Positions 1 to 54,630 of a stretch of 54,630 nt of DNA are shown here, piece by piece; position 1 is the stretch's first letter; every line of letters starts with the position of its first letter. The notes under the pieces are model-generated. The model was given only the letters and a program-made list of their open reading frames with translations. It did no database searches and was not told the DNA's origin. The DNA comes from Parcubacteria group bacterium CG10_big_fil_rev_8_21_14_0_10_36_14 (lineage in GTDB: Bacteria > Patescibacteriota > Patescibacteriia > GCA-002772895). Both the position numbers and the translations under genes were made by a program. The DNA is taken from assembly GCA_002772895.1 (NCBI GenBank), contig PFCS01000006.1:1-54630 (forward strand), given 5' to 3'.

Positions 1-95
1 AACCCAAAAAGAAAGTACTAAGGGATATGATGAGAGAAACATATTTAAACGCGCAAGAAGCGGTTGATTACGGCCTTGTTCATGAGATTATTTAG
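1..95 (+). CDS. clpP: ClpP protease subunit, C-terminal fragment (gene starts upstream of window)
   Basis: Frame +3 reads PKKKVLRDMMRETYLNAQEAVDYGLVHEII then TAG at 93-95. This resembles the conserved ClpP C-terminus. Confidence 0.55.
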   Translation, partial: PKKKVLRDMMRETYLNAQEAVDYGLVHEII

Positions 96-119
96 ATCCT
101 GCAAAAAGCGGGATTTTTT
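96..119 (+). terminator. intrinsic terminator after clpP
   Basis: Hairpin atcctgc-aaaaa-gcgggat (one G-U pair) followed by a T-run. Confidence 0.55.
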
Positions 120-198
120 AATTGACGGATTGACAAAAACACTAGAAAATAGGAAGATAAAAGTATAGCAAGGTTCTTTGAAATGCAGGAGGAAAATT

Positions 199-1428
199 AT
201 GGATTTTCCAGAAAAACATAAGGTAACGTCTTGTCGATTAAATAATGGTATGATGCTTGTGGTTAAGCATTTGCCAATTGCGTCAGTCTTTATAGAAGTA
301 ATAATTGCCGGAGGATCTCTTCGTGAATCAGACAAAAATAATGGGATATCTCATTTATTAGAGCATCTTATTGGTGAAGATGGAAAGATAAAAGAAAAAG
401 AAAAAAGGCCACAATACAAGATAGAACGTTTTGGCGGAGAAATGAATGGTTATACTTCGGAGATAGACACAAGTTTTAGTTTAGAGGTTCATAAAAAATT
501 TTGGATACGATGTCTCAAACTACTTCTTGAATGTATTTTTTATCCCAAGTTTAGTCATAAGGACGTTTTAAAAGAAAGAGCCGTAGTGGTTGACGAAATT
601 GTTGATGCTGATGAAAATTTTTACGACCAGATGACTGAACGTCTTTTTGCTAATCACCCATTATCCAGACCTGTTTTAGGCAAGGATATTTCAGTTCAGC
701 ATATAGGATTAAAACGTTTAATGTCATGGCATAAGAAGTTTTTTTTACCTTCAAGGACGATATTGATTGTCGTTGGGGACGTTGATATTAAAGATGTAAA
801 AAGGACAGTTGAAGCTTCGGTGGTAGGGGCATTTGAAGACAAAAAGATAGAAATAGAAAAGATACCACCCCTTACTATTAATTATAATGCAGACCCAAAG
901 ATAAAAAATATTCAAAATCAAACGTTGATAATGTTTCAGGGTCCGCCAATCTATCATTACGAAGATAGCTTTTATTTTAAACTTATTTCTACTTTTTTTG
1001 ATGATACTTCTATTTTTTCACCCGTATGGAATATATCAAGACCACTTGGTTTGTATAACGCAATGAGAATAGACGATGAGCTTATTTTACCTGTATGTAA
1101 TTTTATAGAGATATATCTTACGACTTCTACAAAGAAATTATTAAAAAAGCTTGAAGAAAGATTTTGGGCTTGGATAAGGAGAGTAGGAAAAGACGGACTT
1201 AGTGAAGCTCTTTTTTTACGCATAAAAAGACTTTATACTATGAAGTTTGAGCGCGATGTTATGTCTGGTGAATGGTGGATTAATTTATTAAGCGATGCAA
1301 TATCCTACGGCTATTTTCATAAAATGGACATTTACTTAGATCCAAATATGGTTAGCAAGGAAAAGATTGAAGATGTTTTCAGAAAATATATATCCGAAGA
1401 CAAATGTGTAATTTTTAGATCTGTTTAA
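199..1428 (+). CDS. M16-family zinc metallopeptidase
   Basis: HxxEH inverted zinc motif in GISHLLEHLIGE. AGGAGG at 186-191 precedes ATG 199; the ORF-track start at 178 lies upstream of the SD. Confidence 0.85.
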   Translation: MDFPEKHKVTSCRLNNGMMLVVKHLPIASVFIEVIIAGGSLRESDKNNGISHLLEHLIGEDGKIKEKEKRPQYKIERFGGEMNGYTSEIDTSFSLEVHKKFWIRCLKLLLECIFYPKFSHKDVLKERAVVVDEIVDADENFYDQMTERLFANHPLSRPVLGKDISVQHIGLKRLMSWHKKFFLPSRTILIVVGDVDIKDVKRTVEASVVGAFEDKKIEIEKIPPLTINYNADPKIKNIQNQTLIMFQGPPIYHYEDSFYFKLISTFFDDTSIFSPVWNISRPLGLYNAMRIDDELILPVCNFIEIYLTTSTKKLLKKLEERFWAWIRRVGKDGLSEALFLRIKRLYTMKFERDVMSGEWWINLLSDAISYGYFHKMDIYLDPNMVSKEKIEDVFRKYISEDKCVIFRSV

Positions 1429-1456
1429 TACAGCTGGATTTCCAGCTGTATTTTAT
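1429..1456 (+). terminator. intrinsic terminator
   Basis: Inverted repeat tacagctgga/tccagctgta followed by ttttatt. Confidence 0.6.
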
Positions 1457-1501
1457 TGGTTAGCTTTAAATTTTTATTCAAATCAGCTATACTAAAAAAG
1501 T

Positions 1502-1993
1502 ATGGATATACAAATCCTAAAATTTTTAAATAACTTTGCTGGGCAAAACTTATACTTAGATGCCATATTTATATTTTTTGCGGTTTATTTTCCGATTGTT
1601 TTTGCGCTTTCGCATTTTTTGTTTTTTATCAAAAATAAAAAAATAGCGCTTTTACTGTGGATCTGGATACTGGCAGTATTCGGATTATTAATAAAAGAAG
1701 TTATTAGTCTGTTTTATTTTAGGGTAAGACCGTTTGAGGTGGTAGATGGTATAAATAAATTAATTGATAAGTCCGCGGGCGACGCATCATTTCCCTCAGG
1801 CCATACTTTAGTGGCATTTGTTTTAGCTTTTAGTGTTTTTTGGCTGGATAAAAAGTGGGGGATAGTTTTTATTTTAAGCGCGCTTTTTATTGCTTTTGCC
1901 AGAATATTTGTAGGTGTGCACTATCCCACAGATATTCTTGGCGGAATGGTTATCGCATTCGCGCTCAGTTTTGTTTTAAGAAAAAAATCTTAA
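1502..1993 (+). CDS. PAP2-family phosphatase (undecaprenyl-diphosphatase/BcrC-like)
   Basis: PAP2 motifs SFPSGHT and GVHYPTDILGG in a multi-TM protein. Confidence 0.8.
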   Translation: MDIQILKFLNNFAGQNLYLDAIFIFFAVYFPIVFALSHFLFFIKNKKIALLLWIWILAVFGLLIKEVISLFYFRVRPFEVVDGINKLIDKSAGDASFPSGHTLVAFVLAFSVFWLDKKWGIVFILSALFIAFARIFVGVHYPTDILGGMVIAFALSFVLRKKS

Positions 1994-1999
1994 AATATT

Positions 2000-3055
2000 A
2001 TGCTATATCCGATTATCATTGCCGGTGGACAAGGAACACGTCTCTGGCCTATTTCAAGAAAAGGAGAGCCAAAGCAAATAAAACCATTTTTGAATGGCAA
2101 AACCTTGCTTAAAAAAACTTATGAAAGATTATCGGTAAATATTCCGGGCGAGAATATTTTTTTATCAACAACAAGCCTCTTGAGTGATGTTATACAAAAA
2201 GAAATACAAAATCTCCCAAAAGGAAACATTATTATAGAGCCTGAGCCAAGAGGGACTGCTGCCGCGTTGGGACTTTCTTTATTTAGAATTTTAAAAAAGG
2301 ATAAGGATGCAATATTTGTTTATATAAATTCTGACAATTTTATACAGGATGAAAAAGAATATCATAAAATTTTGTCTATAGGAGAAAAAATAATTTTGCA
2401 ACATCCTGATAGAATTTTGCTCGTAGGAGTTAAACCAGATTTTCCAGAAATAGGTTATGGGTATATAAAAGTGGGAGATATGGCAGGAGAAACAGATGAA
2501 CACAAATTTTATTCAGTAGAAAAATTTATTGAAAAGCCTAATATTGAAACCGCGAATAAATTTTTAGAAAGTGGAAACTACCTATGGAATCCTACTTTGA
2601 TTATTGCCAGAGCAGATGTTTTTTTAAATTTTTATAAAAAACATTTACCGAAGATGTATGACAAATTAACAGAAATTGTAGAAAGTCCTGAAAAAATTGA
2701 ACAGATATTTCCTACCATAGAGGCAACAAGCGTAGACTGCGGTATACTGGAAAAAGAAAATAATATGTTTGTTTTGCCAGCGGATTTTGGGTGGATGGAC
2801 ATTGGTCACTGGAAGGCGATTTGGGATATGTATGCCTTGGGGATTGATGATAATGTAGAAATAGGCAAACATGTTCATTTGGATAGTCGAGGAAATCTGA
2901 TATACTCTAATAGGCTTGTAGCGACTATCGGACTAGAGAATATGCTTGTTATTGATTCTCATGACGCGCTTTTGGTTTGCCCTAAAAATCGCGCGCAAGA
3001 TGTGAAAAAAATAGTAGAAAAATTAAAGCAAGAGAATAAAGAAGATTATTTATAA
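2000..3055 (+). CDS. mannose-1-phosphate guanylyltransferase-type NDP-sugar pyrophosphorylase
   Basis: N-terminal IIAGGQGTRLWPISR nucleotidyltransferase signature. The 351-aa length is typical of ManC-like enzymes. Confidence 0.75.
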   Translation: MLYPIIIAGGQGTRLWPISRKGEPKQIKPFLNGKTLLKKTYERLSVNIPGENIFLSTTSLLSDVIQKEIQNLPKGNIIIEPEPRGTAAALGLSLFRILKKDKDAIFVYINSDNFIQDEKEYHKILSIGEKIILQHPDRILLVGVKPDFPEIGYGYIKVGDMAGETDEHKFYSVEKFIEKPNIETANKFLESGNYLWNPTLIIARADVFLNFYKKHLPKMYDKLTEIVESPEKIEQIFPTIEATSVDCGILEKENNMFVLPADFGWMDIGHWKAIWDMYALGIDDNVEIGKHVHLDSRGNLIYSNRLVATIGLENMLVIDSHDALLVCPKNRAQDVKKIVEKLKQENKEDYL

Positions 3056-3057
3056 GT

Positions 3058-4113
3058 ATGAAACTAAAAAAAATTCCAATTTATATTTTATTGGCAATCG
3101 TAACGTTTTTATTCATTTTTGCGGTATTTTTTGGTTATTTTTTATCAGAGTTTTATGTTAAACGACCTCCGAAAAATGCCGAACTTGTATTTTTTACGAT
3201 TGAAGAAGGCGAGGGGGCAAATCTAATCGGCCAAAAGCTTGAGGAAGCAGGAGTTATAAATAATAAGCTTGCTTTTAAGGCATATGTGTGGCTTTTTGGA
3301 CTTCAGCTAATTTTTCAGCCGGGGGACTATACTTTAAAGGTGGGTCAAAATATTTCTAAGTTAGCAAATGAGATGACGGCGATAAGAATAAAAGAAAAGA
3401 CTTTTACTATTATTGAAGGCTGGACTCTCAGGGATTTGGCAGAATATTTAATAAAAAAAGAGTTAATAGCCAATGAAAATGAATTATATTATCTAACCGC
3501 TCATCCGGCAGTAGATTACAGAAATGCCAAAGTAGATTTTAAGGGAGGTTGGCAATATGATTTTTTAGCTGATAAACCGGCTTATGTTTCTTTGGAAGGA
3601 TATATCTATCCTGACACTTATCGTATTTTGGCAGACGGAACGGTTGATAATTTATTAAAAAAAGCTTTGGATAATTTTGGTAAAAAACTGACACCCGAGA
3701 TACGCGCGGAAATAAAAAAACAAAACAGAACAATTTTTGAGGTTCTAACAATGGCCAGCATAATAGAAAGGGAGGTAAATAGTTATGAAGATAGAAGAAT
3801 TGTGGCCGACATAATAAGACGCCGGATAAAATACAATATGTCTTTACAGATGGATTCAACTATTAATTATTTTACTAATTCTGGCAGAAGCCGTTCTACG
3901 TATGATGATTTAAGTGTTGATTCTCCGTGGAATACTTACAAATATAAAGGACTTCCACTCGGACCGATAAATAATCCCAGCGTTTGGTCAATAAAAGCCG
4001 CACTTTATCCAACACCAAACGAATATTTATATTTTTTAACGGATAAAGAAGGGCGCGTATATTATGCCAAGACTGGTGCTGAACATCAGGCAAACAGAAA
4101 ATATTTAGACTAA
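3058..4113 (+). CDS. mltG: endolytic murein transglycosylase MltG (YceG-like)
   Basis: N-terminal TM helix, catalytic-Glu motif MASIIEREV, and C-terminal YFLTDKEGRVYYAKTGAEH. Confidence 0.85.
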   Translation: MKLKKIPIYILLAIVTFLFIFAVFFGYFLSEFYVKRPPKNAELVFFTIEEGEGANLIGQKLEEAGVINNKLAFKAYVWLFGLQLIFQPGDYTLKVGQNISKLANEMTAIRIKEKTFTIIEGWTLRDLAEYLIKKELIANENELYYLTAHPAVDYRNAKVDFKGGWQYDFLADKPAYVSLEGYIYPDTYRILADGTVDNLLKKALDNFGKKLTPEIRAEIKKQNRTIFEVLTMASIIEREVNSYEDRRIVADIIRRRIKYNMSLQMDSTINYFTNSGRSRSTYDDLSVDSPWNTYKYKGLPLGPINNPSVWSIKAALYPTPNEYLYFLTDKEGRVYYAKTGAEHQANRKYLD

Positions 4114-4116
4114 ATA

Positions 4117-4150
4117 AAACAAGCGGAAATAGATCCCGCTTGTTTTATTT
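4117..4150 (+). terminator. intrinsic terminator after mltG
   Basis: 10-bp stem aaacaagcgg/ccgcttgttt with a 9-nt loop, then T-rich sequence. Confidence 0.65.
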
Positions 4151-4166
4151 GATAAAATTAAGATAT

Positions 4167-4370
4167 ATGCCTCAAACAATAAAACATGACGATACTATAT
4201 CGTTTGCAAAAAAAGAAAAAGATAACAGCTGGATATATTTGTTGATATTTTTATTTTTTGCTGTGCTAATTGGAGTTTTTGTTTGGTATTTTGGTTTTAG
4301 GGCAAATCAAGGGGACATCATTCAGGATGAAGAACCGATAACTATAAAAAAAGTAATTTCCTCGGAATAA
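4167..4370 (+). CDS. small single-TM hypothetical protein (67 aa)
   Basis: ATG 4167 lies downstream of the terminator stem, so the ORF-track start at 4140 falls inside the hairpin. Hydrophobic core IYLLIFLFFAVLIGVFVWYF. No SD. Confidence 0.4.
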   Translation: MPQTIKHDDTISFAKKEKDNSWIYLLIFLFFAVLIGVFVWYFGFRANQGDIIQDEEPITIKKVISSE

Positions 4371-4374
4371 TAGT

Positions 4375-5529
4375 GTGAAGAACAAAAAACTTACAAAATT
4401 TTTGCCGAGCTGGATATATATGTTTATAGCCGGTATTTTTGCGCTCGCCTGTTTTAATATTATCTTATTTAATATTTTTAATATTGAAGAAGAGGATAGT
4501 TATCTGAACTATAGCCATAAGGCAATGGCAAGTGCCGAGCATTTAAAAAAATCAAAAGTAGTTAAAGGAATATACCTCACCGCTTATACTGTTGGGACAA
4601 GACGTCTGGATGAGCTTATAACCTTTGTTAAAAATAATAATCTAAATGCGGTTGTTATAGACGTGAAAGGTCCGGTGGGTGAACCAGCTTTTCATTTAAA
4701 AAGAGATGCTTTGCAAAAATATAATACACAAAGAGAACTTTACGATGTTGATGGAGTAATCAATAAACTTCACGAAAAAGGTATTTATGCTATAGCCAGA
4801 CTTTTTGTTTTTCAAGATCCGTATATTGTAGGAATTGAGCCTCAATATGCACTGCAAAGAAAAGGCGGAGGGCTTTGGGCCGATTATAAGGGAGTACGTT
4901 GGCTAGATCCGACTCATTTCGGTGTTTGGAAATATACAGTTGAGTTTGCGCGTGAGGCTTATGAGCGGGGTTTTGATGAGGTACAGTTTGATTATATTCG
5001 TTTTCCGTCAGACGGAAATCTTGCAACAATAGAATATTCTAATTGGGACGGCACCACATCGAAAGAAGTAGAGATAGAAAAGTTTTTTGCTTATGTTTCA
5101 AAAGTTTTACGGGGTGTAAAAATCCCTATTTCCGCCGACCTTTTCGGTCTTGTTTGCTGTTATGACGATTATGATTTGGGAATAGGACAAAAATTATCAC
5201 GAGCACTTCCGTATTTTGATTTTATTTCGCCAATGATGTATCCGTCGCATTATGCAAATGGATTTATTGGCTATGCTAATCCGGCAGACGCACCTTATGG
5301 AGTTGTGAAATATAGTATGGATGAGGCTAATAGAATAAGGAACGGATTGCTTTCTTCAACCAGCACTCCGCTGGCAGAACTCAGGCCATGGATACAAGAT
5401 TTTGATATTGGAGCTGTTTATGATTCATTTAAAGTTAATGAACAGATTCGCGCGGTTGAAGAAACTGGTGGAGAAGGGTTTTTGATTTGGAATGCGCGGA
5501 ATGTGTATACAGGTTTAATTACTAATTAA
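4375..5529 (+). CDS. membrane-anchored putative glycoside hydrolase (DUF4015/COG1306-like TIM barrel)
   Basis: GTG start and TM anchor. The motif FDEVQFDYIRFP is characteristic of this family as I recall it. Confidence 0.65.
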   Translation: MKNKKLTKFLPSWIYMFIAGIFALACFNIILFNIFNIEEEDSYLNYSHKAMASAEHLKKSKVVKGIYLTAYTVGTRRLDELITFVKNNNLNAVVIDVKGPVGEPAFHLKRDALQKYNTQRELYDVDGVINKLHEKGIYAIARLFVFQDPYIVGIEPQYALQRKGGGLWADYKGVRWLDPTHFGVWKYTVEFAREAYERGFDEVQFDYIRFPSDGNLATIEYSNWDGTTSKEVEIEKFFAYVSKVLRGVKIPISADLFGLVCCYDDYDLGIGQKLSRALPYFDFISPMMYPSHYANGFIGYANPADAPYGVVKYSMDEANRIRNGLLSSTSTPLAELRPWIQDFDIGAVYDSFKVNEQIRAVEETGGEGFLIWNARNVYTGLITN

Positions 5530-5621
5530 TAATTACGAATTACTAATATAAGTTAGCGATGGTTAAGCGAGTGAGCTTGGCTTTTTTATTTCTTCAAATT
5601 ATATGTTAAAATTAATTCATT

Positions 5622-7652
5622 ATGATTGATTATCAGAAACAATTAAATGAGGAGCAATTCAAGGTTGTTCATGAAGGCGAGGGGCCTTGTTTGGTTTTGG
5701 CCGGCGCGGGAAGCGGAAAAACGCGGACAATAATCTATCGGCTGGCGCATCTATTGGAAAAAGGAATAGAGCCGAAAAATATTTGTTTGGTTACTTTTAC
5801 CAATAAAGCGGCAAAAGAAATGATAAGCCGGGCTGAAATACTTTTGGGATATAGGCCAAAAGGCCTTGTTGGAGGGACATTCCATCATCTTGCTAATTTT
5901 TTGCTTCGCAGATACGGAAAAAGAATTGGTTTGGAGCCGAATTTTACTATTATTGATGAAGATGATAAAAAATCGTTATTAAAATCTTCAATTGCAGAGG
6001 CAGGGGTTGATACGAAAAAACGCAGGTTTCCTTCCCCGGCGGTTTTAAAAAGCCTTTTTAGTTTTTGCAAAAATAGCAGAAACTCTCTTGAGCAAGTATT
6101 GGAGATAAAAAATCCAAAATTTTTGGAGATAAAATCAGAGATAGAAGATGTTCGCCGGATTTTTGAACGTAAGAAAAAAGACGGAAACATGGTGGATTTT
6201 GACGACCTTTTGGTTTTAACTTTAAATTTATTAGAAACACAAGAAGATGTAAGAAGGGGGCTGGCTTATAATTTTAAATATGTTTTGGTTGATGAATATC
6301 AGGATATAAATCCGGTTCAAGCGGCAATTCTTTATCATTTGGCATCACACCATAAAAATATCTTAGTTGTGGGAGATGACGCGCAGAGTATTTATTCTTT
6401 TCGCGCGGCAGATGTAAAAAATATATTAGACTTTCCACGCACCTATCCAAATTCCAAAACATTTCGTTTGGAAACAAACTATCGTTCAACGCCAAATATT
6501 CTAAATCTTGCTAATAATAGCATCATCCATAATGTAAACCAATTTCCAAAAAAATTACGTAGTTTGCGTAAAGATGGAATTATTCCACAAGTAGTTCCTG
6601 CGGGGACAAGAGAAGATGAGGCAAATTTTATTGCTGACAGAATTTTGGAGCTTCGTGATGAGGGTGTAGAACTACGTGAAATTGCCGTGCTTTTTCGCGC
6701 GTCATATCATAGCGAAGTTTTGGAAATGGAATTAACGCGGAGGGATATCCCATATGACTATCGCGGAGGAGTTCGTTTTTTTGAGCGGGCGCATATAAAA
6801 GACGTTATTGCTTATCTCCGCGTTTTTTTTAATTTGCAGGATGAAGCGGCGTGGATGAGGATTTTATCTTTTGGTATGGGCATTGGCCCGGCAACAGCAA
6901 AAAAAATATTTGAGAGTATAAGTGAAAAAAAAGAACCGCGTATGATTTTGGATATAGATAGCACGAGGTTTGGCATAAAAGCTCGCACTTCGTGGGAAGA
7001 AATTTTGAGTGTTTGGAAAAAGTTTGTAAATCTTGAAGCTCGTCCGAATGTTTTTATTGATGAAGTGATAAATTCTTATTACAAGGATTATCTGGAAAAT
7101 AAATATGAAAATGCTGAGGAGCGTTTGCAGGACTTGTATGAAATGGCAAATTATTCGTCGCGATATGAAGATCTGGAAACGTTTTTATCGGAGATAACGC
7201 TTTATGAAGATGTGGCTGTAAAAAGAGAAGCAAGAGCAATAGAAGATGATGAAAGAATTATATTATCAACCATTCATCAGGCCAAGGGACTGGAGTGGAA
7301 GGCGGTTTTTGTGATAAATCTTATTGACGGTGCGTTCCCAAATAGAAGGGCGATGATGGAAGATGGTGGGATGGAAGAAGAGCGCCGGCTTTTTTATGTG
7401 GCCTCAACCCGAGCTAAAGATGAACTTTATTTGTCTTATGCTTTTACCGGTGGAGACGGAGGATATGGTGGTGGTGGCGGTGGCGGCGGAATGTATTTTA
7501 ATGAGCCATCACAATTTTTGCGTGAGCTGGATCGTTCTCTTTTAGAGCAGGTTGAGCTAGAAAATGTAGATGACGACTTGCCGGTTATCGATATTAATGC
7601 AGAAGAATTGCCGAAAAAAAGTTATTTACCCGATATAAAAATAGAATTTTGA
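5622..7652 (+). CDS. UvrD/PcrA/Rep-family ATP-dependent DNA helicase
   Basis: Walker A AGAGSGKTR, VDEYQD, and SF1 motif order. Unusual GGDGGYGGGGGGGG run near the C-terminus. Confidence 0.9.
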   Translation: MIDYQKQLNEEQFKVVHEGEGPCLVLAGAGSGKTRTIIYRLAHLLEKGIEPKNICLVTFTNKAAKEMISRAEILLGYRPKGLVGGTFHHLANFLLRRYGKRIGLEPNFTIIDEDDKKSLLKSSIAEAGVDTKKRRFPSPAVLKSLFSFCKNSRNSLEQVLEIKNPKFLEIKSEIEDVRRIFERKKKDGNMVDFDDLLVLTLNLLETQEDVRRGLAYNFKYVLVDEYQDINPVQAAILYHLASHHKNILVVGDDAQSIYSFRAADVKNILDFPRTYPNSKTFRLETNYRSTPNILNLANNSIIHNVNQFPKKLRSLRKDGIIPQVVPAGTREDEANFIADRILELRDEGVELREIAVLFRASYHSEVLEMELTRRDIPYDYRGGVRFFERAHIKDVIAYLRVFFNLQDEAAWMRILSFGMGIGPATAKKIFESISEKKEPRMILDIDSTRFGIKARTSWEEILSVWKKFVNLEARPNVFIDEVINSYYKDYLENKYENAEERLQDLYEMANYSSRYEDLETFLSEITLYEDVAVKREARAIEDDERIILSTIHQAKGLEWKAVFVINLIDGAFPNRRAMMEDGGMEEERRLFYVASTRAKDELYLSYAFTGGDGGYGGGGGGGGMYFNEPSQFLRELDRSLLEQVELENVDDDLPVIDINAEELPKKSYLPDIKIEF

Positions 7653-7680
7653 TTTGTCATAAAATATTTTTATTAAAATA

Positions 7681-7710
7681 AAAAATCCCTTAAAGAGGGA
7701 TTATTTTTTA
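7681..7710. terminator. bidirectional hairpin terminator
   Basis: Hairpin aatccct-taaag-agggatt flanked by an A-run and a T-run. It sits between the convergent helicase and mini-ORF genes. Confidence 0.5.
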
Positions 7711-7865
7711 AAAAATTTATTTATAACAACAGACAAAAATCCGGAAAAAGTGATTGCAACAACAATGCTAACCAGCCAAACTCCAGAGTCTTTTGTTTTA
7801 TAAAGTCCGAAGAGGATACTTAGGCTAAATAAAAGAACTAAAAGATATCCTTGTTTTTTCTTCAT
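7701..7865 (-). CDS. small membrane protein, 54 aa (below the ORF-track cutoff)
   Basis: Hand translation: MKKKQGYLLVLLFSLSILFGLYKTKDSGVWLVSIVVAITFSGFLSVVINKFFKK. Its ATG overlaps the upstream stop as TAATG. Confidence 0.45.
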   Translation of the reverse strand: MKKKQGYLLVLLFSLSILFGLYKTKDSGVWLVSIVVAITFSGFLSVVINKFFKK

Positions 7866-7999
7866 TATTTTCTTTTTTTTCTTTTGTAATATCTACGAAG
7901 ACCGACTACCATCTTTAGAACGCCGGTACCGAAAATAATTAATGTGAAAAGCGAAAGAAGAATAAGAGAAAAAATCCAAATGCCAGTTTGAAGCGACAT
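7865..7999 (-). CDS. small membrane protein, 44 aa (below the ORF-track cutoff)
   Basis: Hand translation: MSLQTGIWIFSLILLSLFTLIIFGTGVLKMVVGLRRYYKRKKRK. Preceded by TGGAGGTAAAA directly before the ATG. Confidence 0.5.
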   Translation of the reverse strand: MSLQTGIWIFSLILLSLFTLIIFGTGVLKMVVGLRRYYKRKKRK

Positions 8000-8017
8000 T
8001 TTTACCTCCATTTTTGT

Positions 8018-8046
8018 TTGACTACATATTATATGAAATATATAAT
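8018..8046 (+). promoter_or_regulatory. sigma70-like promoter for pyrH (very short leader)
   Basis: TTGACT, 17-nt spacer, TATAAT. The -10 ends 12 nt before ATG 8059 and there is no SD. Confidence 0.45.
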
Positions 8047-8054
8047 TTAATCAA
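8026..8054 (-). promoter_or_regulatory. sigma70-like promoter for the mini-ORF pair
   Basis: Minus strand reads TTGATT, 17-nt spacer, TAATAT. Confidence 0.4.
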
Positions 8055-8058
8055 GAGT

Positions 8059-8751
8059 ATGAAAAAAACAATAGTTATTTCATTAGGTGGTTCGCTGATT
8101 GTTCCCAAAGGCGGGATTGATATTTTATTTTTAAAAAAATTTAAAAAGTTGATAGCAGATTTTGCAAAGAAAGATTATAAAATTATTTTAATTTGTGGAG
8201 GAGGGAGAACAGCACGCGATTACCAAAAAAGCGCGAAAGCAATTACAAAATTAACTCGTGATGATTTGGATTGGATCGGTATTCACGCCACGCGTTTAAA
8301 TGGGCATTTGGTGCGCACTATTTTTAGAGATATCGTTCATCCGACAATTATAAAAAATCCAAATCAAAAAGTGATCTTTAAAGAAAAAGTTTTGATTGGC
8401 GTCGGTTGGAGGCCGGGTTGCTCAACGGATTATGATGCGGTTTTATTGGCAAAAACTTATGGAGCAAAAAAAGTTATAAATCTCACAAATATTGATTATC
8501 TTTATGATAAAAACCCTACAATATATAAAAATGCTAAAAAAATAAAAGAAATTGACTGGCAGGGTTTTAGAAAAATTGTCGGCAATAAATGGGACCCGGG
8601 CGCAAACACACCATTTGATCCGATTGCCAGCCGGGAAGCGCAAAAGTTAGGTTTGGAACTTATTCTTGCAAATGGTAAAAAATTGGATAATTTGAAAAAA
8701 ATTATAAGAGGTGATAAAAATTTTATAGGTTCAATAGTTTATAATCATTAA
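8059..8751 (+). CDS. pyrH: UMP kinase, archaeal-type (amino-acid-kinase fold)
   Basis: IVISLGGSLIV and ICGGGRTARDY, then PGCSTDYDAVLLA, resemble archaeal PyrH rather than the bacterial KLSGE type. ATG 8059 is chosen over the upstream alternative start. Confidence 0.75.
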   Translation: MKKTIVISLGGSLIVPKGGIDILFLKKFKKLIADFAKKDYKIILICGGGRTARDYQKSAKAITKLTRDDLDWIGIHATRLNGHLVRTIFRDIVHPTIIKNPNQKVIFKEKVLIGVGWRPGCSTDYDAVLLAKTYGAKKVINLTNIDYLYDKNPTIYKNAKKIKEIDWQGFRKIVGNKWDPGANTPFDPIASREAQKLGLELILANGKKLDNLKKIIRGDKNFIGSIVYNH

Positions 8752-8777
8752 AACCGCTAAATAAAGCGGTTTTTTTA
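8751..8777 (+). terminator. intrinsic terminator after pyrH
   Basis: Hairpin accgct-aaataa-agcggt followed by tttttt. Confidence 0.65.
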
Positions 8778-8781
8778 ATTC

Positions 8782-8810
8782 TTGACATATATCTATAAGT
8801 ATGTTAATAT
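8782..8810 (+). promoter_or_regulatory. sigma70 promoter of the rplJL operon
   Basis: TTGACA (8782-8787), 17-nt spacer, TAATAT (8805-8810). Confidence 0.6.
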
Positions 8811-8816
8811 AGGATT

Positions 8817-8983
8817 AACAATTAATAGTCGTAGACAGTAGGATTCTTGAAAGAATTAAACATCAGCACTCCTACCGAGACCGCAATTATCTAAATATAG
8901 ATAATTTTCCTCGCGTTCTACGGCCCAAAAGGTCGTTTTTTGTTAGCAGTTAGCAAAAAGCTAATAAAGCTAATAAGTAGAAT
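8817..8983 (+). promoter_or_regulatory. structured rplJ 5' leader (L10-leader-like, with attenuator hairpin 8920-8941)
   Basis: ~165-nt untranslated leader with nested stems (gtagga...tcctac, attctt-gaa-agaat). A terminator-like acggcc-caaaa-ggtcgt plus ttttt sits just upstream of rplJ. Family assignment is from memory of L10 autoregulatory leaders. Confidence 0.45.
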
Positions 8984-9490
8984 ATGCCAAAAACAAAAGA
9001 ACAAAAAAAACAAGAAGTGGAAATACTGGTTCAAAAATTACAGGATAATAAGTCTGTTGTTTTTGCAAATTATAATGGCTTGAAGGTAAAAGATACAGAA
9101 GCGCTTCGGGCAAAATGTCGTGAAAATAATCTTCAATGCGGAATGGCAAAAAAGAATTTATTAAAGCTCGTCTTAAAAGATTTGGGAATTGAAAACCCGG
9201 AACTTACAGGCGAAGTTATAGCTTTTTTTGGTAACGATGAAGTTCTTCCGGCAAAAACAGCATCCGAATTTGCTAAAACTCATGAGGCATTAAAAATCGT
9301 CGCCGGAATTGTAGATGGAAAATTTGCAACAAAGGCAGATGTTGTAGCGTTATCAAAACTTCCTTCAAGAGAAGAACTATTGGCAAAGATGGTTGGAAGC
9401 ATAAATGCTCCGATTTCTGGATTTGTCAATGTGTTAGCCGGCAATCTTCGCAATCTTGTATACGTTTTAAATGCAGTAGCTAATAAATAA
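8984..9490 (+). CDS. rplJ: 50S ribosomal protein L10
   Basis: The translation resembles the L10 family, and the gene lies directly before rplL. Confidence 0.9.
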   Translation: MPKTKEQKKQEVEILVQKLQDNKSVVFANYNGLKVKDTEALRAKCRENNLQCGMAKKNLLKLVLKDLGIENPELTGEVIAFFGNDEVLPAKTASEFAKTHEALKIVAGIVDGKFATKADVVALSKLPSREELLAKMVGSINAPISGFVNVLAGNLRNLVYVLNAVANK

Positions 9491-9502
9491 ATAATAAACA
9501 TT

Positions 9503-9904
9503 ATGTCAGAAGAAAAAACACAAGTTGAAGTGCCTGAAAAATTTAAGGCATTAGTGGAACAGATTGAAACTCTTTCTGTTCTAGAACTTTCAGAACTTGT
9601 AAAAGTTTTGGAAGAAAAATTTGGAGTTAGCGCAGCCGCTCCAATGGCCGTAGCTGCAGTAGCAGGCGGTGCAGTAGAAGCTGCAGAAGAAAAAACAGAA
9701 TTTGACGTAGAGCTTGTTGCCGCAGGCGACAACAAAATCAGCGTTATTAAAGTTGTAAAAGAAATTACCGGTCTTGGCCTAAAAGATGCCAAGGATTTGG
9801 TAGATGGCGCGCCAAAAGTTCTTAAAGAAAAATTAAAGAAAGAAGAAGCAGAAAGCATGAAGGCAAAATTAGTAGAAGCAGGCGCAACAGTAAATTTGAA
9901 GTAA
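9503..9904 (+). CDS. rplL: 50S ribosomal protein L7/L12
   Basis: Ala-rich hinge [13 protein letters not shown] and C-terminal [23 protein letters not shown]. Confidence 0.95.
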
Positions 9905-9926
9905 TTTTCATAACATCTAATATAAG

Positions 9927-9957
9927 ACCACTCCGGATTTCTGGGGTGGTTTTATAT
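9927..9957 (+). terminator. intrinsic terminator after rplL
   Basis: Hairpin accactcc-ggatttct-ggggtggt (one G-U pair) followed by tttatattt. Confidence 0.6.
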
Positions 9958-10018
9958 TTGGCGATTTTATGGTAATTTAATACTAAATACTAACTAGCAA
10001 GTATTGATTGCTATTTTT

Positions 10019-11254
10019 ATGGATTTATTTGATAAAAATCTAAATCAAAATCAGCCGTTGCCAGACAGATTACGCCCAAAAACATTGGATGATTTTTTTG
10101 GACAGCAACATTTAGTCGGTAAAGACGCACCTCTTCGCAAAATGATAGAAGCGGACGATATACCTTCTATGATTTTTTGGGGACCTCCTGGAACCGGAAA
10201 AACCACGTTATCAGAAATTATTGCTATGCGGACAGGAGCGCATTTTAAGGCGCTTTCTGCCACTTCAAGCGGAAAGAAGGATTTGCAGATAGTTATAGAA
10301 GAGGCAAATAACCGCTTAAAACTTCAGAATAAAAAAACTATTCTTTTTGTTGATGAAATACATCGTTGGAATAAAGCGCAACAAGATGCCCTCTTGCCTT
10401 ATGTGGAAAAGGGCATAATTACACTTATTGGCGCGACAACAGAAAATCCTTCTTTTGAAATAGTTGGCGCTTTACTTTCCAGAACACGCGTATTTGCCCT
10501 CAATCAATTAGAAAAAGACGATTTGCTTGCTATTTTAAAGAACGCGCTTAGGCTTTATTTTAGGAATGGGACAAAGATGCAGTTTGAAGAAGGCGCGCCG
10601 TCTCTTTTGATTGGATTGGCAGGAGGGGATGCGCGCGCGCTTTTAGGCGCTTTGGAGATTGTTATAAAACTGAAAAAAGAAAAAAATAATGCTATAATTA
10701 AAAAAGAAGATATAAAAAATGCATATTTGAATGCCAATCTTTTTTATGACAAAGCAGGGGAAGAGCACTACAATATAGTTTCTGCTTTGCATAAATCAAT
10801 GCGCGGAAGTGATGCCAATGCCGCGCTTTACTGGCTTGGAAGAATGCTTACGGCCGGAGAAAACCCACTCTATATCGCCCGTCGTTTAGTACGTTTTGCG
10901 TCAGAAGATATTGGGCTTGCTGACCCGAACGCTTTAACTCAAGCGGTAGCGAGTTATCAGGCAACTCATTTTTTAGGAATGCCGGAATGTAACACAGCTC
11001 TTGCCCAGGCAGTTGTTTATATGGCTCGGGCACCAAAGTCAAATGAGCTTTATAAGGCATACAATGAAGCTGAAAAAGATATACGCGAAATGCCTCGTGA
11101 ACCCGTTCCACTGCATTTGCGTAATGCGCCGACAGAATTAATGAAGGATTTGGATTATGGCAAAGGAAATAAGTATAATCCAGATTGCGATGGTTGGGTA
11201 GAGCAAGAATATATGCCACCGAGTTTAAAAAATAAAAAATATTTCAATGAATAA
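10019..11254 (+). CDS. rarA: replication-associated recombination protein A (RarA/MgsA AAA+ ATPase)
   Basis: GPPGTGKTT Walker A, VDEIHR, and C-terminal MgsA-type region. ATG 10019 is preferred to the TTG at 10004. Confidence 0.9.
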   Translation: MDLFDKNLNQNQPLPDRLRPKTLDDFFGQQHLVGKDAPLRKMIEADDIPSMIFWGPPGTGKTTLSEIIAMRTGAHFKALSATSSGKKDLQIVIEEANNRLKLQNKKTILFVDEIHRWNKAQQDALLPYVEKGIITLIGATTENPSFEIVGALLSRTRVFALNQLEKDDLLAILKNALRLYFRNGTKMQFEEGAPSLLIGLAGGDARALLGALEIVIKLKKEKNNAIIKKEDIKNAYLNANLFYDKAGEEHYNIVSALHKSMRGSDANAALYWLGRMLTAGENPLYIARRLVRFASEDIGLADPNALTQAVASYQATHFLGMPECNTALAQAVVYMARAPKSNELYKAYNEAEKDIREMPREPVPLHLRNAPTELMKDLDYGKGNKYNPDCDGWVEQEYMPPSLKNKKYFNE

Positions 11255-12971
11255 AAGGCGAAAAGGAATAGTTGGCGATAAGCGTATATTAACGCTCACG
11301 CTGGTGATATTGTGTATTGCCGGAATAATTATTCTACGCCTTTTTTCTTTACAAATTTTAAGTGGAAAAAAATATAAAGAGATTGCCAGTGGAACTCATA
11401 ATATTTCCGCGAGTTTAAAAGCGGAGAGAGGAAGTATTTTTGCTAAAGAATTTGGTAATGAAGATCTTTATCCCGTGGCCTCCAATAAAACTTTATATTT
11501 AGTTTATGCTGAGCCGTCAAAAATTCAAAATAAAACATTGGCTGTAAAGGTTTTATCTGAGACGCTAGGCATTGATGCGGTAAAGCTTAAGGGAATTATT
11601 TTAAAGAATGATCCATATGAACCAATAGCTCATTATATTTCAAAAGAAACAATAGAAAAAATAAAAGAATACAGCGTTGCAGGAATTGGCTTTGAAGAAG
11701 AGATAAAGAGATATTACCCGGAAAAAAGTTTCGGTGGACAGATTTTGGGTTTTGTCGGGTTTGATGCTGTAGCGCAGAGTGGAAGATATGGGCTTGAAGG
11801 TTATTTTGAAAAAGAACTTTCTGGTAGATCTGGATATTTAAGTGGAGAAAAAGATGGATTTGGTCGACTTATACCCTGGGGTAACGAAGTTTTGGAAGAA
11901 GCGGAAAATGGAGTAGACTTAGTTTTAACGGTAGATAGGGGTATTCAGGCATATATCTGTAAAAAAATAGAAGAAGCAGTTTTAAAATATCAGGCAGAAT
12001 CTGGCACAATATTGGTGATGGATCCACATACCGGAGCAGTTATCGGAATGTGTGGAAGTCCGGATTATGACCCCAATGAATATAACAAAGTAAAGGATCA
12101 GTCGGTTTTTACTATTCCGGCAATTCTTAATCAATATGAGCCAGGCTCAGTTTTTAAGCCGATTACTGTTGCTTCTGCTTTAGATGCCGGTTTGATTAGT
12201 CCGGAATCAACCTATGAAGATACGGGTGAAGTAAAGATTGGTGTGTATACAATAAAAAATTCTGATTTAAAAGCCAATGGAGTGCAAACAATGGTTCAAG
12301 TTTTGGAAAAATCGTTGAATACTGGCGTTATTTATATCGTTGATCTTTTAGGAGCAAAAAAATTTCGTCAATATGTAGAAAATTTTGGTTTTGGAGATTT
12401 GACCGGAATCTCGCTTGACAAAGAATCAACCGGAGATGTAAGCTCATTAAAAAAATCAGGCGATATTTGGTCAGCAACCGCATCTTATGGTCAAGGTATT
12501 TTAGTAACTCCTCTTCAAATGCTTAATGCTTTTAATGCGCTTGTAAATGGAGGGTCATTGATGAAGCCATATATTGTTGAACAAATTATTTATTCAAATG
12601 GGAACATTGATAAAATACAACCAAAAATAATCAGACAGGTAATAAGTTCTAAAACTTCTACAATTATAAGTGGAATGTTGGCAAGCGTAGTGGAAAATGG
12701 ACACGCAAAGCAAGCCGCAGTAGAAGGGTATTATGTTGGAGGAAAGACAGGAACGGCGCAAATTTCTAAAAAAGGAACTGTCGGCTATGAAGAAGACAAG
12801 AAGATTGCGACTTTTGTTGGAATAGCGCCGGCAAGTAATCCGCGTTTCAGTGTGTTGGTCAGACTAGACAATCCTGAAGCAGCTGAATGGGCATCTAATT
12901 CCGCAGCCCCAGTTTTTAGAGATATTGCGCAATATATATTAAATTATTATCATGTTCCGCCAGAACGCTAA
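11247..12971 (+). CDS. class B penicillin-binding protein (FtsI/PBP2-type transpeptidase)
   Basis: TM anchor plus SxxK (SVFKP), SxN (SLNTG) and KTG (GGKTGTAQ) motifs. Confidence 0.85.
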   Translation: MNKRRKGIVGDKRILTLTLVILCIAGIIILRLFSLQILSGKKYKEIASGTHNISASLKAERGSIFAKEFGNEDLYPVASNKTLYLVYAEPSKIQNKTLAVKVLSETLGIDAVKLKGIILKNDPYEPIAHYISKETIEKIKEYSVAGIGFEEEIKRYYPEKSFGGQILGFVGFDAVAQSGRYGLEGYFEKELSGRSGYLSGEKDGFGRLIPWGNEVLEEAENGVDLVLTVDRGIQAYICKKIEEAVLKYQAESGTILVMDPHTGAVIGMCGSPDYDPNEYNKVKDQSVFTIPAILNQYEPGSVFKPITVASALDAGLISPESTYEDTGEVKIGVYTIKNSDLKANGVQTMVQVLEKSLNTGVIYIVDLLGAKKFRQYVENFGFGDLTGISLDKESTGDVSSLKKSGDIWSATASYGQGILVTPLQMLNAFNALVNGGSLMKPYIVEQIIYSNGNIDKIQPKIIRQVISSKTSTIISGMLASVVENGHAKQAAVEGYYVGGKTGTAQISKKGTVGYEEDKKIATFVGIAPASNPRFSVLVRLDNPEAAEWASNSAAPVFRDIAQYILNYYHVPPER

Positions 12972-13036
12972 TATCACAATCATCGATTTTCAATTATCAA
13001 TTAATGTATTTTCGCTATCGCGAAAATAGAATTATT

Positions 13037-14245
13037 ATGGTGAATCTTTTAAGAAAAATATTAAAGTTTTTTGCTAAAAATATACTCCAAAAATATCATC
13101 CGGAGATTATTGGTATTACTGGTTCTGTAGGTAAAACCTCTACAAAAGAAGCAATTTTTAATGTTTTGTCAGCTAAGTTTAATGTCCAGAGAACAGACGG
13201 AAACTATAATAATGAAATAGGCCTTCCGCTTACAATTATTGGTAAAAAAACAGCTGGAAAAAATGTTTTCGGTTGGCTTGTTATTTTTTTATCTGCCATG
13301 AAAACGATTTTAATAAAAGACAAAAATTATCCGGATATTTTAATTTTGGAAATGGCGGTAGATAAGCCGGGTGACATGGACTATCTTTTAGATTTTATTA
13401 AGCCGACAGTTGGAGTTTTAACTCGCATTGGACCGGTGCATTTGGAATCATTTAAAAGACAAGAGGCGATTTTGGAAGAAAAAGGAAAGCTTATAAAAAA
13501 ATTACCGCAAAATGGCTTTGCTATTTTAAATTATGACTATAAAGATGTGTTGGGAATGTGTGATGTTACAAAGGCAAAATGTATAACTTATGGAACGGAA
13601 GAAGGCGCTGATGTTTTGGCAAAAAATATATTAGTCGGAAGAAGTCAAACGAGCTTTTCTTTGGAATATAGAAATAAAAAAACATCAGTTATAATTCTAA
13701 ATTCTATTGGCAGGTCTTTGGTTTATGCGGTTTTGGCAGGTATTTGCGTTGGGCTTGCCAAGGGGATGGAACTTGAAAAAATAAAAGAATCACTAGTAAA
13801 CTATAGTGCGCTAAAAGGCAGAGGAGAACTTGTAAAGGGCATAAAAAATACAATATTTATCGATGAAAGCTATAACTCTTCTCCGCAATCAGTTGAAGCG
13901 GCTCTTCAAAATTTGAAAAATCTTGCGGGAAAAGGACGAACGATTGCTGTTTTGGGAGATATGCTGGAATTGGGAAATACAAGCAAAGACGCTCATCTTG
14001 ATATTGGAAATAAGGTTTGTGAGACGGGGATTAATTATCTTTTAACGGTTGGTAGTCGAGCAAAAGATATTGCAAAAGGATCGGAAAAAGCAGGAATGCA
14101 CAAAGATAAAATTTATAGTTTTGATAACAATCATGAGCTTGGAAGATTTTTGCAAGAAAAAATGGAAGAAGGGGATACGGTGCTGATTAAGGGTTCAAAT
14201 GCAATGCATATGAGCGAGATAGTGGAAGAGATAAGGGCAATATAA
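13037..14245 (+). CDS. murF: UDP-N-acetylmuramoyl-tripeptide--D-alanyl-D-alanine ligase
   Basis: GITGSVGKTSTKE P-loop and the MurF-typical NYNNEIGLPLT. Confidence 0.85.
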   Translation: MVNLLRKILKFFAKNILQKYHPEIIGITGSVGKTSTKEAIFNVLSAKFNVQRTDGNYNNEIGLPLTIIGKKTAGKNVFGWLVIFLSAMKTILIKDKNYPDILILEMAVDKPGDMDYLLDFIKPTVGVLTRIGPVHLESFKRQEAILEEKGKLIKKLPQNGFAILNYDYKDVLGMCDVTKAKCITYGTEEGADVLAKNILVGRSQTSFSLEYRNKKTSVIILNSIGRSLVYAVLAGICVGLAKGMELEKIKESLVNYSALKGRGELVKGIKNTIFIDESYNSSPQSVEAALQNLKNLAGKGRTIAVLGDMLELGNTSKDAHLDIGNKVCETGINYLLTVGSRAKDIAKGSEKAGMHKDKIYSFDNNHELGRFLQEKMEEGDTVLIKGSNAMHMSEIVEEIRAI

Positions 14246-14320
14246 ATTGCGTTGAAATTATCAATTATTAATTTTTTCATTATTAATGAATGAATCGCTT
14301 CGCGACAGAAAAATCAGCTT

Positions 14321-14349
14321 GACGTTTTGCTTATTTTGTGCTATATTTT
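14321..14349 (+). promoter_or_regulatory. sigma70 promoter for tRNA-Glu
   Basis: TTGACG, 17-nt spacer, TATATT, ~27 nt upstream of the tRNA 5' end. Confidence 0.6.
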
Positions 14350-14375
14350 ATTCGTAATTCGTAATTAATTTTCGC

Positions 14376-14450
14376 GCCGCTATCGTCTAACGGTTAGGAC
14401 GCCAGATTCTCAATCTGGCAATCGGGGTTCGATTCCCCGTAGCGGTACCA
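14376..14450 (+). tRNA. tRNA-Glu (anticodon CUC), CCA encoded
   Basis: A hand-folded cloverleaf was obtained. Acceptor gccgcta/tagcggt (G1-U72), D-arm gtct/ggac, anticodon stem ccaga/tctgg with loop ttCTCaa, T-arm cgggg-ttcgatt-ccccg. Confidence 0.9.
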
Positions 14451-14453
14451 ACT

Positions 14454-14482
14454 AAAAAATTTCACTTAATGTGGAATTTTTT
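14454..14482 (+). terminator. terminator after tRNA-Glu
   Basis: Hairpin aaaaaatttcac-ttaat-gtggaatttttt. Confidence 0.5.
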
Positions 14483-14587
14483 AGTTGATTATTTTTATGA
14501 GAAATCAAATCTCAATGAGGGGTTTAATTTTTTTCAGAATTTTATGAAGATAGACTACAAAAACCAGCGCGAAAGATTGTTTTTCTA

Positions 14588-14616
14588 TTGACAAAAAAAT
14601 AAAAAAAGAGTAGATT
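14588..14616 (+). promoter_or_regulatory. sigma70-like promoter
   Basis: TTGACA, 17-nt spacer, TAGATT. Confidence 0.5.
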
Positions 14617-14638
14617 AGGTTGTAGAAAGGAGGGTTTA

Positions 14639-15244
14639 GTGGAACAAGATAAGAAAATGGTGCGGGATTTTTACAACGAACACGCTCATATAAAAGCCAA
14701 GCAGTTTGCCGACTTGCGACCGGGAGGCAGGGCAAGAGACGTGGCCAGAGCTTTTTGGCTTTTTGACAAGGATTATCCAAGGGTAGTTGAAATAGGATGT
14801 GGAAATGGTAGAGAAGCAAAGTTGATTTTAAAACATACAAGCAATTATCTTGGTATTGATCTGTCACAGACAATGATAGAGTTGGCGAAAGAAAATAATC
14901 CGGGAGCCAACTTTTTGGTTATGGATGCTCAAGAGTTTTTATTTCCTGCTGAGGTGGATATTGTTTTTTCTTTTGCTTCTCTTCTGCACTGCGATATAGC
15001 AAAGGCAACTGCAATTCTTCGAGAAGCTTACGAGGCGCTAAGCATGAATGGAATTATCTATTTATCCTTAAAGTATGGAAAATATGAACGCGTGTTGAAA
15101 AGCGATTTGCTTGGCGTGACCCCGGTATATTTTTATACGCCAGAGCTTATTGTTCAAATGCTCGACAGTAAGATGTGGGTAATTTTTACAGAAGTAGAAG
15201 CGCTTTGGTCAACAAAATGGTTCACTATGATTTTGCAAAAATAA
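14639..15244 (+). CDS. class I SAM-dependent methyltransferase
   Basis: Motif I VVEIGCGNGREA. GTG start 5 nt after AGGAGGG. Confidence 0.75.
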   Translation: MEQDKKMVRDFYNEHAHIKAKQFADLRPGGRARDVARAFWLFDKDYPRVVEIGCGNGREAKLILKHTSNYLGIDLSQTMIELAKENNPGANFLVMDAQEFLFPAEVDIVFSFASLLHCDIAKATAILREAYEALSMNGIIYLSLKYGKYERVLKSDLLGVTPVYFYTPELIVQMLDSKMWVIFTEVEALWSTKWFTMILQK

Positions 15245-15245
15245 A

Positions 15246-15269
15246 AAACGGTCAAATTAATGACCGTTT
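15246..15269. terminator. bidirectional terminator between convergent genes
   Basis: Hairpin aaacggtca-aattaa-tgaccgttt with an A-run on one side. Confidence 0.5.
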
Positions 15270-15299
15270 AATTATAAGTATAGCATCAACAAAGATGAT

Positions 15300-16322
15300 T
15301 TATGTTGGAGGTTCGGGCGCTGCTGCGGCAGATCCTTGGACAGTCATTATATTTTCACTGCCGATGCGGATTTTTTTTATTTTTCCAACACTGTCTCCGC
15401 CAATCTGAAACGTAGCTCCGCCAGTTAATTCCATGGTAATTTCTTTGCAAGAAAAATCCCACAATTTTTTATCCGATAAAGTTCCCGTTAACACGTTGGT
15501 TATTTTTTTTGCTGCTTCATAAATTTCCATTGCGCAAACTCTTAATTGGAAATATCCTCCAAAAAGTGTAGAGGCTTGAGGGAATATCGGAACATCAAAT
15601 CCATAATATCGCACAGTTGAGGCGGCGGCAAAAAGATATGGACCTCTATAAAGAACTTCTCCTGGTTTTTTTGACGGTCCTACGCGTTTGCCATGAAAAT
15701 CAATTCTATAGGCCTTTGCTTCGCCATTTTTAATTATTATTTCAGGCAGTTTTTTGAGTAGATACGTCCAAAAAGCAATTGTTCCAGCAAAAGAATAGTC
15801 AATAACTCCGCGGTTCGTTTCAGTAATAAATGGTATAGAATTAAACAATTTTCTAATTGTCTTATAACTTCTAAGCATAGTTGCATCCAATCCTGTTCCG
15901 GCAAAGGGTGCATATTTTTTTCCGATTTTGAGAATTGGCATTTGGAAACGCGCCTCAGGGTTTTTTGCCTGTTGTAATTCTTGAATTAAATTTTTTTTAC
16001 TGAATGATGCAACACGGAGAGCTTCTGCGACTCCGTTGCCGGTTCCAAGACGTAGAACGCCAAATGCCGGTGTTTTAATTCTTTCACAATTTAGAACACC
16101 CGTTATTGTTTCTGCAAAAGTTCCGTCGCCTCCGGCAGAAAGAACAACATCAACCTCATTCTTAACAATTTTTTCAAAATTTTTTTTTGCTTCTTTTGGC
16201 GAGGACGAGATGTAAACGATTTCTTCAGTAGCAACTTCTTTTATATCTTGAATTATCTCGTTTGATACTGAGCGGGCATTTACGTTTATGACAATAGCCA
16301 CTTTTGGAATAGTGAGACTCAT
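15300..16322 (-). CDS. diacylglycerol/lipid kinase family protein (YegS/DAGK catalytic domain)
   Basis: SAGGDGTFAE and LGTGNG motifs. GGAGG lies 6 nt upstream of ATG 16322. Confidence 0.75.
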   Translation of the reverse strand: MSLTIPKVAIVINVNARSVSNEIIQDIKEVATEEIVYISSSPKEAKKNFEKIVKNEVDVVLSAGGDGTFAETITGVLNCERIKTPAFGVLRLGTGNGVAEALRVASFSKKNLIQELQQAKNPEARFQMPILKIGKKYAPFAGTGLDATMLRSYKTIRKLFNSIPFITETNRGVIDYSFAGTIAFWTYLLKKLPEIIIKNGEAKAYRIDFHGKRVGPSKKPGEVLYRGPYLFAAASTVRYYGFDVPIFPQASTLFGGYFQLRVCAMEIYEAAKKITNVLTGTLSDKKLWDFSCKEITMELTGGATFQIGGDSVGKIKKIRIGSENIMTVQGSAAAAPEPPT

Positions 16323-16388
16323 CACGATCCTCCTTTTATATAATGAGCTATAAGAGCAAGATAGAATAAAATAAAGAAAAAGTCAAAG

Positions 16389-16417
16389 TTGAATTTTGGA
16401 CAGCCAGCTGATAAGAT
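16389..16417 (+). promoter_or_regulatory. candidate promoter for yidC (leaderless geometry)
   Basis: TTGAAT, 17-nt spacer, TAAGAT. The -10 ends 8 nt before ATG 16426. Confidence 0.4.
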
Positions 16418-16425
16418 ATTTTTAT

Positions 16426-17166
16426 ATGATATCTTATGTCTGGAATGATTTTTTATTTAGACCGGTATTTAATATACTTATATATTTTTATAATGAAGTA
16501 ACTGGGCAAAATCTTGGCTTGGCGGTTATTTATCTAACCGTTCTTATTCGTATAGTTCTTTTGCCTTTCTCTGTAATCAGTGTCTGGAGAGAGGAATTTT
16601 ATAAAAAACTCTCAACTAAAATAGAAAAAATTTCTTTAGCTTATAAAAATGATCAAGTTCTTCAAAATCAAGAAATTAGAGAATTTCTTAAGACCCATAG
16701 AGTGAATACGTGGTCAAAGGCAATTGTTTTAGGAGTCCAGGCATTAACTCTTGTTTTACTTTATCAGGTTTTTTTGGGAGGAATAAAAGGCACAAAACTT
16801 AATTTGCTTTATGACTGGGTAGAACACCCTGATTTTGTAAACGTCATGTTTGTAAATTTTGACTTGGGCGCAAGAGGTTTTATTTGGCCGGCAATTGTCG
16901 CAATTTTTTTATTTTTTGAAATAAGCATAGAACAGAGGAAAAAAAAGGCAATACTTTTAAATTCTGACATTGTCTACAAGTATTTTTTTCCATTAGTTGT
17001 TTTTGGTTTTTTAACTCTTTTGCCGATGGTCAAGTCGTTATTTGTGTTGACTTCACTTGTATTCTCAGCTATTGTAGTAGGAGGAATAAAGGTGCTTTTT
17101 AATGCAATGGATAATTCTTCAAACAGTGTTAAAAAGCCAAAAACAATAAAGGCAGAGGAGGATTGA
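16426..17166 (+). CDS. yidC: membrane protein insertase YidC (short form)
   Basis: LAVIYLTVLIRIVLLPFS core helix and multi-TM Oxa1-like layout. ATG 16426 is preferred to the TTG at 16396. Confidence 0.8.
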   Translation: MISYVWNDFLFRPVFNILIYFYNEVTGQNLGLAVIYLTVLIRIVLLPFSVISVWREEFYKKLSTKIEKISLAYKNDQVLQNQEIREFLKTHRVNTWSKAIVLGVQALTLVLLYQVFLGGIKGTKLNLLYDWVEHPDFVNVMFVNFDLGARGFIWPAIVAIFLFFEISIEQRKKKAILLNSDIVYKYFFPLVVFGFLTLLPMVKSLFVLTSLVFSAIVVGGIKVLFNAMDNSSNSVKKPKTIKAEED

Positions 17167-17171
17167 TTTTT

Positions 17172-17795
17172 ATGGCAGATTCATTGGATAAAATTGTATA
17201 TTCGTTTGTAATGGAAGATGTCCTGAAAGGGCTTTTTATTCACGTGCCTCCAGGATACGTTGCTTGTGTTTATGATTTGGGACAAGGCGTTTTAAAAAAA
17301 GTTTTAACGCCAGGTTTGCATTTAAAAATTCCATTTTGGCAAAAAGCGAAGTTGTTTAATATCCAGACTCTTGAATACAGTATTAGTATGGATTTTAATC
17401 CAGAAAACATAAAAGGATTGGGAGACACGCCAATAAAATCAGTGACAAGCGATAATAAGATTATAAATATGGAAGGAACGATTCTTCTGCGCCTTGATAT
17501 GGAATACATCCCAATGATATGGCAGTGGGTTGGCGAGGATTTTGTCGCTAAGATTGTGAGACCCACAGTCAGAAGCCGTCTAAGAATGATATCTTCGCGT
17601 TATACACATAATGAGATTTTATCCGGCAAAAGAGATGAAGTAGAGGTAGATATCAAGCATGAGCTGGAACGAATTTTTTCTCCTCGCGGAATAAAAGTAG
17701 AGAATGTGCTTTTATCTGAAGTGTCTTTGGCTGAAAAAAATGAGATACAATATAAAAGTAATGATATGGAAAATTTTTATGAAAGCAGAAAATAA
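17172..17795 (+). CDS. SPFH/band-7 (prohibitin-like) domain protein
   Basis: SPFH-like sequence (GLHLKIPFWQKA...). GGAGG lies upstream of ATG 17172. Confidence 0.7.
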   Translation: MADSLDKIVYSFVMEDVLKGLFIHVPPGYVACVYDLGQGVLKKVLTPGLHLKIPFWQKAKLFNIQTLEYSISMDFNPENIKGLGDTPIKSVTSDNKIINMEGTILLRLDMEYIPMIWQWVGEDFVAKIVRPTVRSRLRMISSRYTHNEILSGKRDEVEVDIKHELERIFSPRGIKVENVLLSEVSLAEKNEIQYKSNDMENFYESRK

Positions 17796-19239
17796 ATATT
17801 ATATTACAACCCCGATTTATTATATCAATGATAAACCGCATATCGGTCATGCTTATACGACAATCGCGGTTGATGCGTTGGCAAGATATAATCGCCTAAA
17901 AGGGCGAGATGTTTTATTTTTGACTGGAACAGATGAAAATTCGCAAAAGAATATCAGCGCAGCGGAAAAATATTATCAAAAACAAGATTTATCAAAAGAG
18001 GAAGTGCGAAAATATTTAGATGATATGGCAGGTATTTGGAAAGAAACATGGAAAACTTTAGAACTTAGCAATAGCGATTTTATTCGAACTACCGATGATA
18101 GACATATAAAGGCAGTAAGGAAATTTTTTAAACTCGTTTGGGATAAGAATGATATTTATAAAGGTGTTTATGAGGGTTACTACTGTGAGGCTTGCGAAAC
18201 TTTTATAAAAGAATCGGATATGGACGACAATAAGTGTGTAATCCATAAAACAGCTCCAAAAAAAATAAAAGAAGAAAACTATTTTTTTCGCCTTTCAAAT
18301 TATCGCGAAAAACTTTTAGATTATATTGAAAAAAATCCTAACTTTATAATGCCGAAAGCGCGAAGAAATGAGGTCGTGAGCTATATAAAAGATTTTATGG
18401 AAGATACAAGCATCACACGAGAGGGGCTAAAGTGGGGAATTGAAGTTCCAGAAATGCCCGGGCAGGCGCTTTATGTTTGGTTTGATGCCCTCGTAAATTA
18501 TTTATCCGCAATCGGATTTACAGATGATAAAGAGATGTTTGCAAAGTATTGGCCAGTTGATTTGCATTTAGTTGGAAAGGATATAATAAAATTTCACTGC
18601 GCGCTTTGGCCGGCAATGCTTTTGTCGGCAGGGTTGCCTTTACCGCGCCAAGTATTTGCCCATGGATTTTTTTCAATTGATGGAGCAAAGATGTCTAAGA
18701 CGTTGGGAAATGTTGTAGATCCAATAGAGATTGCTAAAAAATATGGCAACGACACTTTGCGCTACTATCTGTTACGTGAAATACCGTTCGGTGAAGACGG
18801 TGATTTTTCTATTACTCGTTTGGAAGAAAGATATAATTCTGATTTGGCGAACGGCTTAGGAAACCTTGTTAGTCGCACGTTTGCTTTAGTGGAAAAACAT
18901 TTTGATAAAATTCCCGAATTAGAAAAAGTAGACTTGTCAGGATTTTGGAAAAAGTATGAAGAGAATATTGAAGGATTAAAGTTGCACAATGCGTTGTCGC
19001 TTGTTTGGGAAGAAATATCAAAATGTGATATAATAATAGATAAGGAAAAACCGTGGGAATTGGCAAAAAAAGATAAGAAAAAATTTGAAGAAATATTAGG
19101 CGATTTACTTTTCCGAATAAAAGTAATAGCTCAGGCGCTTTTGCCGTTTTTGCCGGATTCTTCGAAAAGGATTTTGGACGTATTAGAAGGCGCGGATACT
19201 TTTAAAGATAAGTCATTATTTCCTCGTCTAAATAAATAA
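17779..19239 (+). CDS. metG: methionine--tRNA ligase (short form, no C-terminal tRNA-binding domain)
   Basis: HIGH-type KPHIGHAYT, a CxxC zinc knuckle, and KMSKT. ATG 17779 gives MKAENKYYITTPIYY. Confidence 0.9.
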   Translation: MKAENKYYITTPIYYINDKPHIGHAYTTIAVDALARYNRLKGRDVLFLTGTDENSQKNISAAEKYYQKQDLSKEEVRKYLDDMAGIWKETWKTLELSNSDFIRTTDDRHIKAVRKFFKLVWDKNDIYKGVYEGYYCEACETFIKESDMDDNKCVIHKTAPKKIKEENYFFRLSNYREKLLDYIEKNPNFIMPKARRNEVVSYIKDFMEDTSITREGLKWGIEVPEMPGQALYVWFDALVNYLSAIGFTDDKEMFAKYWPVDLHLVGKDIIKFHCALWPAMLLSAGLPLPRQVFAHGFFSIDGAKMSKTLGNVVDPIEIAKKYGNDTLRYYLLREIPFGEDGDFSITRLEERYNSDLANGLGNLVSRTFALVEKHFDKIPELEKVDLSGFWKKYEENIEGLKLHNALSLVWEEISKCDIIIDKEKPWELAKKDKKKFEEILGDLLFRIKVIAQALLPFLPDSSKRILDVLEGADTFKDKSLFPRLNK

Positions 19240-19270
19240 TTTTAGAATCTTTGATTCATAATTTGTATTT

Positions 19271-19780
19271 ATGGCCTTAATAGATTTTATATTTTTACTT
19301 GTTTTGGGAGGGTTTGCGCTTTTTGGTCTTTGGTTTGGGCTTATCCACACCCTTGGTTCTTTATTTGGCACGCTTTTAGGCGTGTTTTTGGCAAGCAGAT
19401 GGTATGATAATGTTGCACTTTGGGCACAAGGAAAGTTTTCCGGTTCGCTAGGGATTTGGAATTTTATTGCATTCATCGTACTTTTTATTTTAATTAACCG
19501 TTTAATCGGATTTTTATTTCATATTTTTGAGCGTGCCTTTGACCTTGTGACCGCCTTACCTTTTTTGAAATCAATAAATCGGTTAGCCGGAGCTTTATTG
19601 GGGCTATTGGAAGGTGCGGTAGTGTTGGGCGCAATTATTTTTATGGCAAAACACGTTCCTTTTGGTCTTGAGGACGTAATTGCAAAATCCCAATTCAAAG
19701 ATTATTTTTTAGGAATATTTAATGTGCTCTTGCCTCTTGTACCAGAAGCATTAAAAAAAGCTAATGAAATAATAAAATAG
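19271..19780 (+). CDS. cvpA: CvpA-family membrane protein
   Basis: Four-TM protein with a CvpA-like N-terminus (IDFIFLLVLGGFALFGLWFGLI). Confidence 0.65.
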   Translation: MALIDFIFLLVLGGFALFGLWFGLIHTLGSLFGTLLGVFLASRWYDNVALWAQGKFSGSLGIWNFIAFIVLFILINRLIGFLFHIFERAFDLVTALPFLKSINRLAGALLGLLEGAVVLGAIIFMAKHVPFGLEDVIAKSQFKDYFLGIFNVLLPLVPEALKKANEIIK

Positions 19781-19802
19781 TAATTTATATTATGTGTTAA
19801 CC

Positions 19803-19835
19803 ATAAAATTATGTCGCTTTGCGACATAATTTTAT
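19803..19835. repeat. perfect 15-bp palindrome around a TCGC-TTT-GCGA core
   Basis: ataaaattatgtcgc-ttt-gcgacataattttat, between cvpA and mnmA. Confidence 0.8.
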
Positions 19836-19845
19836 AAAAAGATAT

Positions 19846-20967
19846 ATGGCAGAAAAAAAGAAAAAAGTTTTTGTAGCATTATCCGGCGGAGTAGACTCGT
19901 CTGTTGCTTTATATTTATTGAAGAAACAAGGATATGACGTAACTGCGGTTTTTATAAAAATAGGGGAGAGCATTGAAACACCCAAGGATAGCAAGGGGTT
20001 GTCTGTTGATTCGTGTTGGATTGGTGAACGCCGTGATGCAATGCGCGTAGCGGCATTTTTAGATGTGCCATTTTTAACATTTGATTTTGACAAAGAATAC
20101 AAGCATGAAGTTTTAGATTATTTTTTTCGCGAATACAAGGCTGGAAGAACGCCAAATCCCGATGTGATGTGCAATCGCAAGATAAAATTTCCATTATTTT
20201 GGAAAAAAGCAAAAATAATGGGAGCTGACGCAATGGCAACCGGGCATTACGCGCGAAATAATAAGAACAAAAAAACAAAAAAATATGAATTATTGGCGGG
20301 AAAGGATAAAAAAAAAGATCAGTCGTATTTTATTTATAATCTAAAAGAAAAAGATCTTGCGCATATTTTATTTCCAATTGGTGATTTAAAAAAATCCCAA
20401 GTCCGCAAAATTGCAAAAGAAGCAGGACTTCCCTCGGCGCTAAAGCGGGAGAGCCAAGGTTTATGTTTTTTGGGTCATGTAAACGTTGAACAATTTTTAA
20501 AAACTCGCATTAAACCGAAAAAAGGAAAAGTAATTACGACAAACAAAAAAATTATTGGAGAGCATGACGGGTTAGCATATTATACAATCGGGCAGAGAAG
20601 AGGATTGGGTGTAAAAGGCGAAGAAAGTGCATATTTTGTCGTGGATAAAAATTTTAAAGAAAATGAACTGATAGTTGCGCCACTAAAAGATGAGAAAAAG
20701 TATTATAAAAAAGAACTTGAACTTTGTGATATAAACTGGGTAAACAGCCAGCCAAAATTTTATTTTGCGTGTCAGGCGCGAATTCGTTATCGCGCAGAGC
20801 TTGAGAAATGTTCTGTTTCTTTTTCTCCCCCTGCCCGAGGGGGAGTCAGAGAGGGAGGGAGAGATGTCTTAGTAAAATTTTCCAAATCTCTTCGCGCTGT
20901 CACCCCCGGACAATCTGTTGTTTTTTATGACGGCGACAGCGTTTTGGGCGGGGGAATAATAAAGTAG
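19846..20967 (+). CDS. mnmA: tRNA 2-thiouridine(34) synthase MnmA
   Basis: PP-loop ALSGGVDSSV and C-terminal TPGQSVVFYDGDSVLGGGII. Carries the in-frame GC-rich insert SPPARGGVREGGRD. Confidence 0.9.
   Translation: MAEKKKKVFVALSGGVDSSVALYLLKKQGYDVTAVFIKIGESIETPKDSKGLSVDSCWIGERRDAMRVAAFLDVPFLTFDFDKEYKHEVLDYFFREYKAGRTPNPDVMCNRKIKFPLFWKKAKIMGADAMATGHYARNNKNKKTKKYELLAGKDKKKDQSYFIYNLKEKDLAHILFPIGDLKKSQVRKIAKEAGLPSALKRESQGLCFLGHVNVEQFLKTRIKPKKGKVITTNKKIIGEHDGLAYYTIGQRRGLGVKGEESAYFVVDKNFKENELIVAPLKDEKKYYKKELELCDINWVNSQPKFYFACQARIRYRAELEKCSVSFSPPARGGVREGGRDVLVKFSKSLRAVTPGQSVVFYDGDSVLGGGIIK
20825..20863 (+). repeat. GC-rich hairpin element, copy A (in frame inside mnmA)
   Basis: ctccccc-tgcccga-gggggag followed by tcagagagggagggagag. 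Confidence 0.7.
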
Positions 20968-20992
20968 CAGGTAGCAAAGTAGTGTGGGAATT

Positions 20993-21020
20993 AAAAAAAC
21001 TTGGGACAGTCCCAAGTTTT
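20993..21020. terminator. bidirectional terminator
   Basis: Hairpin aacttggga-cag-tcccaagtt flanked by an A-run and a T-run. Confidence 0.65.
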
Positions 21021-21031
21021 CGCGGTATTTA

Positions 21032-21694
21032 TTATTTTGTCGCTTTTTTTGCGTTTTGCGGTTTGCACATGCTGACGTTGGCGACAAATCCGCGCAGAGT
21101 ATTGGAATTTAGGATTGTGCCACGCAATTCATAAACCCTGACCTTACAGCCGACATACGGTTTTGCTTTCCCTACAAAAAGACTCATATGCAAATAATTT
21201 TCAGGAAAGGGCAGTTTGTCATAATAATTATTGGCTTTGGCAAGCGAAACGGAATTCCAATCATTATCCTTGGAGGTTGAAAATTCTATTTGTCGTATAT
21301 CATTGTCTTTATCGGTAAAAGCGATTTTAATATTGTAATTTGTGGTATCGCTAGAAATATAAGCGATATTGTTCTTTTTGCCACCGTTAATAACTGTGGT
21401 TATTGAACGAGTATTAACTTTAAAAACTTTATTGATAATTGTTCCTTCATAAGTATATACGTTTTGCCATTCAAGCAAGTAAACAAGTAGGTAAAGTATA
21501 CCAACAATAAAAATAGTGATACAGCTGAAAAGAAATAGTTGCTTTATCTTTTCTGGACTAATCGGTTTTCGTGGCTTTTTTTCTTTTTTCGGTTTTTTAT
21601 ACTTTTTAAGCTCCGCAGTTAGCTCGGCAATTTTTCGTTCTTGATTTTTAATAATATTATTTTCTTGCGCTTGTTTGCCTTTTTCCGGATGCAT
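21032..21694 (-). CDS. hypothetical single-pass membrane protein with Lys-rich N-terminus
   Basis: GAGGAG SD before the ATG. Lys-rich, possibly coiled-coil N-terminus, one TM (LFLFSCITIFIVGILYLLVYLL), and a beta-rich ectodomain. Confidence 0.6.
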   Translation of the reverse strand: MHPEKGKQAQENNIIKNQERKIAELTAELKKYKKPKKEKKPRKPISPEKIKQLFLFSCITIFIVGILYLLVYLLEWQNVYTYEGTIINKVFKVNTRSITTVINGGKKNNIAYISSDTTNYNIKIAFTDKDNDIRQIEFSTSKDNDWNSVSLAKANNYYDKLPFPENYLHMSLFVGKAKPYVGCKVRVYELRGTILNSNTLRGFVANVSMCKPQNAKKATK

Positions 21695-21824
21695 TTTTCT
21701 CCTCTTTGTGAATAGGTACGTTAGTATAAATTATTTATAAGGTTAAGAGGTTGCAAGAAAACCGATTTTCTTATAAACTATTATTAGACTAAGCTTTAAT
21801 CGCTAAGTAGTTTTATATTATTAT

Positions 21825-23597
21825 ATGACTGTAAAAGAATTACGCCAAAAATTTTTAGAATTTTTTAAAGAGCGCGGACATACGATAGTTCCGGGCGCTC
21901 CTTTAATTCCGGAAAATGACCCGACCGTACTTTTCACTACAGCCGGAATGCATCCATTAGTTCCTTATTTGGAAGGAGTAAAGCACCCAGAGGGCACGCG
22001 TCTTGCCAGTGTGCAAAAATGTATTCGAACAACCGATATAGAAGAAGTTGGCGATGCTTCGCATCTTACTTTTTTTGAGATGCTTGGCAACTGGTCGCTG
22101 GGAGACTATGGCAAACGCGAAGCGATTGAAATGAGCTTTTCGTTTTTAACAAGTTCGGAATGGTTAAATATTCCAATAAAAAAATTAGCGATTACCGTTT
22201 TTGAAGGTGACGAGGAAGTGTCGCGTGATGATGAGTCAGCAGAAATTTGGAAAAAATTGGGAGTCCCAGAGCATAAAATATCTTTTATGGGACGCGCTGA
22301 TAATTGGTGGGGACCGGCAGGCGAAACCGGACCGTGCGGACCGGATACGGAAATGTTTTATTATATTGGCGAGGGTGAACCGAGCCAAAAGAGCAATCCA
22401 AAAACCGACAGCGCAAAATGGGTAGAAATTTGGAATGACGTGTTTATGCTTTATGATAAAAAGGCAGAAGGCAAATATGCGGAATTGATTCAAAAAAATA
22501 TTGACACAGGAATGGGATTGGAGAGAACATCTGCCGTGCTTCAGGGCAAGGCGTCTGTATACGAGATAGAACTTTTCACTCCTTTGCTTGCGCAGATTGA
22601 ACGTCTATGCGGATATAAATACGAAGAAAGACCAAGAGAGTTTAGGATTATTGCGGATCATGCCCGCGCTTCTGCTTTTATTTTGGCAGAGGGCGTTGAG
22701 CCTTCAAATCTTGATCAGGGATATGTTTTACGTCGACTTATTCGTAGAGCTTTTCGTATGGGACGTCAGCTCGGTATAGAGGGGTCGTTCCTTTCCAGAA
22801 TATCTGAAATAGTAATAAACCAAATGAGGAGCGATTATCCAGAGCTTCAGGATAATAAATCATTTATAATGTCTGGGATTTCACAAGAAGAAGAAAAATT
22901 TGCAAAAACACTGGAACGCGGACTTCGAGAGTTTGGCAAAATGTCTTCAAGCGGAGAGTTGTCTGGTAAAGACGCCTTTGTTCTTTTTTCAACATATGGC
23001 TTTCCATATGAAATGACAGAAGAGCTGTCAAAAGAAAAGGGGATAAAAATAGCTAAAGAAGAATTTGACAAAGAGTTTAAAGAACATCAGGAGATATCAC
23101 GAAAGGGCGCGGAGGCAAAATTTAAAGGCGGACTTGCCGACAGTGATGAGGAGACGAAAAAACTGCATACTGCTACTCATCTTTTACAAGCAGCACTAAG
23201 AAAAACTTTAGGTGAACACGTAGAACAAAAAGGCTCAAACATAACAGCAGAACGATTGCGTTTTGATTTTATCCATCCGGACAAATTAACAGAAGATGAA
23301 AAAATTAAAGTTGAATATTTAGTAAACGATGCAATAAAGATGGATTATCCTATAACTTGGGAAGAAATACCAACTGAAGAAGCAAAAAAAAGTGGCGCGC
23401 TTGGTTTTTTTGGTCATAAGTATGGAGACAATGTTAAGGTGTACACTGTCGGAAAAGGTGATAATATTTTTTCAAAAGAAATATGTGGAGGTCCCCATAT
23501 TGCGCATACAGGTGAACTTGGACATTTCAGAATAATAAAAGAAGAGGCTATAAGTGCTGGAATACGCAGAATAAAGGCAATTCTTGAGAGCAAATGA
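21825..23597 (+). CDS. alaS: alanine--tRNA ligase, short form (590 aa)
   Basis: FTTAGMHPLVPY and WGPAGETGPCGPDTEMFY. Editing-domain motifs HTATHLL and CGGPH lie close to the C-terminus. Confidence 0.9.
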   Translation: MTVKELRQKFLEFFKERGHTIVPGAPLIPENDPTVLFTTAGMHPLVPYLEGVKHPEGTRLASVQKCIRTTDIEEVGDASHLTFFEMLGNWSLGDYGKREAIEMSFSFLTSSEWLNIPIKKLAITVFEGDEEVSRDDESAEIWKKLGVPEHKISFMGRADNWWGPAGETGPCGPDTEMFYYIGEGEPSQKSNPKTDSAKWVEIWNDVFMLYDKKAEGKYAELIQKNIDTGMGLERTSAVLQGKASVYEIELFTPLLAQIERLCGYKYEERPREFRIIADHARASAFILAEGVEPSNLDQGYVLRRLIRRAFRMGRQLGIEGSFLSRISEIVINQMRSDYPELQDNKSFIMSGISQEEEKFAKTLERGLREFGKMSSSGELSGKDAFVLFSTYGFPYEMTEELSKEKGIKIAKEEFDKEFKEHQEISRKGAEAKFKGGLADSDEETKKLHTATHLLQAALRKTLGEHVEQKGSNITAERLRFDFIHPDKLTEDEKIKVEYLVNDAIKMDYPITWEEIPTEEAKKSGALGFFGHKYGDNVKVYTVGKGDNIFSKEICGGPHIAHTGELGHFRIIKEEAISAGIRRIKAILESK

Positions 23598-23637
23598 TTG
23601 GCTTAATTTGCAATAAAATTACCATATCTATAAGCCC

Positions 23638-23666
23638 TTGACATTTTTTACAAAATCATTTATACT
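23638..23666 (+). promoter_or_regulatory. sigma70 promoter for infA
   Basis: TTGACA, 17-nt spacer, TATACT. Confidence 0.6.
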
Positions 23667-23690
23667 ATAAAAAGTAATAATTTATCTAAA

Positions 23691-23939
23691 ATGGGTAAAA
23701 ATAAAGACGAACAGGTAACCGCTTCCGGTTCCAAAGATTTTATTGAGGAAAAGGGAGAGGTTCTAGAGCTTTTGCCAGCAGGAACATTCAAAATCCAGCT
23801 GGACAATGGCCACACTATCTTGGCGCACTTGTCAGGAAAAATGCGCATGAATAAAATCAGGATTTTGCCTGGTGATAGAATAAAGGTGCAAATGACACCA
23901 TATGACTTGACAAAAGGAAGGATTGTCTTCAGGTTTTAG
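23691..23939 (+). CDS. infA: translation initiation factor IF-1
   Basis: S1-like core [60 protein letters not shown]. Confidence 0.9.
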
Positions 23940-23969
23940 CATTCTTAAGTGTTGCCAAAGTACGCGCAT

Positions 23970-23991
23970 CCCGATGCTCCTCGGGTTTTTT
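23970..23991 (+). terminator. terminator-like hairpin after infA
   Basis: Hairpin cccga-tgctcc-tcggg followed by tttttt. Confidence 0.55.
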
Positions 23992-24055
23992 AGAACTCGT
24001 AAAACGAGAACTATTGCGCATATTAAATTTTTAATATAGAGTATTATAAATAGAT

Positions 24056-24169
24056 ATGAAAGTACGCGCATCAGTAAAAAAAATGTGCAAGGACTGCAAA
24101 GTTATACGAAGGAATAGAAGAGTCCAAGTAATTTGTAAGAATCCTCGGCATAAACAACGCCAAGGTTAA
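24056..24169 (+). CDS. rpmJ: 50S ribosomal protein L36 (37 aa, below the ORF-track cutoff)
   Basis: Hand translation: [37 protein letters not shown]. Confidence 0.9.
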
Positions 24170-24195
24170 ATTTTTAATTATAGAACTAATAAAAT

Positions 24196-24585
24196 ATGGC
24201 AAGAATTTCTGGAGTCAATTTACCAATGAATAAAAGAATAGAAGTTGCAATAACTTATGTTTATGGTATTGGAAAAGTAGTAGCAAAATCAATTTTAAAG
24301 ACAGCAGGAATAAATCCAGACACACGAACAAAGGATTTGACTGAAGATGAAGCAAATAAATTGAGACTATTAATTGAAAAACAATATGTAACCGAAGGAG
24401 AATTGCGTAGGCAAATTGCTTCTAATATAAGACGCCTAAAAGAAATTGGCTCTTATAGAGGAACGAGACATGCAAAGGGTTTACCTTCTCATGGTCAAAG
24501 AACAAAGACAAACTCCCGAACTGTGCGCGGAAATAAACGTGTTACTATGGGTTCTGGACGCAAACAGGCAGGACAGAAAACGTAA
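24196..24585 (+). CDS. rpsM: 30S ribosomal protein S13
   Basis: [10 protein letters not shown]... S13 signature, in the conserved operon position. Confidence 0.95.
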
Positions 24586-24630
24586 AATTATAAAAAATAT
24601 AAATTAAGATATCGCTTTGCGATAATAATT

Positions 24631-25020
24631 ATGCCAAAAATAGTAAAAAGAAAAAAGAAAAAGATTGATAGACAAGTCTCCCAAGGCAAGGTTTTTATTA
24701 AAGCTACATATAATAATACTATTGTTTCAATATCAGATATGCAGGGTAATGTGATATCTTGGTCTTCGGCCGGACATTGCGGTTTTAAGGGGCCAAAAAA
24801 ATCAACCCCTTATGCTGCTGGAGTAATTGTAAAAAATGCTATAGAGAAGGCCGCTTCATATGGTTTACGAGATGTATACGTATTAGTAAAAGGCGTTGGT
24901 TCTGGTAGAGAGTCTGCGGTTCGTTCATTAAATGCTAATGGACTTAGCGTAATTTCTATAAAAGATATAACCCCAATTCCTCATAATGGTCCAAGACCGC
25001 CAAGACCACGCAGAATATAA
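24631..25020 (+). CDS. rpsK: 30S ribosomal protein S11
   Basis: [24 protein letters not shown]... S11 signature. Confidence 0.95.
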
Positions 25021-25043
25021 ATATAAATAAAAAGTTTTGATCT

Positions 25044-25673
25044 ATGGCTAAATTAAATGAACAATGTAAATTATGCAGACGCGAGGGCGAAAAGCTTTTC
25101 CTAAAAGGAGACCGCTGTTTTAGTACGAAATGCGCCATAGTAAAAAGAAATTATAAACCTGGTGTTCATGGACCGCAAGGAAAACCGTCAAAAATGACAG
25201 ATTATGGAAAGCAATTACGCGCAAAGCAAGCAGCAAAAAGAATGTATAGCTTAACTGAAAAGCAATTTTCCAATTATATCGCAAAAGCAATGAAGAAAAA
25301 GGAAAATACAACGGATATGATTTTAAAGTTTTTAGAGTCTCGTTTGGATAACGTTGTTTATCGTTTAGGTTTTACAACATCCAGAGCATCTGCAAGACAG
25401 TTTGTTGGTCATGGATTTTTGAATATAAACGGCAAAAAAGTAGATATCCCATCTTATGAAGTAAAACCCGGGGATATAATCAGTATAAACGCAAGAAAAG
25501 TAAATAAAAAATTAGTAGCTGAAGTAAGTGAACGAACAAAGACAAAAGAAACGCCTATTTGGATTGCTTTAGACAAAGAAAAAATGGAAGCAAAGGTTTT
25601 GGGCGCGCCAGAACTTCAGCAAGGCGAAAAGCTGTTTGATATACAAAATGTAATTGAATTTTATTCACGTTAA
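25044..25673 (+). CDS. rpsD: 30S ribosomal protein S4
   Basis: CKLCRREGEKLFLKGDRC zinc-type N-terminus followed by an S4 domain. Confidence 0.95.
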   Translation: MAKLNEQCKLCRREGEKLFLKGDRCFSTKCAIVKRNYKPGVHGPQGKPSKMTDYGKQLRAKQAAKRMYSLTEKQFSNYIAKAMKKKENTTDMILKFLESRLDNVVYRLGFTTSRASARQFVGHGFLNINGKKVDIPSYEVKPGDIISINARKVNKKLVAEVSERTKTKETPIWIALDKEKMEAKVLGAPELQQGEKLFDIQNVIEFYSR

Positions 25674-25677
25674 AATT

Positions 25678-25726
25678 AAGGAGGTACTAGGTGGTTAGGA
25701 TTTAGGGAAACCTAAAATCTATAACC
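25678..25726 (+). promoter_or_regulatory. orphan strong SD, 4-codon mini-ORF and GAAA-tetraloop hairpin upstream of rpoA
   Basis: AAGGAGGT at 25678-25685, then GTG GTT AGG ATT TAG starting at 25691. Hairpin ggtta-g-gatttagg-GAAA-cctaaaatc-ta-taacc spans 25693-25726. Confidence 0.45.
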
Positions 25727-25747
25727 TAAACCCCAATTTATAAATAT

Positions 25748-26524
25748 ATGCAATCAATACTTCTACCCTCAAAGATAAATTTTAAAAAGGGTACAGGAAA
25801 AAACGAGACCGTAGTGAGCCTTGAGCCATGTTATCATGGTTATGGTATCACCATTGGAAACGCTTTGAGAAGGGTGCTTTTGTCGTCTTTACCTGGCTCG
25901 GCAATAACCGCTGTAAAAATAGAAGGAGTGAGCCACGAGTTTTCTGCAATACCAAACGTTCTTGAAGATGCTTTGCAGGTTATATTGAATTTGAAGCAGG
26001 TTCGTCTAGTTTCTCATAGTAGCGAGCCTATAAAGCTTTCCTTAACTGTAAGTGGAGAGAAAAAAATTACCGCAGGTGATTTCGAAAAAAATTCTGACAT
26101 AAAAATAGCAAGCCCAGATCAACATATTGCAACCTTAACAGATCCAAAAGCAGAATTTAAGATGGAAGTTATCGTTGAACAGGGAAGAGGATATGCAGTT
26201 ACAGAAGAGAGAGATAAATCAAATTTGGAAGCGGGAATGATTGCTATAGATGCAATATTTACGCCAGTAAGAAACGTTGCTGTTAAAGTAGAAAATGTAC
26301 GTGTTGGACAGATTACCAATTTTGACAAATTACTTTTGACAGTTGAAACTGATGGAACAATAACTCCGGAAGAAGCAGTAAAAGAATCAGCAAAAATATT
26401 AATTGACCATTTGAATATTGTCATGTCCGGTGAAGGAAAAGAAGAAGAGCCGGAAGAAGAAATAAAAGAAGAAGACGTTTCCGTAGAAGAAGTAGAAGAA
26501 AAAGAAGAGACAGAAACAGAATAA
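25748..26524 (+). CDS. rpoA: DNA-directed RNA polymerase alpha subunit, NTD only plus acidic tail (258 aa)
   Basis: The alpha-NTD alignment runs to ...TPEEAVKESAKILIDHLNIV. The protein then ends in GEGKEEEPEEEIKEEDVSVEEVEEKEETETE. Confidence 0.9.
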   Translation: MQSILLPSKINFKKGTGKNETVVSLEPCYHGYGITIGNALRRVLLSSLPGSAITAVKIEGVSHEFSAIPNVLEDALQVILNLKQVRLVSHSSEPIKLSLTVSGEKKITAGDFEKNSDIKIASPDQHIATLTDPKAEFKMEVIVEQGRGYAVTEERDKSNLEAGMIAIDAIFTPVRNVAVKVENVRVGQITNFDKLLLTVETDGTITPEEAVKESAKILIDHLNIVMSGEGKEEEPEEEIKEEDVSVEEVEEKEETETE

Positions 26525-26559
26525 AACATTGCATTTCAATTTTATACTTTACGATTAGT

Positions 26560-26997
26560 ATGCGACACCACATAAAAACAAAAACATTAGGAAGAAAAAA
26601 AGCCTCACGAGAAGCCTTATTTAGAAGTTTGGCAACGAGCTTGGTTTTGTATGAAAAAATTAAAACCACAGAAGCAAAAGCAAAGCTTCTTCGCTCATAT
26701 GTTGAAAAAATGATAACTTTAGGCAAGAAGAACACACTTCATACAAGACGACAACTCTTGAAAAAATTATATGTAGAGTCTGCAGTGAAAAAAGTGTTAG
26801 ATGATCTTTCTCCAAGATTTAGCCAAAGAAAAGGCGGTTATTTACGAATTACCAAGTTAGGATTTAGACGGGGTGATGCCGCTAAAATGGTAAAAATTGA
26901 ATTTGTAGAAAGCGCAAAACCAAAAACAGAAACAAAAGAAGCGAAAAAACCGGTTAAAAAGTCTCCAAAAACTAAAAAAGCCACAAAAACTAAATAA
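26560..26997 (+). CDS. rplQ: 50S ribosomal protein L17 with Lys-rich C-terminal tail
   Basis: MRHHIKTKTLGRKKASREAL... L17 N-terminus. Confidence 0.9.
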   Translation: MRHHIKTKTLGRKKASREALFRSLATSLVLYEKIKTTEAKAKLLRSYVEKMITLGKKNTLHTRRQLLKKLYVESAVKKVLDDLSPRFSQRKGGYLRITKLGFRRGDAAKMVKIEFVESAKPKTETKEAKKPVKKSPKTKKATKTK

Positions 26998-26999
26998 AT

Positions 27000-27338
27000 A
27001 TGAACAGAGAAGTATATAAACTAAATGCGGAAGGAAAAACGCCGGGCCGATTGGCTACGGAAATTTCGGTTTTACTACAAGGTAAAAACAAACCGGATTG
27101 GGCGCCACATAATGATACTGGCGGATTTGTTGAGGTTGAAAATGCAGATAAAATAAAAATTACCGGTAATAAACTGAAAGATTATAAATATTACAACCAC
27201 AGCGGATATCCGGGTGGGCTTCGAACAAGAGCAATGAAAGAGTTAACACAAGAAGAAGTTATACGCCACGCTGTTTATAAAATGCTTCCTAAGAATCGTT
27301 TAAGAGATCCAAGAATTAAAAGATTAAAGTTTGTCTAA
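27000..27338 (+). CDS. rplM: 50S ribosomal protein L13 (short, 112 aa)
   Basis: GRLATEISVLLQGKNKPDWAPHNDTGGFV and YYNHSGYPGG motifs. Confidence 0.9.
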   Translation: MNREVYKLNAEGKTPGRLATEISVLLQGKNKPDWAPHNDTGGFVEVENADKIKITGNKLKDYKYYNHSGYPGGLRTRAMKELTQEEVIRHAVYKMLPKNRLRDPRIKRLKFV

Positions 27339-27348
27339 TTATACTATT

Positions 27349-27924
27349 ATGGCAGAGGAAAAAACTACAATCAAAAAAGAAAAAAAGGTTTCTAAAAAAG
27401 AAGCAGGTGAAAAAGAATTAAAAAAGCCAAAAAAAAGCGCTCCAAAAAAAGAAGCGCCAAAGGAACCGGAAGAAGAAAAAATAGAAGACGCGATACAAGA
27501 AGAAGATGCTGAAAAAAAGGAAAAACTGGGAAGACCTGGATTTTTACAGGCTGTTGGCAGAAGAAAATCTGCTATTGCCAGGGTAAGAGTATTAAAAAAC
27601 GGAAGCGGAAAAGCAACGGTTAATGGAAAAGATATAAAGGAATATTTTGGTTCAGACTTTTTAGTTGAGATTGCTTTCGGAGCTTTGAATAATGTTAGCC
27701 AGTTGAAAAAACTTGATGTAAGCGCCAAAGTAGAGGGCGGAGGCAAAAAGGGACAAGCAGAAGCAATTCGTTTAGGTACTGCCAGAGCATTATTGGAGCT
27801 AAATCCTGTATTTAGAAAGAATTTGAGAAAAGTTGGTTATCTTACTCGTGACCCACGCGTAAAAGAAAGAAAAAAACCTGGATTAAAGAAAGCGCGTCGA
27901 GCGCCACAGTGGAGCAAACGTTAA
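27349..27924 (+). CDS. rpsI: 30S ribosomal protein S9 with ~60-aa Lys/Glu-rich N-terminal extension
   Basis: S9 core from GRRKSAIARV to the C-terminal RRAPQWSKR. ATG 27349 is chosen. Confidence 0.9.
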   Translation: MAEEKTTIKKEKKVSKKEAGEKELKKPKKSAPKKEAPKEPEEEKIEDAIQEEDAEKKEKLGRPGFLQAVGRRKSAIARVRVLKNGSGKATVNGKDIKEYFGSDFLVEIAFGALNNVSQLKKLDVSAKVEGGGKKGQAEAIRLGTARALLELNPVFRKNLRKVGYLTRDPRVKERKKPGLKKARRAPQWSKR

Positions 27925-27944
27925 AATTTATTTTACATATCAAG

Positions 27945-27965
27945 TCCCCCGAAAGGGGGATTTTT
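27945..27965 (+). terminator. intrinsic terminator after rpsI (related to the GC-rich hairpin element)
   Basis: Hairpin tccccc-gaaa-ggggga followed by ttttt. Confidence 0.7.
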
Positions 27966-28002
27966 GGTATAGAATAATTTTTATAATACCTAATTTTTAT
28001 AG

Positions 28003-28031
28003 TTGAAAAAATAAGCTAAAAATGTTATAAT
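28003..28031 (+). promoter_or_regulatory. sigma70 promoter of the glycan cluster
   Basis: TTGAAA, 17-nt spacer, TATAAT. Confidence 0.6.
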
Positions 28032-28048
28032 TAAGTAAGATATTCAAT

Positions 28049-29500
28049 ATGCAACAACATTCAACAGGAAAAATAATAAAAAATACAGTCCTCTATACTG
28101 GCGCACTTTTAGCGCAAAAGATAATTTCTTTTGCGTATTTTTTGTATTTGTCCTCGCGTCTTTTGCCTGATACGCTCGGCTCTTACGTGTGGGCGCTTTC
28201 TTTCACGACTCTTTTTTCTATAGGCATGGATTTGGGGCTATCTCCCTTATTAACTCGTGAGACTGCGAAAGACGACGAGAACAACGAAAAATATCTGCGC
28301 AATATTTTGGGTGTAAAAATTCCACTTGTTGTTATTACCACTATTGTTGCTGTTACGGTTTTACTGCTTACCAAAAGCGATTGGACAACTCGCTTTTTAG
28401 TTTTTGGCGCTAGCGGAATTATGATTGCCGATTCATTAAGTTTGCTTTTTTATTCTTTTTTACGTTCAAAACAAAAATTAGGATATGAATCAATGGGCGT
28501 AATCGGGTTTCAGGTAATAACTTTAATTGGCGGAGTAGTTTTTTTAGAAATTACCGGAAATATAATTTTCGTGATGCTTGTTTTGGCTTTTTCAGCTATT
28601 GTAAACGCTATTTATGCAGCTCTCGTAATAAAATTAAAGTTTGGATATTCTCTTTGTCCTGCTTATGACAAAAAAGTTATAAAATATTTTTTTCGGATGA
28701 TGCCGGCTTTTGCTTTGTCAGGAATCTTCATAAAAATATATAATGCGTCAGACGCTGTTATATTGGGTTATATTGCTGACAATAGAGCGGTGGGGCTCTT
28801 TAGTATTCCCGCTAAAGCCGTGACTGCTTTTCAAGCTCTTATTCCGGGTGCTTTTCAGGCGACAATATATCCATCAATGAGTAATTTTTATGCCACATCA
28901 CGCCAGCGCCTGAAAAACTTATTTGAAAAATCGTTTAATTACTTAGGATTGATTGCTATGCCGATAGCTTTGGGGCTTTATGCTGTTTCCGAACCAATAA
29001 TGAAGCTTATTTGGCCAAAATACATTGATGCAATCCCAACATTTAAGATAATGTCTTTAGCGATACCGTTTATTTTCTTAGCATTTCCTACGGGATTATT
29101 GCTCAGAGCTTGTGACAAGCAGACAGCAAACACCGTGAATCGTGGTATTATCACCGTTTTGTCAGTTGTTTTAAATTTAATTTTGATTCCAATTTATGGC
29201 GTACTTGGCGCCGGTATTACTTTTTTGGTGGTAAATGTCGTACTTTTAATTCTGGATTTTATTTATGTCAGAAAGGTTATAGATTTTAGCATAAAAAAAA
29301 TTGCCTGGTATAATCTCCGCGTTCTTTTTGCGGGTATTTTTATGGCTATGTTTGTGAAGACTTTTATACAAGGTATGCCATTTTATTTAGCAATAGCGTT
29401 TGGAGTCCTCGTATTTATATCTTTTATTTTTCTTTTTCGGGTTTTTACAAAAGAAGAATATTATTATTTCAAGAATAAAATATTAAAAAATGAAGACTAA
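28049..29500 (+). CDS. MOP/Wzx-type oligosaccharide flippase
   Basis: 483-aa protein with about a dozen predicted TM helices, lying in a glycosyltransferase cluster. Confidence 0.7.
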   Translation: MQQHSTGKIIKNTVLYTGALLAQKIISFAYFLYLSSRLLPDTLGSYVWALSFTTLFSIGMDLGLSPLLTRETAKDDENNEKYLRNILGVKIPLVVITTIVAVTVLLLTKSDWTTRFLVFGASGIMIADSLSLLFYSFLRSKQKLGYESMGVIGFQVITLIGGVVFLEITGNIIFVMLVLAFSAIVNAIYAALVIKLKFGYSLCPAYDKKVIKYFFRMMPAFALSGIFIKIYNASDAVILGYIADNRAVGLFSIPAKAVTAFQALIPGAFQATIYPSMSNFYATSRQRLKNLFEKSFNYLGLIAMPIALGLYAVSEPIMKLIWPKYIDAIPTFKIMSLAIPFIFLAFPTGLLLRACDKQTANTVNRGIITVLSVVLNLILIPIYGVLGAGITFLVVNVVLLILDFIYVRKVIDFSIKKIAWYNLRVLFAGIFMAMFVKTFIQGMPFYLAIAFGVLVFISFIFLFRVFTKEEYYYFKNKILKNED

Positions 29501-30527
29501 TCTTTTGATTACAATTGATTATAAGCCGAATATCGGAGGTGTAGCGCGGTACCTCGAAGGTTATGTAAAGATACATGATTTAGATGTTTTAGCGCCTGAT
29601 ATTTCTATGCAAGCCTCAATTTTTGAAGAAGAGGGTGTTATAAGAAAAAAATTAATATGGAAAGGGTGGCCAAAATGGTTGCCGGCTTTGTATTGGGGAT
29701 GCAGAATTGGAAAAAATTACGATAACCTAATCATAAGTCATATTTTACCAATTGGATATATAGGGCTTTTATGTAAAAAACCATACACTTTAATTTTACA
29801 TGGGCTTGATATATTAAACGCGAACAAAAGTAAATGGAAAAGATATTGGGTAAAGAAGATTTTAGATAAAGCAAGTTTAATCGTTGTGAATAGTAAGGCT
29901 ACAGGAGAACTTTTGCGTACTGTTTTTGGTGATTTGTATTCTTATAAAGTGGAACATCCAAGGATAATGTTGATGCCAAAAGCGACAGAAGATTTTAGGG
30001 AAAAGTACGGTTGGCAAAATAAAAAAATTATTTTTTCTCTTGGCCGGTTAGTAAAAAGAAAAGGACAGTCAAAACTTATAAAGTTAATGCCACATATTTT
30101 ATTGGATAATCCGAATGCGTTGCTTGTTATTGCGGGAGACGGACCATATAAGTCCGAACTTATAGCAATAACAAAAGAGCTGGGGCTTTCTGATAGTGTT
30201 ATTTTTTTAGGAAGAGTTTTGGATGTTGACTTGCCTAATTTGTATAGTGCGTGTGATATTTTTGTTCTTACAGCTTTACCTTCAAAAGATAATTGGGAAG
30301 GTTTTGGAATGGTTTGTTTGGAGGCGGCTTATTATGCAAAGCCGGTAGTTGTTACAAATTCTGGAGGATTAGGGGAGGCGGTTGAAAATGGTGTTACTGG
30401 ATTTGTTGTTCATACGGATGAAGAACTTTATAGCACGATTTCCGAGCTTTTGAAAAATAAAAATTTACGTGAAGAATTGGGCGATGAAGGAAAGGCAAGA
30501 GTAGAGGAAATTTTTTTAGTAAAATGA
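29490..30527 (+). CDS. glycosyltransferase family 4 (GT-B, group 1)
   Basis: C-terminal EGFGMVCLEAAYYAKPVV...SGGLGEAV GT4 signature. Confidence 0.8.
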   Translation: MKTNLLITIDYKPNIGGVARYLEGYVKIHDLDVLAPDISMQASIFEEEGVIRKKLIWKGWPKWLPALYWGCRIGKNYDNLIISHILPIGYIGLLCKKPYTLILHGLDILNANKSKWKRYWVKKILDKASLIVVNSKATGELLRTVFGDLYSYKVEHPRIMLMPKATEDFREKYGWQNKKIIFSLGRLVKRKGQSKLIKLMPHILLDNPNALLVIAGDGPYKSELIAITKELGLSDSVIFLGRVLDVDLPNLYSACDIFVLTALPSKDNWEGFGMVCLEAAYYAKPVVVTNSGGLGEAVENGVTGFVVHTDEELYSTISELLKNKNLREELGDEGKARVEEIFLVK

Positions 30528-30542
30528 TAAAGTAATATTCTT

Positions 30543-31217
30543 ATGATATCTGTTATAATCCCGCTATACAATAAAGAAAAGACAATTAAAAAAACAATTG
30601 AATCAATTTTAAATCAATCCTACTATGATTTAGAAATCATCGTGATTGACGACGGTTCAACAGACAAGAGCTTGCAAGAGGTCAAAGGATCTAATGATAA
30701 AGTGAAGATTTATTCTGAAGGAAAAAATTATGGCGCAAATTGGGCGCGCAATTTGGGCACTCACAAAGTAAGCGGAGATTATTTGTTTTTTTGTGACGCG
30801 GATATAATTTTGAAACGTGATACTCTAAAAAAATTAAAAAACGCATTAGACGAAAATTTTAATGTATCCTATGCTTATTGTTCCTTTAAGCTGGGATGGA
30901 AAGTAATGCGTGGGATGTCTTTTGATGAGGTAAAATTGAAAGAGGTTAATTATATTTCCACAATGTCACTTATTAGACGTAAGGATTTTTCGGGATTTGA
31001 TGAAAACCTAGTAAAGTTTCAGGATTGGGATTTGTGGCTTACAATGTTGGAGCAGGGGAAACGCGGAGTTTTCGTTGATGAAATTTTATTTGAAGCTATT
31101 CCTGATAAGAGAGGAAAAAGCAGATGGCTCCCAAAAATATTTTATAAATTACCACTAAAGGAGGTTAAAAAATATAATGAAGCGTTACAAAAAATTAAAT
31201 TAAAACATAAGTTATAA
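30543..31217 (+). CDS. glycosyltransferase family 2
   Basis: ISVIIPLYNKEKTI, IIVIDDGSTD and FCDADI (DxD) motifs. Confidence 0.85.
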   Translation: MISVIIPLYNKEKTIKKTIESILNQSYYDLEIIVIDDGSTDKSLQEVKGSNDKVKIYSEGKNYGANWARNLGTHKVSGDYLFFCDADIILKRDTLKKLKNALDENFNVSYAYCSFKLGWKVMRGMSFDEVKLKEVNYISTMSLIRRKDFSGFDENLVKFQDWDLWLTMLEQGKRGVFVDEILFEAIPDKRGKSRWLPKIFYKLPLKEVKKYNEALQKIKLKHKL

Positions 31218-31248
31218 CTTGCCAATATTTAATCGTAGACCAGAAATC

Positions 31249-32661
31249 ATGAATTATAAATTACGAATTATACACATAGTATACGTTACTTTTTTATTAT
31301 TAGGCCTTTCTTTTCTTGGCTATTTTTATTCTGATATAAAAATAGCCGGGTTTATTGGATTTGGATTGTTTTGTTTGGTTTTGGGGGTGTGGCGACGTGA
31401 GTATGCGTTGTACCTGGCCTTTCTGGAGCTCTGCCTTGGATCTTTCGGGTATTTGTTGTCGTTTGATGCGGGTGGCCTTCATTTGTCGCTTAGAATGCTG
31501 TTTTTTGTGATAATAATGGGTTTATGGCTGGCGGATTTATTGCGAAAAAAAATTCATCCTAATTTTTCTTTTCAGAAGGAAAGAACTTCTCCCTTTTTAA
31601 AAGGGGGACCCGGGGGGATTTTCATATTTTTGGCATTATTTATGTTAATTTGGCTCTTTGCCATCTTACAAGGATATTTGCGAGGTAATGGGTTATCTAA
31701 TATTTTTTTTGATGCTAATTCATACTTATATCTTTTGCTTTTATTGCCGGCGCTGGCTTATATAAATACAGAAGAAAAACTGAAAGATTTAAAGAAAATT
31801 ATTTTAACTGGAGCTAGCGTTTTAGCGTTCGGAACGATAGCTATATTTATAACATTCACATATTGTAAAAGTCCAAATTTTTTAGGAATTTTATATAAGT
31901 GGCTAAGAGATTTTCGTATCGCGGAAATTACCCCGCTTCAAGGCGGTTCTTATAGGATATTTTTACAATCCCAGATTTTTTTAATTGTTGGGATGATTAT
32001 TTTGGCAGAAAGATACTTTTTTGGAAGAATTAAATTTTGGAAGTACAGTTTACTCACAATTCTTTTTAGCGCCTCTATCTATATCAGCTTATCTCGTAGT
32101 CTGTGGATTGGGCTTATGATAGGATTTGTTGTCTTTTTGCTTTTGGCAAAAATATTAGAAAAAAAGAAAATTCTTAAAAAAAGCATCACCTTAATATTAT
32201 CTATTTTAATCGGAGTTTTGCTTGTAGGGCTTTTTGCAAAAGGGAATATAATAGATGAACGCTTAAAAATAGGAGAAAGCGCGTCTAATACTCGCATTGA
32301 ACAGCTCGTTCCACTTTTACCCGCTATTTATAAAAATCCTGTTTTTGGTTATGGATTTGGGAAAACATTAACTTTTTTTTCACGCGATCCTAGAATAAAT
32401 GGCGAATATACGACTTATGCTTTTGAGTGGGGTTATTTGGACATGATTTTAAAATTTGGAGTTTTGGGGCTGGCTATTTATTTGGGGTTTATATTTATAA
32501 TTCTTCGTGATTTATTTATAAATAAAAATATTGCCTGTTTAGCACTTATTGTTTCGCTCTTGGCAATCCATATGTTTACGCCATATCTAAATCATCCATT
32601 GGGCATAGGCATCTTGTTATTGACTTTTTTGTTGAGATATGATATAACAGGGAGAGAATAG
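31249..32661 (+). CDS. O-antigen ligase/polymerase-like membrane protein (Wzy_C-like)
   Basis: Polytopic membrane protein with a SLSRSLWIGL loop motif. Carries the in-frame GC-rich insert SPFLKGGPGG. Confidence 0.6.
   Translation: MNYKLRIIHIVYVTFLLLGLSFLGYFYSDIKIAGFIGFGLFCLVLGVWRREYALYLAFLELCLGSFGYLLSFDAGGLHLSLRMLFFVIIMGLWLADLLRKKIHPNFSFQKERTSPFLKGGPGGIFIFLALFMLIWLFAILQGYLRGNGLSNIFFDANSYLYLLLLLPALAYINTEEKLKDLKKIILTGASVLAFGTIAIFITFTYCKSPNFLGILYKWLRDFRIAEITPLQGGSYRIFLQSQIFLIVGMIILAERYFFGRIKFWKYSLLTILFSASIYISLSRSLWIGLMIGFVVFLLLAKILEKKKILKKSITLILSILIGVLLVGLFAKGNIIDERLKIGESASNTRIEQLVPLLPAIYKNPVFGYGFGKTLTFFSRDPRINGEYTTYAFEWGYLDMILKFGVLGLAIYLGFIFIILRDLFINKNIACLALIVSLLAIHMFTPYLNHPLGIGILLLTFLLRYDITGRE
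31588..31618 (+). repeat. GC-rich hairpin element, copy B (in frame inside the O-antigen-ligase-like gene)
   Basis: tctcccttttt-aaaaggggga stem followed by cccgggggga. Confidence 0.7.
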
Positions 32662-32669
32662 GAGGTATA

Positions 32670-32918
32670 ATGCTCTTTAAAATCAAAAAGCTTTATGCTA
32701 TTTGGCAATTACTTGAAAAACCTATTTGTGAGCACGAGGGCACACGTTGCTTAAAAGATATTTTAAAGCTGGCATTTGAATATCGGGAAAATACAAAAAT
32801 GCCGGAGGATATGCATAGGTGTTTTAGGACGATTGTGGCATTCCAAAATGCCCGTAATTTCTTTTTTGGATTGCCAAAAGAAATAACAGATAAACTGCAA
32901 CGCATCAGGGAGATGTAG
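32670..32918 (+). CDS. orphan small protein, 82 aa
   Basis: GGAGG lies 4 nt before the ATG, immediately after the upstream stop. I recognise no family. Confidence 0.55.
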   Translation: MLFKIKKLYAIWQLLEKPICEHEGTRCLKDILKLAFEYRENTKMPEDMHRCFRTIVAFQNARNFFFGLPKEITDKLQRIREM

Positions 32919-32927
32919 GAGGAGGAT

Positions 32928-33167
32928 ATGCAAAGGAAAAAACGCATAACCCAAAAAGATTTATTAAAGGATTTTTTGGAAGCGTTGCTCAATCCACGCG
33001 TTTGCAAATGTGAAGATGCGCCAGGAGAAGAAGATGTAAGGCGATGGGCAAGCAATGGCGAATATCCAAAAGATGCGCATCAATGCCCTACTAGTAAAAG
33101 TTTTTTCGATTTTTATAAAGACTCCTATGAAAGAATTAGTAGGTTATGCTCTAAAAGAGTAAAGTAA
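32928..33167 (+). CDS. orphan small Cys-containing protein, 79 aa
   Basis: GGAGGAGG precedes the ATG, 9 nt after the upstream stop. I recognise no family. Confidence 0.55.
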   Translation: MQRKKRITQKDLLKDFLEALLNPRVCKCEDAPGEEDVRRWASNGEYPKDAHQCPTSKSFFDFYKDSYERISRLCSKRVK

Positions 33168-33183
33168 TCCATCAAACAAAAAT

Positions 33184-33207
33184 CCATCCTGCAAAGGATG
33201 GTATTTT
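33184..33207. terminator. bidirectional terminator (glycan operon / fmt)
   Basis: Hairpin ccatcct-GCAA-aggatgg flanked by T/A runs. Confidence 0.6.
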
Positions 33208-33231
33208 AATATTCGGAAGAATAAGTAATAA

Positions 33232-34140
33232 TTATTTCATGTAACCGCGAATAAAGTCTCTGTCTGTCATTGGTAGTTTGCCTTCCGGTTGGAGCTTGTG
33301 GATAAGTAGGGTAGAGGTTTTTCCACAAGTTACAGCGAGCTTTTTTAACGGAGTTTCAAAAAATTGTCCAGGTTTTTTATCCAGATAATTTTTTGAAGAG
33401 ATAGATGTAGTAAGAATTTTTAGACGTTTGCCAGCGTGCTCACAAAAAGTACCCGGCCATGGGTCATATGCCCTTACCATTCTTTCGATTTCTATAGCCG
33501 ACTGATTCCAATTAATGCGTCCGTCTTCGCGTTTTAATATTTTTGTAAAAGTTGCTTTTTTATGGTTTTGCTTCTCTGGTTTTATTTTTCCGGAAATATA
33601 TTTTTTTATTGTTTCTATTAAAAGTTTTGGATATTCTTGGGACAGGCGCGTATAAAGCGAGCCGTAAGTATCGTCTGCTAAAATTGAAACTTTTTTTTGT
33701 GTCAAAATCGGGCCATGATCCATCTCTTTATCAATCAGCATAATGCTAATTGCTGTTTCTTTTTCTCCGTTTAAGATAGTAGTTTGAAGTGGAGACGCTC
33801 CTCGGTATTTTGGCAAAGCAGAAGGATGGATATTTATAGCTCCGCGCGTTGGAATATCTAATATTTTTTGCGGAATAATTTTTCCATAGTCTACAACTAC
33901 AATCAAATCTGGCGCAAGGTTATTTATTTGCCCTATGATTTTATTATCAAAAGTTTCCGGAGAAATTACATCCAAACCCAATTGTTTTGCTTTGACCTCT
34001 ACAGAGGTTGGAGCGATAGCTTGTTTTCTTCCGGATGGCTTTGCCGGTTTGGTTATAGCCAGCACAATATTAAAATTCTCTGCCAAAGGTTGCAGAGCCG
34101 GAAGCGCAAAATTGTTTGTGCCAAAAAATACTATATTCAT
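33232..34140 (-). CDS. fmt: methionyl-tRNA formyltransferase
   Basis: NIVFFGTNNFA N-terminus and HPSALPKYRGASPLQ motif. Confidence 0.9.
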   Translation of the reverse strand: MNIVFFGTNNFALPALQPLAENFNIVLAITKPAKPSGRKQAIAPTSVEVKAKQLGLDVISPETFDNKIIGQINNLAPDLIVVVDYGKIIPQKILDIPTRGAINIHPSALPKYRGASPLQTTILNGEKETAISIMLIDKEMDHGPILTQKKVSILADDTYGSLYTRLSQEYPKLLIETIKKYISGKIKPEKQNHKKATFTKILKREDGRINWNQSAIEIERMVRAYDPWPGTFCEHAGKRLKILTTSISSKNYLDKKPGQFFETPLKKLAVTCGKTSTLLIHKLQPEGKLPMTDRDFIRGYMK

Positions 34141-34214
34141 AAGTAGATAATTCCCGATTTTGTGGAGGAATTACGTTAAGAAAGCCCCTCGACAAGCTCG
34201 GGGACTAAAACATT

Positions 34215-34658
34215 TTATTTTTTTATAAGTTTGTCAATAAACAGCACGCCGTTTAAATGGTCAATTTCATGTTGAAAAATAATAGAGGGGATATTTTTTA
34301 GGTCTAACTTTATCATATCGCCCTGCTCGTTTAATGTTTTTACAGTTATTTTTTGGCTTCTTTTAACATATCCATTTTTTCCGGGGACAGAAAGACAACC
34401 TTCTTCAATGGCTATTTTTTTAAGAGAACGCTTTGTTATTTTTGGATTTATGTATGCACCTATGTTTCCATCTATTTCTACCAAAATAATTCTTTTCAAT
34501 GTGCCGATTTGAACTGCGGCAAGACCAACCCCACCCGCTTTTTTTATCCAATATTTCATATCCGCTATTAATTTTTTTATTTCTGGACTAGAAAATTCTT
34601 CCGTTTTAACGGTGGTTGATTTTTGGCGTAATAGTTTGTTTGGATAAGTTACGATCAT
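34215..34658 (-). CDS. def: peptide deformylase
   Basis: GVGLAAVQIG, EGCLSVPG and QHEIDHLNG motifs. Confidence 0.9.
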   Translation of the reverse strand: MIVTYPNKLLRQKSTTVKTEEFSSPEIKKLIADMKYWIKKAGGVGLAAVQIGTLKRIILVEIDGNIGAYINPKITKRSLKKIAIEEGCLSVPGKNGYVKRSQKITVKTLNEQGDMIKLDLKNIPSIIFQHEIDHLNGVLFIDKLIKK

Positions 34659-34752
34659 AGGGGGGATAGCGTTTAGCAGTTAGTGGTTAGCGTTTATATC
34701 AATTTTTTCTGTTGTATTTTTCCCATACATAATACATAGTACTTAATACTGG

Positions 34753-36615
34753 CTAATATATTGATATCGGATCCACATCTATTTGGTATTTATCGGGGAT
34801 GATATTTTTCAGAGCGGATAAATTTTTATCCAATGACTCTTTCAAAATAATATGCATTAAATAATTTTTTGTTCGTTTTTTATGAAAAGGCGCAAATGGC
34901 GGGCTTGCATTAAATTCTTTTTTCAATAATTCATTATACAGGTTTTTGGCGTTTATTTCAAGTTCTTCGTTATTTTCGTCCTTACAGATAATCTTTATAA
35001 GACGGGAATATGGAGGATAATTTATTTTTTTGCGTTCATTAAGTCCATTTTCATAAATATTTTTCCATTCAGAAAATAGTATATTCTCCGGATTAGCGGT
35101 TTGTACCAATGCCTTTGCATTTATTTCTTGCGCAAACTGTAAAAATCTATATAACGCCATAGTTGCGTTTTCCTGCTGATTAAATTCTGGACGAATAAGA
35201 TAGAAATCAAAATCCAGAATTGCCACCCCATATATCATTTTCATATCAATTTTAGGCAGAGTATTCTTCCAGAAATAATCCGTTGTAATAAGAATGTCCG
35301 AGGGAATAAATCCTGTCGTATCGTTTTTTGACATCGTTCGAACGTTTATACCGGGAAATTCTTTTTCCAGTATTTTTTTGAAGTTTTCTATACCTATTCT
35401 GAGGGGTTTCAAACGGGCATTTTTGCATTTTGGACAGACTGTCTCAACCTCTTTTTTTATGTTGCAATGATAACATAAAAATGAGTTATTGTCAATACTA
35501 AAAGGGTTTTTACATTCCGGACATTTGAAGACATAATTGCAGTCATTACAAATTATAAGGGAATCTTTTTCTTTGCGATTTAGGAATAAAATTACCTGTT
35601 TATTTTTTTCTTTTGCTTCTTTTATCATCTCATATAACGGAAAGCTAAAAAGAGGGGATGCGGAACTTTTTTCTTTTTTGATATCTACTAAAGAAAAGGT
35701 ATTTTTTGGCAAAGGGCTATTTAGTGGAATAATTTTTTTTTCTTTTATTTTTTTATATACTGCAAGTTCCGGTAATATGTCGCTAAAAATAATTTTTGCA
35801 TTAAAATTTGCTGAATATTTTGCCAATACTTTTTTTGCGTCATATCGTGGATTTTGATCCCATTGTTTATGGTCTTCTGATGAAGAATTATAGATAAAAG
35901 AAAGGGAGAGTTTTCTGAATGGTAAAAAAACAGATGGTCTTGTGCCGATTATAACTAACGGCTGTTTATCTAAGATTTTTTTCCAAAGAGCAAATTTTTC
36001 TCCTTGGCTTAACTTGCTGTGCCAGATAACAAGACTATTTCCAAATACATTATTGAGATATGGGGTAAAAAGTTTTATATCCTGAAGAGAGGGGACTAAA
36101 AAGAGGGCTTGTTTATTTTCTGAAAGCGCTTTTTGCGCCAGTTTTATAAATACCCCCAAGGTTTGTTTAAGGTTTTTATCAAATAAAAAAAATAAATTAT
36201 TTTCTTCCGTTTTTTTAAGAGCAGAGTAGAGCTTTGTGGATTCATCTTTAGAAAATGAAAGTGATTGTTTTGTTATATCCTTTTCTTTTGTTCGCGCATT
36301 TACAATTTGAGGAATGAAAAAATTATAAAAAATAGCAGGCGATGAAAGATAGTAATCCGATGCCCACGAGAATAGTTGCAAAAGTGATTCGGGCAGGATG
36401 ATATCCGTTAGACCTTCAATTTGTTTGATGTCTTTATTTTGGACAAAAGCTTTTTCCGTAGTGCGTGTTACTACACCATAAATTTTTCTTTTACGAAAAT
36501 AAACGACCACTAAGTGGCCGGGTTTAATTTTATTTTCCAATTCTGTTGGAATTGAGTAATCAAACTCATCAAATCTGCGGGGAAGCTTTGTGAGGGGTAT
36601 AATTTTTGCGAACAT
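34753..36615 (-). CDS. priA: PriA-like primosomal protein N' with degenerate ATPase motifs
   Basis: PriA architecture is present (3'-DNA-binding N-terminus, Cys4 x2 zinc region CNDCNYVFKCPECKN...CYHCN...CPKCKN). There is no GxGKT anywhere, and DEEH is replaced by SSSEDH. Confidence 0.75.
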   Translation of the reverse strand: MFAKIIPLTKLPRRFDEFDYSIPTELENKIKPGHLVVVYFRKRKIYGVVTRTTEKAFVQNKDIKQIEGLTDIILPESLLQLFSWASDYYLSSPAIFYNFFIPQIVNARTKEKDITKQSLSFSKDESTKLYSALKKTEENNLFFLFDKNLKQTLGVFIKLAQKALSENKQALFLVPSLQDIKLFTPYLNNVFGNSLVIWHSKLSQGEKFALWKKILDKQPLVIIGTRPSVFLPFRKLSLSFIYNSSSEDHKQWDQNPRYDAKKVLAKYSANFNAKIIFSDILPELAVYKKIKEKKIIPLNSPLPKNTFSLVDIKKEKSSASPLFSFPLYEMIKEAKEKNKQVILFLNRKEKDSLIICNDCNYVFKCPECKNPFSIDNNSFLCYHCNIKKEVETVCPKCKNARLKPLRIGIENFKKILEKEFPGINVRTMSKNDTTGFIPSDILITTDYFWKNTLPKIDMKMIYGVAILDFDFYLIRPEFNQQENATMALYRFLQFAQEINAKALVQTANPENILFSEWKNIYENGLNERKKINYPPYSRLIKIICKDENNEELEINAKNLYNELLKKEFNASPPFAPFHKKRTKNYLMHIILKESLDKNLSALKNIIPDKYQIDVDPISIY

Positions 36616-36675
36616 AATCAACAGAGGTATTTAATAGCCTAAACCTTAATAACCTGTTAAGCGCTAAGAATAAAA

Positions 36676-37464
36676 CTATAATAATTTAAAATTACATACC
36701 ATATATCCGATACCCAGCGGAGCCTCAAATGAAAACATTTGTGGTTTATAATTAACTTTGTCAATAATACCCATTAACATAGCTGTTGGCAAAAGAATTG
36801 ATTCATTAGCTTCTTCGACCATTTTTTCGGGAAGAGAAAGAAGCCCAGCGGTATTTTTTGTTTCTAAAAGTTCAATAAATTTGTCATTAAATTCCTTTCC
36901 ACTTTTTGAAAATCCCAAGGGGCTTTTTTCGTTTGAGCGGTGAGATAAATTTCCAGAAACAATAATTCCTATTTTTTTATTGCTTTCGGCAAGTATTTTT
37001 TTAATAAGTCGTCCTAATTCGTAATGCGCTTTTGGGTTTTGATGAGTATGGACAAAGGGGATAACCTTTATTTTTTTGTCTTGTAAAAGATAAAAAAGAG
37101 GAATGCCAAAAGTGTAATCAAGATTTTCTTTATGGCTTAAATTGAATGGCAGATTATTATCCAAAGCGGTATGTCTTATTTTTTCTATAAGCTCAACATC
37201 AGGGCAGAGCTCCATATTGGTTTCAAATTCTCCAAACTCCTTAAAATCCATTTTATACTTTTCTGAAAGGATAATATTATAAGTAGCAGAATGCATCCGT
37301 TCGCTTGATGAAATAATAAGAAGCGAATCAATATCTAATTTTTTAAGTTTTATTTCCAGATCTTCAAAAGCCTTTTTTGTATTCGCTAGCTTTTCTATTT
37401 TATCTTTTCCAATATTTGGGATAAGTAATGGAGGGTGGGGTGTGATAGCGGCAAAGGATATCAT
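36676..37464 (-). CDS. class III extradiol dioxygenase / MEMO-like (LigB superfamily) protein
   Basis: N-terminal AAITPHPPLLIPNIG is typical of this fold. Confidence 0.6.
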   Translation of the reverse strand: MISFAAITPHPPLLIPNIGKDKIEKLANTKKAFEDLEIKLKKLDIDSLLIISSSERMHSATYNIILSEKYKMDFKEFGEFETNMELCPDVELIEKIRHTALDNNLPFNLSHKENLDYTFGIPLFYLLQDKKIKVIPFVHTHQNPKAHYELGRLIKKILAESNKKIGIIVSGNLSHRSNEKSPLGFSKSGKEFNDKFIELLETKNTAGLLSLPEKMVEEANESILLPTAMLMGIIDKVNYKPQMFSFEAPLGIGYMVCNFKLL

Positions 37465-37481
37465 GATAATTTGTCGGTTAA

Positions 37482-38891
37482 TTAATTAAAAAGTATTTGC
37501 GTTTCTGTTTTTCCTATGTTTTCACTTAGTTTGATTGGTTCGCCTATTTCATATAATCCTAATACCTTGGCGTTTGTCCATATTATATTTTCCCATTTCC
37601 ATCCGTATGTGAGAAATACATCTTCCGAAGGGATTGAACGGAGTTTTCCGTCAGAAATAAAATATACATTTGGCTCTTTTTCGTCTTTTACAAGCGAGCC
37701 GTCTAAAAATTTTATTGGTTCTGCAAGAGAATATTTATCAAGTTCCTCAAAGTTTGCTTGGATTAAATTTCGGCCAGGAAAGCGAGTATTTAAAACTGAT
37801 TTATGCCAAATTGGATATTTTTTTCCATCATAAACCCAATAAACTCCGCCGGTTTCCTTGTGTTGCAAAAGACCACCCGTAGGATATGCGCTTGCTTGGG
37901 TTATTGGAGAACCAATTGTATATGCGGAGAGATCTTCCTGTGTTATATTTTCTAATTCAAAAGGACTAAAGCCAATTGAGCGAAATACTTTTTCCGATTC
38001 AAAAGGTCGCGCTTCATCGCCGACTGTCATATATAGTTTTCCATTTTCGTCTTCCAATAACGAATAGTCGGTAAATTTTATTGGATATCCTGTTGGATAT
38101 TTTTGTAGAATACTTTCTCCTACCGGTATTACGCTTTCTTCGTTAAATTTTGACTTGAAAACCGTTTTACTTGTGAACGGACGTTTTGTTCCGTCCTGAA
38201 TAAGATAGATTCCGCCGGTTTTAGCATCTTGAAGCAAAGAGCCGTCAGGATATTGGATATTTGAAAACCATTTTGTCCAAATGAGATAAAAATTTTTATT
38301 TCCAAGATAATGCGGAGTATAGGTATAAAGCGCGGCAGTAGCATTATTTTGCGGAGTTATCCAATATTTGTAATCAACTTTTTTACTAATTCCCGGACCA
38401 AAGCCAGTATGAGTAATACCAGATTTTTGTAGATCAATAACAAATGTATTTACTATTCTGTCCACTGCATAATAAACCTGTTTTGCAAATCCGCGATATT
38501 GCGCAACAAGGGGATGAGAGAGCTCGCATTTATCACAGACCGCATAACCCATCGCCCAATCAAGTCGTCTCATATTTGCCGAAGAATATGTTATTAAGCT
38601 TTGTTCTTTCTCAAGCATCACAAGAATAAATTTTGGGTTTATTTTAAATTCTTGCGCTGTATTATAGATGATTTGCCCGGCATCCATAAACGTTCCGGTT
38701 CCAGGATAAAAATCTGCAAAATAAGATAGAAAACTATTTTTTTCTGATAAAAAATCTTTTATTTCATTTAAAGACATTGAATTACAATCAAAAAGTTCTT
38801 GATCTGAGATTACAAAGTCTTCGTTAAAGGCATAAGAGGGGAGGGGCAATATAAATAGCCCAAATATTAGAGAGATTATGACTTTTTTCAT
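37482..38891 (-). CDS. secreted protein: N-terminal cell-wall-hydrolase-like region plus four ~58-aa tandem repeats
   Basis: Signal peptide MKKVIISLIFGLFILPLPSYA and an INPKFILVMLEKEQSLI motif. Four repeats contain GGIYLIQDGTKRPF, GKLYMTVGDEARPF, GGVYWVYDGKKYPI and NVYFISDGKLRSI. Confidence 0.7.
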   Translation of the reverse strand: MKKVIISLIFGLFILPLPSYAFNEDFVISDQELFDCNSMSLNEIKDFLSEKNSFLSYFADFYPGTGTFMDAGQIIYNTAQEFKINPKFILVMLEKEQSLITYSSANMRRLDWAMGYAVCDKCELSHPLVAQYRGFAKQVYYAVDRIVNTFVIDLQKSGITHTGFGPGISKKVDYKYWITPQNNATAALYTYTPHYLGNKNFYLIWTKWFSNIQYPDGSLLQDAKTGGIYLIQDGTKRPFTSKTVFKSKFNEESVIPVGESILQKYPTGYPIKFTDYSLLEDENGKLYMTVGDEARPFESEKVFRSIGFSPFELENITQEDLSAYTIGSPITQASAYPTGGLLQHKETGGVYWVYDGKKYPIWHKSVLNTRFPGRNLIQANFEELDKYSLAEPIKFLDGSLVKDEKEPNVYFISDGKLRSIPSEDVFLTYGWKWENIIWTNAKVLGLYEIGEPIKLSENIGKTETQILFN

Positions 38892-38946
38892 ATATTAATA
38901 AGGATATCAAAATAAGTGGCAGGAAGCAACAGTTTTAATTTTTGTA

Positions 38947-38979
38947 AAAGAAAAAAGGGCTCTCTTGTGAGAGCCCTTT
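38947..38979 (-). terminator. intrinsic terminator of the GC-rich cassette
   Basis: 11-bp stem aaagggctctc/gagagcccttt with a 4-nt loop, followed by a T-run on the minus strand. Confidence 0.7.
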
Positions 38980-38988
38980 AGGTTGGGG

Positions 38989-39390
38989 TTAGCCGCCGGA
39001 AAATGGCGGAGGTGTGAGGAACATATTGAACGCCGATAGGCAGTTTTTGCCGAGGACGAACAGGTAAACCTGCCCGCATTCGGACGTGTTGTCCTTGGGG
39101 ATGGTGAGAAGGAACTGACCCGACAGATCAACCGTCTGTCCGGTGGAGCAGAGTCCCTTTCTGTCGCAGAGGGTGACGGTCATACCGTTCGGCACTCCTC
39201 CTTGCCAGCTCCAGGCGACAATCTCCTTTGGGCTGAGAGTCACCTGAAAAAGAGTGTCGTTAATTCCTGTACAGGTGGGAAGTTGAGGGATGTTGTTGTC
39301 CGCTTCGGGAAGCAACTTAATCAGGATCATCAGCTCGACGTCTTTACATCCCTCCTTTTTTACGGTGAGAAATATGGTTTCATTCTTCAC
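38989..39390 (-). CDS. GC-rich cassette ORF2: 133-aa six-Cys protein, no recognised family
   Basis: GTG start overlaps the ORF1 stop (GTGA). Coding-like, GC-rich codons. Confidence 0.6.
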   Translation of the reverse strand: MKNETIFLTVKKEGCKDVELMILIKLLPEADNNIPQLPTCTGINDTLFQVTLSPKEIVAWSWQGGVPNGMTVTLCDRKGLCSTGQTVDLSGQFLLTIPKDNTSECGQVYLFVLGKNCLSAFNMFLTPPPFSGG

Positions 39391-39812
39391 GAAGTCGCCG
39401 TCAGGTTGATGATCCAGCTACCGCCTTGATTGGCGATGGCTCTGGCAAAGGAGCTCTCGTCTGCGTTGGATGCGACGATGTTCACGTATGGCAGCACGGA
39501 CTTGGTCAGCCCGTAAACCACCAGGTTCCCCGGTGAGACCAGGACCGCGCGGATGCGTGCGGTATCAATCGCGTAGCAGGGTATGAGTGCCAGATTGGCG
39601 AGCTGTGGCTGTGGGATCGCCAGAACAGCGATCTCGGGGGGTATTGTCGGTTCGGCAGGCGTTGTGATGGTTGGCTCAGATGTCTCGTCGCCTCCACATC
39701 CGGGAAGCGCCAGGCCAAGCAAGACCAAGAGTCCTGCCGTGCACAGAGCAATCGCGAATGTGAACAAAACACGTTTTGCAAGACCGGTCCGAAATGCTTT
39801 TACCTCATTCAT
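39387..39812 (-). CDS. GC-rich cassette ORF1: probable lipoprotein (141 aa)
   Basis: AGGAGG SD. Signal peptide ending in the lipobox-like LALPGC, then the Pro/Thr-rich linker SEPTITTPAEPTIPPE. Confidence 0.65.
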   Translation of the reverse strand: MNEVKAFRTGLAKRVLFTFAIALCTAGLLVLLGLALPGCGGDETSEPTITTPAEPTIPPEIAVLAIPQPQLANLALIPCYAIDTARIRAVLVSPGNLVVYGLTKSVLPYVNIVASNADESSFARAIANQGGSWIINLTATS

Positions 39813-39858
39813 TGTTTCCTCCTGTTTTTGTGGGTTAAAGATCTACTTTCTGTCTATG

Positions 39859-39887
39859 AATATAGCACATTTTTAGTAATTTGTCAA
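39859..39887 (-). promoter_or_regulatory. consensus sigma70 promoter of the GC-rich cassette
   Basis: Minus strand reads TTGACA, 17-nt spacer, TATATT. Confidence 0.65.
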
Positions 39888-39942
39888 GAGAATTAGTAAA
39901 ATATTGCCTTATTTTACATATAATTTGTATAATTTAGGTAAT

Positions 39943-39970
39943 AAAATATGGCTATTTCCGGCCATATTTT
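39943..39970 (-). terminator. terminator after clpB
   Basis: 10-bp stem aaaatatggc/gccatatttt with an 8-nt loop. Confidence 0.5.
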
Positions 39971-39983
39971 AGAGGGGGAGTAT

Positions 39984-42596
39984 TTATTTGATAAACTTCA
40001 GTTTATCGTCATCAATACTGATTTTTATCTCATCTCCTTCTCGAAACTTTTTCTTTATGATTAGCATCGCAATCGGATCAAGTATTTCGGACTGGATTAG
40101 CCGTTTTAATGGGCGAGCGCCAAATGACGGATTATATCCCTTTTCGCATAAGTATTTTTTGGCCTCTTCGGATATTTCTAATCCGAGTCGTTTTGTAGCA
40201 AGACGTTTTTTTAGAAGTTCAATCTGTAACTCAACAATTTGCGTAAGATCTTTTTTCGAAAGCGCTTTGAAGATGATTGTTTCGTCTAAGCGGTTTAAAA
40301 ATTCTGGTTTGAATTGTTCACGCAAGAGTGAATTTATTTTTTCTTTAATTTCTTGTTCATCATTATTTTTCTTATCCGCAGTAAAACCAATATCGCCTTT
40401 TGAGGCAGCAGAAAGAATTTGATCACTTCCCAGATTTGATGTCATTATAATAACTGTGTTCTTGAAGTTTACCTTTCTTCCTTTAGCGTCTTTCATGTGT
40501 CCGTCATCTAAGATTTGCAATAAAATATTGAAAACTTCTGGATGCGCTTTTTCGATTTCATCCAATAGAATCACGGAATAAGGTCTTCGGCGTACAAGTT
40601 CGGTTAATTGTCCACCTTCTTCATGTCCGACATATCCCGGAGGAGAGCCAATCATTTTTGAAACAGAATATTTTTCCATATATTCGGACATATCAAGACG
40701 TATAATGGCAGACTCATCATTAAATAAAAATTCTGCAACCGCTTTTGCCAATTCGGTTTTACCGACGCCTGTGGGACCCAAAAAGATGAAAGAACCAATT
40801 GGTTTTTCTTCGGGTGAAATGCCGGCGCGTGAACGGCGGATAGCATTGGAGACGGCACGTACCGCTTCGTCTTGCCCGATAATTCGTCCATGCAATTTGT
40901 TTTCCATTTTTGCAAGCTTTTCCGCTTCTTCTTCAAGCATTCTGGCAACAGGAATACCTGTCCAACGGGAAACAACCCCGGCTATATCTTCCTCTGTAAT
41001 TTCTTGTTTTAAAATTCTACTGCCTTTTTGTATTGTTTTAAGCTTTTTTTCCTGATTGAATAGTTGTTTTTCAAGTTCCGGAATATTTGAGTAACGGATT
41101 TCCGCTACTTTTTGGAGGTCTCCCGCACGTTCAGAAATTTCTGCCGAAGCTCGTTTACGCTCGATTTCTTTTTTAATTTTATTAAATTCTTCAATAACTC
41201 CTTTTTCATTTTTCCATTTTAGTTCAAGTTGGTTTGCTTTTTCGCGGGTTTCTGCGATTTCGCGTTCAAGATTTTTTAGACGTTCTTTTGACTGCTCATC
41301 TTTTTCTTCTTTTAAAGCTTGTCGTTCAATTTCGAACTTCATTAGTTGGCGTTTTAGTTGATCAAGCTCAGTCGGCTGAGAATCAACTTGTAAACGCAAA
41401 GCGCTACCCGCTTCATCAATAAGATCCACTGCTTTGTCAGGTAAAAAGCGGTCGGTGATATATCTACTGGAAAGAGTTGCCGCGGAAACAATTGCCGGGT
41501 CGGTAATGCGGACTCCATGATGAACTTCGTATTTTTCTTTTATTCCGCGTAAGATTGCTATTGTGTCTGAAATAGACGGTTCCTGGACATAGACCGGCTG
41601 AAACCTGCGTTCCAGGGCTGGATCTTTTTCAATATATTTTTGATATTCTTTTAGAGTTGTCGCGCCAATTGCATGAAGTTCTCCGCGTGACAAAGCCGGT
41701 TTTAGCAAATTTGAGGCATCAATCGCACCTTCTGACGCGCCTGCTCCCACAAGAGTATGGAGCTCGTCAATAAAAAGGATTATTTTCCCGGAAGATTTTT
41801 CTATTTCTTTTACAACTGCTTTTAGACGGTCTTCAAATTCTCCGCGAAATTTTGTTCCGGCAATAAGTGAACCCAAATCAAGTGAAATAAGCTCTTTATT
41901 TTTTAAAGTTTCGGGAACATCCCCAGAAACAATTCTTTGAGCAAGACCTTCGACAATAGCAGTTTTTCCGGTTCCGGCTTCGCCAATAAGAACGGGGTTA
42001 TTTTTTGTTCGGCGAGATAAAACTTGCATAAGTCGTCTTATTTCTTCATCTCTGCCAATAACAGGGTCAAGCTTTTCTTTACGGGCAAGGTCAGTTAAAT
42101 TTTTTGAGTATCGTTCCAATGCCTGATATTTTGCTTCTGGTTCAGGGTTATCAACTTTCTGATTTCCGCGAATATCAGCCAAAACCTGAAGTACGGCATC
42201 GTAAGAAACGCCGAGTCGTGAGAGAAGCTCGGAGACGTTGCTTTGTATAGAGATAAGAGCAAGAAGCAAATGTTCTGTGCTGATAAAATCATCTTTCAGA
42301 TTTTCTGCTTCTTTCTCAGCTTGATGCAGAATACGAGCCATTTGCGGGCTGACTCGCAATTCTGTCGTGGTTTCCGGCAAGCGAGGGATAAGAGATAAGA
42401 GCTTTTTTAGATTGGCATTTAAGACTTCTTGATTTATTTCCAGTTTATTAAAAATAGTCGGAACAACTCCGTCTTTTTGTTCTAAAAGAGCAATTAAAAG
42501 ATGAGCCGGTTCAATTGAGGCGTGTTTTTTATCAAAGACTATATTTTGAGCGGCCTGCAAGGCTTCTTGAGATTTTGTCGTAAATTTTTGCATCAT
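39984..42596 (-). CDS. clpB: ATP-dependent chaperone/disaggregase ClpB
   Basis: Two AAA+ modules (GEAGTGKTA and GPTGVGKTE) separated by a long coiled-coil M-domain. 870 aa. Confidence 0.95.
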
Positions 42597-42640
42597 AAGG
42601 GTAGTAATTTATGTATATAGTATTTAGGTTTCTAATCTTA

Positions 42641-42667
42641 TTAGCAGTCGGGTTGGAGGAGTGCTAA
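42641..42667. promoter_or_regulatory. CIRCE operator (HrcA binding site) upstream of clpB
   Basis: TTAGCAGTC-N9-GAGTGCTAA against the consensus TTAGCACTC-N9-GAGTGCTAA (1 mismatch), 45-70 nt upstream of the clpB ATG. Confidence 0.65.
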
Positions 42668-42700
42668 TTTATACTATAAGTTTGCCATACATTATTATAC

Positions 42701-42729
42701 TTGTCAAGCGCTGGTAAATGTGCTAAATT
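42701..42729 (+). promoter_or_regulatory. candidate promoter for pyrD-pyrC
   Basis: TTGTCA, 17-nt spacer, TAAATT. Confidence 0.45.
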
Positions 42730-42761
42730 AAGGGCAGATATTTGACAACCAGGAGGTAGCG

Positions 42762-43739
42762 ATGATTCTTCGTGGGATTGATTTTGGAAAAGTTTTGGAT
42801 GCTACCGGTGCTCGTGGATTTTTTGGAGAAGGATATTGGTATCATAAGCTTTGGTGGCCGTTTGGTTTGAATTTTGAAGGCTCTACATTTGTTGCTAAAA
42901 CAACAACTCTGGAAGCGCTTTTGGGGAATATGGATCTTGATAAAGATTATAGACCAAAAAAACTGTTTCCCGATTGTGTAAAAGTATACTCGGGAAAAGG
43001 CGTGGTGCTGAATGCTGTGGGGCTATCGGGCCCTGGCGCAGAGGTGCTTTTTGAAGCCGGAAAATGGCAAAAAAGACAAGAGCCATTTTTTATCTCATTC
43101 ATGCCGATTGCGGGGACTGTGCGCGAAAGACGCATTGAGCTTTTAGAATTTATGAAAATGCTGAAACGATATTTACCAGAGTTTCAGGCTCCAATCGGTT
43201 TGCAAATAAATTTTTCTTGCCCAAATGTTAATGTGGAATTTGATGATGAAGAATTTGTTGACGAGATACATGGCTCATTGGCTTTGGCTCGATGTTTTGT
43301 AAATATTCCGTTGATGCCAAAATTTAGTGTTATTACACCCCCGGAAATTTTAAGAGAGGTTACTGACTTTGTATCATGCGATGCTATTTGCATATCAAAC
43401 ACTATTCCTTGGGGAAAATTGCCGAATGATATTGATTGGAAAGCTATCTTTGGAACCAACGAATCTCCACTGGCAAAATACGGCGGGGGTGGACTTTCGG
43501 GAAAACCACTTTTGGCGTTAGTTGTAGATTGGATAATGAGAGCGCGGGATATAGGCATTACAAAACCAATAAATGCCGGTGGCGGAGTTCTAAGTCAACG
43601 AGACGCGGAACTTTTGTTTTATGCCGGCGCGGATTCGATTTTTTTGGGTTCTGTTGCGATGCTTGCGCCATGGAAAGTGAAAAGTATTATAGCTCATGCG
43701 CAGAAATGCGAAAAAACGGAAAGGAGTAACACCCAATGA
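42762..43739 (+). CDS. pyrD: dihydroorotate dehydrogenase-like flavoenzyme (class 1-like)
   Basis: AGGAGG SD. Motifs NAVGLSGPG, INFSCPNV, ICISNT, GGGGLSGKPL and NAGGGV. Confidence 0.7.
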   Translation: MILRGIDFGKVLDATGARGFFGEGYWYHKLWWPFGLNFEGSTFVAKTTTLEALLGNMDLDKDYRPKKLFPDCVKVYSGKGVVLNAVGLSGPGAEVLFEAGKWQKRQEPFFISFMPIAGTVRERRIELLEFMKMLKRYLPEFQAPIGLQINFSCPNVNVEFDDEEFVDEIHGSLALARCFVNIPLMPKFSVITPPEILREVTDFVSCDAICISNTIPWGKLPNDIDWKAIFGTNESPLAKYGGGGLSGKPLLALVVDWIMRARDIGITKPINAGGGVLSQRDAELLFYAGADSIFLGSVAMLAPWKVKSIIAHAQKCEKTERSNTQ

Positions 43740-44791
43740 AAACTCTAGTAATCAGAAAGCCGGATGATTTTCATGCTCATCTCCGCGAGGGAGAGATGTT
43801 GAGGCGCGTTCTGTCTTTTACTGCAAATGTTTTTGCAAGAGCGTTGGTAATGCCAAATTTGCAAAATCCGCTTGTCAGCACTTTTAAGGTAATGGAATAT
43901 TCCAAGCAGATAGACCGGGAATGCAAGAAACAGGGATTTAATAATTTTCATGCGCTCCGTACGTTATATCTTACGGACAATACCACTGCAAACGATATTT
44001 CTTGGGCATATTGCTGGCAAAACATTGTTGCCGTAAAACTTTATCCAAAAGGAACAACGACCGGCTCCGTACACGGCGTTTCCGATGTCCGATTGCTTGC
44101 TCCTGTATTTGCAGAAATGGAAAAAAGGGGAGTGGTGCTTTCTATTCATCCCGAAATGCCTGAGATGCATAGCGATTATGCCGAAGAAGAATTTTTGGTA
44201 GGACCATTTTGGTGGATTTATCAAAATTTTCCAAAATTGAAAATAGTCTGGGAGCATGTGACGACCGCATATATCGTAAATATTCTGAAAATGTATCCTG
44301 AGCGAGTTGCCGCAACAATTACGGCGCATCATTTGTTTTTGACGCGTGATGATGTTTTGGGAAATCCGCATAATTATTGCAAGCCTCCGGCAAAATCAGA
44401 AGAAGACCAAGTTGCACTTATAAATGTGGCAATAAGCGGAAATCCAAAATTCTTTTTTGGCTCTGATAGCGCTCCGCATTGGAAATACACAAAAGAACGA
44501 ACGATTAAAGTTCCAGCCGGAGTTTTTTCTGCGCCAGTGGCAATACCGGTTTTAGCGCAAGTTTTTGAAGCAGTAGGCGCTTTGGACAAGCTGGAAAACT
44601 TTGTTTCGCGATTTGGCGCAGAGTTTTATGGGCTTCCACTAAACCAGGAGCGAATCTGTCTTTTGAAAGAAAAATGGAGAGTGCCCCTTATGCTCGGAGA
44701 AGAAATGGGAAACTTGATAGTTTCTTTAGCGGCAGGGCAAGAGTTGGATTGGAGAGTTATCGGTTCTACTATGCCGTTTGAGAGGAAATAA
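43736..44791 (+). CDS. pyrC: dihydroorotase, class II (E. coli-type)
   Basis: N-terminal IRKPDDFHAHLREGEML. ATGA overlap with pyrD. Confidence 0.85.
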   Translation: MKTLVIRKPDDFHAHLREGEMLRRVLSFTANVFARALVMPNLQNPLVSTFKVMEYSKQIDRECKKQGFNNFHALRTLYLTDNTTANDISWAYCWQNIVAVKLYPKGTTTGSVHGVSDVRLLAPVFAEMEKRGVVLSIHPEMPEMHSDYAEEEFLVGPFWWIYQNFPKLKIVWEHVTTAYIVNILKMYPERVAATITAHHLFLTRDDVLGNPHNYCKPPAKSEEDQVALINVAISGNPKFFFGSDSAPHWKYTKERTIKVPAGVFSAPVAIPVLAQVFEAVGALDKLENFVSRFGAEFYGLPLNQERICLLKEKWRVPLMLGEEMGNLIVSLAAGQELDWRVIGSTMPFERK

Positions 44792-44798
44792 AAAATAC

Positions 44799-44825
44799 AA
44801 AGACGCACAATCAGCGTCTTTTTTA
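44799..44825 (+). terminator. intrinsic terminator after pyrC
   Basis: Hairpin aagacgc-acaatca-gcgtctt followed by tttt. Confidence 0.65.
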
Positions 44826-44828
44826 ATT

Positions 44829-44854
44829 AAAAAACCTCCGATTTTATCGGAGGT
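44829..44854 (-). terminator. intrinsic terminator for the minus-strand orphan gene
   Basis: Hairpin acctccga-tttta-tcggaggt, with a T-run on the minus strand. Confidence 0.6.
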
Positions 44855-44863
44855 GAAAGAAAA

Positions 44864-45178
44864 TTAATTATTCAGTTTATGAACAGGGAGCCCAGATTGT
44901 TGTTCTCGTTCTTTTTGCTGTTTGTCATAATCAACAATTTCCCTTGTCTTATAGCACTCAAAAAGAGTTTTTGTTTCCTCGCCTTCAAAAAAGGAGCCGA
45001 GAACTTTTGCACCCTGCCGGAGCTCGCTATTTTCGAGCTCTACAAATCCGACAGGAACTTGATTTTTATCAAACCAGAGGAGTCGACGGTAATGATACCG
45101 TTTGTTGATGGTGTCGGTTATTCGACTATCCCTGAGATGGCACTGATTGAGAAACTCTTTTGCTTCGTCAAGAGAAAT
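44864..45178 (-). pseudogene. start-less 104-codon ORF in frame with the upstream gene across a single TAA
   Basis: Hand translation: ISLDEAKEFLNQCHLRDSRITDTINKRYHYRRLLWFDKNQVPVGFVELENSELRQGAKVLGSFFEGEETKTLFECYKTREIVDYDKQQKEREQQSGLPVHKLNN. It has no ATG/GTG/TTG, begins directly after TAA 45179-45181, and a terminator follows. Confidence 0.5.
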
Positions 45179-45691
45179 TTATTGTGAAAGATATTTATCA
45201 AGACGCCACATATTTTTCATTGCTTGCATGAGGATTTTTTCTGTTTTCGGTTCGAGTTGACCTTCTAGGGCCTTTAGAATTTGATATGAGTAGCGGGAAA
45301 TGCCACGTCGTTTTTCAGCTGATTCGTAAGATTTGTTTATACCACGCAGAATCGGAGAGAGTAGAAAAATAACAGGAAAGGAATAAAGCGCAACCTTAGT
45401 CATCCCCGAACTTTTGCAATCTTTGTTAAAGAGCCAGCTAGATGTACCCGCTAAAGAAATTTCCATTTTTTCTAAATCAATATCAATGAAACATGATGGC
45501 CATTTTTTGGGATCATTTTTATGTTCCCCAGCGTAAAAGCCCATTGTAATCTTCAACAAATTTTCAGAATGCTTCACCCTTACTTCCCTTAAGTGCAATC
45601 TTAATTTATGTGGAATGCCTGCGGTCACTTGCATGCCAAGTTTGATGATGCCCGGGAGCTCTTTCAAGAACCATATTTTATCCCCGCTCAT
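45179..45691 (-). CDS. orphan protein (170 aa to the TAA)
   Basis: GGAGAG SD before ATG 45691. The ORF-track ATG at 45721 abuts the -10 box and is therefore unlikely. Confidence 0.6.
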   Translation of the reverse strand: MSGDKIWFLKELPGIIKLGMQVTAGIPHKLRLHLREVRVKHSENLLKITMGFYAGEHKNDPKKWPSCFIDIDLEKMEISLAGTSSWLFNKDCKSSGMTKVALYSFPVIFLLSPILRGINKSYESAEKRRGISRYSYQILKALEGQLEPKTEKILMQAMKNMWRLDKYLSQ

Positions 45692-45721
45692 TTTTTTCTC
45701 TCCTTTTTCCACAATGTTCAT

Positions 45722-45750
45722 AATTTAGAACAAAAAAATTATTTTGTCAA
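45722..45750 (-). promoter_or_regulatory. consensus sigma70 promoter
   Basis: Minus strand reads TTGACA, 17-nt spacer, TAAATT. Confidence 0.55.
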
Positions 45751-45760
45751 TAAGAAATTG

Positions 45761-45790
45761 ATAAAATAATCCGCACCTATTAGTGCGGGG
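45761..45790 (-). terminator. terminator-like hairpin
   Basis: Hairpin ccgcac-ctatta-gtgcgg, followed by T-rich sequence on the minus strand. Confidence 0.5.
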
Positions 45791-45800
45791 AAGATATGGG

Positions 45801-45995
45801 TTATTTTTTTGCGGTTTTTCGTTTTTTTAGTTGCAAGATGCACTTAGCGAGATGCACATAAGCAGTTGCGGAACAAAAGCCTGCAAAGAAATAATTAAAT
45901 ATTGTTGGCTGAAGACCCCAGCCACATAGCACCATGAGGCCTACGGATACGAGTGCAGTAGCAAGATAGACTCTCCAATGACTGCTTATAAGCAC
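45801..45995 (-). CDS. possible 2-TM small protein (64 aa from GTG; frame open 37 codons further upstream)
   Basis: Hydrophobic translation. No SD and only a GTG start. Confidence 0.3.
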   Translation of the reverse strand: MLISSHWRVYLATALVSVGLMVLCGWGLQPTIFNYFFAGFCSATAYVHLAKCILQLKKRKTAKK

Positions 45996-46103
45996 GCCAA
46001 AACATATATAGCTACCAATAAGATCGTACCCACAATTTGTAGCAGTACTATCTTCGCCTCTTTGTTTTTGTCTTGCTTTATTAAATCTTACATCTGTGTT
46101 TTT

Positions 46104-46132
46104 TTGTCAAGCCTGTCTTTGTATGGTATTAT
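46104..46132 (+). promoter_or_regulatory. candidate promoter for thpR (leaderless geometry)
   Basis: TTGTCA, 17-nt spacer, TATTAT. The -10 ends 6 nt before ATG 46139. Confidence 0.45.
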
Positions 46133-46138
46133 TTATAT

Positions 46139-46699
46139 ATGAAAAGGCGGGTATTTTTAGCTATAAACCTACCAAAAGAAATTGATAAAAAAATCAGTAC
46201 TTATTGCCTAAAATTAGCTAAAAGATTGCCAAAGAAGGGAATAAGATTTGTAGAAGAGGGGAGTAGACATATAACTCTTCATTTTTCAGGCAGTCAAACG
46301 GAAGAGAAAATAAAAAAAGTAGCTATACTTATGGAGGGCGTAGCAAAACAGTATACAGGATTTGAAATAGCAACAAAAAAGATAACCGCTTTTCCAAATG
46401 AAAAATTTCCACGGATTATTGTTCTGAGCGCAAAAAGCAGAGGAGAAGAAATAAAAAAAATTCGAGCTAATTTAGGAGACGAACTAAATAAAATCGGCAT
46501 TGAGACTGACGCGCGTTCTTGGGAAGCGCATATCAGTTTAGCAAGAATAAAGTTTGGAAAAGTAGACTTTGCCAGAATACAAAAAGAAGTGGGAGAAAAT
46601 GTAAGTTGGGTGGTAGACAGTTTTGACTTGGTTGAAAGCGAACTCACAACTGAAGGGCCAATTTATAAAATAATAAAAAAGTTTCTATTGAGCTTTTAA
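46139..46699 (+). CDS. thpR: RNA 2',3'-cyclic phosphodiesterase (2H phosphoesterase, ThpR/LigT)
   Basis: Two HxT/S motifs: RHITLHF and AHISLAR. Confidence 0.8.
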   Translation: MKRRVFLAINLPKEIDKKISTYCLKLAKRLPKKGIRFVEEGSRHITLHFSGSQTEEKIKKVAILMEGVAKQYTGFEIATKKITAFPNEKFPRIIVLSAKSRGEEIKKIRANLGDELNKIGIETDARSWEAHISLARIKFGKVDFARIQKEVGENVSWVVDSFDLVESELTTEGPIYKIIKKFLLSF

Positions 46700-46709
46700 T
46701 TTATACGAT

Positions 46710-47429
46710 ATGAAAATTTTAGGTGTAAGGATAGATGAAATGGGAGAAAAGGAGGTTTTGGAAAAATGTAAAAGCGCAATAACAGAAGGCAGAAGACTTT
46801 TTATCACAACGCCAAACCCGGAGATACTCCTTTTGGCAAATAAGGATGAGGATTTTAAAAAAATATTAAATAGCGCTGACATAAATATTCCGGATGGGGT
46901 AGGGCTTAAGCTTGGCGCAAAAATAAAAAGAAAAAAATTGAATTATCATTTGACGGGAACGGATTTGATGGGACATTTGGCAAAGATGGCAGAAGAAATG
47001 GGGCTTGGAATATATTTATTAGGGGCAGAGCAGGGAATAGCAAGAAAAGCCGGACAAAATTTGAAAAAAATTTTACCAAGTTTAAATATCATTGGCGCGG
47101 AGTCCGGTGGCAAGTTTGAAAGTTGGGATAACCGCGTAATAATAGAACATATAAACGCAGTAAAGCCGGATATTTTGTTTATAGCGTTAGGGCAAGGTAA
47201 ACAAGAAAGATGGATTTTTGCAAATTTACCAAATCTTAAGAGTATAAAAATTGTAATTGGCGTTGGTGGAGCATTTGATTTTTATTCTGGACGTATTCCA
47301 CGCGCGCCAAAATGGATGAGACAACTGGGGCTGGAGTGGTTATATAGGCTATCTCGCGAACCAAGCCGATGGAAAAGAATTTTTAATGCAGTTATAGTTT
47401 TTCCGATTGTTTGTTTAATAAAAAAATAA
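46710..47429 (+). CDS. WecG/TagA/CpsF-family glycosyltransferase
   Basis: ITTPNPEILLLA, PDGVGL and GVGGAFDFYSGRIPRAPKWM..GLEWLYRL motifs. Confidence 0.8.
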   Translation: MKILGVRIDEMGEKEVLEKCKSAITEGRRLFITTPNPEILLLANKDEDFKKILNSADINIPDGVGLKLGAKIKRKKLNYHLTGTDLMGHLAKMAEEMGLGIYLLGAEQGIARKAGQNLKKILPSLNIIGAESGGKFESWDNRVIIEHINAVKPDILFIALGQGKQERWIFANLPNLKSIKIVIGVGGAFDFYSGRIPRAPKWMRQLGLEWLYRLSREPSRWKRIFNAVIVFPIVCLIKK

Positions 47430-47430
47430 T

Positions 47431-48900
47431 ATGTCAATATTTGGTCCAAAAATAAAAGTCAGATTTGCGCCGTCACCAACGGGGTTTTTGCATATTGGAG
47501 GACTTCGCACCGCGCTTTATAATTATCTTTTTGCTAAAAAAAATAAAGGAAGTTTTATCTTACGTATTGAAGACACTGACGCAAAACGAAAAGTAGAGGG
47601 TGGAGTGGAAAACATTATCAATACTTTGCGTTCCTGTGAATTAAACTATGATGAAGGACCTGAAATTGGCGGGAAAAATGGTCCGTATGTTCAGTCGGAG
47701 CGCTTGCCAATTTATAAACATTACGTAGAACAGCTGATTGAAAAAGGAACTGCATATTATTGTTTTTGTACTCCGGAAAAACTGGAAAAAGAAAAGAAAA
47801 AACAACAAGACGAAAAATTGCCGACAAAATACAGTGGACATTGTACAAAAAATATAAGAGAAGATGCGAAAAAGCGGGTAAAAGAAGGCGAAAAATATGT
47901 AATTAGACTCAATGTTCCGGAAAGTGGAAATACAGAGTTTGAAGATGAGGTTTATGGAAAAATATCGGTAAAAAATCAACTAATAGATCATCAAGTTTTA
48001 CTAAAATCAGATGGATTTCCAACTTATCATTTAGCAAATGTGATTGATGATCATCTAATGGGGATAACTCATGTAATCAGGGGAGAGGAGTGGCTTCCTT
48101 CTACGCCAAAGCATATACTTTTATACAAAGCTTTGGGCTGGAACGCGCCAAAATTCGCCCATCTTCCGCTATTATTAAATCCGGATAAAAGTAAACTTTC
48201 AAAAAGACAAGGAGATGTAGCGGTAGAGGATTATCTAAAAAAAGGATATTTACCCGAAGCTCTGATAAATTTTGTCGCTCTTTTAGGGTGGAACCCAAAA
48301 GGAGACCAAGAAGTTTATACGTTAAAAGAATTTATTCGTTATTTCGACTTAAAGTCAATAAACAAAAGTGGATCTGTATTAAATAAAGAAAAATTGGATT
48401 GGATGAATGGCGAATATATAAAAAGAAAATCGCTAAAAGAGCTGGTAGAACTTTGCAAGCCATATTTGGTGGATGCCGGACTCATAACAGAAAAAACAGA
48501 TAAAAAACTAATAGAAAAAATTGTAAAAATAGAACAGGAAAGAATTAAAACTTTGCAAGAGATAACCGAGGGCGCAGGACTTTTCTTTAAAAAATCGGAT
48601 TATAGTGCTGACTTATTGGTTTGGAAAAAGTCTGACAAAAAACAAACAAAAATAATTTTGGAAAAATTGTTAAAATTTTTAAAAACCGTGCCCAATGGAA
48701 AGTTTGAACAGGAAAAATTGGAAAAAGAAACAAAAAAATGGTTAAAAAAAGAAAATATCAGCACAGGGGATGCGCTCTGGCCAATGAGAACAGCTTTATC
48801 AGGACAAAAAGCCTCTCCTTCGCCTTTTGAGCTGGCTTGGGCATTAGGTAAAGAAGAAACCATAAAGAGAATAGATTGTGCCATCACTAAATTAAAATAG
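47431..48900 (+). CDS. gltX: glutamate--tRNA ligase
   Basis: FAPSPTGFLHIGGLRTAL (HIGH motif) and KLSKR (KMSKS motif). Confidence 0.9.
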   Translation: MSIFGPKIKVRFAPSPTGFLHIGGLRTALYNYLFAKKNKGSFILRIEDTDAKRKVEGGVENIINTLRSCELNYDEGPEIGGKNGPYVQSERLPIYKHYVEQLIEKGTAYYCFCTPEKLEKEKKKQQDEKLPTKYSGHCTKNIREDAKKRVKEGEKYVIRLNVPESGNTEFEDEVYGKISVKNQLIDHQVLLKSDGFPTYHLANVIDDHLMGITHVIRGEEWLPSTPKHILLYKALGWNAPKFAHLPLLLNPDKSKLSKRQGDVAVEDYLKKGYLPEALINFVALLGWNPKGDQEVYTLKEFIRYFDLKSINKSGSVLNKEKLDWMNGEYIKRKSLKELVELCKPYLVDAGLITEKTDKKLIEKIVKIEQERIKTLQEITEGAGLFFKKSDYSADLLVWKKSDKKQTKIILEKLLKFLKTVPNGKFEQEKLEKETKKWLKKENISTGDALWPMRTALSGQKASPSPFELAWALGKEETIKRIDCAITKLK

Positions 48901-48912
48901 TCTTGCATTGTT

Positions 48913-50130
48913 ATGAAAAAAGTATTTCGTTGTCTAATTATTTTACTGTTGGCGATTACATTGATAATGCCAAGTTTTGTAATTGCTGCGGAAAAAGATG
49001 ACCTCATAAATTTGAGCGACGAAATAAATAATAAAAAAGATAAGCTTGACGCGTTACAGAAGAACCTTGATTATTATAAAAATCAGATTGATATGGCAAG
49101 AAAAAGCGCGGTAACACTAAAAAATCAAATAGATCTTACTGAGAACCACATAAAAAAGACTGAGTTGGAAATTCAGGAAGCGGAGATAAAGATTGATAAA
49201 TTGGAACTCGAGATGTTGGGTATTAATAATGAAATAGATGGCACCCAAAAGAAGATTGAATTGCAAAAAGATTTGGTCGGATATTATCTACGCGAGATAA
49301 ACAGGCTTTCCAGCAAATCGCCTTTAGAAATAATTCTTGTGCACCCTTCTTTTTCTCTTTTTTTCAGTGAAGTAAAGTATTTTGAAGATTTACAGAATAA
49401 CTTGGGTACGTCGCTAAAAAATTTGAAAGACCTACACTCACGTCTGGAAGATAAGCAAAAAGAACTGAAGCAGAAAAAAGACGATACACTTTCGATTAAA
49501 AACGATCTGGAAGACAGACGTGGAAAACTTGAAGCTCAAAAAACAGCAAAAACTTTTTACATTGGACAAACGTTTGCTTCGGAATCAAAATTTCAGGCTT
49601 TGTTAATCGAAGCTCAAAAAGAACAACAAGACCTTGATGCAGAAATAGGACGCTTAGAAAAAGATATCCGAGAAAAATTAAATCAAAACGACTTGTTCCC
49701 ATATGGCGGCAATATTGTTTTTACTTGGCCAATCGAAAAAAATAAAATAACCGCTTTCTTTCATGATCCGGATTATCCGTACCGCTACTTATATGAGCAC
49801 CCGGGTATAGATATACGCGCTATTCAAGGTACGGCGATTGTAGCGCCGGCGCCAGGCTATGTATTAAAGGTGCGCAATCAAAATAGCTCACGCATATATA
49901 ATTATATAGTATTGGTTCATGCCGGTGGGGCATCAACCGTTTATATTCATTTATCCCAAGTCTATGTTGAAGCGGATACTTATGTTTCGCGTGGACAATT
50001 AATCGGCCGTACAGGCGGAACGCCTGGAACGAGGGGAGCGGGTTTGTTTACAACAGGGCCACACTTGCATTTTGAGGTTCGCTTAAACGGTATACCGGTA
50101 AATCCGTTAGACTATTTGGTAAACCTATAA
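48913..50130 (+). CDS. M23-family peptidoglycan endopeptidase with coiled-coil N-domain (EnvC-like)
   Basis: Signal/TM segment and long coiled coil, with HPGIDI and GPHLHFEV motifs. Confidence 0.85.
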   Translation: MKKVFRCLIILLLAITLIMPSFVIAAEKDDLINLSDEINNKKDKLDALQKNLDYYKNQIDMARKSAVTLKNQIDLTENHIKKTELEIQEAEIKIDKLELEMLGINNEIDGTQKKIELQKDLVGYYLREINRLSSKSPLEIILVHPSFSLFFSEVKYFEDLQNNLGTSLKNLKDLHSRLEDKQKELKQKKDDTLSIKNDLEDRRGKLEAQKTAKTFYIGQTFASESKFQALLIEAQKEQQDLDAEIGRLEKDIREKLNQNDLFPYGGNIVFTWPIEKNKITAFFHDPDYPYRYLYEHPGIDIRAIQGTAIVAPAPGYVLKVRNQNSSRIYNYIVLVHAGGASTVYIHLSQVYVEADTYVSRGQLIGRTGGTPGTRGAGLFTTGPHLHFEVRLNGIPVNPLDYLVNL

Positions 50131-50194
50131 AGAATGATACTTTTTTAAAAAACAAAATTTATTCGCTAAGAAAGGTGAATCGGATTTTTAATTA

Positions 50195-50208
50195 TTTTGC
50201 GACGCTAT
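50195..50208. repeat. ttttgcgacgctat motif, left copy
   Basis: 10 nt (gcgacgctat) are the exact reverse complement of 50424-50433. 11 nt (ttttgcgacgc) repeat directly at 50444-50454. Confidence 0.6.
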
Positions 50209-50385
50209 GTGATTATGAATCTTTAGCAGAGCAGAGGAACGTATTATCTTCTTTGGTAATGCTTGGTAATGCAAAGATATATTATCTCGGCTTTTCCGGA
50301 ATATACTAGTACAAAAGATATATAGTATTTTGTAAATTTGTAAACAAGAGTATATAAGACGGATGATGTAGGTATAGACATCGAT

Positions 50386-50413
50386 AATAGGTAAGAAGTA
50401 TTACCTGTTTTTT
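50386..50413 (+). terminator. terminator-like hairpin inside the long spacer
   Basis: Hairpin aggtaa-gaagta-ttacct followed by gtttttt. Confidence 0.4.
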
Positions 50414-50423
50414 AATCTTTGAT

Positions 50424-50454
50424 ATAGCGTCGCAGAATATACCTTTTGCGACGC
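50424..50454. repeat. gcgtcgc/gcgacgc hairpin (right copies of the motif)
   Basis: atagcgtcgc...ttttgcgacgc: a 7-bp stem with a 14-nt loop. Confidence 0.6.
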
Positions 50455-50469
50455 AACAAAAAGGTCAAT

Positions 50470-50492
50470 ATAAAACCCCGTGTCTTAGGGGT
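50470..50492 (-). terminator. weak terminator ~80 nt after the ftsQ-like gene
   Basis: Hairpin acccc-8 nt-ggggt, followed by tttta on the minus strand. Confidence 0.4.
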
Positions 50493-50571
50493 CGTGGATG
50501 ATTGGACAAAGTCTGTGTTCGTTTTCCTATCACCCCATTTCGTCAGCCGGTGTTTGCATAATACATCATAC

Positions 50572-51492
50572 TTATTTTATATATACATTATCTCCAAATC
50601 TAAGGTCAATATATTCTAATGGTTTATTTACATCCTTTATTTTATTATTAAAGGCCAGGTATAGCTTGTAGAACTGCCTTTCGCCATCTTCTTCGTCATT
50701 TAGATATATTTGCCAACCGTTATTAACGTAAACAATAATTTTTGCAGTTGTTTTATTTTTAAAAATTAAAACAGCTTCGGTTTTAATCGGCATACGGGTT
50801 TCTACTTCATCTATGAACTGAATGATGATTCCGAATACTTTATCAGCCGGGTACTTATCGCCCACTGAGACGTCTTTGCTATAATAAGCGTCGCAAAATA
50901 TAGGATAGCTTGGAAGTGCTTCTTCTTTTGTGTTGGCTAGTATTTTTTCTTTATCAATTGTTGCGTTGCCTGCTGTGCTGGTTGCAAAGTCTTCTTCAGT
51001 ATCTTCGTTTGCAATAAACCAGTTGTCTATTCCCTCTTTTATGCTTAGCACAGTTCTGTCAGCTGATAGGATATATATTTTATTTTTGTTATATACTGCC
51101 AGCTTTTGTTGTTTTTCTTTTAGGTTTATTATTATTTTATGCGGATAATATTTTTCTACGGAAATGCTATCGAATATATAGTTTGAAGAAAGCTCTTTTT
51201 GCAAATCTTTACTGTTGAAAGTAATAATATTTGAATAGCTGAATAATCCCATTTTCTTTTGCTTGAAAAATGATTCTATTGAAGACTCTACTTCTGCTTT
51301 GTCATAATTTTCTATACCCCGTGTTTCCCAGTCATTTATATAGAATGTTTGTGATATCAGTAAAAAATAAATCCAGGCGCAGATAGTAAGTCCTAACATT
51401 ATTAGACTATAATAAAAACGGCTGGTTTTCGGCTGTTTTTTCTTGCGAAAGTATGGATTTTGTATTTTGCGAGGATGGAGTACCTTTGACAT
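50572..51492 (-). CDS. FtsQ/DivIB-like cell-division protein (TM + POTRA)
   Basis: Basic N-terminus, one TM helix, and a POTRA-like segment (INDWETRGIENYDKAEVES...YPHKIIINLKEKQ). Confidence 0.55.
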   Translation of the reverse strand: MSKVLHPRKIQNPYFRKKKQPKTSRFYYSLIMLGLTICAWIYFLLISQTFYINDWETRGIENYDKAEVESSIESFFKQKKMGLFSYSNIITFNSKDLQKELSSNYIFDSISVEKYYPHKIIINLKEKQQKLAVYNKNKIYILSADRTVLSIKEGIDNWFIANEDTEEDFATSTAGNATIDKEKILANTKEEALPSYPIFCDAYYSKDVSVGDKYPADKVFGIIIQFIDEVETRMPIKTEAVLIFKNKTTAKIIVYVNNGWQIYLNDEEDGERQFYKLYLAFNNKIKDVNKPLEYIDLRFGDNVYIK

Positions 51493-51521
51493 AAGTCAAA
51501 AACAAATATTTAGCCTGTATA

Positions 51522-52691
51522 TTATACAATGACGCGTTTTATAAGGGGGTTAATGCGGGTCATAACTTCGTAATTGATGGTGTCTATTTTTTTTGCCAAC
51601 TCTTCGGCTGTTATTTCGTTTCCTAATAGGATTACTTCATCAAATAATTTTACCTTTGGGGGGGTGTCGGTAATGTCTATAATCGTCATATTCATACAAA
51701 CTCTGCCTAATACCTTGGCGCGTTTCCCGGATACGAGCGTTTCGCCAATACTGGAAAGTCCGCGATCATAACCGTCCCAATAGCCAATAGGTATAATACC
51801 GATACGAGAATTGCGTTTTACGCGTTCTGTGAGCCCATAGCTTACGGGGGTTTTTGCGGATAAGTTCTTTATTTGCGCAATGCGGGTTTTCCATGTTAGC
51901 GCAGGCTTTAAGGTTAGATTTACATTTTTTTGTTTTGCTATGGCCTCTGCTTCATGAGAAGACCAGTGTCCGTAAAGTGATATGCCGGCACGCACCATAT
52001 CAAAATGCGTTTCTGGATAATTGATTATTGCCGCACTGCAGGCAGAATGTTTTATTGGAATATGAATACCAAGAGACTCGATACTCTTTATGTTTTTATG
52101 AAATTTTTTGAGCTGTTCCATTGCATAGCTCGGATCTGTTGTGTCTTCTATATTTGCATAATGAGTATATATCCCCTCTATGAAAATATTCTTGTTTTTA
52201 TTAGCTTTTTTTACAAAGTTAATAAGCTCTTCATTTGCTATCCCCTGTCGAGATGTTCCGGTTTCTACTTTGATATGAATTTTTAATTTTTTATTTTTGA
52301 AGTTCGCATTGTATTTGCCGGAGTCTTTTTCTAAATATTTTAACAATTCATTATTATACGCGACAATGCTGACGTTGTTTTTTATGCACTCCCCTATTCG
52401 GTCAAATGGCACATACCCCAAAACCAAAATAGGCATCCTATTTTTTTGTTTGCGTAAAAACATTGCTTCGTCAAAAGAATCAACACCACACCAATCAACT
52501 AATTTGCTTTGAATACAAATAGTGTTCATCTCTCTTAGCCCATGGCCGTATGCGTTGGACTTTAACACCGCCATAAATAACGGCTTCCTCCCCCTTTGTG
52601 AAAGGGGGTCTGGGGGGGACTTTAGCAAAGATTTCAATGCTTTGATATTATGCAAAATATTCTTTTTTGATATTTCAATCCATGTTTTCAT
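51522..52691 (-). CDS. alr: alanine racemase
   Basis: PLP-lysine motif AVLKSNAYGHG. Carries the in-frame GC-rich insert SPPDPLSQRGRKP just before it. Confidence 0.9.
   Translation of the reverse strand: MKTWIEISKKNILHNIKALKSLLKSPPDPLSQRGRKPLFMAVLKSNAYGHGLREMNTICIQSKLVDWCGVDSFDEAMFLRKQKNRMPILVLGYVPFDRIGECIKNNVSIVAYNNELLKYLEKDSGKYNANFKNKKLKIHIKVETGTSRQGIANEELINFVKKANKNKNIFIEGIYTHYANIEDTTDPSYAMEQLKKFHKNIKSIESLGIHIPIKHSACSAAIINYPETHFDMVRAGISLYGHWSSHEAEAIAKQKNVNLTLKPALTWKTRIAQIKNLSAKTPVSYGLTERVKRNSRIGIIPIGYWDGYDRGLSSIGETLVSGKRAKVLGRVCMNMTIIDITDTPPKVKLFDEVILLGNEITAEELAKKIDTINYEVMTRINPLIKRVIV
52588..52619 (+). repeat. GC-rich hairpin element, copy C (in frame inside alr, opposite gene orientation)
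   Basis: 8-bp stem cccccttt-gtg-aaaggggg followed by tctggggggga. Confidence 0.7.
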
Positions 52692-52776
52692 ATATTATAT
52701 ATCTTAACATAAATTGGCGCATTGTTAAAGACACATCAAGGAATGGTGTTTTTTCTTGTGTTAAGTTCGCTCCTTA

Positions 52777-52809
52777 ATAAAAAAACGCTCCGATATGTTT
52801 ATCGGAGCG
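52777..52809 (-). terminator. intrinsic terminator
   Basis: Hairpin cgctccgat-atgttt-atcggagcg with a T-run on the minus strand. Confidence 0.65.
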
Positions 52810-52820
52810 CGGGTGAAGCT

Positions 52821-52991
52821 CTACTTCTCGCACTTCTTGTTGGGTGGCCGGAGCTCGCAAACCATCTCTGCGCTACTCAGGTGATACCAGTTTCCCTCAA
52901 ACTGGTATCGGTAGCCTTGCACCTCCACCATTTCGAGTTTTCCGGTTGCCTTTCGCAGTACGGAATAAAATCCCTCATTCGGCTTTTCCAT
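52821..52991 (-). CDS. orphan small protein, 56 aa
   Basis: GGGAGA SD before ATG 52991. The ORF-track start at 53069 lies inside the upstream terminator. Translation begins MEKPNEGFYSVLRK. Confidence 0.55.
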   Translation of the reverse strand: MEKPNEGFYSVLRKATGKLEMVEVQGYRYQFEGNWYHLSSAEMVCELRPPNKKCEK

Positions 52992-53021
52992 TGAGTGTCT
53001 CCCTTTTTTGAACTTGAGGAG

Positions 53022-53050
53022 AGTATAGCACACTTTAAGGGTTTTGTCAA
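53022..53050 (-). promoter_or_regulatory. consensus sigma70 promoter
   Basis: Minus strand reads TTGACA, 17-nt spacer, TATACT. Confidence 0.6.
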
Positions 53051-53083
53051 GGATAAATAAACGCCTCATATGTTATGAGGCGT
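53051..53083 (-). terminator. intrinsic terminator
   Basis: Hairpin acgcctcat-atgtt-atgaggcgt, followed by T-rich sequence on the minus strand. Confidence 0.6.
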
Positions 53084-53092
53084 AAGGGGTGT

Positions 53093-53281
53093 TTACTTTT
53101 TTTCTATTTTTTCTCCTTGTCTGAGAGAGCTTGGAATCCAGTTTCCGCTAGACCACATTCGCTCTAGTTTTTCTCTGATTTCTTCCTCTGGCGTATCCAA
53201 AGGAGCATCAATGTGGAAATTGCCGGAAAAGCAGGTTTCGTAGTGCCACCGTCTGAGAAACGTTGGTTTTATTTCGAACAT
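53093..53281 (-). CDS. orphan small protein, 62 aa
   Basis: AGGAGGAGAGG sits directly before the ATG, 12 nt after the upstream stop. Confidence 0.55.
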   Translation of the reverse strand: MFEIKPTFLRRWHYETCFSGNFHIDAPLDTPEEEIREKLERMWSSGNWIPSSLRQGEKIEKK

Positions 53282-53293
53282 CCTCTCCTCCTT

Positions 53294-53848
53294 TTAGCTG
53301 AGTAGCTCGTGAAGCGGAACAGAGCGACTGGCTTTATTCCATTCTTCAATTGCTAGAACGACGTCTTCCATGGCGGGGATCATTACGATGTCGCAAAGAG
53401 CCATGATATCGTTTTCGTCGTTGATATCTTCCATTAGAGCAATCACTCTGCGGAGATCGTCTAGCGGAAGAAAAGCGCCGTTTGAATATTCCGGATAAAT
53501 GGTTTGCGGGCAAAAATCTTTAAATCGCGTATAAAATAACCGAATACGTAGTTTGTTTGCATTATTTTTTTTGTTTTCCGCAGAGCAATACGCCTGCATA
53601 AAAAACCAGTATGTTGCTACAATCCGGGTCATTTCTTCTTCTGTTGCGTCAATCTCAAAGGTATCTTTTACGATGGAATAGTCCGGCGACTCAAGAACGA
53701 TTCTATCTGAGCCGAGGAGCCTGATATTATATGAAAGATTTCCAATACCTCCAAAAAACATCCACAGAAAGCGCGGAAGCGAAACCTCGTATCTGCTTAA
53801 ATATGGCTGTTCGTTTGGCTTTTCTCTCCTACAAAATACCTGTACCAT
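53294..53848 (-). CDS. orphan protein, 184 aa
   Basis: AAAGGAGAAGGGGAG before ATG 53848. The ORF-track start at 53911 overlaps the -35 box. Confidence 0.6.
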   Translation of the reverse strand: MVQVFCRREKPNEQPYLSRYEVSLPRFLWMFFGGIGNLSYNIRLLGSDRIVLESPDYSIVKDTFEIDATEEEMTRIVATYWFFMQAYCSAENKKNNANKLRIRLFYTRFKDFCPQTIYPEYSNGAFLPLDDLRRVIALMEDINDENDIMALCDIVMIPAMEDVVLAIEEWNKASRSVPLHELLS

Positions 53849-53882
53849 CTCCCCTTCTCCTTTAATGAACGTTATTAAGGCG

Positions 53883-53911
53883 ATTTTAGCATATTTTAGC
53901 CATTTTGTCAA
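53883..53911 (-). promoter_or_regulatory. consensus sigma70 promoter
   Basis: Minus strand reads TTGACA, 17-nt spacer, TAAAAT. Confidence 0.65.
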
Positions 53912-54023
53912 GAGACGGATTTAGCAATAGAGTTTTTTGTTAAAAAAAGTAATTCCGACTAAACTAGTAAGAATTACTTTGAAGAATATGGGGATATAGG
54001 GAGAGTGGCGGTTTGTGTGGCTG

Positions 54024-54422
54024 TTATTCGGTTGTTTTGCCGTCAAAGTCCGGTGAGTCGGCTTCGGCTTCCGCTTTAGTCGCGCGTAAGATGCCATCTT
54101 TGTGGTGCGCAGGTGAATAAATAGTATAGAGTTTTAATTCTTTATCTCCCGAAACATTTATTACGTTATGCTCCGCGCCTGCCGGAACAACTACAGCGTC
54201 GCCGTCGGCCACATCATATTCGTTTCCATCGATTATAACCTTGCCGTTCCCCGCCTCAAAGCGGAAAAATTGGTCGTTATCCGTATGGACTTCCATTCCG
54301 ATTTCTTCGTTTGGAGCAAGCGCCATTAAAACTAGCTGGCTATGCTGGCCGGAATATAAAACTTTTCGGAAGTTTGTATTTTCTAAAGTCAACTTTTCAA
54401 TATTGTCTTTAAATCCTTTCAT
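54024..54422 (-). CDS. cupin-domain protein
   Basis: Cupin_2-like beta-barrel motifs (EVHTDNDQFFRFEAGNG, GDAVVVPAGAEHNVIN). Confidence 0.75.
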   Translation of the reverse strand: MKGFKDNIEKLTLENTNFRKVLYSGQHSQLVLMALAPNEEIGMEVHTDNDQFFRFEAGNGKVIIDGNEYDVADGDAVVVPAGAEHNVINVSGDKELKLYTIYSPAHHKDGILRATKAEAEADSPDFDGKTTE

Positions 54423-54469
54423 ATTTTTGTGAGTTATTTATTAGTTAATTATCCCCTTTTTATATGGGT

Positions 54470-54478
54470 ATTATAGCA
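54470..54478 (-). promoter_or_regulatory. extended -10 element (TGcTATAAT) for the cupin gene
   Basis: Minus strand reads TGCTATAAT ~48 nt upstream of the ATG. No good -35. Confidence 0.35.
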
Positions 54479-54494
54479 AAGATTGCGGGAACCG

Positions 54495-54588
54495 CCGCCC
54501 ATTGTAGCGAAAGAAGCGAAGCGATTTCGCTACAACGTTTCGGCATATCTGATGTTTGCCGTAGCGTAGCGGAGGCAAATATGGGTGG
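54495..54588. other. nested inverted repeats (outer stem enclosing two hairpins)
   Basis: Outer pairing ccgcccat/atgggtgg. Inner 11-bp stem ttgtagcgaaa/tttcgctacaa (54502-54535) and 6-bp stem tttgcc/ggcaaa (54555-54579), both with agcg-rich loops. Confidence 0.5.
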
Positions 54589-54630
54589 AGGCTTTTGTAT
54601 AAAAGCCGTAACCAGACATGCCGTGTTATA

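Follow-up and report, generated by a model that had tools for sequence, protein, structure and literature searches.

The GC-rich segment that lies between clpB and the gene for a 469-aa secreted protein in the window (the whole 54,630-nt stretch of DNA analysed here) does not hold two genes, as a first-pass annotation had proposed, but one gene for a predicted lipoprotein of ~274 aa, apparently split by a 1-nt frameshift: intact single-gene homologues from related genomes align straight across the junction. Probably, a GC-rich allele displaced the resident copy of this gene in situ (xenologous displacement) and was then recently pseudogenised, and this is regarded here as the best explanation of the locus.

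Base composition of the segment

The maximum-likelihood GC island (Table 1) is set in DNA of 32.4% GC (~32% in the flanks), and the 2-lnL intervals of its edges are 38950-38973 and 39748-39807. In 824-nt sliding windows, the mean is 0.362 (sd 0.034; 36.2% GC for the window as a whole) and the peak of 0.555 at the island lies ~5.7 sd out; nowhere else in the 54.6 kb does such a window exceed 45% GC, and the island is unique. The windowed values confirm the sharp GC jump reported in the first-pass annotation, which had counted 458 G+C in the 840 nt of 39001-39840 (54.5%; recounted as 455/840, 54.2%), and its figure of 37.5% for 38401-38640 was recovered exactly. It had also stated that the anomaly coincides exactly with both ORFs: the region is right, but the 5' edge falls within the first ~20 codons of ORF1 (second interval above) and not at the promoter.

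Codon usage in the two ORFs is ~10 sd away from that of native genes. Their GC3 is 0.641 and 0.657, as against 0.296 ± 0.035 in 26 native genes, and their synonymous-codon log-likelihood is -0.25 and -0.29 (native genes, +0.139 ± 0.036). In the island, the codon positions follow the order GC3 > GC1 > GC2, as seen in genes that took shape in a genome richer in GC. In the relatives, the GC3 of the lipoprotein genes equals that of their own neighbouring genes. A GC3 change-point after codon 15 of ORF1 (P = 0.06) is only suggestive of a 5' recombination breakpoint inside the signal peptide; AT-rich 5' codons are common for unrelated reasons.

Table 1. Features of the locus (positions in the window)
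Feature	Position	Strand	Description
469-aa secreted protein, conserved downstream neighbour	37482..38891	-	88% identical in L011, 49% in L016; 474-aa gene at the same position in L021
Intrinsic terminator	38954..38979	-	11-bp stem, then T-run; positionally homologous to the clpB terminator of sibling L011
Compositionally foreign segment	38957..39791	.	Maximum-likelihood GC island, 55.7% GC; GC3 0.64-0.66 versus 0.30
ORF2, 133 aa, 3' part of the lipoprotein gene	38989..39390	-	End of module 1 with its closing Cys, and whole module 2
ORF1, 141 aa, 5' part of the same lipoprotein gene	39387..39812	-	Signal peptide, lipobox Cys39-Gly40, Pro/Thr stalk, first ~60 residues of module 1, then 5 out-of-frame codons and stop
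Zone with both reading frames open	39388..39417	-	ORF2 frame open just 9 codons upstream of its GTG
Shine-Dalgarno sequence AGGAGG	39818..39823	-	5 nt upstream of the ATG at 39812; read from the sequence
Sigma-70-type promoter TTGACA-17-TATATT, extended -10 TG	39859..39887	-	11/12, best site in 37000-43000; outside the GC island
AT-rich leader segment	39897..39947	-	Resembles the leader that precedes the intact L019 gene (L019 1201-1250)
Perfect 11-bp hairpin just past the clpB stop	39942..39971	-	TAAAATATGGC / GCCATATTTTA, loop 8; inverted repeat I19, 100% complementary
clpB, 870 aa, conserved upstream neighbour	39984..42596	-	Pfam Clp_N, AAA, AAA_lid_9, AAA_2, ClpB_D2-small

A single gene, apparently split by a frameshift

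The two minus-strand ORFs (141 aa, and 133 aa with six Cys) joined by a GTGA overlap are present as first described, with GTG as the start of ORF2, and the insert contains no further ORFs. Both match consecutive parts of one and the same protein of the relatives, and a single-base repair restores collinearity. ORF2 matches the small lipoproteins P0008, P0016, and P0017 (phmmer against 1.84 billion representatives), while the mature part of ORF1 alone matches residues 38-102 of P0016 (z = 6.6, a value reached by 0/1000 shuffles) and the joined module 1 matches P0016 contiguously (z = 11.3). The protein repaired by 1 nt, which maps to 39812..39405 + 39408..38992, is collinear with P0017 (residues 11-256 versus 1-248, E 6e-15) and aligns to P0016 across the junction (75-260 versus 46-228, E 1e-17), where the repaired GGSWIINPDGDFVKNETIFLTVKKEGC lines up with QGSFYIVMPNDNVVRGDKMFVTVNGVSC of P0016. 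The lesion is most likely a 1-nt deletion at the CC of AAC-C(C)T-GAC (39405/39404). The frameshift sequence recurs unchanged in 11 contigs, which come from at least seven samples, all of one near-clonal population, with no independent replicate beyond these.

The frameshift divides the Cys79...Cys156 pair between ORF1 and ORF2. The GTG "start" of ORF2 is a Val codon of the ancestral frame that aligns with Val in 2/3 homologues; as read from the sequence, no Shine-Dalgarno sequence lies 5-10 nt upstream of it, and inspection of 39417-39388 revealed no slippery heptamer of the X-XXY-YYZ type. A second gene with its own evolved start and Shine-Dalgarno sequence, separate in relatives, was not found, this region being internal to one ORF in all the relatives examined. 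Gene callers disagree on ORF2, which is left uncalled in L002 despite identical DNA. Most likely, this is a pseudogene of recent date that has become fixed in the sampled population; it would have lost its function, and an anchored fragment may still be produced from ORF1. Broken as it is, the gene makes a poor candidate for the working interaction module proposed in the first-pass annotation.

The lipoprotein and its family

The architecture predicted for the membrane-anchored lipoprotein encoded in the island comprises: (i) a signal peptide; (ii) a lipobox Cys; (iii) a Pro/Thr-rich stalk; and (iv) two tandem modules. The signal peptide, as read from the sequence, has a charged n-region, MNEVKAFRTGLAKR (4 K/R), followed by a 22-residue hydrophobic stretch, VLFTFAIALCTAGLLVLLGLAL. 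In the window lipobox, L-P-G-C, position -2 is taken by an atypical Pro, the lipobox of P0017 is the canonical F-L-A-C, and Cys39-Gly40 is invariant in 4/4 family members aligned. The invariant pairs Cys79/Cys156 and Cys181/Cys258 bracket modules 1 and 2, respectively, and probably form disulfide staples. The two modules, which are beta-rich, ~80 aa long and probably Ig-like, are related by homology, as shown by hhalign (probability 94%, E 1e-7). Lipidation, as well as a surface or interaction role, may be supposed for this lipoprotein.

The absence of a recognisable family for ORF2, noted from the outset, holds for Pfam and NCBIfam, but the exhaustive HMMER search does find homologues. Neither ORF1 nor ORF2 nor the repaired protein matches Pfam (at E <= 1) or NCBIfam, the sole line being a 12.8-bit "invert_tail" far below cut-off. 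Word-indexed protein searches with ORF1, ORF2, and the family alignment returned only self matches and P0008, and a PDB profile search returned only noise (a spurious enolase at E 0.35). Module 1 of P0017 scores Big_6 at 24.1 bits, below the gathering threshold of 27.6 bits, which is unreached by the window protein or any family member, and the weaker HMMER matches of ORF2 are to arrays of Big_6, PKD, and Big_9 repeats. Single-sequence AlphaFold2 models of the two ORFs consist mostly of strands and are unreliable (pLDDT 32.9 and 51.2). The family thus defined, small and previously unnamed, is one of two-module, Cys-bracketed lipoproteins with a fixed post-clpB position in one Patescibacteria clade; in the relatives, all its members are 235-270 aa long.

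The locus in related genomes

The window ClpB is 95% identical to the full-length ClpB of the sibling locus L011, and its C-terminal ~340 aa are 94% identical in L011, 80% in L019, and 70% in L016. In L019, clpB is followed by P0017. In L016/17/18 and L021, clpB is followed by the lipoprotein gene, a 149-aa gene in the opposite orientation, the 474-aa homologue, LigB, and PriA, and L021 shares six-gene synteny with the locus. Relatives with 70-80% identical ClpB carry an intact homologue after clpB at their own native GC. The slot clpB, lipoprotein, 469-aa protein, LigB, PriA is ancestral in the lineage, and the first-pass idea that a new module had entered between clpB and the gene for the secreted protein fails, since intact homologues fill that very place in all these loci. 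Vertical conservation across the lineage, which the same annotation had set against its own reading, is thus found in part.

In the sibling L011, the lipoprotein gene is missing: clpB is followed by a 135-bp spacer and then by the 469-aa gene. This absence is best read as a loss there, and not as a gain in the organism of the window. L020 (GCA_017973895.1) shares no genes with the other loci, and scans of metagenome contigs for more sibling loci, with the P0017 + P0008 alignment and with the 469-aa protein, found nothing.

Leader, promoter, and terminator

The promoter, the Shine-Dalgarno sequence, and the terminator lie where they had first been placed, and the same AAAACAGGAGG precedes the L016 homologue. 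The native expression context initially ascribed to the cassette is borne out as well: the whole leader (39813-39983) has 28.7% GC and resembles that of L019, and the terminator aligns with L011. The local alignment of the AT-rich leader segment with the L019 leader scores 34, as against 19.4 ± 2.4 for dinucleotide shuffles (0/500 reach it), and only 1/406 equally AT-rich window tiles scores as high; the similarity is moderate. No similarity links the window leader to the empty-site spacer of L011 (z = 0.06), and a 9-nt match between the two, ACAAAAACA, considered as a possible junction, was discarded as not above chance. The perfect hairpin just past the clpB stop, which has no counterpart in the L011 spacer, is possibly a clpB terminator upstream of the lipoprotein promoter.

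The terminator at the other end had been listed among the flanking control elements of the cassette. It aligns (A1) with L011 7903-7930, that is, with the clpB terminator of the sibling, and the sequence downstream (38953..38892) is also conserved; it is, therefore, an ancestral element of the locus and not an imported one.

Origin of the coding sequence

Pairwise comparison of four taxa gives the ClpB order ((window, L011), L019), L016. For the lipoprotein, the pairwise scores are 463 for L019-L016 (42% identity) and only 161 for window-L019 (33%), which points to a lipoprotein phylogeny discordant with that of ClpB. As the coding sequence is compositionally foreign and has diverged from the copy of its nearest relative further than would be predicted from ClpB, the best explanation is the one already put forward in the first-pass annotation, horizontal acquisition from a donor richer in GC. 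The relatives have a homologue in the same slot, and native flanks enclose a compositionally foreign gene body, as befits xenologous displacement. Replacement of the gene body alone would imply that DNA of a donor far removed in composition was taken up and recombined.

The host, which had been suggested as donor, finds no support, in that the only specific full-length homologues are small lipoproteins, 2/3 types of which are clpB-adjacent in relatives. No homologue more than ~36% identical turned up in a word-indexed search of 5.8 billion proteins or in the exhaustive search of 1.84 billion. A mobile-element or phage origin is unsupported, and no relatives were found in viral contigs (searched with both ORFs) or in plasmid and phage collections (tblastn). 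There are neither target-site duplications, terminal repeats, and significant direct or inverted flanking repeats around the junctions nor mobility genes, and the only tRNA of the window lies at 14376. The segment lacks the marks of a mobile genomic island or cassette (integrase or transposase, terminal inverted repeats, target-site duplication, tRNA target).

The direction and mechanism of the exchange may be pictured as follows: (i) the lipoprotein family holds a fixed expression slot between clpB and the 469-aa secreted protein in this lineage; (ii) the coding body would have been replaced by a GC-rich xenologue, most likely from another, GC-richer bacterium carrying the family, and the native leader, promoter, Shine-Dalgarno sequence, and downstream terminator would have been kept; and (iii) a single-base deletion inside module 1 would afterwards have shifted the frame. 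The outcome would be an anchored stub of 141 aa (ORF1) together with a remainder of 133 aa that has no signal peptide (ORF2), with the GTGA overlap as an incidental product. The leader could also have arrived with the gene from a related donor instead of being native.

Alternative explanations

The ancestor of the window organism and L011 might already have lost the gene, and a related Patescibacterium of higher GC might have given leader, promoter, and coding sequence together back to the window lineage, with the old terminator and the clpB stop on either side of the insert. The clean empty site in L011, the dissimilarity between its spacer and the window leader, and the extra hairpin seen only in the window all fit such a re-acquisition. 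Nevertheless, a native-like leader of 28.7% GC would be odd coming from a donor of at least 55% GC, its resemblance is to the leader of a low-GC relative (L019), no target-site duplication, terminal repeats, or mobility genes accompany the segment, and two events, loss and regain at the identical site, would be needed; this course of events is unlikely. Vertical descent, with a resident gene that evolved fast and drifted to high GC (for instance, under relaxed constraint after the frameshift), would account for the slot, leader, and architecture common to the relatives' genes, and surface proteins do evolve fast. But a GC3 of 0.65 cannot drift up in a genome with a GC3 of 0.30, where the AT-biased background pushes decay towards AT; furthermore, the relatives' copies match the GC3 of their own genomes, and the order of the codon positions points to a gene formed in a genome of higher GC, all of which leaves this possibility with very little credit.

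The reading from which the analysis departed, namely a functional, translationally coupled operon (anchored lipoprotein plus six-Cys partner) that an episymbiont had newly taken over from its high-GC host as a novel interaction module, draws on the GTGA stop/start overlap, the strong promoter and Shine-Dalgarno sequence, the intact 133 codons of ORF2, the foreign composition, and the absence from L011. It is, however, improbable: every homologue is one undivided polypeptide; the break lies within module 1 and parts a conserved Cys pair; the GTG of ORF2 lies within the ancestral frame and lacks a Shine-Dalgarno sequence at the proper distance; ORF2 shows the Cys pattern of the part that is exported in the family, yet carries no export signal; within the lineage, the slot is an ancestral one; and no homologue was traced to a non-Patescibacteria host. 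Finally, the segment might be a mis-joined foreign fragment or a structured non-coding RNA with chance ORFs, given that GC-rich islands in AT-rich genomes are often RNAs and that a single open frame of at least 133 codons occurs in 18% of island shuffles. A chimera, a risk raised along with the first reading, is made very unlikely by identical junctions in 11 contigs from at least seven samples and three sources (ENA k141 contigs, JGI, Logan), which are 99.9-100% identical across both junctions; these 11 contigs hold no population SNPs in the island, and SNPs are thus uninformative. As for an RNA, Rfam at a permissive threshold yielded only noise (best E-value 0.12, on the terminator), two collinear ORFs covering 800/835 nt arise in only 0.6% of island shuffles, and the protein homology over both halves and the coding pattern of codon-position GC led to its rejection, so that an artefact or RNA origin is hardly credible.

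Significance and comparison with known systems

The preferred reading, displacement in situ followed by pseudogenisation, corrects a tempting but wrong annotation, that of a "novel two-gene interaction cassette from the host", and would document the replacement of a gene body alone, behind native regulatory flanks, in a reduced CPR genome. One locus is found here in four states (intact, lost, replaced, and broken), as is typical of surface determinants under conflict. The event is tidy but ordinary and nothing new in kind. A bolder idea, offered as speculation and rather doubtful, is that the clpB-adjacent slot might be a dedicated "swap site" for a host- or phage-contact surface determinant in episymbiotic Patescibacteria, whose alleles would be traded, through uptake of DNA and recombination, among lineages that lie far apart in GC, with the native promoter in front of them staying fixed; a continuing arms race would then account for the lost gene of L011, for the replaced one of the window, and for its inactivation by frameshift. 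In a minority variant of this idea, the split products (anchored stub and cytoplasmic remainder) may retain function.

Regarding its closest counterparts, the window protein shares its signal peptide, Cys-Gly lipobox, low-complexity stalk, and two Cys-bracketed modules with the clpB-adjacent lipoproteins of Patescibacteria (P0017 in L019; P0008 and P0029 in L016-L018 and L021), and P0016 in L020 has the same architecture in a different genomic context. These proteins are, however, only 25-36% identical to the window copy and are encoded by intact single ORFs at native GC, whereas the window copy is GC-rich and frameshifted and has a unique C-terminal TPPPFSGG tail. The modules also recall Ig-like domains known from bacterial surface adhesins (Pfam Big_6, PF17936; and, among the large HMMER matches, repeats of the Big_9, PKD, and SpaA types), with which they share a predicted beta-rich module of ~80 aa and the motif D-x-x-G-x-F ... 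P ... G-D/E-x-V-x-V; unlike these domains, the window lipoprotein family has a terminal Cys pair of its own, and its fold is a predicted one.

Split pseudogenes mis-annotated as overlapping gene pairs offer another parallel: two neighbouring ORFs that overlap by 4 nt and lie in different frames jointly correspond to a single protein of the relatives. What sets the window copy apart, and what first made it conspicuous, is that the allele is of foreign composition as well.

The concept of in-situ xenologous gene displacement reportedly goes back to Koonin, Makarova, and Omelchenko. It has been discussed as a source of variability for surface-related families (PMC9425974). The window locus resembles it in having a homologue from a distant source in the ancestral slot and regulatory context, with discordant composition and phylogeny and with native flanks. 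It departs from classic cases in that the searches brought up no donor and the junctions are bracketed only, and also in that displacement struck a surface lipoprotein gene, non-essential and evolving fast, in a reduced Patescibacteria genome, where the incoming copy would already be inactive.

Composition and coding character of the island

Relative to a mean of 36.2% GC for the whole window, the segment behind clpB stands out clearly: in 824-nt sliding windows (mean 0.362, sd 0.034), the maximum of 0.555 falls at this island, ~5.7 sd above the mean, and no second region exceeds 45% GC. A two-change-point likelihood fit sets the island at 38957-39791 (55.7% GC inside vs 32.4% outside), with support intervals of 38950-38973 and 39748-39807 for its edges. 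The GC jump reported in the first-pass annotation is thus confirmed by windowed computation: 39001-39840 holds 455 G+C in 840 nt (54.2%; the annotation counted 458), and its 37.5% for the adjacent 38401-38640 is exact. A secondary rise to 47-49% at 40700-41000, in the C-terminal ATPase half of clpB, is far weaker. Both ORFs and their GTGA overlap, as well as the promoter, SD and terminator, were found where the annotation had placed them.

Elements of the lipoprotein locus
Element	Position	Strand	Details
ORF1	39812..39387	minus	141 aa
ORF2	39390..38989	minus	133 aa, GTG start, six Cys, GTGA overlap with ORF1
Promoter TTGACA-17-TATATT	39887..39859	minus	11/12, extended -10 TG
SD AGGAGG	39823-39818	minus	upstream of ORF1
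Terminator	38979..38954	minus	11-bp stem
Hairpin TAAAATATGGC ... GCCATATTTTA	39942-39971		directly after clpB stop; perfect 11-bp A/T-rich stem, loop 8

In their called frames, both ORFs show GC3 > GC1 > GC2. An open frame of at least 133 codons arises in 18% of island shuffles and, in consequence, ORF length by itself is weak proof of coding; two collinear ORFs over 800 of 835 nt arise in just 0.6%. Rfam gave noise on the terminator and nothing else on the island. Gene callers do not treat ORF2, the 3' part of the split gene, consistently; in locus L002 (ENA ERZ27293412 k141_1219170; 4027-4521), it is uncalled despite DNA identical to the window.

A single lipoprotein gene

Searches with ORF1 and ORF2 against Pfam, NCBIfam and word-indexed protein collections returned self hits only. 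Exhaustive phmmer with ORF2 against 1.84 billion representatives yielded 27 hits, the majority being giant adhesins with Big_6, Big_9, PKD or SpaA repeats; this similarity is generic, between beta-rich repeat modules. Three of the hits stand apart: P0008 (268 aa), P0016 (235 aa) and P0017 (265 aa) are small, and each combines a signal peptide with a Cys-Gly lipobox and a pair of modules. The C-terminal portion of all three is matched by ORF2, and ORF1 is similar to the N-terminal portion.

Upstream of its GTG, the frame of ORF2 stays open for just 9 codons, so any frame change must fall within 39417-39388. With one C added at AAC-C(C)T-GAC (39405/39404), the repaired protein of 274 aa aligns with P0017 from the signal peptide through the C-terminus (11-256 against 1-248, E 6e-15) and with P0016 continuously over the junction (75-260 against 46-228, E 1e-17), where GGSWIINPDGDFVKNETIFLTVKKEGC stands opposite QGSFYIVMPNDNVVRGDKMFVTVNGVSC. 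By itself, the mature part of ORF1 scores z = 6.6 against P0016 residues 38-102, and the first 30 residues of ORF2 score z = 3.2 against the next segment, 110-137; the joined module 1 matches 38-124 contiguously with z = 11.3. Invariant Cys in a four-way alignment are the lipobox Cys39 and the bracketing pairs Cys79/Cys156 (divided between ORF1 and ORF2) and Cys181/Cys258. Modules 1 and 2 are homologous to one another (hhalign probability 94%, E 1e-7). Since the GTG of ORF2 lies within the ancestral reading frame (Val in two of three homologues) and the TGA of ORF1 is merely where the shifted frame first meets a stop, their overlap in GTGA is incidental. Sequence comparison, with collinearity after a 1-nt repair and a conserved Cys pair divided by the split, shows that the supposed two-gene cassette is one lipoprotein gene.

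Gene order in relatives

The closest sibling, Patescibacteria KR13_S3.mb.1 (L011), shares 95% identity with the window in full-length ClpB and 88% in the 469-aa protein. Between the two genes lies a 135-bp spacer (JAHINX010000067.1, L011 7866-8000) with no lipoprotein gene or leader trace. Homology with the window restarts at the terminator hairpin and runs on through 38953..38892; hence, the "cassette terminator" is the ancestral terminator of the clpB locus, native rather than imported with the cassette.

Taken alone, the empty site in L011 favours the novel insertion proposed earlier, but more distant relatives hold intact homologues in the same post-clpB position: (i) L019 (36.5% GC; ClpB C-terminus 80% identical) has clpB, 293 nt and P0017; and (ii) L016, L017, L018 and L021 (about 46% GC; ClpB 70%) have clpB, 67 nt and P0008 or P0029. 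Due to these intact copies, the L011 spacer looks like a precise loss. Past the lipoprotein, group (ii) carries an opposite-strand 149-aa gene, a 474-aa homologue, LigB and PriA, in an order that matches the window's. The 149-aa gene (L016 2006-2455; L021 2526-2975) has no Pfam hit and is absent from the window and L011.

Within the AT-rich leader of the window (28.7% GC), segment 39947..39897 resembles the L019 leader (score 34 vs 19.4 +/- 2.4 for shuffles, 0/500 reaching 34), a score equalled by just 1 of 406 equally AT-rich window tiles; with the L011 spacer, the leader shares nothing above chance (z = 0.06). The most parsimonious history has an ancestral order of clpB, leader, lipoprotein, terminator and 469-aa gene, with leader and lipoprotein gene later deleted in L011. 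The hairpin after clpB has no counterpart in L011, whose clpB reads into the downstream terminator, and may be a clpB terminator or an insulator before the lipoprotein promoter.

The 469-aa secreted protein (37482-38891) shows 38-88% identity across the clade and belongs to no family in Pfam or NCBIfam; several overlapping tblastn segments against homologues (e.g., query 214-333 and 397-456 at shifted positions in locus L012) point to internal repeats. P0016, the closest lipoprotein homologue, has a different context (L020 5969-8043; GCA_017973895.1, JAEMOI010003908.1): it follows dnaG and rpoD, between two small putative lipoproteins of 201 aa (...AVGCGN) and 137 aa (...VMGCAGQ). Their genes have 53.5% and 57.7% GC in a contig of 45%, forming a second GC-elevated small-lipoprotein cluster.

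Origin of the coding sequence

GC3 reaches 0.641 in ORF1 and 0.657 in ORF2 vs 0.296 +/- 0.035 in 26 native genes, and synonymous-codon log-likelihoods are -0.25 and -0.29 vs +0.139 +/- 0.036. In relatives, the GC3 of the lipoprotein gene equals that of its neighbours (L019, 0.29 vs 0.27; L021, 0.54 vs 0.47-0.52). From ClpB, the order is ((window, L011), L019), L016, with identities over the C-terminal ~340 aa of 94%, 80% and 70%. Under vertical descent, the window and L019 lipoproteins would be expected to form the closest pair; nevertheless, L019-L016 scores 463 (42% identity, 256 columns), window-L019 161 (33%) and window-L016 156. This discordance with ClpB, together with a GC3 of 0.65 vs 0.30 for the genome, points to a xenologous coding body; a horizontal acquisition was also what the annotation had suggested.

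Drift or decay does not account for the high GC3, as 0.65 cannot come from an AT-biased genome with a GC3 of 0.30. An assembly chimera is very unlikely, because 11 contigs, drawn from three sources (ENA k141 contigs, JGI, Logan) and at least 7 samples, carry the locus with both junctions at 99.9-100% identity and with zero SNPs within the island. No homologue above ~36% identity exists in the libraries searched and no donor was found; the host is not upheld in that role. There are no mobility genes, target-site duplication or terminal repeats around the island, and no relatives of the lipoprotein among the viral contigs, phages and plasmids searched; the rest of the window and the compared loci contain no paralogue. 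For a xenologue lacking signs of mobility and relatives in mobile elements, the event is read as in-situ xenologous displacement, a concept reportedly due to Koonin and colleagues. Under the native promoter, the resident coding sequence would have given way to a GC-rich allele from its own family, over a stretch running roughly from 39750-39800 to ~38975. GC3 shifts from 0.27 to 0.68 after codon 15, a change-point (not significant, P = 0.06) that hints at a 5' junction within the signal peptide. Surface-related families are known to owe some of their variability to xenologous displacement (PMC9425974).

Predicted function and its probable loss

From its sequence features, the intact protein would be exported by a Sec-type signal peptide and lipid-anchored at Cys39. 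A Pro/Thr-rich stalk (residues ~41-70) would keep it clear of the membrane, and the part on display would be two ~80-aa beta-rich modules in tandem, in each of which a disulfide probably joins the first and last strands. The L-P-G-C lipobox is atypical at position -2, and its Cys-Gly is invariant throughout the family. Small Ig-like lipoproteins of this type usually serve in adhesion or in recognition at the surface. That a single locus occurs intact, lost, replaced and broken is in keeping with a dispensable determinant under conflict.

In the window, the 1-nt deletion would cut module 1 short after ~60 residues and leave the remainder (ORF2) without an export signal, which makes the gene most likely a pseudogene; it is judged recent on account of no further lesions, unameliorated GC3 and no SNPs. 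The strong promoter possibly still yields some anchored stub. Of the first-pass interpretation, a foreign coding sequence in a native regulatory context stands, whereas two genes, a new insertion, an imported terminator, a host donor and a working interaction module do not. The lipoprotein family is small and unnamed; xenologous displacement, frameshift pseudogene and Ig-like lipoprotein are each already a known kind.
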